Shown here: positions 1 through 18,695 of the stretch, one piece after another
Position numbering within the stretch: the first letter of the stretch is position 1
How the letters are laid out: every line of letters starts with the position of its first letter
Assembly (NCBI GenBank): GCA_964595665.1
Contig: CAZQQS010000010.1
Location: forward strand, 1 to 18,695
Length of the DNA: 18,695 nucleotides
Reading direction: 5' to 3'
Source: an uncultured archaeon
GTDB taxonomy: Archaea; Iainarchaeota; Iainarchaeia; Iainarchaeales; 0-14-0-20-30-16
Position numbers and translations under genes: made by a program
The notes under the pieces: generated by a model
What the model was told of the DNA's origin: nothing
The model's database searches: none
The model's input: only the letters and a program-made list of their open reading frames with translations

Positions 1-1
1 A

Positions 2-181
2 AAAGTTTATTTTGCATGTAATAGAAAAGATGCTGCAAAAATTGGTTTTGATGATTCTGAAATCTATGACATTTTGTCTGGCAAGAAAAAAGAAAAACAA
101 TTCACTACAACACAAATTGATAGAAATGAATGTTTAATCGCATTTAAAGAATGGGCAAATAAAAAAGGAAAGAGATATTAA
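2..181 (+). CDS. 3' end of an ORF entering from the left edge (hypothetical protein, last 59 aa)
   Basis: Frame 2 is open from the window edge to TAA at 179-181 (KVYFACNRKDAAKIGFDDSEIYDILSGKKKEKQFTTTQIDRNECLIAFKEWANKKGKRY*). It is absent from the ORF track because no start lies in the window. No family recognised. Confidence 0.35.
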   Translation, partial: KVYFACNRKDAAKIGFDDSEIYDILSGKKKEKQFTTTQIDRNECLIAFKEWANKKGKRY

Positions 182-927
182 TATTCCCAATTTCGACCCT
201 TACTTTTTTTCTGTTTTTGTAAATCTAAAATATATTTTTTTGAATTCGGCAAAGTTTTTGCAAAGCTTAACAAAGCATCATATTCATATTGATGATGTAA
301 TGTATTTAGTACTGTAGAAGAACTCCCCTCTCTACTACCATATAAAATTCTTTCAAACACACTTTGTCTCAAAGTTAAACTTTTTATTTGCGATAATAAT
401 TCTAAATCATAAGCGTGTTGGAAACCACCATCGCCAGCACCTACAAAAGAATCACCAAATCTTTTAATTAATTCTTTTTGAAATTCTTTATCTTTACAAG
501 CATTATACACTCTTTCAAAATGTTCAATATCTGCAGCGCCATCTAATGCCCAATCAGCATATTGGTCTCTTAATTCTTTATTTCTTATACCTTTTATTTT
601 CTTAATACCTTGCACAGGATCTTCTAAAAAACTACTAATAAATTCATTTCTTTTATTTATTTGTTCTATTCTTACTTTTTCTGCTTCTACATATTTTCTT
701 TGTTGTTCTGACTTTTTTGCATCTACAATTGATTTCAGTTTTTGTTCTTTTGATGTATAAATGGCACTTCTTGTTTGGTCTTTTGGAGCAATATTTACTC
801 TAGAAGTTTTTGCTTTAGGTATTTGTTTTGGACTAGGAGGTGCACAACCAATTGGACCTAAAATTAATGAGCCCGTTACTGCTAATACTGTTGCTGCACG
901 TTTTATTGTTCTAATTGGTTTTGGCAT
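178..927 (-). CDS. Secreted hypothetical protein, MPKP-leader family member 1 (249 aa)
   Basis: N-terminus MPKPIRTIKRAATVLAVTGSLILGPIGC has a basic n-region plus hydrophobic h-region, i.e. a Sec-type signal. AGGAAG lies upstream of the ATG. Last gene of three tandem same-strand genes sharing the MPKP start and a C-terminal aromatic (..NWEY). Confidence 0.7.
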   Translation of the reverse strand: MPKPIRTIKRAATVLAVTGSLILGPIGCAPPSPKQIPKAKTSRVNIAPKDQTRSAIYTSKEQKLKSIVDAKKSEQQRKYVEAEKVRIEQINKRNEFISSFLEDPVQGIKKIKGIRNKELRDQYADWALDGAADIEHFERVYNACKDKEFQKELIKRFGDSFVGAGDGGFQHAYDLELLSQIKSLTLRQSVFERILYGSREGSSSTVLNTLHHQYEYDALLSFAKTLPNSKKYILDLQKQKKSKGRNWEY

Positions 928-938
928 AATATTACTTC

Positions 939-1394
939 CTAATATATTTCTAATACTTTTCTATATCTTAATTCTTTATGATTTTTCATAAAGTTTTCTA
1001 ATACTCTTTCTAATTGTTTATTTGTAATTGTTTTTTTCATTTTTGCTAAATCAAAATGTCCTCCATTTGGATCAGCTACAAAAAATTTAAAACAAAATCC
1101 TTCTATTAAATCTAATTTTGCCTCCATATTTGGCAAATCAAAAATTATATCTATTAATTGTTTTTCACTAACTACTTTTCCACGTTTATAAGCTTCAGGT
1201 AAATCTTTGTGCTCAAAAACGCGCATAGAAGTTCTGCTACTAAAATTAGTATTTCTTTTAACACATGCTGATTTAGTACATTCCCAACCTTCAGGCATTT
1301 TAGATATATGTAAATTATTATGTGCTGGAGCTAAAGATAAGCCCGCTGCCAAAGCTAATGTTGCAACTTTTATTCCAATTCTAGGTTTTGGCAT
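939..1394 (-). CDS. Secreted hypothetical protein, MPKP-leader family member 2 (151 aa)
   Basis: Signal peptide MPKPRIGIKVATLALAAGLSLAPA|HNNLH with an AxA-like cleavage site. C-terminal domain KLDLIEGFCFKFFVADPNGGHFDLAKMKKTITNKQLERVLENFM is clearly homologous to the next gene. 11-nt gap to the downstream gene. Confidence 0.7.
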   Translation of the reverse strand: MPKPRIGIKVATLALAAGLSLAPAHNNLHISKMPEGWECTKSACVKRNTNFSSRTSMRVFEHKDLPEAYKRGKVVSEKQLIDIIFDLPNMEAKLDLIEGFCFKFFVADPNGGHFDLAKMKKTITNKQLERVLENFMKNHKELRYRKVLEIY

Positions 1395-1426
1395 AATAAT
1401 CTCTCAAAAATAATTTAAAATATAAA

Positions 1427-2068
1427 TTAATACTCAAATTTTGTTTTAATATATTCGCCCCTATAAAGTCTTTTATCTTTATACTTAGTCATGAATAATT
1501 CCAACATTTTTTGCAATCTTTCATTTTTTATTTCTTTTTTCATTTGAGGAATATCAAAATATTCTCCTTTTGCATTTACTTTAAAATACCTAAAACAAAA
1601 CCCATTTAATAAATCCATTTTATCTTGTGTACGTGGAGTTTTTTTTAATAAAATTATTATGTTCTCTTCATTTACTTTTTTTCCAGCAACATAAAAGGGA
1701 GATTTATTTTTCTTTTCATAAATATTAATTGATTCGTTTAATCTTAAATTTCTTCCAACACCTTTTGAACCATAATTTACATCTGCACTCTTAGATTTAT
1801 TTTCAATAATACCTACAGCTTTAGATTTTTGAAATGGTTGTGATTGTTGAGCTTTTGGAGAATTTTTGGAACTTGAATTCTTTGAAGTATAACTAGGTTC
1901 TTTAGAAACATGTGCATTTTCAGCACTTACAGCAACTACTCGCGCATTATTTGAAACGTTTTTTTGAGGTGTAGAACTATGTATATGATGTGCTCCTAAC
2001 GCAATAGCTGAGGCAGTTAATCCAACAGCCACGATATTTTTTAATTTGGAAGGTTTTTTTATAGGCAT
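1427..2068 (-). CDS. Secreted hypothetical protein, MPKP-leader family member 3 (213 aa)
   Basis: Signal peptide MPIKKPSKLKNIVAVGLTASAIALGA|HHIHSS, followed by a Ser/Lys/Gln-rich linker. C-terminal domain KMDLLNGFCFRYFKVNAKGEYFDIPQMKKEIKNERLQKMLELFM is paralogous to 939..1394. Confidence 0.7.
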   Translation of the reverse strand: MPIKKPSKLKNIVAVGLTASAIALGAHHIHSSTPQKNVSNNARVVAVSAENAHVSKEPSYTSKNSSSKNSPKAQQSQPFQKSKAVGIIENKSKSADVNYGSKGVGRNLRLNESINIYEKKNKSPFYVAGKKVNEENIIILLKKTPRTQDKMDLLNGFCFRYFKVNAKGEYFDIPQMKKEIKNERLQKMLELFMTKYKDKRLYRGEYIKTKFEY

Positions 2069-2227
2069 AAACGATCACTAAATATTTTATTGCGTTAATA
2101 TTTATAAAGAGAAAGGTTCAAATATTATTTAGTGAAATTTATGATTATATCAAAACAAACATCAGAAATTTACTCTTTTTTAAAATCAGCTTTAGACAAT
2201 AATCGAAAATAATTTTCATTGATTTAG

Positions 2228-2299
2228 GTCCCGTTAGCACAGCGGTGGTGCGTTCGACTGTTAATCGAGAGGTCGCAGGTTCGAATCCTGCACGGGACG
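2228..2299 (+). tRNA. tRNA-Asn (anticodon GTT)
   Basis: Hand-folded cloverleaf. Acceptor GTCCCGT/ACGGGAC, D stem GCAC/GTGC, anticodon stem TTCGA/TCGAG with loop CTGTTAA, T arm GCAGG-TTCGAAT-CCTGC, discriminator G. CCA is not encoded. Confidence 0.9.
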
Positions 2300-2358
2300 C
2301 TCTCTTATTCAAAAACAATTTTAAAGAGAATAGAATATGTATTGTACAATGGGGTGAA

Positions 2359-3648
2359 ATGATGTACATAGAAAAAGTTTTTAAAGAAAAAACAATAGGA
2401 AAAGAATATGAAATAAAAGGTTGGGTCTACAGAATACGAAAAATGAAAGATAAAATATTCGTAGTTGTAAGAGATTCGTATGGAATAATTCAAGTAGTTT
2501 TTGATGCAAATTCACCCCAATTTAATGATGCTGATAAACTAAAATCTGAGTGTTCAATAATCTTAAAAGGAAAGGTAAAAGAAGAACCTAAAGCTCCTAG
2601 AGGATATGAATTAGAAGGAACAGATTTACAAATAGTTCATATAGGGGAAGACTTTCCAATACAAAAAGATTATTCAAAAGAATTTTTAGCTGATGTTAGA
2701 CATTTATGGTTAAGATCTAGAAAACTAACAACTGCTTTGAAAGTTAGAGCAACTGCAATAAAAGCCATACACGAATATTTTGATTCTGAAGGCTTTTATG
2801 AATTCCAAAGTCCTATATTACAAAGTACTCAATGTGAAGGCGGTTCAGAATTATTTGAAGTAAAATATTTTGAAGAAAAAATGTTCTTAACTCAAACTTG
2901 GCAATTACCTGCAGAAGCAGGAATATTTGCTTTAGAAAAAATTTATACAGTTAGTCCAACATTTAGAGCTGAAAAATCTTTAACTTCTAGACATCTAACA
3001 GAATTTTGGATGATTGAAGCAGAAATGGCTTGGTATAAATTTGATGATATGTTAAAAACAGGTGAAGGCCTAATAAAACATATTGTAAAAAGGGTTTTGG
3101 AAGAACATAAAGATGATTTAGAAAACGTTATGGAAAGAGACACATCTAAATTATTGCCAACATTAGAAAAACCATTTCCTCGAATTACATATGATGAAGC
3201 ATTAAAATTATTAAAAGAAAAATGTGATTTTGAAGTTGAGTGGGGAAAAGATTTAAGAACTTTGGAAGAAGAAAAATTAGTTGCTTTGTTTGACACACCA
3301 GTAATAGTAACGCACTATCCAAAAGCTGTAAAAGCATTCTATATGAAAGAATCACCAGATAACCCAGATGTAGTTTTGGGATCAGATTTCTTGGCACCAG
3401 AAGGTTGTGGAGAAATTATTGGTGGATCGGAAAGAGAAGAAAAAATAGAATCTATAATTGCAAGATTAGAAGCACAAGGCGAAGACCCTAAAAATTATGG
3501 ATTTTATTTAGATACTCGAAAATATGGTTCTGTTCCGCATTCTGGATTTGGATTGGGATTAGAACGAATAATACGTTGGATTTGTGGATTAGAAACAATC
3601 AAAGATGCAATAGCATTCCCTAGAACACCAAATAGAAGATATCCATAA
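2359..3648 (+). CDS. asnS: Asparaginyl-tRNA synthetase (class IIb)
   Basis: N-terminal OB fold (EIKGWVYRIRKMKDKIFVVVRDSYGIIQVV). Class II motif 2 region FRAEKSLTSRHLTEFWMIEAEMAW is AsnRS-type rather than AspRS-type. Motif 3/C-terminus is GFGLGLERIIRWICGLETIKDAIAFPRTPNRRYP. The true start is taken as ATGATG at 2359, preceded by GGGGTGA; the track ORF start at 2245 runs through the tRNA-Asn gene. Confidence 0.9.
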   Translation: MMYIEKVFKEKTIGKEYEIKGWVYRIRKMKDKIFVVVRDSYGIIQVVFDANSPQFNDADKLKSECSIILKGKVKEEPKAPRGYELEGTDLQIVHIGEDFPIQKDYSKEFLADVRHLWLRSRKLTTALKVRATAIKAIHEYFDSEGFYEFQSPILQSTQCEGGSELFEVKYFEEKMFLTQTWQLPAEAGIFALEKIYTVSPTFRAEKSLTSRHLTEFWMIEAEMAWYKFDDMLKTGEGLIKHIVKRVLEEHKDDLENVMERDTSKLLPTLEKPFPRITYDEALKLLKEKCDFEVEWGKDLRTLEEEKLVALFDTPVIVTHYPKAVKAFYMKESPDNPDVVLGSDFLAPEGCGEIIGGSEREEKIESIIARLEAQGEDPKNYGFYLDTRKYGSVPHSGFGLGLERIIRWICGLETIKDAIAFPRTPNRRYP

Positions 3649-3651
3649 AAC

Positions 3652-3682
3652 AAAAAGAGTTTTAAACTCTTTTCTTTTTTTT
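3652..3682 (+). terminator. Hairpin + T-run terminator after asnS
   Basis: AAAAGAG(3653-3659)/CTCTTTT(3667-3673) stem followed by CTTTTTTTT, immediately after the asnS stop codon. Confidence 0.5.
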
Positions 3683-3703
3683 ATTTTATGAATATTTTAG
3701 AAT

Positions 3704-4471
3704 ATGATACAAAATATTAAAAAACCAAAACTTATTTTTTTATTTATAATATATGTAATTTTAACTTCAATTTTAGTTTGGATATTAAAACCAATTTATT
3801 TTATTTCATTAATAATAATAATTGGAATTCCAACAACATTAAATTTTATTTTATTAAAACATTCTAAATTGAAAATAATATTATTTTCTTTTTTAGCTAC
3901 CCTTTTATTTGCTCCGGCAATTGAATTAATGTGTAGATTAGCAAATGTTTGGGATGTTCAAACCATATTTCCAAGAATATTGGAAATCTTACCAATAGAA
4001 AATATGATTTTTGCATTCTTTAATTTTGTATGGGTATTATCTTTTTATGAATATTTTATTGATAAAAATACAAAAGACAAAATTTCAAATAAGTTAAAAT
4101 ATGTTGTCATAATGTTTAGTCTCTTATTTGTATTTACATTAGTTTTATTTTTTTACAATTCAAATATTATAACTTTAAATTATTATGAAATGGCAATTAT
4201 ATTTCTTATAATTCCTGCAATAATATTAACGTTTGTTGAACCCAAAATTATTAAAAAAACAGTTGTGCCAATTTTATTCTTTTCAATAATATTTTTTGTA
4301 TATGAATTTATAGCAATACAAATAGGTAATTGGTGGTGGCCTGCAGAATACTTATTACCAATAAACTTATTTGGACATGTATTTCCTATAGACGACATTA
4401 TTTTTTGGTATATCTTATCTACAATGACTTTAATATTAGGATATGAATTCTTTGTAGATGATGGAAAATAG
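3704..4471 (+). CDS. Polytopic membrane protein with two lycopene-cyclase-domain-like repeats (CrtYc/Yd-type fused)
   Basis: 255 aa and very hydrophobic, with about 7 predicted TM segments. Two copies of the hallmark pattern W...(h)P-I/L-E/D-acidic-x-h-F: LANVWDV..LPIENMIFAFF and GNWWWP..FPIDDIIFWYIL. Size matches fused archaeal-type cyclases. Function assigned by motif only. Confidence 0.5.
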   Translation: MIQNIKKPKLIFLFIIYVILTSILVWILKPIYFISLIIIIGIPTTLNFILLKHSKLKIILFSFLATLLFAPAIELMCRLANVWDVQTIFPRILEILPIENMIFAFFNFVWVLSFYEYFIDKNTKDKISNKLKYVVIMFSLLFVFTLVLFFYNSNIITLNYYEMAIIFLIIPAIILTFVEPKIIKKTVVPILFFSIIFFVYEFIAIQIGNWWWPAEYLLPINLFGHVFPIDDIIFWYILSTMTLILGYEFFVDDGK

Positions 4472-4514
4472 TATTGATTTTTAAACTTTAAAGAATATTT
4501 CATATGGTGATTAA

Positions 4515-4994
4515 ATGAAATATTTATTTTCTATAGGGTTAATTATAGGATTATTTTCAATAATATTATTATCTGGTTGTGTATCTGAAAACAAACAACA
4601 AGATTTAACAGATAATAATTGGATGAATAATGGAGAAACATTTGAAGACGAAATTGCAGAAGATGCTTACAATAATGCAGAAGAATTAATGAATACTGTT
4701 GAAACTGCAGAAGTAAAAGACAATGAAATAAAACATTGTGTTTGCCATTTAAGCGAAATACAATATGATTATTGGATAGCAAAAAATGAATTAGCAAGAG
4801 AAACTACTTTTGGAGGCAAAGTAAAACAAAGTATAAATAAAATAGAAAATTGTGCAATACAAGAAGGTATTCCTAAACAATGTATGCCATTAGATTTTGA
4901 TTTTGAACAAATGAAAAATGAATGGCTTAAAGAAACTGAAGCTATGAAATGTAATTGCGATATTATAGAATACGATTCAAAATATTTTAATTAG
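4515..4994 (+). CDS. Cys-rich secreted/lipobox protein (159 aa), hypothetical
   Basis: Signal peptide MKYLFSIGLIIGLFSIILLSGC with lipobox-like LSGC. Strong SD GGTGAT at 4506-4511. Mature part is acidic with paired Cys (HCVCH, CAIQEGIPKQC, CNCD). 43 nt downstream of the membrane protein gene. Confidence 0.75.
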   Translation: MKYLFSIGLIIGLFSIILLSGCVSENKQQDLTDNNWMNNGETFEDEIAEDAYNNAEELMNTVETAEVKDNEIKHCVCHLSEIQYDYWIAKNELARETTFGGKVKQSINKIENCAIQEGIPKQCMPLDFDFEQMKNEWLKETEAMKCNCDIIEYDSKYFN

Positions 4995-5018
4995 AGATAT
5001 TCTCTAATTTCTTTTTTT
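4991..5018 (+). terminator. Hairpin + T-run terminator
   Basis: TTAGAGA(4991-4997)-TAT-TCTCTAA(5001-5007) followed by TTTCTTTTTTT. The stem includes the TAG stop codon. Confidence 0.5.
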
Positions 5019-5043
5019 ATTTTTTAAAATATAAAACCTACAA

Positions 5044-5093
5044 TTAAAATGAGCCTAAGAAAGGCACACGAAGTGGGACTTCTTTGGTACTTA
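5044..5093 (-). repeat. Copy 1 of a conserved 50-nt GC-rich hairpin element (candidate small structured RNA or cis element) downstream of tRNA-Arg(GCG)
   Basis: Minus-strand reading is TAAGTACCAAAGAAGTCCCACTTCGTGTGCCTTTCTTAGGCTCATTTTAA. It matches 17718..17767 (+) at 41/50 positions. It is an isolated GC-rich island in AT-rich intergenic DNA and starts 33 nt after the tRNA 3' end. Confidence 0.55.
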
Positions 5094-5126
5094 CTAAAAT
5101 TTTGATTTTGAAAAAAAATTTTGGTA

Positions 5127-5199
5127 TGACCCTACGGAGATTTGAACTCCGGTCACAAGCTCCGCAAGCTCGCATTCTATCCAACTAAACTATAGGGCC
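5127..5199 (-). tRNA. tRNA-Arg (anticodon GCG)
   Basis: Reverse complement is GGCCCTATAGTTTAGTTGGATAGAATGCGAGCTTGCGGAGCTTGTGACCGGAGTTCAAATCTCCGTAGGGTCA. Acceptor GGCCCTA/TAGGGTC, anticodon stem CGAGC/GCTTG with loop TTGCGGA, T arm CGGAG-TTCAAAT-CTCCG. Confidence 0.9.
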
Positions 5200-5245
5200 A
5201 AATTCTATAATATACTTAGATTGGATAGAAATAAAAATAGAATAA

Positions 5246-5884
5246 TTATTTTTTAATAAAAGAATAGGCTAAAAAACCATATTTCTGAGGTTTAAACAAG
5301 ACTTTACAAATATAGCCTTTAGACTCAAAAAACGCTATTTGATCAGTTAATTTATCTGGAAAATTGGATTTATTCTCCAACAATAATTGAGAAATCAATT
5401 CTTTGGGTAATTTGTTTTTTAGTAAAAAAGATTTCCAATTAGCTCTATAAGTTTGTTCTTCAATTTTAGTTTCTCCCAAAATTCTATCAAAAATAATTAT
5501 AGTTTTTATTTTTGCATTACAAAGTTTATTAAAAAGAGAATGTCTTTTTGTTTTTGGCAATAAATGAAATAATAATGAACTTATTACAACATCGTTTTTA
5601 GTAAACTTTGTTTTTAAAACATCTTGACAAACATATGAAATTAAATTATTCTTCAATTTGTTTTTACAAATATTTAATTGATATTTATCTTTATCTACAA
5701 TAGTTAATTTTAAATTTTGTTTATTTGAAATTAGATTCTTAGTTAAATTCCCAGTACCACAACCCAATTCAGTTAATTTAACATTATTATTAACCTTCTT
5801 TGAAATTAAATATAATACTTTATTATAATTTGGACAAATTTTCTTAATATATTTATCGTAATCTCTGTACCAATCAAACTTCAT
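5246..5884 (-). CDS. Class I SAM-dependent methyltransferase (212 aa)
   Basis: Motif I LTELGCGTGNLTKNL, post-I acidic residue (IVDKD), motif II-like CQDV, motif III-like VVISSLLFHLL. Starts 9 nt after the radical SAM gene on the same strand. Confidence 0.8.
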   Translation of the reverse strand: MKFDWYRDYDKYIKKICPNYNKVLYLISKKVNNNVKLTELGCGTGNLTKNLISNKQNLKLTIVDKDKYQLNICKNKLKNNLISYVCQDVLKTKFTKNDVVISSLLFHLLPKTKRHSLFNKLCNAKIKTIIIFDRILGETKIEEQTYRANWKSFLLKNKLPKELISQLLLENKSNFPDKLTDQIAFFESKGYICKVLFKPQKYGFLAYSFIKK

Positions 5885-5893
5885 AATAAAACC

Positions 5894-7132
5894 TTAAAAT
5901 TTAATCACTGATTTTAACTGATTTTTGTGTCTTCTTATTATTTCTGATTTTAATTTTTTAGCATATTTAACATCACAATTTGGATGATTTGCACAACCCT
6001 CATCAAAAAACAACCAAATTTTTTCAGAACCATATTTTTTAGACTCATAATCTAAATTTGGATTACTATTCGGATATTCTGCTAAAATACTATAGGAAAC
6101 AAATTCGGGCATTATTTTTTCAATATAATCTAAGGTTTTTTTTGCCCAATAAAAGTCTTTTTTACAATCTTCAAAGATCCCAAACATCACATACAATCCT
6201 ATTTTCATATTATTCTTTCGAGCAACTTCGCACTTATGCTTTACAACTTTTGGATCTAGAGGTTTATTTATTTTTTTTAATGCTTCTTTAGAAACATTTT
6301 CTAAAGAATATGTTATATATGTACATCCTGCTTTTGACATTAATTTAATTATCTCGTCTGAAAGAGATTCAACAGCAGTTGTTTGACAACCCCATTCTAA
6401 TTTTTTATTTATTCCTTTTTTAATAATTTCATTTAACAATTCTTTTGTTCTTTTAGAATTTGCAACAAAATTAACATCATTGAAAAATACAGCATTATAA
6501 TTCATTTTAATTATCTTTTCTAATTGCTCAATTACAATTTTAATAGGTAAAGGATTATAATTACCGCTAGGACAAAAACTGCAACAAAAATTGCATCCTC
6601 GCGCAGTCATATATTGCAACATTTTCTTTTTTGGAAAAATGTGGTTATCAAATCTATAACTACTTTGAGTCATATCTAATAAATCATATGCTGGGAAAAG
6701 AGTTTCCCAATCTATTTTTTTATTTTTATTGTTAGTTATTATTTCTAAAAATTTTTGTTCTGCAAATTTATCTCTAACAATATAATCAATCCAAGGATAT
6801 TTTATTTTAGTTATATTTCCTCGGTATATTTCATGTGGCCCACCAATAATTATTTTTAAATTATGATATTTATCATGTACTTTTTTTAATAATTTAATTG
6901 TTTCAATATTATTTGGAGTATATCTAGACATTCCTAAAAAATTAGGATTAAATAATTTAATTGTTTTAAATAATTCTTTTTCTTTTACCAAATTTAAATC
7001 AATTATTTTAACTTCTGCATCTTTTTCTATTGCTGCTGCCAAATAAGCTAAATTCAAGGGAGTTTGACCATTAATTTGTCTACGAAAAAAAGGGTTTACC
7101 AATAATACTTTAGGTTTTTTGGTTTTAAACAT
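5894..7132 (-). CDS. B12-binding-domain radical SAM protein (412 aa)
   Basis: N-terminal Rossmann-like B12-binding-type region (KVLLVNP...LAYLAAAIEKDAEVKIIDLN...FLGMS...IIIGGPH). Radical SAM cluster motif ARGCNFCCSFC reads as CxxxCxxC. TIM-barrel-like remainder. Confidence 0.8.
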   Translation of the reverse strand: MFKTKKPKVLLVNPFFRRQINGQTPLNLAYLAAAIEKDAEVKIIDLNLVKEKELFKTIKLFNPNFLGMSRYTPNNIETIKLLKKVHDKYHNLKIIIGGPHEIYRGNITKIKYPWIDYIVRDKFAEQKFLEIITNNKNKKIDWETLFPAYDLLDMTQSSYRFDNHIFPKKKMLQYMTARGCNFCCSFCPSGNYNPLPIKIVIEQLEKIIKMNYNAVFFNDVNFVANSKRTKELLNEIIKKGINKKLEWGCQTTAVESLSDEIIKLMSKAGCTYITYSLENVSKEALKKINKPLDPKVVKHKCEVARKNNMKIGLYVMFGIFEDCKKDFYWAKKTLDYIEKIMPEFVSYSILAEYPNSNPNLDYESKKYGSEKIWLFFDEGCANHPNCDVKYAKKLKSEIIRRHKNQLKSVIKF

Positions 7133-7229
7133 ACTATAAAATAGTTAGATGAATATATAAACTTAATTAAAATAAAAAATAAAAAAAGAGAAAAGAATAG
7201 AAGCTATGAGCTCCTATTTATTAAAGCTT

Positions 7230-8711
7230 TTAAGCTTCATATTCGTGGACGTCAATTCCTTTGATTTTGTCCATTTTTCCAATTCTAGATCCAACAATTG
7301 AATCTATACCTTTTCCTTTAGACATTTCAACTAATCTTTTTGTTATGATTCCATCGAACAAAAGATATTTTGCATTTTTCATTCCTTTAATTGCTTTTAA
7401 AACATCTTTTACTTTTGAATCTGAAATTAATTTTCCAGTTGAATCAAAAAATCTTGCACTAAAACTACCTTTTAATTCTTCCATATTCTTTTTAACATCT
7501 ATTGGAAATTCTTTAAAAGATTCTTCTTTTTTAAATTCTGTTTTAACAGCTTCTTTTTGTTCAACAAAAGGTTTTCTTTCAGGAGCTTTAATTGGAGTTA
7601 CTAAAGTATTAACTCTTTCTATTGGCTTGGAAATTTGTTCTTGTTCCATAGGCTTTTTATGGAACTCTCTTCTTTGTTCAAATTTTTGTCTAAAATCATT
7701 TCTAAAACTTGGCCTTTTTTCAAAAGGTTTGTATTCAACTCTTTGAGTTTCTTTTCGCTCTTCAAATTTTGGTTCAGATTTTGATTCTGTTTTTATGTCC
7801 CCTTTTTCATGAACTTCAATATCCAAATCTTCAAATAAATCTTTATTGTCTACTTTCCAATAATCTTCTGGAACATCCAATTCTTCTTGTGCTTTCGTTT
7901 GAGCTACTGGAATTCTTTTATTTAAACAAGCTAAAATTTGTTTTTTAGCTAATTCTTCAACCTCTAGTCCAGGAGGTGCTTTTGCAATAAAATCGATTTC
8001 AGCAATTTGCAATAATTTTTTCAAATCTAATGCTCCGCCTCGATCTCCATCCATAAAAGCAGTAACTGTTTTTTTCTTACATAAATCAACTATTGTTTGA
8101 GGTATTTTTGAACCACCCATAGCAATAACGTTTTTTATGTTATATTTTAATAAATTCAAAACATCTGCTCGTCCTTCAACCAAAATAACTTCTTCACTTT
8201 CATCTATTATTGGGCCTGCACTTAATTTGTCTGGACCATAAGAAATTACTCTTGATGTTTGCATATCTTCTCTTACTTCATTAGTTATTTCTGTACTATC
8301 AGGAATTTCTTCAGCTAAAATTGTACCTAACAATTCTTTTGCTCTTTCAACAATTTTCTTTCTTTTTGAACCTCTTGTATCTTCAATAGCTTCAGTTTTA
8401 AAAAACGCATCACAAGGTCCAACTTTATCTACAACTTCAATAGTTGATGCTAAAATAGCTGTTTCAACCATATCTGCACCAGACGGAATAATCAAAGAAC
8501 CTTTTGTAACTCCTTTTTCAGAAGCCAATTCTAATTCAATTCTTCCAATCTTTCCAGAACTTTGCAATTCTCTAATATCTAAATCTTCACCGATTAAGCC
8601 TTCAGATTGTCCAAAAATAGCGCCAATAATGTCGTGCTTATCTACTACACCTTTTATTTCAAAGGATTGTTTAATAATATACTTTGCTTGATTTAAGTAT
8701 GTTTTTGCCAT
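7230..8711 (-). CDS. dnaG: Archaeal DnaG-type primase / exosome-associated TOPRIM protein
   Basis: Typical archaeal DnaG N-terminus (KYIIKQSFEIKGVVDKHDIIGAIFGQSEGLIGEDLDIRELQSSGKIGRIEL). TOPRIM signature (VILVEGRADVLNL ... FMDGDRGG). Conserved C-terminal LFDGIITKRLVEMSKGKGI. SD GGAG upstream. Confidence 0.9.
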   Translation of the reverse strand: MAKTYLNQAKYIIKQSFEIKGVVDKHDIIGAIFGQSEGLIGEDLDIRELQSSGKIGRIELELASEKGVTKGSLIIPSGADMVETAILASTIEVVDKVGPCDAFFKTEAIEDTRGSKRKKIVERAKELLGTILAEEIPDSTEITNEVREDMQTSRVISYGPDKLSAGPIIDESEEVILVEGRADVLNLLKYNIKNVIAMGGSKIPQTIVDLCKKKTVTAFMDGDRGGALDLKKLLQIAEIDFIAKAPPGLEVEELAKKQILACLNKRIPVAQTKAQEELDVPEDYWKVDNKDLFEDLDIEVHEKGDIKTESKSEPKFEERKETQRVEYKPFEKRPSFRNDFRQKFEQRREFHKKPMEQEQISKPIERVNTLVTPIKAPERKPFVEQKEAVKTEFKKEESFKEFPIDVKKNMEELKGSFSARFFDSTGKLISDSKVKDVLKAIKGMKNAKYLLFDGIITKRLVEMSKGKGIDSIVGSRIGKMDKIKGIDVHEYEA

Positions 8712-8737
8712 AAATATCTCTCCTATATTTATGAGAA

Positions 8738-8992
8738 TTAGGCCTTAAATAATTTTAAGGAATATGTGTTTTCTTCTACGTCCAACACTTTAATATTTGA
8801 CTTGAAACCTTGTAAAATCTCTGCATTCACTTTAAGCTTTTTAAGGAAACTCAAAACTTCCTTGTTTGCTTTATTATCTAATGGAGGCGCTTTAACTCTT
8901 AGCTCAAATGCGTCTTTATCCTTGTTGTAACCAACAAACTCACTTTCTTTGGAGTTTGCTTTAATAAATATCCTAACCTTAAAATATCCCAT
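8738..8992 (-). CDS. DUF167 / YggU-family protein (84 aa)
   Basis: Family signature ELRVKAPPLDNKANKEVLSFLKK (consensus APPvdGkAN). Lies 26 nt upstream of dnaG on the same strand. Confidence 0.7.
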   Translation of the reverse strand: MGYFKVRIFIKANSKESEFVGYNKDKDAFELRVKAPPLDNKANKEVLSFLKKLKVNAEILQGFKSNIKVLDVEENTYSLKLFKA

Positions 8993-9065
8993 ATTCTCAT
9001 TCTTTATATATAATTATTATGCTATGAATTTATAAAGATAGGTTTTGAGATCAAAAACAAAGAAT

Positions 9066-9428
9066 TTAATAGATATCTGAACCTAATGCTATATCTTTGT
9101 CTGGTGTTAACAAAGAAACTTTTTCCGAATCATCATCTAACTTTTGACTTGCAGCTAACAACATTCCTTGTGAAAGAAAACCACCTAATTTTCTAGGTTC
9201 TAAATTGCTTACAACAATTACATATTTATTTTGCAATTCTTCTTTTGTGTAAAAAGGTTTTAAACCCGCAACCAAAGTTCTTTTTTCAGGCTCGCCTAAA
9301 TCAATTGATAATTTGTATAATTTATCTTTTCCTGGAATATCTTCTGCGCTTAGAATTCGCCCAACTTTCAATTTAACTTTTGAAAAATAATCATAATTAA
9401 TATAACTCACAATTCCATCAACTTCCAT
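9066..9428 (-). CDS. tRNA-binding domain protein (Trbp111/CsaA/EMAP-II-like OB fold)
   Basis: FSKVKLKVGRILSAEDIPGKDKLYKLSIDLGEPEKRTLVAGLKPFYTKEELQNKYVIVVSNLEPRKLGGFLSQGMLLAAS matches the stand-alone tRNA-binding domain also found at MetRS/PheRS termini. SD AGGTGGG upstream. Confidence 0.85.
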   Translation of the reverse strand: MEVDGIVSYINYDYFSKVKLKVGRILSAEDIPGKDKLYKLSIDLGEPEKRTLVAGLKPFYTKEELQNKYVIVVSNLEPRKLGGFLSQGMLLAASQKLDDDSEKVSLLTPDKDIALGSDIY

Positions 9429-9523
9429 AAACCCACCTTATAATAAATAAGCAAATAAGAAATTATAAATATATAGTTTTATTAAGCATAATTATATAAA
9501 AACAAATAAGGTATAAAATAATT

Positions 9524-10024
9524 ATGACAACTGAAAATCAAAAACCAATATCTATTGGAGTTTATAAAATAATTTATCCAAATATAAACTCTCACGACAT
9601 CATTAGATTTGATTTTTATTTTGGTACAAATTTACCAGCAAACCATTCAAATAGCGAGTTAGTTCAAACATTACAAGTACCTTCGCGATTAAAACATTTA
9701 TTTCCTAAACCATCTGAAGTTCAACAAATTGGATACATCAAATATGCTGCAACAAGAGATAAATTAGCATCAAGCACATATTATTATCCTTTAAATTATT
9801 TTCCTGTTGAAAGAGGATTTGGTTTGGGATCGCTATTAGAATTATTAGCTGTGCATAACCTAAAAAAAATGGGTATAAGATATGTTAAAACAACAGCCGA
9901 GGCTTCAAAAAGTAGACGTGGACAAGTTAAAAAAATGGGTTTTGGAATAGAAGGTGCATATAAAATAGATGATTGGAAAAAAGGTGTTGGGAAAGCAATA
10001 AGAACTGCAAGACATTTTAGATAA
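9524..10024 (+). CDS. Hypothetical protein, possibly GNAT-fold acetyltransferase
   Basis: Clean 166-aa ORF. YFPVERGFGLGSLLELLAVHNLKKMGIRYVKT resembles GNAT motif A (V-x-P-x-x-RG-x-G-x-G), followed by ..KKMGF. Weak, motif-only assignment. Confidence 0.4.
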   Translation: MTTENQKPISIGVYKIIYPNINSHDIIRFDFYFGTNLPANHSNSELVQTLQVPSRLKHLFPKPSEVQQIGYIKYAATRDKLASSTYYYPLNYFPVERGFGLGSLLELLAVHNLKKMGIRYVKTTAEASKSRRGQVKKMGFGIEGAYKIDDWKKGVGKAIRTARHFR

Positions 10025-10025
10025 A

Positions 10026-10063
10026 ATAAAAAATATAAAAAAAGAAAGTGAATTAATCACTTT
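10026..10063 (-). terminator. Hairpin + T-run terminator in the convergent gap (possibly bidirectional)
   Basis: AAAGTGA(10045-10051)-ATTAA-TCACTTT(10057-10063). Read on the minus strand it is followed by CTTTTTTTATATTTTTTATTTT. The stem contains the TGA stop of 10057..10326. Confidence 0.4.
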
Positions 10064-10326
10064 AATTGTTCTTTAACTTTTTCTAAAATATTTAATAATT
10101 GCCAAACATCGCCCTTTGCGTTTAAAGGTAAATTTGGATCTTCAGAAATATCTTGTAAAGTGTAAATGGATTCAGATAATTTTACCATGCTTTTTCCATC
10201 TCGCTCAATATTATTCCTAATTCCTACCAAAGCATTTTTTACATTTTTAGGAATCATAGCATCATTTAAAAGCATTTCAACCAAATCTAAAATGTTTTGT
10301 TTTTCTTGCTCAAAATCAAAACCCAT
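10057..10326 (-). CDS. UPF0147-family small archaeal protein (89 aa)
   Basis: Helical 89-aa protein with the pattern I recall for archaeal UPF0147 (..IPKNVKNAL.. and ..ISEDPNLPLNAKGDVWQLLNILE). SD AGGTGAT upstream. Confidence 0.55.
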   Translation of the reverse strand: MGFDFEQEKQNILDLVEMLLNDAMIPKNVKNALVGIRNNIERDGKSMVKLSESIYTLQDISEDPNLPLNAKGDVWQLLNILEKVKEQLK

Positions 10327-10363
10327 AATATCACCTTCTCAACTAAATACTTTTTTTTCAAAA

Positions 10364-10398
10364 TAAAAAAAAGAAAAAATAAAGGTTTTAAAACCTTT
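10364..10398 (-). terminator. Hairpin + T-run terminator after the rps15-rps3ae pair
   Basis: Perfect palindrome AAAGGTTTT/AAAACCTTT (10381-10398). On the minus strand it is followed by ATTTTTTCTTTTTTTTATTT. Confidence 0.5.
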
Positions 10399-10406
10399 AA
10401 ATAAAT

Positions 10407-10982
10407 TTACAAAACTTTTGTAAATTCAACTTCTGTTGCACTTATCGGAGTCATTTTCTTTATCATTGGCATTAAATCCGAAAAGAAATTATTATCTAAA
10501 GCCCTTTCCATAAATTTATCTAAATTCATTTCTAAAGCCATATTTGTTACATAGTCAACAGATTCTTTTCTAATTATTTTTTTCTTAGATAATTCTTGTT
10601 TTCCTCTTGTAACAATTACATATTTTATTTTTAACTTCTTTTCATCTTTAGTTTTTATTTTTAAAACAACTTCGATTTTACTTGTTCTTCTTCTAAACAA
10701 TCTTCTTAAATAAGATTTTTTAACTTCAAAACCAGATAATTCTGTTTGAATATTACTACCCTCAACTCTTGTTGCTTTTAACATTAAATCAACATTTCTT
10801 TTTTTTACTTGATTTGTTAAAGTTCCAAAATTAACTTTAGTAATTCTATTAACTATTTGTTCTGGTTTAATAGCTACTGTTTCTCCAAATTCTACACTAC
10901 TTAAAAATTTAGGTGCAATTAATTTGAATATTCTTTTTTTCTTCCATTTATCTACAACTGCTCTTTTTTCATTAGCCATCAT
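10407..10982 (-). CDS. rps3ae: 30S ribosomal protein S3Ae (eS1)
   Basis: VVDKWKKKRIFKLIAPKFL... N-terminus, length of about 190 aa and overall basic pattern are typical of archaeal S3Ae. SD AGGTGG upstream. 5-nt gap after rps15. Confidence 0.85.
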   Translation of the reverse strand: MMANEKRAVVDKWKKKRIFKLIAPKFLSSVEFGETVAIKPEQIVNRITKVNFGTLTNQVKKRNVDLMLKATRVEGSNIQTELSGFEVKKSYLRRLFRRRTSKIEVVLKIKTKDEKKLKIKYVIVTRGKQELSKKKIIRKESVDYVTNMALEMNLDKFMERALDNNFFSDLMPMIKKMTPISATEVEFTKVL

Positions 10983-10987
10983 ACCAC

Positions 10988-11488
10988 CTACTTCATTAAA
11001 ATTATTGCCTTATCTTCACTATAATTCCAATCTTTTGGCAATTTTTTTGTTCGCTTGTAATATTTTGACAAAGCTCTAATTTTAGAAACTGTTATTTGAT
11101 ATCCTCTTTTTGCAGTAGTATCGCTTTTATTAGATTTCATGTGTTTCAATAATTTTACAACTCTTTTTAACAAATCCAATAAATCTTCTGGAATGTCTGA
11201 TTGTAATTTATTTTCTTCCAAAATTTCTGAAATTGATTTGCCAGAATATTTTTTTATATTGTATATGTTGAATTCGTCTCGTAAAACCAACCCAATTTTA
11301 GACGCAGATAAACCATCATTATGTAATTCTACAATCTTTTTTACAACATCGATCTTAACTTTAGGCTCTTTAACTTCTTTTGTTTCTTTTTCTTTTGCCT
11401 TTTTTGGCTCTTTTTTTATTTCTTTTCCCAAGTCTTCATTAGAATAAGTTTCTTCCAAATCCGGCTTGGCTCTGTTTTTATCTTCCAT
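10988..11488 (-). CDS. rps15: 30S ribosomal protein S15P/S13e (uS15) with atypical N-terminus
   Basis: LSASKIGLVLRDEFNI...IPEDLLDLLKRVVKLLKHMKSNKSDTTAKRGYQITVSKIRALSKYYKRTKKLPKDWNYSEDKAIILMK matches archaeal S15P almost motif for motif. SD GGTGATG upstream. Confidence 0.85.
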   Translation of the reverse strand: MEDKNRAKPDLEETYSNEDLGKEIKKEPKKAKEKETKEVKEPKVKIDVVKKIVELHNDGLSASKIGLVLRDEFNIYNIKKYSGKSISEILEENKLQSDIPEDLLDLLKRVVKLLKHMKSNKSDTTAKRGYQITVSKIRALSKYYKRTKKLPKDWNYSEDKAIILMK

Positions 11489-11550
11489 AACATCACCAAC
11501 CTTGTAATAAATAATATATTATATGCTCTGAAAAGTATATAAAGGTTTAG

Positions 11551-14500
11551 CTAATCTTCTTTATCTAAGGAATAATAGGTTTCTTTTGGGATTTCTTTCT
11601 TTGGGGTGTATTTCTTACCAAAGAAATATACTAAAAATGCTAGGAGAATAATAAAACCTATTCCAATGTAAAGCGAGTAATCTTTATTGCTTGAACCTAA
11701 AATAGCCAAACCTGAGAAATAAATTGAATCTACATATGAATTCAAATCATAATAATCTCTTGCTTGCAAATAATCTCTCTCATTTTTTAAATTTGCTTTT
11801 GCATAAACTAATTTGTTTTTTGCAGTATCTTGTAATTCTGCTTCTATTGTTTTAATATTTTTCTCTAAAATATCAAAATCATAAAAGAATTCTAAAAATG
11901 TTTTTTCAGAAATATTGTTTTCTTTGAGTAATAAATCTAAATTCAAAGTTTGTTTGGTTAGTTTAGATATATTTGTTTTTAAAGATTCCAAATCTTTTTG
12001 AGAAAAATTAAAACTTATCTTTAAATCTTTTAAAGATGAAAATCTAGATGAATTAATTTGAGAATCTAAACTTAATACTCTAGTCCATAAAAAATCCAAA
12101 TCTGATTTATATTTCTTATACTCTAAAATCAAATCTTTTTGAGAATTACTTTTTTCAGTTTTTTTAACATCTAAAATACTATTTAAAACTAATAATTCTT
12201 TTGAATACTCTGAAACATATTGCAAAGCATTTTCGTAAAAATAAGTTTTTAAAGAGCTATTAAATAAACTACTTATTCGCAAAATATTTGATTCATCTAA
12301 AACCAAAGAATATTCTTTAAAAGATTTTTTTAATTCATTAAATTCTTTTGTTTTATTGTTAAATATTGATAAAATAATTTCTTCAATTTCTTTATTTTTA
12401 AATTCAAAATTATCTAAAATCTTTAATGATTCTTTTATTTTTCCTAAAGCATATAATTCGTCAGATTGTTTAATTATTGAATCAATGTCTGCAAAATTTG
12501 GCAAATCATTTAAATAAATATTATAATCCGAAGATAAAATATCTTTGGCAGAATTAAATTGTTCTTTGTAATTTAACATCAATTGAATCTTATCTTTTCT
12601 TTGTAATTCATATAATGAATTTGTTATAGATTCTGAAAGTAAAACATCAATTTTGGATTTTAATGAAACTATGCCTTTTGCCAAAGTTAAACTATCTTTT
12701 GAATTTTTTAAAGAATCTAATAGCTTTTTTAATTCAAATATTTTTTCATTAGAAACCCAAGGTAATTTTTCTAAATTTAATATGTCCTTTTCTAATGCCT
12801 CGATTTCAGAATTAAATTCTAAAGAGTCTTTTGTAATAATCATTGTAATTGTTTTTGATTCTAAAGGCAATAAATCTATATTAAAATAAATCTTATCTGC
12901 TTTAGTACCATATTCTAAATTCTCTTTAAAAGAAATTTTATTTAGAAGAACATCATTAATATTAGGTATGAAAATCTCTAAATTATCTAAAGACATTTCT
13001 AAATTGTTACCCACATATATTTCATAAATCAAATTATTTCCAGAAATATTAATTAATTTATATTTTAAATTTATTGAGTTATCTAAAATAAATGTTACAT
13101 CTAAACAAACTTTTTTATTAGTTATCGAATTAAAATAAATTTTTAGATCTTGGTCAATTTTTGAATTTAATATAACTCCATTTAAGGAAACACTATGAGA
13201 TAAAATTGAATCCTTGTCAAAACCTAAATTTATTACCTCGTAAATCTTGGAATTTATTAAACAAACTTCTTGAACCAAATTCAATTTATTTGAATTCAAT
13301 TCTAAAGATTTGGTTTTTATGGATTGGATAAAATTTTGTTTTACATCTAATTTAAAAATATCTTTTAAACAAGTAAATTTGATTATCTGAGAATCTAAAT
13401 TAAAACTAGCTATACAATCGCCAGAAACTGTAGAAAATAATAAATCATTAAATTTAATTTCGTAATTTAATTCTAAATCCCCCAAATAAGGATATAGTTC
13501 TAATTTTAATTCGTTTAATTCATAAATGCTATTAAAATAACAATTCAAATTGTTTTGTAAATCTTTCTTAATAGCTTCTTTTAACAAATTTAATTTTGAA
13601 GAGTAATCTAAAACATTTTGAGATACTAAAAATATATTTGTGATTTTATCATCAGAATATTTTGTCTTACCAAATAAAGAATTATACTCTAAAAGATATG
13701 AATAATATTTCTCATACGAAATACAAGAACTATTTTGATATAAATTCTCGTATGCAAAATAAAGCTCATCTAAAAGCTTAACTTCTTGTTTAAAATTTTG
13801 ATATTGAATAGAAGTATTTAATTTAAATATATAAGTATTTAATTGAGACTCACAGTCTTCTAAATTATATTCCAAACCTAAAAAATTTGATAAATTCTTT
13901 AAATAATAAGTACAATTTTCTTTTGAATTATCTTTTAATTCAAAATAGTTATTGCAATACAATAATTTTTCTCTATCTATTGCTGATTTGAAAAACAAAT
14001 TTAAATAATTTTCCAATAATGGTTTATTGGCATTTGATTCTAAATAACTAAAACTTTGTTTTTCTAAAGTTAAATCTGCTGTGCAAAGCGTAATTAAAGA
14101 TTTCAAATCAGCTTCTTCAAACACCAACAATTCGGATTCGAGTTCATTTATCTTCTGTTCCAAAGTATTTAATTTAGAATATTTCTCGCCTAAGCTAAGT
14201 TTTGGGAAATTTACTAATTCTAACTTAGAGTTTGTAATTAATTTTGACAATTCATTTGGAGACTTAACCAAGTTATATTTATTATAAAGCAAAGTAAATT
14301 CATCTTTGTTAATTATTTTTGAATTTAATTGTAATTCAAAAACATTTAATTTTTTTTCCAAAGCTGATTTTCGCTTTAATACATCTTGCTCTAAATTAGT
14401 CAATTCCAAATCTATATCCTTTACCAAATCAAAATATGCTTTGGGAGAATAAGAATTTTTGCCAAAGGATTTTTCAAAATCTTGTAAAAAAACTCTAAAA

Positions 14501-15450
14501 AATCTTAAATTGTCCCATTCAGATAAATTACTTTTTGATATAGCCAATTTAAAATAATCTGACAAAGTATTTGCAATACTTTTAGTTAAAATAAAACTTG
14601 CAACTAATCCGGCAGTAGAAATGCTTTTCATACCAAAATAAGCTATACTTCCAGTTGCAAATATCGAAGAGGCCCAACCAAAAACATTACTTTCAAAACT
14701 TATATCTGTGTTTAAAGTTGTTAATGCAGTTTGCAATTCTATTTTAGATTCTTCTGTAGAATAATTTTTTATATAAAAATCTATGGAGGATTTTGCCAAA
14801 GATTCTTTTACATCTATATCTTTTCCAGTAGATTTTATGAATTCATTAATAACGTTATTTAATTCAATATATTGCAAATATACTTTTGAATCTTGCATTA
14901 ATAAAACATTTTTATCCAATAAATCTTTCTTTATTGAAAACAAAGACGCAATAAAACTAAACATAAATTCATTTGTATGATAATCCAGACGTTTTGTGTT
15001 ATCCAACAATTCTTCTTTATATTCCAAATAATCTGTATCAAAAAAACTATCACATATTGAATTTATTTGAATAAAATTATAGGCTATTTTATCACTATAC
15101 TTCCAAGACTCAATTAAATTATATCTATAATTATTTATTAAATTCTGAGATTCAATACTTAAATTATTAAAGATTATATTTGGGGAAATATTGCTATTAA
15201 ATGATTTTTCACAATCTTTATTAGTTACCCCATTAGAATAAGATGAACAAATGGGATAATTATTTAATGGGTTACTAATTTCTTTGCATAATTTTTTTGC
15301 ATCCGTATAAGATACACAATCTGAATCTTCATCATTAACACAAAAAGTAACGCAACCTGAAAAAAACACCATTAAAAGCAAGCTAAAAAATAATACAAAA
15401 ATAGGAATATTTTTATTAATACTCTTACTATAATTATATTTAGAGGACAT
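11551..15450 (-). CDS. Giant (1299 aa) surface protein: lipobox signal peptide, Cys-rich head, hydrophobic hairpin, long coiled-coil/beta-rich ectodomain, C-terminal TM anchor
   Basis: Uninterrupted 3.9-kb ORF. N-terminus IPIFVLFFSLLLMVFFSGC has lipobox-like FSGC with Cys at aa 33, followed by 6 further Cys within about 50 aa. Internal hydrophobic stretch FGWASSIFATGSIAYFGMKSISTAGLVASFIL. Asn/Leu/Lys/Ser/Glu-rich heptad-like regions. C-terminal YSLYIGIGFIILLAFLVYFFGKKY plus a short charged tail. Confidence 0.85.
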   Translation of the reverse strand: MSSKYNYSKSINKNIPIFVLFFSLLLMVFFSGCVTFCVNDEDSDCVSYTDAKKLCKEISNPLNNYPICSSYSNGVTNKDCEKSFNSNISPNIIFNNLSIESQNLINNYRYNLIESWKYSDKIAYNFIQINSICDSFFDTDYLEYKEELLDNTKRLDYHTNEFMFSFIASLFSIKKDLLDKNVLLMQDSKVYLQYIELNNVINEFIKSTGKDIDVKESLAKSSIDFYIKNYSTEESKIELQTALTTLNTDISFESNVFGWASSIFATGSIAYFGMKSISTAGLVASFILTKSIANTLSDYFKLAISKSNLSEWDNLRFFRVFLQDFEKSFGKNSYSPKAYFDLVKDIDLELTNLEQDVLKRKSALEKKLNVFELQLNSKIINKDEFTLLYNKYNLVKSPNELSKLITNSKLELVNFPKLSLGEKYSKLNTLEQKINELESELLVFEEADLKSLITLCTADLTLEKQSFSYLESNANKPLLENYLNLFFKSAIDREKLLYCNNYFELKDNSKENCTYYLKNLSNFLGLEYNLEDCESQLNTYIFKLNTSIQYQNFKQEVKLLDELYFAYENLYQNSSCISYEKYYSYLLEYNSLFGKTKYSDDKITNIFLVSQNVLDYSSKLNLLKEAIKKDLQNNLNCYFNSIYELNELKLELYPYLGDLELNYEIKFNDLLFSTVSGDCIASFNLDSQIIKFTCLKDIFKLDVKQNFIQSIKTKSLELNSNKLNLVQEVCLINSKIYEVINLGFDKDSILSHSVSLNGVILNSKIDQDLKIYFNSITNKKVCLDVTFILDNSINLKYKLINISGNNLIYEIYVGNNLEMSLDNLEIFIPNINDVLLNKISFKENLEYGTKADKIYFNIDLLPLESKTITMIITKDSLEFNSEIEALEKDILNLEKLPWVSNEKIFELKKLLDSLKNSKDSLTLAKGIVSLKSKIDVLLSESITNSLYELQRKDKIQLMLNYKEQFNSAKDILSSDYNIYLNDLPNFADIDSIIKQSDELYALGKIKESLKILDNFEFKNKEIEEIILSIFNNKTKEFNELKKSFKEYSLVLDESNILRISSLFNSSLKTYFYENALQYVSEYSKELLVLNSILDVKKTEKSNSQKDLILEYKKYKSDLDFLWTRVLSLDSQINSSRFSSLKDLKISFNFSQKDLESLKTNISKLTKQTLNLDLLLKENNISEKTFLEFFYDFDILEKNIKTIEAELQDTAKNKLVYAKANLKNERDYLQARDYYDLNSYVDSIYFSGLAILGSSNKDYSLYIGIGFIILLAFLVYFFGKKYTPKKEIPKETYYSLDKED

Positions 15451-15498
15451 AATGTCTACTATATAGCAACTTTGAAAAATATAAATGTTTTGGTCTTT
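15451..15498. promoter_or_regulatory. Compact divergent promoter region between the giant surface-protein gene and the wHTH gene
   Basis: The two divergent starts are only 48 bp apart. A/T palindromic TATA-like boxes are present (CTATATAG 15459-15466; AAATATAAAT 15477-15486) and could serve either direction. No experimental support. Confidence 0.3.
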
Positions 15499-15858
15499 AT
15501 GGAAGAAATAAGAATATATATGCGATATGAACGAAGAGAAATGAATCCAGCATACGCATTCTTAGAGGCTCTGGGTTTTGATAAGAATCAAGATAAAGTT
15601 GCCAAGATATTAGAAGAATTAAAGAAAAAACCCTTAAGTTCATTAGAATTGAGCAAAAAAATTGATTTGAGTAGAAGCACAACAATTTATTATTTGGATA
15701 TTTTATTAAAAAGAGGGTTAATTTGCCATTACAACAAAAAGTTTTATTTAGCTGGGAATGCTTTTAGTCAAGTAATCCAAGTAATTGAAATGGAAACAAC
15801 AAAAAGTATAATGCATTTGAAAAAGATTGCAAAAGAATTAGATGAAAAAACTAAATGA
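15499..15858 (+). CDS. Small winged-helix (ArsR/TrmB-like) transcriptional regulator
   Basis: KVAKILEELKKKPLSSLELSKKIDLSRSTTIYYLDILLKRGLI is a helix-turn-helix plus wing (HYNKKFYL). The start is uncertain: track TTG 15472, or ATG at 15499, 15520 or 15541. The stop overlaps the next gene start (ATGA). Confidence 0.7.
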   Translation: MEEIRIYMRYERREMNPAYAFLEALGFDKNQDKVAKILEELKKKPLSSLELSKKIDLSRSTTIYYLDILLKRGLICHYNKKFYLAGNAFSQVIQVIEMETTKSIMHLKKIAKELDEKTK

Positions 15859-16370
15859 TTCAAATGATTAGATACTTATTTTATCCAGGAGTTGTTGTAC
15901 ATGAATTTGCACACTTAATAATATGTATATTCTTAAATGTTAAAGTAAGCAAATTGAAATTCGGATTAAAAGAATCTTATGTAAAACACGATAGTACAGG
16001 GCCAATAAGAATGGCCTTAATTGCTTTAGCCCCATTTTATATTGGAATAATTATTTCTTTTTTAACAATTATTTTTGCAAAAGAATTAAATTTTGCATGG
16101 TTCTTATTTTTTAATTATTTAATATTTGCAATACTTTACAACTCTTTACCAAGTATTCAAGATATAAAAAATATTGTTTCGTCAATAAAAGAAAGCATCC
16201 AAAAAGACTGGAAAAAAAATTTTGCCAGAAAATTAATCTTATTATTAAAAATACCTTTAATATTCTTTCCAATATACCTATGTGCCAAAATAATTGGATT
16301 AATAGATAAATTTGAAATCTTAAGAATTTTATATGTTATGTTTATATTTATATTAATTTATACTTTTTAA
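15855..16370 (+). CDS. Minimal membrane-embedded zinc metalloprotease, site-2-protease (M50/M50B)-like (171 aa)
   Basis: HExxH lies inside the first hydrophobic segment (PGVVVHEFAHLIICIFLNVKVSKLKFG; compare the RseP-type HEFGHF..A...G.+VE.F motif). A later membrane motif LYNSLPSIQD resembles the M50 NxxPxxxxDG. About 5 TM segments. 4-nt ATGA overlap with the wHTH gene. Confidence 0.6.
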   Translation: MIQMIRYLFYPGVVVHEFAHLIICIFLNVKVSKLKFGLKESYVKHDSTGPIRMALIALAPFYIGIIISFLTIIFAKELNFAWFLFFNYLIFAILYNSLPSIQDIKNIVSSIKESIQKDWKKNFARKLILLLKIPLIFFPIYLCAKIIGLIDKFEILRILYVMFIFILIYTF

Positions 16371-16432
16371 ACAACAATATTTTTAAACCCTAATGTTCCA
16401 TTAATATATACTAATTTTATATAATTAGCTTT

Positions 16433-16505
16433 GCGCCTATGGTCCAGCGGTTACGACGTCGCCCTTACAAGGCGAAGATCCCCGGTTCAATCCCGGGTAG
16501 GCGCA
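16433..16505 (+). tRNA. tRNA-Val (anticodon TAC)
   Basis: Acceptor GCGCCTA/TAGGCGC, anticodon stem TCGCC/GGCGA with loop CTTACAA, T arm CCCGG-TTCAATC-CCGGG, discriminator A. Confidence 0.9.
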
Positions 16506-16527
16506 TACAAAATAAAAAGGGATAATT

Positions 16528-16686
16528 ATGACATTTGAAGAAGCAAATAATAGATTATTAAAAGATGTATGGATATGCATGAGCTGTGGAGCAAAACAAA
16601 GAGGTTCAAAAGCCAAAGCACCTAGCAAATGTAATAAATGTAGTAGATCTGAATTCAGAATAAAACATAAACAAAAGAAGAAGTAA
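16528..16686 (+). CDS. rpl40e: 50S ribosomal protein L40e (52 aa; not in the ORF track)
   Basis: MTFEEANNRLLKDVWICMSCGAKQRGSKAKAPSKCNKCSRSEFRIKHKQKKK* has the CxxC...CxxC zinc ribbon and the ICM.CGA motif typical of archaeal L40e. AAGGG lies 8 nt upstream. It starts 22 nt after tRNA-Val. Confidence 0.8.
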   Translation: MTFEEANNRLLKDVWICMSCGAKQRGSKAKAPSKCNKCSRSEFRIKHKQKKK

Positions 16687-16706
16687 AGTAATACTTTACT
16701 TTTTTT
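16681..16706 (+). terminator. Hairpin + T-run terminator after rpl40e
   Basis: AAGTAAAG(16681-16688)-TAATA-CTTTACTT(16694-16701) followed by TTTTT. The stem includes the TAA stop. Confidence 0.5.
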
Positions 16707-16775
16707 ACTTATTTTTAAACTACTTTTAATTTACCAGAATATTTTGAATTGTTTAAAATATAATTCAAATCTATA

Positions 16776-17445
16776 TTGTATTCTATTGCAAATAAATATG
16801 ATATTCAAAATAAAGCTAGTTTAAAAAAATATGATTTAGATATTAAATTTTTTGAAAACATAAAGATTAAAAAGATTAAACCAAAAACCGTACTTGATTT
16901 AGGGTGTGGAACAGGAAATCTAAACTCAATAGCAATAACAACCTTTCCAAGCATAAATAAAATTATAGGTATTGACAACTCTAAAGAAGAAATAAAGATT
17001 GCTAAAAAAAAATAATCTTAGTGAAAAAATTAATTTTTTTGTTAGGGATATGAATAAAACACAATTACCTAAAAATTATTTTGATTTAATATATAGTAGA
17101 CTTGCAATACACTACTCTAAAAACTTAAATGAAACATTCAAAGAATTAAATAGAATAACTAAATCCAAAGGTTGGATATATTTCCAGGATGCGCACCCAA
17201 TATATTCTTTATTTTTAAAAAAATCTAAAGATTATGAAAAAAAAGAAAATGTAGAATTTTTAATTCAAGGTGGAGATTTAAAAGTTGTTCACCCAACATT
17301 CACTTTAGAGGAATACATTAACGCAATAATAAATAATGGTTGGAAAATAGAATTGTTTAGAGAAATTTATGGACCTAGGAGTAATAGTATAAAAAACTAT
17401 AGATTGCCAGCTACGTTTATTATGTTGTTAAGAAAAACAAATTAA
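16776..17445 (+). pseudogene. Class I SAM-dependent methyltransferase interrupted by a frameshift in an A9 homopolymer
   Basis: ORF 16776..17015 carries motif I (VLDLGCGTGNL) and IGIDNS. ORF 16999..17445, in the +1 frame, carries the rest (INFFVRDM, DLIYSRLAIHY, KSKGWIYFQD). They join seamlessly if the run A(17004-17012) is one base shorter (..EEIKIAKKNNLSEKINFF..). The first ORF has only a TTG start. Confidence 0.7.
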
Positions 17446-17612
17446 AATTAATGTTAGAAAATGCAAAACACATTATGATAAATAGTGATGCGCATTGTTT
17501 ATTTGAAATGAAAAACTCTATCAATTATGCCTATAAGTGGTTAAAAGAAAATATTTATTTGTAAAAACTTACCATTTATAAACTTAATCTCGCCGTAATT
17601 ATATACTATTTT

Positions 17613-17686
17613 GGCCTCATAGCCTAGTTGGATAAGGCGTCAGCCTTCTAAGCTGAAGATCGTGGGTTCGAGTCCCACTGGGGTCA
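17613..17686 (+). tRNA. tRNA-Arg (anticodon TCT)
   Basis: Acceptor GGCCTCA/TGGGGTC, D arm GCCT-AGTTGGATA-AGGC, anticodon stem TCAGC/GCTGA with loop CTTCTAA, T arm GTGGG-TTCGAGT-CCCAC, discriminator A. TATA-like TTTATAAA at 17575-17582. Confidence 0.9.
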
Positions 17687-17717
17687 TATTTAATTTTCTC
17701 ATTCTTCTAAAAATAAA

Positions 17718-17767
17718 TAAGTTCCTAAGAAGTCCCCTCTCCGGCGCCTTTCTTAGGCTAATTTTAA
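17718..17767 (+). repeat. Copy 2 of the conserved 50-nt GC-rich hairpin element downstream of tRNA-Arg(TCT)
   Basis: TAAGTTCCTAAGAAGTCCCCTCTCCGGCGCCTTTCTTAGGCTAATTTTAA. CCTAAGAA (17724-17731) pairs perfectly with TTCTTAGG (17750-17757). It starts 31 nt after the tRNA 3' end and matches the minus-strand reading of 5044..5093 at 41/50 positions. Confidence 0.55.
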
Positions 17768-17998
17768 CTTATAATTATAGCCTTCTAAAAAATAATTTTT
17801 TATTTATAAATTAATTCAAAACTTAATTATCAATATTTTTTTAAAAAAACTAACTACATTATTTTATATTCTGTTTGTACTTTTTTAATTAAAACCAAAT
17901 AAAAATATTGAGCGTAAGCTCTACTTTTTTCTTAGAAAAAATTTTTTAAAATTTTTTTAATTCATGACATAAGTCTGTTAATTTTGTGGGGTGATTTT

Positions 17999-18229
17999 AT
18001 GAACGAAAATGTCTTAGATTTGGAATATAAATTATTGATGAAAGAACAATTAGAAAGAGAATTAGAACAAATACTTTACAAAAAATTCTTAAAAGATTTT
18101 AGAATATCTATTTCAGCAGATGCAGATATTTTAACTTCAAGTGAATTAAAACATGAAGAAAAACAAGAAGTATTAAGAATTATTAGCGCATACTTGATTG
18201 CTTTTGACTCGGAAAAACCAATCAATTAA
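17999..18229 (+). CDS. Small helical hypothetical protein (76 aa from the ATG)
   Basis: The ATG at 17999 is preceded by SD GGGGTGAT (17988-17995); the track TTG start at 17984 lies inside the SD. Charged, helical-looking sequence with no family recognised. Confidence 0.55.
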   Translation: MNENVLDLEYKLLMKEQLERELEQILYKKFLKDFRISISADADILTSSELKHEEKQEVLRIISAYLIAFDSEKPIN

Positions 18230-18276
18230 AAGGTTTTCCCTTCTAATTATATAAAACTAATTTTATGGGTGATTAA

Positions 18277-18695
18277 ATGAATGTTAAAAATAATGATTGG
18301 GTAGGCGTAGAATATACTGGAAAAATTCAAGAAAAAATATTTGATTCAAATGTTGGTAAAGAACCATTAATATTTAAAGTTGGTGCACAAATGGTTATCC
18401 CAGGATTTGAAAAAGCAGTTTTAGATTTAGAATTAAATGAAGAAAAAGAAATAACTATTCCTGCAAAAGATGCTTATGGGGAATTAAAAACTGATGCTAT
18501 GGATTTACCAAAACAAATTTTTGGTGATTTAACATTAACAATAAATGAAGAAAAAGAAATTATGACTAATGTTGGTCCAATTTTAATAAAAGTTTTAGAA
18601 ATAACTGAAGATAAAGTTAAAGCTATTTTAAATCATCCTTTAGCTGGAAAAGATTTAACATTTAAAATAAAATTATTAAAGATTTTAGATGAAAA
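18277..18695 (+). CDS. FKBP-type peptidyl-prolyl cis-trans isomerase (SlyD-like, with insert-in-flap region), 3' end outside the window
   Basis: MNVKNNDWVGVEYTGKIQEKIFDSNVGKEPLIFKVGAQMVIPGFEKAVLDLELNEEKEITIPAKDAYGE...LNHPLAGKDLTFKIKLLKI carries the FKBP signatures (V.Y.G...FDS, G....IPGFE, AYG, NHPLAGK.L.F). SD GGGTGAT at 18267-18273. Absent from the track because no stop lies in the window. Confidence 0.85.
   Translation, partial: MNVKNNDWVGVEYTGKIQEKIFDSNVGKEPLIFKVGAQMVIPGFEKAVLDLELNEEKEITIPAKDAYGELKTDAMDLPKQIFGDLTLTINEEKEIMTNVGPILIKVLEITEDKVKAILNHPLAGKDLTFKIKLLKILDE

Follow-up and report, generated by a model that had tools for sequence, protein, structure and literature searches.

The bacterial REP, BIME, and REPIN elements, which are mobilized by RAYT transposases, are imperfect palindromes of 20-40 nt with a G+C content above that of their surroundings. 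They are extragenic, are found mostly right behind the 3' ends of genes, either singly or in clusters, and form lineage-specific variants that combine conserved stems, interrupted by mismatches or bulges, with a variable tip; copies within a genome are closer to each other than to their positional orthologs. All these features recur in the archaeal hairpin family described here. The family also resembles the GC clusters of yeast and other mitochondria, i.e. GC-rich hairpins of 30-50 nt that are scattered through a very AT-rich compact genome, are often located at gene 3' ends, fall into subfamilies, and are gained and lost between strains. With integron attC sites it shares an imperfect palindrome right after the 3' end of a gene, structure conserved above sequence, outer stems that are conserved, a central spacer without pairing, and a terminal structure that varies. 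Like MITEs, its copies are non-autonomous and intergenic, are flanked by direct repeats, and show presence/absence polymorphism between relatives.

The genomes of DPANN archaea are tiny and streamlined, and their non-coding DNA is little known; MITEs have been reported in some of them (PMC11602168). In the present work, we analyze two hairpin elements of a DPANN archaeon, E1 and E2, and describe the family to which they belong.

E1 and E2 in the 3' flanks of two tRNA-Arg genes

The window, i.e. the whole analyzed stretch of 18,695 nt, which makes up a complete contig of a MAG, has a G+C content of 25.6%, and its gene content is archaeal (ribosomal proteins S3Ae and S15/S13N, UPF0147, DnaG primase, and a class II aminoacyl-tRNA synthetase). 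By similarity of S3Ae, the nearest species representatives are L005 (an uncultured archaeon, 64%) and then L006 (Ca. Diapherotrites archaeon CG08, 59%). E1 and E2 are GC-rich islands in this sequence; their features are as follows.

5127..5199, minus strand: tRNA-Arg(GCG) gene, identified by ARAGORN and Rfam, with E1 in its 3' flank
5044-5093, minus strand: E1 50-mer
5052..5089, minus strand: E1 hairpin core TACCAAAGAAGTCCCACTTCGTGTGCCTTTCTTAGGCT; covariance-model scores 55.9 bits (R1) and 51.7 bits (R2)
5044..5105, minus strand: E1-side homology block extending beyond the hairpin; 5' flank ...TTTTAGTAAGT, 3' flank CTCATTTTAA
17613..17686, plus strand: tRNA-Arg(TCT) gene, identified by ARAGORN and Rfam, with E2 in its 3' flank
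17718-17767, plus strand: E2 50-mer
17722..17759, plus strand: E2 hairpin core TTCCTAAGAAGTCCCCTCTCCGGCGCCTTTCTTAGGCT; covariance-model scores 52.0 bits (R1) and 49.6 bits (R2)
17706..17767, plus strand: E2-side partner homology block

The first-pass annotation had described two GC-rich 50-mers behind both tRNA-Arg genes, and this description is confirmed: both read exactly as quoted there, a direct count gives 41 identical positions out of 50, and, with the tRNA ends at 5127 and 17686 in the Rfam coordinates, E1 and E2 follow after gaps of 33 and 31 nt, respectively, in the orientation of the tRNA. The tRNA-Asn and tRNA-Val genes of the window lack the element, as had also been stated. Two occurrences of the motif AAGAAGTCCC-N9-GCCTTTCTTAGGCT in the window compare with none in 200 shuffles; neither arm, searched alone, is found elsewhere in the window, and the covariance model run with filters off detects no third copy there.

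The homology between E1 and E2 extends over 62 nt at 77% identity (5044-5105 and 17706-17767), which the repeat finder reports as an inverted repeat (alignment A1). The common flanks are missing from E3, the copy at locus L001. The ATTTTAA tail, said to end each copy, is indeed present in both E1 and E2 but not in the wider family. A T8 run is located between tRNA-Arg(GCG) and E1. Orthologs of tRNA-Arg(GCG) are found downstream of dnaG in L006, L023, and L024.

Members of the family

Covariance models R1 and R2 yielded 12 matches in 287 kb, corresponding to 11 distinct copies and one duplicate (L021 repeats L020):

Window: two copies, E1 and E2
L001 (JGI metagenomes): one copy, E3, about 32 nt past the stop codon of ogg (N-glycosylase), with no tRNA before it
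L020/L021: one copy and its duplicate, at ogg
L022: one copy, at ogg
L006 (Ca. Diapherotrites MAG), 11322-11360: one copy directly after dnaG
L006, 8-268, plus strand: tandem array of five copies, all on this strand, adjoining tRNA-Leu(CAA)

The ogg gene is followed by a copy in three lineages (L001, L020/L021, and L022); in L020/L021 (Ogg 76% identical) and L022 (79%), a diverged hairpin occupies the same position and has homologous flanks. In the L006 array, the copies are spaced by 10-20 nt, an exact 47-nt tandem duplication is present, and the last copy shares 4 nt with the 3' end of tRNA-Leu. With one contig read per MAG, the window has 2 copies in 18.7 kb, and L006 has 6 in 16.3 kb. All copies are intergenic and start 8-37 nt past a stop codon or a tRNA 3' end, their orientation is that of the upstream gene in all four loci where it can be judged, and tRNA 3' ends adjoin three of the five independent loci. 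The copies after ogg (L001, L020/L021, L022), after dnaG (L006:11322-11360), and in the tRNA-Leu array (L006:8-268) do not support the specific coupling to tRNA-Arg that had been proposed from the window.

An exact window-type pattern had no match in 185,579 species-representative genomes and a single match in the JGI metagenomes, namely L001; therefore, the window-type subfamily is rare in public data. In viral contigs the exact pattern was absent, apart from one chance match within a giant-virus gene, and BLAST against phages gave only chance matches of 26 nt. Sensitivity depended on the type of model: a sequence-only nhmmer profile of three copies detected just L022 (E=8e-4), and L020 and the six L006 copies, which escaped it, were recovered with the covariance model. 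R1, which was built on the five-sequence alignment A3, added six members, all of them in L006. R2 added no further member in 287 kb, with none in L023 and L024 and only a weak candidate in L025.

Structure and covariation of the hairpin

The consensus fold consists of (i) a 9-bp lower stem, (ii) a small internal loop with a conserved GCC, (iii) a 5-bp upper stem, and (iv) a terminal loop of 3-5 nt. In E1, the lower stem is CC.AAGAAG / TTTCTT.GG, the internal loop TC/CC, the upper stem CCAC / GTG(T)G, and the loop TTC; E2 has the same architecture, with a T-A pair at lower-stem position 3. According to A3, the nine pairs of the lower stem include an A.A or U-A position and a closing G.U; the A.A mismatch is present in two of the three window-type copies. 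Thus, the pairing of the arms suggested in the first-pass annotation holds, but at a length of 9 bp with the closing G.U rather than 8 bp. The alternative hairpin GCCT-TTCTT-AGGC, also suggested there, is not kept in the family, where right arms such as CCATTTAGAGGC and CCATATTGATGC are found.

In A3, which was not fitted to a model, 85.7% of the cells are paired, compared to 21-53% with slid partners, compensatory double changes occur at 5 of 14 pairs, and the loop is 3-4 nt long. The 11-member alignment A4 was fitted to the covariance model, and its values should be read with this caveat: 87.7% of the cells are paired (29-51% in slid controls), double compensatory changes are seen at 8 of 14 pairs, and the covariation score is 0.54, compared to 0.18 in shuffles, none of 500 shuffles reaching it. 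The compensatory changes bear out the earlier proposal of a conserved stem-loop.

The fold is also specific for one strand, since E2 scores 49.6 bits in the forward and 8.7 bits in the reverse direction (R2); G.U and U.G pairs outnumber A.C and C.A by 8 to 3 in the family. In the internal loop, the unpaired residues are invariant: its 5' side carries AAG(C)T, its 3' side GCC. On the evidence of these alignments, the E1/E2 family is one conserved, strand-asymmetric hairpin. The central segment, described earlier as a hypervariable loop of 9 nt, is indeed variable, but the two-sided alignment shows that GTCCC and GYGCC are conserved, therefore the truly variable stretch is only 7-8 nt (about 45% G+C); since this core pairs as the upper stem, the supposed loop is mostly an upper helix.

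Occupied and empty orthologous sites

The orthologous tRNA-Arg(TCT) and tRNA-Arg(GCG) sites of L005, L006, L023, L024, and L025 contain no family member, which likewise does not support the specific coupling to tRNA-Arg. In particular, nothing of the family is found downstream of the L005 ortholog of tRNA-Arg(TCT). The elementless sites in L005 (TCT) and L006 (GCG) indicate that the tRNA-Arg genes are ancestral at these syntenic positions and the element there is a lineage-specific gain. Two ogg sites are empty: that of L015, with an Ogg 90% identical to the L001 protein, and that of L016 (80%). The distribution is patchy, with copies in the window, L001, L020, L022, and L006 and none in L005, the closest relative by S3Ae, or in L023, whose DnaG is 83% identical to that of the window over the aligned part.

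The sequences of the copies cluster by subfamily rather than by locus. E3 is 87% identical to E1 and 79% to E2 (100% and 94% in the lower stem), whereas its identity to the positional orthologs in L020 and L022 is just 60-70%. The L020 ogg hairpin is 82% identical to the dnaG copy L006:11322, and the L022 hairpin is 82% identical to L006:230, the copy beside tRNA-Leu. Copies that resemble those of other loci more than their positional orthologs point to turnover or homogenization and not to simple vertical descent of a fixed site.

Flanking duplications and junctions

Local alignment showed that several copies are bracketed by duplications of 13-30 nt of the 3' end of the upstream gene:

L006 dnaG: GATGTTTACGAGTATGATGCGTAA / GACGTCTATGAATATGATGCATAA; 24 nt scored, 30 nt by eye; p=0.004
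L001 ogg: AAGTTATAAAATAAATT / AAGTTATAAAGTGAATT; 17 nt; p=0.002
L020: 13 nt, identical; p<0.002
E2, 17704..17716, plus strand: upstream copy CTTCTAAAAATAA of a 13/14-nt direct repeat, low-complexity, a possible target duplication
E2, 17782..17795, plus strand: downstream copy CTTCTAAAAAATAA, overlapping AGCCTTCTAA (17780-17789)

At the empty ogg sites of L015 and L016, the repeat is present once. For E2, the flank alignment with a score of 20 (p ~0.04) corresponds to AGCCTTCTAA, a 10-nt match to the anticodon arm of tRNA-Arg(TCT); by hand count the CTTCTAAAAATAA/CTTCTAAAAAATAA repeat scores equally. The E1 flanks are of low complexity, and their duplication is not significant (p=0.2).

In L006, the last 10 codons of dnaG (GIDVYEYDA*) are repeated after the hairpin, all seven differences between the repeats are synonymous, and the junction falls on a microhomology with the 3' end of the hairpin (AGGCATA). 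Which copy is native is not evident when both are set against the DnaG ends of the window, L023, and L024. From its sequence, this case looks more like a foreign allele joined at the hairpin than like a decaying target-site duplication.

Behind tRNA-Arg(GCG) of L023 and L025, a hairpin-rich insert of 95-110 nt separates the gene from an exact relic of the tRNA 3' end (21 and 19 nt, respectively; p<0.003). The hairpins inside these inserts are not family members, and no significant tRNA 3'-end relic is found within 300 nt downstream of either tRNA-Arg gene of the window. Thus, insertions recur in this clade at the 3' flank of tRNA-Arg(GCG), which may be the reason why a copy is located there.

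Comparison with described elements

The family is comparable to REP/BIME elements, very small MITEs, and the palindromic GC clusters of mitochondria, yet it belongs to none of these classes. Assignment to them is precluded since the family has no GTAG or CGTC tag, its array has direct orientation, its duplications are long and variable, and neither a parent insertion sequence nor a RAYT was identified. As a hairpin of 38-40 nt located 8-37 nt past stop codons and tRNA ends, it agrees with REP/BIME elements. However, its host is archaeal (DPANN), and its ends are TACC...GGCA, TTCC...GGCT, or GTCATC...GATGCA, whereas REP classes are defined by the GTAG or CGTC tags (PMC3733652). The copies of the L006 array are all direct on the plus strand and not alternating as in BIME clusters, the flanking 13-30 nt target duplications are missing in REPs, and the loci examined contain no RAYT, Y1, or IS200/IS605 TnpA.

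The terminal inverted repeats of MITEs have a counterpart in the 9-bp lower stem, which forms both ends of the unit and folds into the hairpin. The unit is, however, smaller (38-40 nt, or about 70-90 nt with the E1/E2 tails, compared to the usual 50-500 bp), its flanking repeats of 13, 17, and 24-30 nt, with possibly 13 nt at E2, contrast with a short fixed target-site duplication, and it has no known parent insertion sequence with matching ends. Mitochondrial GC clusters differ from the family in belonging to another domain of life, in having no sequence relation to it, and in their short characteristic flanking repeats.

Integron attC sites have the core R''/R' (RYYYAAC / GTTRRRY) and a length of 57-141 nt, whereas the family ends in CCWAAG...CTTAGG and is 38-40 nt long; attC sites belong to arrays of promoterless cassettes with IntI nearby, whereas the neighbors of the family are syntenic core genes and tRNAs, with no integrase. 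The duplications left by archaeal elements that target tRNA genes are matched by the tRNA-Arg(GCG) 3' end repeated 95-110 nt downstream in L023 and L025, and by the protein-gene 3' ends repeated after the hairpin in L006, L001, and L020. Here the differences are that just 48-110 nt separate the duplicated ends, that no integrase is present, that one hairpin family occurs at several targets, and that the tRNA-Arg loci of the window lack a tRNA relic.

Rejected identities

A known RNA family is not apparent, in agreement with the first-pass annotation: a search of the whole window against Rfam 15 at E<=1 gave the four tRNAs and chance matches only, and both trailer segments of about 125 nt, searched at E<=10, gave nothing meaningful overlapping the hairpin. 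The earlier statement that C/D and H/ACA boxes are lacking extends to all 11 members, which rejects guide sRNAs of both types; for an H/ACA guide, the 16-18 nt enclosed by the lower stem are also too short for a pocket plus an upper stem. A guide or antisense RNA was rejected more generally, the duplex energies of the core with the four tRNAs equaling those of shuffles and no target being found on either strand of the window. We also rejected an intrinsic terminator: TTTT at +3 is found in E1 and E2 only, and a terminator scan flags neither of them. Behind the other hairpins, the next T-run is 30-39 nt away in L020 and L006b, L022 has none before +27, and the L001 copy has none in the 31 nt of flank available.

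A 12.6-kb mobile element with E1 and E2 as terminal inverted repeats was rejected since the interval consists of syntenic core genes; its S3Ae, S15, and DnaG genes are also found in relatives without the element. By eye, the residues defining K-turn, bulge-helix-bulge, SECIS-like, and attC-like motifs are missing from the consensus. A small ORF is rejected by a frame that is not conserved, the core being 10 nt in E3 and 9 nt in the other window-type copies. Based on Pfam lists, neither the window nor 320 kb of fetched loci contains a transposase, integrase, or RAYT-like gene, and we found no description of the E1/E2 hairpin family in the literature.

Possible origin and function

The best explanation, to which we give about as much credence as doubt, is that E1 and E2 are copies of a lineage-restricted dispersed hairpin repeat of the REP/MITE kind that is not specific for tRNA-Arg. 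The repeat unit would be a palindrome of 38-40 nt, confined to a Diapherotrites/Iainarchaeota-like DPANN group and located singly or in tandem arrays 3' of genes. Copies would spread, or be replaced, through insertion or recombination into 3' spacers, and the hairpin with its unpaired AAG(C)T and GCC may be kept because the propagation machinery needs them; alternatively, the hairpin may persist because the upstream transcript tolerates it at its end or benefits from it there. The simplest explanation for the E1/E2 pair is that, after one insertion, a block of 60-90 nt was copied from one tRNA-Arg 3' flank to the other, or else that the element prefers the 3' flanks of tRNA genes; no arginine-specific function is required.

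If the repeat indeed spreads among the 3' spacers of core genes, it would be one of the few REP-like families outside Bacteria. It would then serve as a marker of genome plasticity, with tRNA-Arg, tRNA-Leu, dnaG, and ogg as hot spots where foreign DNA appears to enter, and be a practical source of contig breaks in MAGs. Should the hairpin instead be a selected RNA, it would bear on hairpin-assisted 3'-end formation in some archaea. Either way, a tRNA-Arg-specific RNA is removed as a false lead.

Several observations speak against a dispersed repeat. The variable duplications of 13-30 nt fit neither REPs, which have none, nor classical MITEs, in which they are short and fixed; the genes of the window and of the fetched loci include no mobilizing enzyme; the seven purely synonymous differences at L006 dnaG point to recombination with foreign DNA; the E1 duplication is not significant; and the window-type subfamily is rare in public data. 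A selected RNA function would account equally well for the strictly conserved unpaired residues, the excess of G.U over A.C, and the orientation in sense with the upstream gene.

With such a function, the RNA hairpin would act in cis, within the 3' untranslated region or trailer that follows the upstream gene, and serve as a 3'-end signal of the transcript, be it by protecting it as a cap against 3'-5' exonucleases, by inducing a pause or termination, or by binding a protein for processing. It could have been recruited repeatedly since it works, like REPs in E. coli, which is compatible with a repeat origin. We regard this as a tentative possibility, favored by the start of all copies 8-37 nt past a stop codon or tRNA 3' end, the sense orientation in 4/4 judgeable loci, the strand-specific covariation with its asymmetric model (49.6 vs 8.7 bits), the G.U/U.G to A.C/C.A ratio of 8 to 3, and the invariant AAG(C)T and GCC, which suggest sequence-specific recognition; moreover, the ogg hairpin persists with its flanks across three lineages with Ogg just 76-79% identical. 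Yet no consistent U-tract follows the hairpin, and in E1 and the ogg loci a T-run (T8, or TTTATTTT) precedes it, so that archaeal RNA polymerase should already stop there and leave the hairpin untranscribed. Most genes of the window lack the element, close relatives manage without it at the same genes, and a per-gene function explains neither the five-copy array nor sequences that do not track loci. Somewhat more doubtful is an undescribed mobile or recombination system of archaea in which the hairpin is the active site and the element inserts, or captures foreign DNA, precisely at gene 3' ends. An element of about 40 nt would in this case make long duplications preserving the last codons or the tRNA end, and a putative enzyme would recognize the conserved internal loop (AAG(C)T / GCC). 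A recombination site or scar is improbable. In this case, integrative DNA would enter at gene 3' ends, especially those of tRNA genes, and the hairpin would be its end or the place where its recombinase binds; what is seen today would be a remnant between attL and attR or a breakpoint joining foreign DNA by microhomology. The L023 and L025 inserts with their exact relics of 19-21 nt (p<0.003), the L006 dnaG duplication with its seven synonymous differences and AGGCATA junction, the tRNA 3' ends at 3/5 independent loci, and the Patescibacteria-labeled gene pair between dnaG and tRNA-Arg(GCG) all fit it. A site-specific integrase, however, has one target, whereas the family occurs at dnaG, ogg, tRNA-Leu, and tRNA-Arg trailers; the window tRNA-Arg loci show no significant relic, the L023/L025 insert hairpins are outside the family, none of the loci has an integrase, and a dead scar should not show compensatory evolution of a hairpin.

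Among the functions listed in the first-pass annotation, a small-RNA gene is the least likely, behind a mobile or recombination-related element and a 3'-end signal. A small RNA that has its own gene or stems from the 3' trailer of tRNA-Arg, and that uses a variable segment for recognition, would agree with a GC-rich island in a 25.6% G+C sequence, with the conserved fold, and, as a new RNA, with the lack of an Rfam match; still, we consider it very unlikely. No conserved promoter-like box is located at a fixed upstream distance, the 10-20 nt spacing and exact 47-nt duplication of the L006 array argue against one gene per copy, and the T8 run forms a terminator between the tRNA and E1. Furthermore, the variable segment pairs internally, its complementarity to tRNAs is no better than that of shuffles, it has no target in the window, and the element is not conserved at orthologous sites. 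Finally, a tRNA-derived fragment, i.e. a split or permuted half, a pseudo-tRNA piece, or a mimic of the tRNA-Arg(UCU) anticodon arm (GCC-UUUCUUA-GGC), is scarcely credible. Drawn differently, the right arm yields a 7-nt loop that exposes UCU, and the 9-mer AGTCCCACT is common to E1 and the T-arm of tRNA-Arg(TCT), but this match (p ~0.017 uncorrected) is not significant once the 24 comparisons are taken into account. Neither ARAGORN nor Rfam recognizes a tRNA-like unit, the window holds no complementary partner half, and the UCU-like loop is lost in the family, whose alignment appears effectively to refute a tRNA fragment.

A minor observation concerns the gene neighborhood of E1: between dnaG and tRNA-Arg(GCG), the window encodes a radical-SAM/methyltransferase pair whose nearest named homolog is labeled Patescibacteria.

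Possible insertions at tRNA-Arg(GCG) and dnaG

Two contigs of related genomes, L023 and L025, carry an insert of 95-110 nt directly 3' of the tRNA-Arg(GCG) gene:
L023:3246-3449, tRNA-Arg(GCG), hairpin insert and tRNA relic
L025:5325-5498, minus strand, tRNA-Arg(GCG), hairpin insert and tRNA relic

Each insert consists of 2-3 strong hairpins and is followed by an exact relic of the tRNA-Arg(GCG) 3' end, comprising the last 21 nt in L023 and the last 19 nt in L025; in L025, the discriminator base is G in the tRNA gene and A in the relic. This layout is a signature of integration into a tRNA 3' end. No integrase was found near either insert.

In the window, the interval between dnaG and tRNA-Arg(GCG) is occupied by a gene pair:
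Window 5246-7132, minus strand, B12-binding radical-SAM gene and class I methyltransferase gene

In L023 and in the related contig L024, tRNA-Arg(GCG) directly follows dnaG with no intervening genes. The sole homologues of the pair are 46-48% identical and lie on contigs that retain the same two genes, one of these contigs carrying the label Patescibacteria. Horizontal transfer into the tRNA-Arg hot spot may account for the presence of the pair.

A duplicated gene end was observed in L006, a contig of Ca. Diapherotrites archaeon CG08:
L006:11285-11386, dnaG 3' end, hairpin and second copy of the dnaG end

The last 10 codons of dnaG (GIDVYEYDA*) are present on both sides of the hairpin, and the start of the second copy shares microhomology (AGGCATA) with the hairpin 3' end. 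The two copies differ at 7 sites, all of which are synonymous third-position changes; such an intact reading frame in the second copy would not be expected of a neutral relic.

Hairpin array and edges of the family

Three further loci concern the extent of the hairpin family:
L006:1-268, tandem array of five family hairpins and two unrelated small hairpins
L001:1-31, contig end beyond E3, the family copy 3' of ogg
L025:12418-12457, minus strand, weak candidate member (20.4 bits, E=0.005)

The L006 array begins at the contig edge and contains an exact 47-nt tandem duplication. Its last copy has 4 nt in common with the 3' end of tRNA-Leu(CAA), which is encoded on the other strand. The unrelated hairpins of the array are GTCTAAATT...AATTTAGAC and ATGTGC..GCACAT. 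The 1.2-kb L001 contig terminates 27 nt past E3 in ACCAAAGGGG, a stretch matching the initial 7 nt of the element (ACCAAAG); a second copy may begin here and may have caused the assembly to break. The weak candidate is located where a PvlArgDC gene and ndk diverge, in the spacer separating them. A genuine member there would bring GCA_053535935.1 into the range of the family and give the family a 5'-side context.

Other open reading frames and terminator-like hairpins

Further features of the window are as follows:
11551-15450, minus strand, 1299-aa ORF
16528-16686, plus strand, 52-aa zinc-ribbon ORF immediately 3' of tRNA-Val
16776-17445, plus strand, methyltransferase upstream of tRNA-Arg(TCT)
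4995-5030, plus strand, AT-rich hairpin and T-run (TTAGAGATATTCTCTAA + TTTCTTTTTTT) directly 3' of ORF 4515-4994
7196-7218, minus strand, AT-rich hairpin and T-run (AATAGGAGCTCATAGCTTCTATT + CTTTTCTCTT) directly 3' of dnaG

The 1299-aa ORF had no Pfam or NCBIfam family matches, and seven more ORFs (81-255 aa) had no Pfam and no meaningful NCBIfam matches. The zinc-ribbon ORF matched ribosomal protein L40e in NCBIfam below threshold (E=4e-7; 29 bits, cut-off 54). The methyltransferase is broken into two overlapping ORFs, 16776-17015 and 16999-17445; the break reflects either a frameshift in a pseudogene or a fault in the assembly. In the related contig L005, ACTCTATTTAATAGAGTTTT likewise lies 3' of tRNA-Arg(TCT); by their shape, it and the two window hairpins with T-runs look like bacterial intrinsic terminators, here in an archaeon.

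Follow-up and report, generated by a model that had tools for sequence, protein, structure and literature searches.

Layout of the locus

What does a small membrane protein with a metalloprotease motif cut, if its gene follows that of a winged-helix (wHTH) regulator and the two genes diverge from a gene encoding a giant envelope protein? This question is raised by a DNA stretch from an uncultured archaeon (contig CAZQQS010000010.1), whose full length of 18,695 nucleotides is called the window here. The nearest relatives are Candidatus Diapherotrites/Iainarchaeum MAGs. The original prediction was a compact regulated-proteolysis switch, and all of its statements about the sequence itself were found to be correct on re-reading. 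The whole cassette (giant, regulator, and protease genes) spans ~4.8 kb and is laid out as follows.

11551..15450, minus strand: giant gene, encoding an orphan 1299-residue envelope protein
15451..15498, no strand: shared 48-bp divergent control region
15499..15858, plus strand: regulator gene, 119-residue ArsR/SmtB-like winged helix with a long C-terminal helix
15855..16370, plus strand: protease gene, predicted 171-residue S2P-clan (M50B-like) core; alternative start ATG at 15864
16380..16384, plus strand: T5 run, read from the sequence as a possible archaeal terminator closing the two-gene operon
16432-16506, 3′ of the T5 run: tRNA-Val (Rfam)

The regulator ORF had been taken to start at position 15472 (to 15858), but this is a TTG-extended form. 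Since all orthologues begin at the residue matching the ATG at 15499 (MEEIRIY...), the start was set there. The predicted size of about 120 residues thus holds (119 residues), and the distance between this ATG and that of the divergent giant gene (15450), given as about 48 bp, is exactly 48 bp (15451-15498). The TGA stop codon of the regulator gene (15856-15858) overlaps with the ATG of the gene for the 171-residue polytopic membrane protein at 15855. This ATGA overlap had been pointed out and is present in the window, but it is not kept in the orthologues, where gaps of 1-7 nt separate the two ORFs. A second in-frame ATG of the protease gene (15864) aligns with the orthologous starts. Tight coupling of the regulator and protease genes is therefore conserved, while the overlap itself is not, and these two genes form a tightly coupled pair that is predicted to be co-transcribed. 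The T5 run sits just 3′ of the protease stop codon.

The G+C content is uniform across the window (20-31%), and its profile gives no sign of a foreign island. Because long ORFs are rare at this G+C content and all three genes have full-length orthologues, the ORFs are not due to chance. Two minus-strand ORFs lying within the regulator and protease genes (62 and 53 residues) had no support and were regarded as spurious. The module is neighbored by the ribosomal protein genes S3Ae, S15, and L40e, of which L40e is also syntenic. Both these neighbors and the Diapherotrites relatives speak for an archaeal origin of the DNA. An Rfam search over positions 15000-17000 found nothing but the tRNA-Val gene. 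PADLOC found no defence-system match save for the generic HTH of Csa3/CasR, and a defence role of the module was rejected on this basis.

The small membrane protein as an S2P-clan protease core

Is the 171-residue protein a protease? Three segments of the ORF bear on this question.

15900..15914, plus strand: HEFAH (H16, E17, H20), putative zinc-binding/catalytic motif in TM helix 1
15945..15989, plus strand: K-rich β-hairpin, residues 31-45, ending in the invariant YVKH
16149..16163, plus strand: PSIQD (P99, S100, D103), distal Pro/Asp motif where TM helix 3 ends

HEFAH (residues 16-20) lies within the first hydrophobic helix, residues 10-26 in an AlphaFold2 (AF2) model. The HExxH motif is not lost in homologues; the 17 close homologues have it without exception, and its conservation across 129 family members is at least 90%. 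P99, S100, and D103 are invariant in 129/129 aligned members. It had been proposed that the segment LYNSLPSIQD (residues 94-103) occupies the place of the NxxPxxxxDG motif of M50 proteases. Alignment of the family profile with Methanocaldococcus jannaschii S2P (3b4r) bears out the position: HEFAH pairs with HELGH, and PSIQD pairs with FPMDG, which contains the Asp zinc ligand. The spacing, however, is a variant one (PSxxD), and the Asn at position 96 lacks conservation across the family. P60 is also invariant or nearly so among the 17 and the 129 sequences. C24 (HExxHxxxC) and H45 (YVxH), the latter nearly invariant in the 129-member alignment, are extra near-invariant residues that are unmatched in the M. 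jannaschii S2P alignment. The hairpin strands were modeled at residues 31-35 and 42-45, a position matching the membrane-reentrant β sheet that binds the substrate in RseP (PMC11864173).

The AF2 model, which is a monomer, has a pLDDT of 91.8 and five membrane helices, which take up nearly all of the 171 residues. It contains a three-TM catalytic core with a membrane-reentrant β-hairpin, as in the S2P fold. In a Foldseek search of the PDB, the best five matches were all S2Ps, namely M. jannaschii S2P, SpoIVFB (two entries), and Aquifex aeolicus RseP (two entries; rmsd 2.8 Å over 103 columns), although the E-values were weak (0.096 at best). The helices are equivalent to TM2-TM6 of M. jannaschii S2P, and soluble domains are missing. 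Judging by the K/R-rich loops 27-49 and 96-122, the cytoplasmic side is where the hairpin, HExxH, and D103 are located. Both the conserved motifs and the predicted fold are thus in line with the S2P-like metalloprotease that was first proposed.

In the Pfam comparison, the window protein itself scores below the cut-offs for M50B (E 0.011, 15.8 bits, cut-off 26) and M50 (E 0.016, 15.0 bits, cut-off 27.2) and has no match to DUF3267 (PF11667). Among its 17 closest members, 15 match M50B and M50 and 11 match DUF3267, with best E-values of 6e-8 (M50B), 5e-7 (DUF3267), and 6.5e-5 (M50). Homologues linked to the window protein at E ≤1e-30 score 29.7-32.6 bits against M50B and 29.5 bits against DUF3267. 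Since only such linked homologues score high, the Pfam membership is transitive and lies at the edge of the models. The family profile aligned over its full length with residues 36-206 of M. jannaschii S2P at E 0.011.

The solved S2P structures compared were those of M. jannaschii S2P (3b4r), Bacillus subtilis SpoIVFB with pro-σK (8vjl), and RseP (9j82/9j83, 7w6x). The window protein shares with them the order of HExxH in a TM helix, a β-hairpin, and two further TM helices, the last of which ends with a Pro...Asp zinc-ligand motif. They are its best and only coherent PDB matches, both by structure and by sequence, at scores that are marginal (E 0.011-0.1). Unlike them, the window protein has no equivalent of TM1, no PDZ, CBS, or other soluble domain, and a PSxxD in place of the NxxPxxxxDG. 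Judged from the sequence and the model, the 171-residue protein is an S2P-clan (MEROPS M50 / clan MM) membrane metalloprotease core with predicted catalytic activity.

The idea that this protein is an unusually stripped-down member did not survive. Proteins of about 165-200 residues with the HExxH and PSxxD signature make up a large family, with 1,892 cluster representatives at E ≤1e-3 across Bacteria and Archaea and a median length near 179 residues among the best 149 matches. The protease family is widespread and already known. Its longer members have extensions that are unannotated, Zn-finger/B-box, or DUF1444-like, and no Rosetta-stone fusion of the protease with an HTH was found among them. 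The identity of the protease between loci (50-55%), compared with that of ribosomal protein S3Ae (54-64%), indicates purifying selection.

A small protease of this clan has also been documented by experiment. TmcP, a minimal DUF3267 (PF11667) protease of the TMcin RiPP pathway, was described in a 2026 preprint; its activity was demonstrated by mutating the His and Asp residues, which makes it the only relative with mutational evidence for cleavage, and it is encoded beside its substrate TmcA (PMC13252029). Like TmcP, the window protein is small, membrane-only, and of the S2P clan, with HExxH and a distal Pro/Asp. Nevertheless, it is not a RiPP leader protease of the TmcP type. TmcP has four TM helices without gate helices and needs a separate 2-TM escort, TmcE, whereas the window protein has five helices and aligns with M. 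jannaschii S2P up to and including TM6 (residue 206). Next to it, neither a RiPP precursor nor a thiol-disulfide enzyme nor an ABC exporter is encoded; its neighbors are the wHTH gene, the giant gene, and the tRNA and L40e genes.

Conservation of the triad in Diapherotrites

Is the three-gene arrangement conserved? The giant, regulator, and protease genes were found together in all of the eight distinct Diapherotrites loci recovered with a close homologue, i.e., the window (W) and L001, L004, L005, L006, L009, L010, and L011. The expected conservation of the triad across related MAGs was therefore observed even where the flanks have changed (L004, L005, and L006), and the regulator-protease pair is syntenic with a giant gene in seven loci other than the window. 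In L010, two genes have been inserted between the regulator and protease genes, while the divergent giant-regulator pair is intact. In the other seven loci, the wHTH-protease gap is −4 to +7 nt, and a spacing of 7 nt or less implies co-translation of the two proteins. Within the loci recovered, the close protease subfamily (at least 42% identity) never occurs without the giant protein and the regulator.

Around the more distant protease homologues, the triad is absent. No wHTH partner was found beside the more distant archaeal and Patescibacteria homologues; the neighbors in Patescibacteria and other DPANN archaea are unrelated ones such as NIF3-like genes, RF2, a pilin-like gene, and genes for small membrane proteins. 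The homologue lies directly 3′ of the gene for a conserved Zn-ribbon-TM-TPR type II membrane protein in 22 bacterial loci, most of them from Bacteroidota. M50B-like/DUF3267 mini-S2Ps recurrently adjoin a likely substrate, the partner being the regulator here and the Zn-ribbon-TM-TPR protein in the 22 bacterial loci.

The spread of the family, with about 1,900 cluster representatives in Bacteria and Archaea, and the unrelated neighbors in Patescibacteria and other DPANN archaea might instead point to a membrane protease with a general housekeeping role, perhaps the basic S2P of the genome, that clears signal peptides or keeps up membrane quality. It would then merely share an operon with a local regulator, and the giant gene would be the target of that regulator with no link to the protease. 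DPANN genomes are reduced, and gene order near ribosomal protein genes is partly inherited, as the synteny of L40e illustrates. I consider this explanation unlikely, because the triad has survived both the flank changes and the insertion in L010, the short spacing implies that the protease is co-translated with the regulator, and the close subfamily keeps exclusively to the company of the giant protein and the regulator. Very probably, the window encodes a genuine protease of the S2P clan that belongs to a conserved functional triad. What is new is this triad, which Diapherotrites (DPANN) archaea conserve as a three-gene module.

The giant envelope protein

No Pfam, NCBIfam, PADLOC, or PDB-sequence match was found for the giant protein, and a profile of its 8 orthologues also found nothing among PDB sequences and Pfam. 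A word-indexed homology search returned only 2 close relatives. Full-length orthologues are nonetheless present in the 7 other loci (1322-1361 residues, 22-35% identity), always divergent from the wHTH gene, and eleven Cys residues are invariant across them. Three membrane-proximal features were located.

15352..15450, minus strand: lipobox-like signal peptide, residues 1-33, ...FFSGC
11620..11676, minus strand: C-terminal TM helix, residues about 1259-1277, SLYIGIGFIILLAFLVYFF
11554..11619, minus strand: cytoplasmic tail, residues 1278-1299, ending in ...KETYYSLDKED-COOH

The signal peptide has a K-rich n-region and a hydrophobic h-region. All 8 orthologues have (F/L/I)-S-G-C at residues 30-33, S31-G32-C33 being invariant, and lipidation is predicted; lipobox proteins have been reported to be prevalent in DPANN archaea (PMC12462473). 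The mean conservation of the signal peptide is 0.59, compared with the average of 0.48. The TM helix is the second most conserved 20-residue stretch (mean column conservation 0.71 versus 0.48 overall), with invariant G1263, F1266, and L1270. As originally noted, the protein ends with this single TM helix and a short tail. The tail is 22 residues long and K-rich, and it is predicted to be cytoplasmic because of the K/R-rich segment beside the membrane. T1291-Y1292-Y1293 is invariant, and the terminal motif ETYY[STN][LVI][DE][KR][ED][DEN] is found in 7/8 orthologues, L005 having TTYYTVDKDD. The C-terminal anchor is oriented N-out/C-in, and the signal peptide is N-in. The giant protein is lineage-specific and might matter for the envelope or host contact of these DPANN cells.

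Could the giant protein itself, then, be what the protease cuts? TM segments are the usual targets of S2Ps, the anchor with its helix-destabilizing G-x-G stands out as conserved in a fast-evolving protein, the signal peptide and the terminal ETYY motif are conserved above the average, and the protease is the only co-conserved membrane protein near the giant gene. In addition, the Bacteroidota homologues pair with a single-pass membrane protein. The mini-S2P might therefore cut one of the membrane-embedded ends of the giant protein, which I regard as possible but on the unlikely side. One option is the lipobox signal peptide, whose N-in orientation is the one preferred by S2Ps; its cleavage would parallel the way RseP and Eep clear or process signal peptides. 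The other is the conserved anchor at the C terminus, which would be cut once the ectodomain has been shed. The n-region peptide or ETYY tail set free in the cytoplasm would then modulate the co-encoded regulator.

RseP, RasP, and Eep are S2Ps that act on the N-in signal peptide of a lipobox protein, and lipoprotein signal-peptide pheromones made by Eep act on HTH regulators. These enzymes differ from the window protease in being large, PDZ-bearing, and of general purpose, and their genes do not adjoin those of their substrates. The removal of signal peptides by RseP (PMC8144685) favors the giant protein as the substrate. This explanation leaves it unexplained, however, why the protease is translationally coupled to the regulator and not to the giant gene, and no site-1 protease is encoded in the module. 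The first option also needs a signal-peptide protease dedicated to a single protein, for which I know of no precedent. As for the second option, the anchor orientation is opposite to the N-in orientation of RseP substrates (PMC11864173).

The regulator and the shared control region

The regulator matches Pfam HTH_5 (29.1 bits, cut-off 22) and HTH_24 (26.5 bits, cut-off 21.9). Its AF2 model, also a monomer, has a wHTH core at residues 28-84 (pLDDT 87-92) followed by a helix at residues 86-118, and Foldseek found SmtB, CzrA, CadC, and MarR-type repressors (prob 1.0, E about 1e-3). The alignments of 7 and 8 sequences contain no conserved Cys/His cluster for a metal-sensing site of the α3N or α5 type, and the single Cys of the window regulator is Y/E/Q/F in the orthologues. 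The regulator probably has an ArsR-like fold without being a metal sensor. Its N-terminal segment is as follows.

15499..15543, plus strand: regulator N-terminal tail, residues 1-15, MEEIRIYMRYERREM, conserved

The tail follows the pattern M-x-E-[IV]-[RK]-[IL]-[FYI]-[MFV] in 8/8 orthologues, down to 30% overall identity. With a pLDDT of about 30, it is disordered in the model. This low value, obtained with a 7-sequence alignment, may just mean that the segment folds on dimerization.

The divergent spacer (48 bp in the window) is 44-84 bp in the 7 orthologous loci. Two TATA-like A/T boxes, CTATATAG at 15458-15465 and ATATAAAT at 15478-15485, are separated by 14-16 nt, a distance also seen in several of the orthologous spacers. 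In the orthologues, a Shine-Dalgarno sequence resembling GGTGA lies 5-8 nt 5′ of the wHTH ATG; the window has TTGGTC. No conserved palindromic operator was found in the 8 orthologous spacers, which share only the two A/T boxes and the Shine-Dalgarno-like GGTGA.

A parallel with BlaI/BlaR1 had been drawn, and the layout does mirror that of blaZ/blaR1-blaI: as in the BlaI/BlaR1 and MecI/MecR1 systems, an operon of a winged-helix protein and a membrane zinc protease is divergent from a gene of the blaZ/mecA type across a short spacer. Repressors of the BlaI/MecI type are inactivated by cleavage. The likeness is an analogy only and does not extend to homology. No M56 (PF05569) or transpeptidase match was found at E ≤1 for the window protease and its 17 homologues, so homology of the protease to BlaR1/M56 was rejected; Penicillinase_R (PF03965) is absent from the 15 Pfam families matched by the regulator at E ≤1. 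Unlike BlaR1, the window protease has no extracellular sensor domain, and its active site is predicted to be intramembrane while that of BlaR1 is in a cytoplasmic loop domain. The gene order also differs from that of the bla/mec operons in that the regulator comes first.

The SdpR/SdpI system offers another comparison, since its operon likewise combines an ArsR-like repressor with a polytopic membrane protein, and control is exerted at the membrane. In NCBIfam, the window regulator weakly matches the family of the SdpR autorepressor (E 3.5e-4, far short of the cut-off), and the conservation of the cytoplasmic tail of the giant protein points to a binding partner. Might the membrane protein or the giant tail simply hold the regulator and relieve repression by non-proteolytic sequestration? 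This is very improbable, as the conservation of H16/E17/H20/D103 and P99/S100 over a large evolutionary distance is unexpected for a pure scaffold. SdpI is not a metalloprotease and shows no similarity to the window protease, whose catalytic motifs are invariant or nearly so.

A possible proteolytic switch

How may the three proteins work together? The reading that I favor, at about even odds, is that the triad as a whole is a proteolytic switch on the shared promoter, resembling BlaI/BlaR1 and SpoIVFB/pro-σK. The winged-helix protein would bind the shared control region and determine how its own operon as well as the giant gene is transcribed. The active site of the protease would face the cytoplasmic leaflet according to the positive-inside rule, and the protease would turn a membrane-level cue into altered regulator activity by cutting the flexible N-terminal tail of the regulator. 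This tail might dock on the protease β-hairpin as an added strand, as pro-σK does on SpoIVFB, and the regulator would be inactivated in the manner of BlaI by BlaR1. Since a sensor domain is missing from the protease, the input most likely comes from the TM helix and ETYY tail of the giant protein, acting through gating or recruitment. The outcome would be a feedback that links transcription of the giant gene to how much of its product the membrane contains, or to the state of that product.

That the regulator is the cleaved substrate is plausible, although I would put its chance somewhat short of even. A precedent exists in SpoIVFB, an S2P whose substrate is a transcription factor that does not span the membrane and is cut in its N-terminal extension. 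The prosequence of pro-σK is hydrophobic, whereas the regulator tail is charged, which counts against a pro-σK-like cleavage. Nearly all known S2P substrates are membrane-spanning, and a soluble regulator would be an exception. The partner, a winged-helix protein, also sets the triad apart from S2P systems with a sigma or anti-sigma factor.

Two side observations concern the choice of substrate. An operon partner as the substrate fits the Zn-ribbon-TM-TPR neighbor in the 22 bacterial loci and the pairing of TmcP with TmcA. That the giant protein has such a strongly conserved TM helix and signal peptide fits its own cleavage at least equally well. In a more specific form of the latter, the mini-S2P cuts the lipobox signal peptide or the anchor, and the freed cytoplasmic peptide, the n-region or the ETYY tail, is the ligand of the regulator, making the triad a self-contained archaeal circuit of regulated intramembrane proteolysis. 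I find this form doubtful and give it a small share of the probability.

Meaning for archaeal S2Ps

The significance is bounded by the known protease type, the uncultured state of the organisms, and the inferred nature of the mechanism. The targets of archaeal S2Ps were given as unknown in two reviews on the membrane proteases of archaea, from 2015 (PMC4343526) and 2022 (PMC9263693). The module offers concrete candidate substrates for an archaeal S2P and narrows the search to two proteins, as the cassette joins an S2P core, a transcription factor, and an envelope protein with three conserved membrane-proximal features. Encoding of the substrate beside the mini-S2P may serve as a general assignment rule for about 1,900 mostly unannotated protein clusters. 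If the giant protein is cut and the freed peptide is a ligand, this would be the first defined substrate and signaling role of any archaeal S2P. The signal-peptide version, if true, would further bear on how lipoprotein signal peptides are processed in Archaea.

Layout of the triad and its surroundings

The window is an A+T-rich archaeal contig (G+C 20-31%) in which genes for the ribosomal proteins S3Ae, S15 and L40e and four tRNAs are present. The triad of a giant protein, a winged helix-turn-helix (wHTH) regulator and a small membrane protease is laid out as follows:

11551-15450, minus strand: giant ORF, 1299 codons, divergent from the regulator
15472-15858, plus strand: regulator ORF as listed, whose TGA overlaps the ATG at 15855
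15855-16370, plus strand: protease ORF, 171 codons
Protease residues 16-20, plus strand: HEFAH
Protease residues 94-103, plus strand: LYNSLPSIQD
16432-16506: tRNA-Val, downstream of the triad
16528-16686: L40e gene, 52 aa, just downstream of the triad

The original prediction was correct in all its statements about the sequence, namely the ORFs, the ATGA overlap, HEFAH, LYNSLPSIQD, the 48-bp spacing and the C-terminus of the giant, a single hydrophobic helix followed by a basic tail of 22 residues. Since all regulator orthologues start at the position of ATG 15499 (MEEIRIY...), the regulator product is 119 aa and the spacer to the divergent giant ATG is exactly 48 bp. A second in-frame ATG of the protease ORF, at 15864, aligns with the start codons of the orthologues. 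The gap between regulator and protease is 1-7 nt in the orthologues; the ATGA overlap itself is not conserved, while the very tight coupling is. The 48-bp shared control region has two A/T boxes spaced 14-16 nt apart, and a GGTGA Shine-Dalgarno sequence precedes the regulator gene in the orthologues. No operator palindrome was found in the divergent control region or in the orthologous spacers.

Elsewhere in the window, three consecutive minus-strand ORFs of 249, 151 and 213 aa (178-2068) all start with MPKP or MPIKKP, after which comes a hydrophobic stretch resembling a signal peptide. A lipobox-like GPIGC is present in the first, and the second and third have a related C-terminal region in common (...LDLIEGFCFKFF... 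and ...MDLLNGFCFRYF...). Judged by sequence, the three appear to be paralogues, forming a small family of proteins that are secreted or anchored to lipid. An asparaginyl/aspartyl-tRNA-synthetase-like gene (2245-3648), listed with a GTG start, overlaps the tRNA-Asn (2228-2300) directly upstream of it; its real start is probably an internal ATG (MYIEKVF...).

Conservation of the triad

The regulator and the giant are found in the same arrangement at every recovered locus with a close protease homologue (at least 42% identity). The conservation across related MAGs that the original prediction had named as a check was thus seen in all eight distinct loci recovered: the window, L001 (also L002/L003), L004, L005, L006 (also L007/L008), L009, L010 and L011. 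Among named relatives, Candidatus Diapherotrites / Iainarchaeum MAGs are the nearest. Upstream of the triad are S15/S3Ae in the window, L001, L009 and L011 and a spermidine synthase gene in L004, while the L005 and L006 triads are flanked by other genes. L40e lies just downstream in the window and most orthologous loci (L001-L004, L006, L010 and L011). Since the triad sits between S3Ae-S15 and L40e in the window, L001, L009 and L011, part of the synteny is inherited gene order. In L010, a Diapherotrites MAG locus, a NUDIX hydrolase gene and a 188-aa gene without a Pfam match are inserted between regulator and protease (L010:2632-3757), and the divergent giant-regulator pair is intact despite the insertion. 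Downstream in L010 (4746-8240) is a different, Cys-rich repeat protein of 1164 aa.

Between triad loci, identity is 54-64% for S3Ae, 50-55% for the protease, 56-71% for the regulator and 30-35% for the giant. The range of the protease is near that of S3Ae, so the protease is under a constraint comparable to that on a ribosomal protein. A housekeeping protease whose linkage to the regulator and the giant is merely incidental is improbable, given the persistence of the triad.

The protease is an S2P-clan membrane core

Taken alone, the 171-aa protein has only sub-threshold Pfam matches to Peptidase_M50B (E 0.011) and Peptidase_M50 (E 0.016). A word-indexed search gave 16 homologues, and in the resulting 17-sequence alignment H16, E17, H20, C24, G37, Y42, V43, H45, P60, P99, S100, D103 and N106 are invariant. 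Among the 17 aligned sequences, 15 match M50B (best 6e-8) and M50 (best 6.5e-5), and 11 match DUF3267 (best 5e-7). Because the score of the window protein itself is below the Pfam gathering thresholds, its membership in the site-2 protease (S2P) clan is transitive. Searched exhaustively, the profile matched 1,892 cluster representatives at E<=1e-3, of which 479 reached E<=1e-10; the median length among the top 149 matches is 179 aa. In a 129-sequence family alignment, P60, P99, S100 and D103 are invariant, while P11, G12, H16, E17, H20, C24, V43 and H45 are at least 90% conserved. The best PDB sequence for this profile is the S2P of M. jannaschii (MjS2P, 3b4r; E 0.011). Profile positions 11-177 align with its residues 36-206, where HExxH falls on HELGH and PSxxD falls on FPMDG, which holds the Asp zinc ligand.

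The AlphaFold2 model of the protease, built from the 17-sequence alignment, is confident (pLDDT 91.8, pTM 0.83); it has in order a helix with HExxH (10-26), a beta-hairpin (31-45), helices 50-75 and 80-95, the PSIQD turn, an amphipathic helix (101-119) and two further membrane helices. In the Foldseek search proposed by the original prediction, the top five PDB matches were all S2Ps, i.e., MjS2P, SpoIVFB with pro-sigmaK (two entries) and Aquifex RseP (two entries); the probabilities reached 0.96, but no E-value was better than 0.096, which is weak, and locally the closest fit was 2.8 A across 103 columns. K/R counts assign loops 27-49 and 96-122 to the cytoplasm, so the active site would face the cytoplasmic leaflet, as in S2Ps. 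The 171-aa protein is thus a membrane core of the S2P clan that corresponds to TM2-TM6 of MjS2P and has no soluble domain; judged from its conserved residues, this core is catalytically intact. With invariant catalytic residues, a mechanism of non-proteolytic sequestration is very unlikely. Two residues at least 90% conserved in the 129 members are without an MjS2P counterpart: C24 (15924-15926; HExxHxxxC, one helical turn past H20) and H45 (15987-15989; YVxH, at the end of the hairpin). They could provide a further metal ligand or act as a latency or redox switch.

The S2P-like metalloprotease that had been predicted is thus borne out, while its reading as an unusually stripped-down member is not: the family is large, with a usual length of 165-200 aa, and the DUF3267 protein TmcP is likewise minimal. 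According to a 2026 preprint, TmcP is a four-TM S2P-clan protease that removes the leader of a membrane-embedded RiPP precursor and needs both its HExxH His and its distal Asp to do so; DUF3267 proteins mostly have only four TM helices (PMC13252029). The window protein and its locus differ from the TmcP-type architecture of four TM helices, an escort and RiPP genes. By sequence, the 171-aa protein is best placed as a peripheral (M50B-like/DUF3267) member of the S2P clan that would work like it.

Other contexts of the family

Near more distant archaeal homologues (Micrarchaeota, other Iainarchaeum, P0020), regulator and giant are both absent, and small membrane proteins, a pilin-like gene or an archaeosortase-like gene are found. 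The P0020 homologue (L050:692-1210) is convergent to a small archaeosortase/exosortase-like membrane protein (weak EpsH match; L050:1323-1883, minus strand) and a patatin gene, another envelope-processing context for the family.

At 22 bacterial loci (L015-L021, L025-L033, L036-L039, L045 and L048), mainly of Bacteroidota with one each of Ignavibacteria, Phycisphaerae and Sedimentisphaerales, a mini-S2P homologue of about 175 aa is directly preceded on the same strand by a conserved protein of about 303 aa (e.g., L015:5066-5977, then L015:5983-6510). The partner has no Pfam match. Its four CxxC pairs make up two Zn-ribbons, a single TM helix lies near residues 92-112, and the C-terminal domain is TPR-like. 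It is N-in and single-pass, the classical topology of S2P substrates. The two genes appear to form a cassette that has not been described.

The regulator and the giant

The 119-aa regulator scores above the Pfam thresholds for HTH_5 (ArsR) and HTH_24, and homologues of this particular wHTH were found in this clade only. Its AlphaFold2 model (pLDDT 72 overall) is confident for the winged-helix core (residues 28-84) and ends in a C-terminal helix of 33 residues; Foldseek matches were SmtB, CzrA, CadC, MarR and related repressors. The alignments of orthologues have no conserved Cys/His metal site. Residues 1-15 have a pLDDT near 30. The tail pattern M-x-E-[IV]-[RK]-[IL]-[FYI]-[MFV] is nevertheless kept in all eight orthologues, one of them at 30% overall identity, though it is unstructured in the model.

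Searches of Pfam, NCBIfam, PADLOC and PDB sequences with the giant, alone or as an 8-sequence profile, gave no match. Full-length orthologues of 1322-1361 aa exist (22-35% identity), and the mean column conservation over eight orthologues is 0.48. Against this baseline, the N-terminal signal peptide, ending in an invariant lipobox-like S-G-C, scores 0.59, and the C-terminal TM helix (SLYIGIGFIILL...), with invariant G1263, F1266 and L1270, scores 0.71, the second most conserved stretch. The C-terminus reads ETYY[STN][LVI][DE][KR][ED][DEN] in 7/8 orthologues, with T1291-Y1292-Y1293 invariant. Lipobox proteins are reportedly common among DPANN archaea, and no signal peptidase for archaeal lipoproteins has yet been identified (PMC12462473). 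The invariant TYY of the giant tail (ETYYSLDKED, 11554-11586) resembles the (I/N)YYLD of the regulator recognition helix (TTIYYLDILLK, 15682-15714); this is probably a coincidence, though both segments are conserved.

That the giant itself is the substrate of the protease is the main rival reading, and a rather doubtful one. Its signal peptide has the correct N-in orientation, and the strong conservation and G-x-G motif of its C-terminal anchor argue for a specific intramembrane partner, but that anchor, a site suggested originally, is oriented opposite to known S2P substrates.

A possible regulated-proteolysis switch

What the sequence shows is an S2P core with its catalytic residues intact, an ArsR-like winged-helix protein tightly coupled to it and, divergent from the two, a conserved gene for a giant envelope protein; I infer the remainder. 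The predicted parallel with BlaI/BlaR1 holds for the operon layout, which copies blaZ / blaR1-blaI, and fails for the proteins: the protease has no relation to the M56 protein BlaR1, nor is the regulator a BlaI. From this layout, the regulator may act on the 48-bp shared control region. The protease would cut the conserved flexible N-terminal tail of the regulator, tentatively the favoured substrate, at somewhat less than an even chance. It is favoured because the regulator and protease genes are translationally coupled, because an operon partner as substrate recurs in the family (TmcP with TmcA; the 303-aa bacterial partner), and because SpoIVFB sets a precedent, as an S2P that can cleave a soluble transcription factor in its N-terminal extension. 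An S2P substrate binds by adding a strand to the reentrant hairpin, and its N-terminus lies on the cytoplasmic side (PMC11864173); the hairpin of the protease is conserved and ends in an invariant YVKH. The best candidates for the input signal would be the giant's conserved TM helix and tail, since the protease has no sensor domain.

No description of a regulator/S2P-core/giant triad in Diapherotrites was found in a literature search, and two reviews record no known target for archaeal S2Ps (PMC4343526, PMC9263693). The conserved triad with a giant lipobox-and-TM-anchored protein appears to be undescribed in Diapherotrites. It is not a new kind of system, but a well-supported and testable source of hypotheses on intramembrane proteolysis in archaea.
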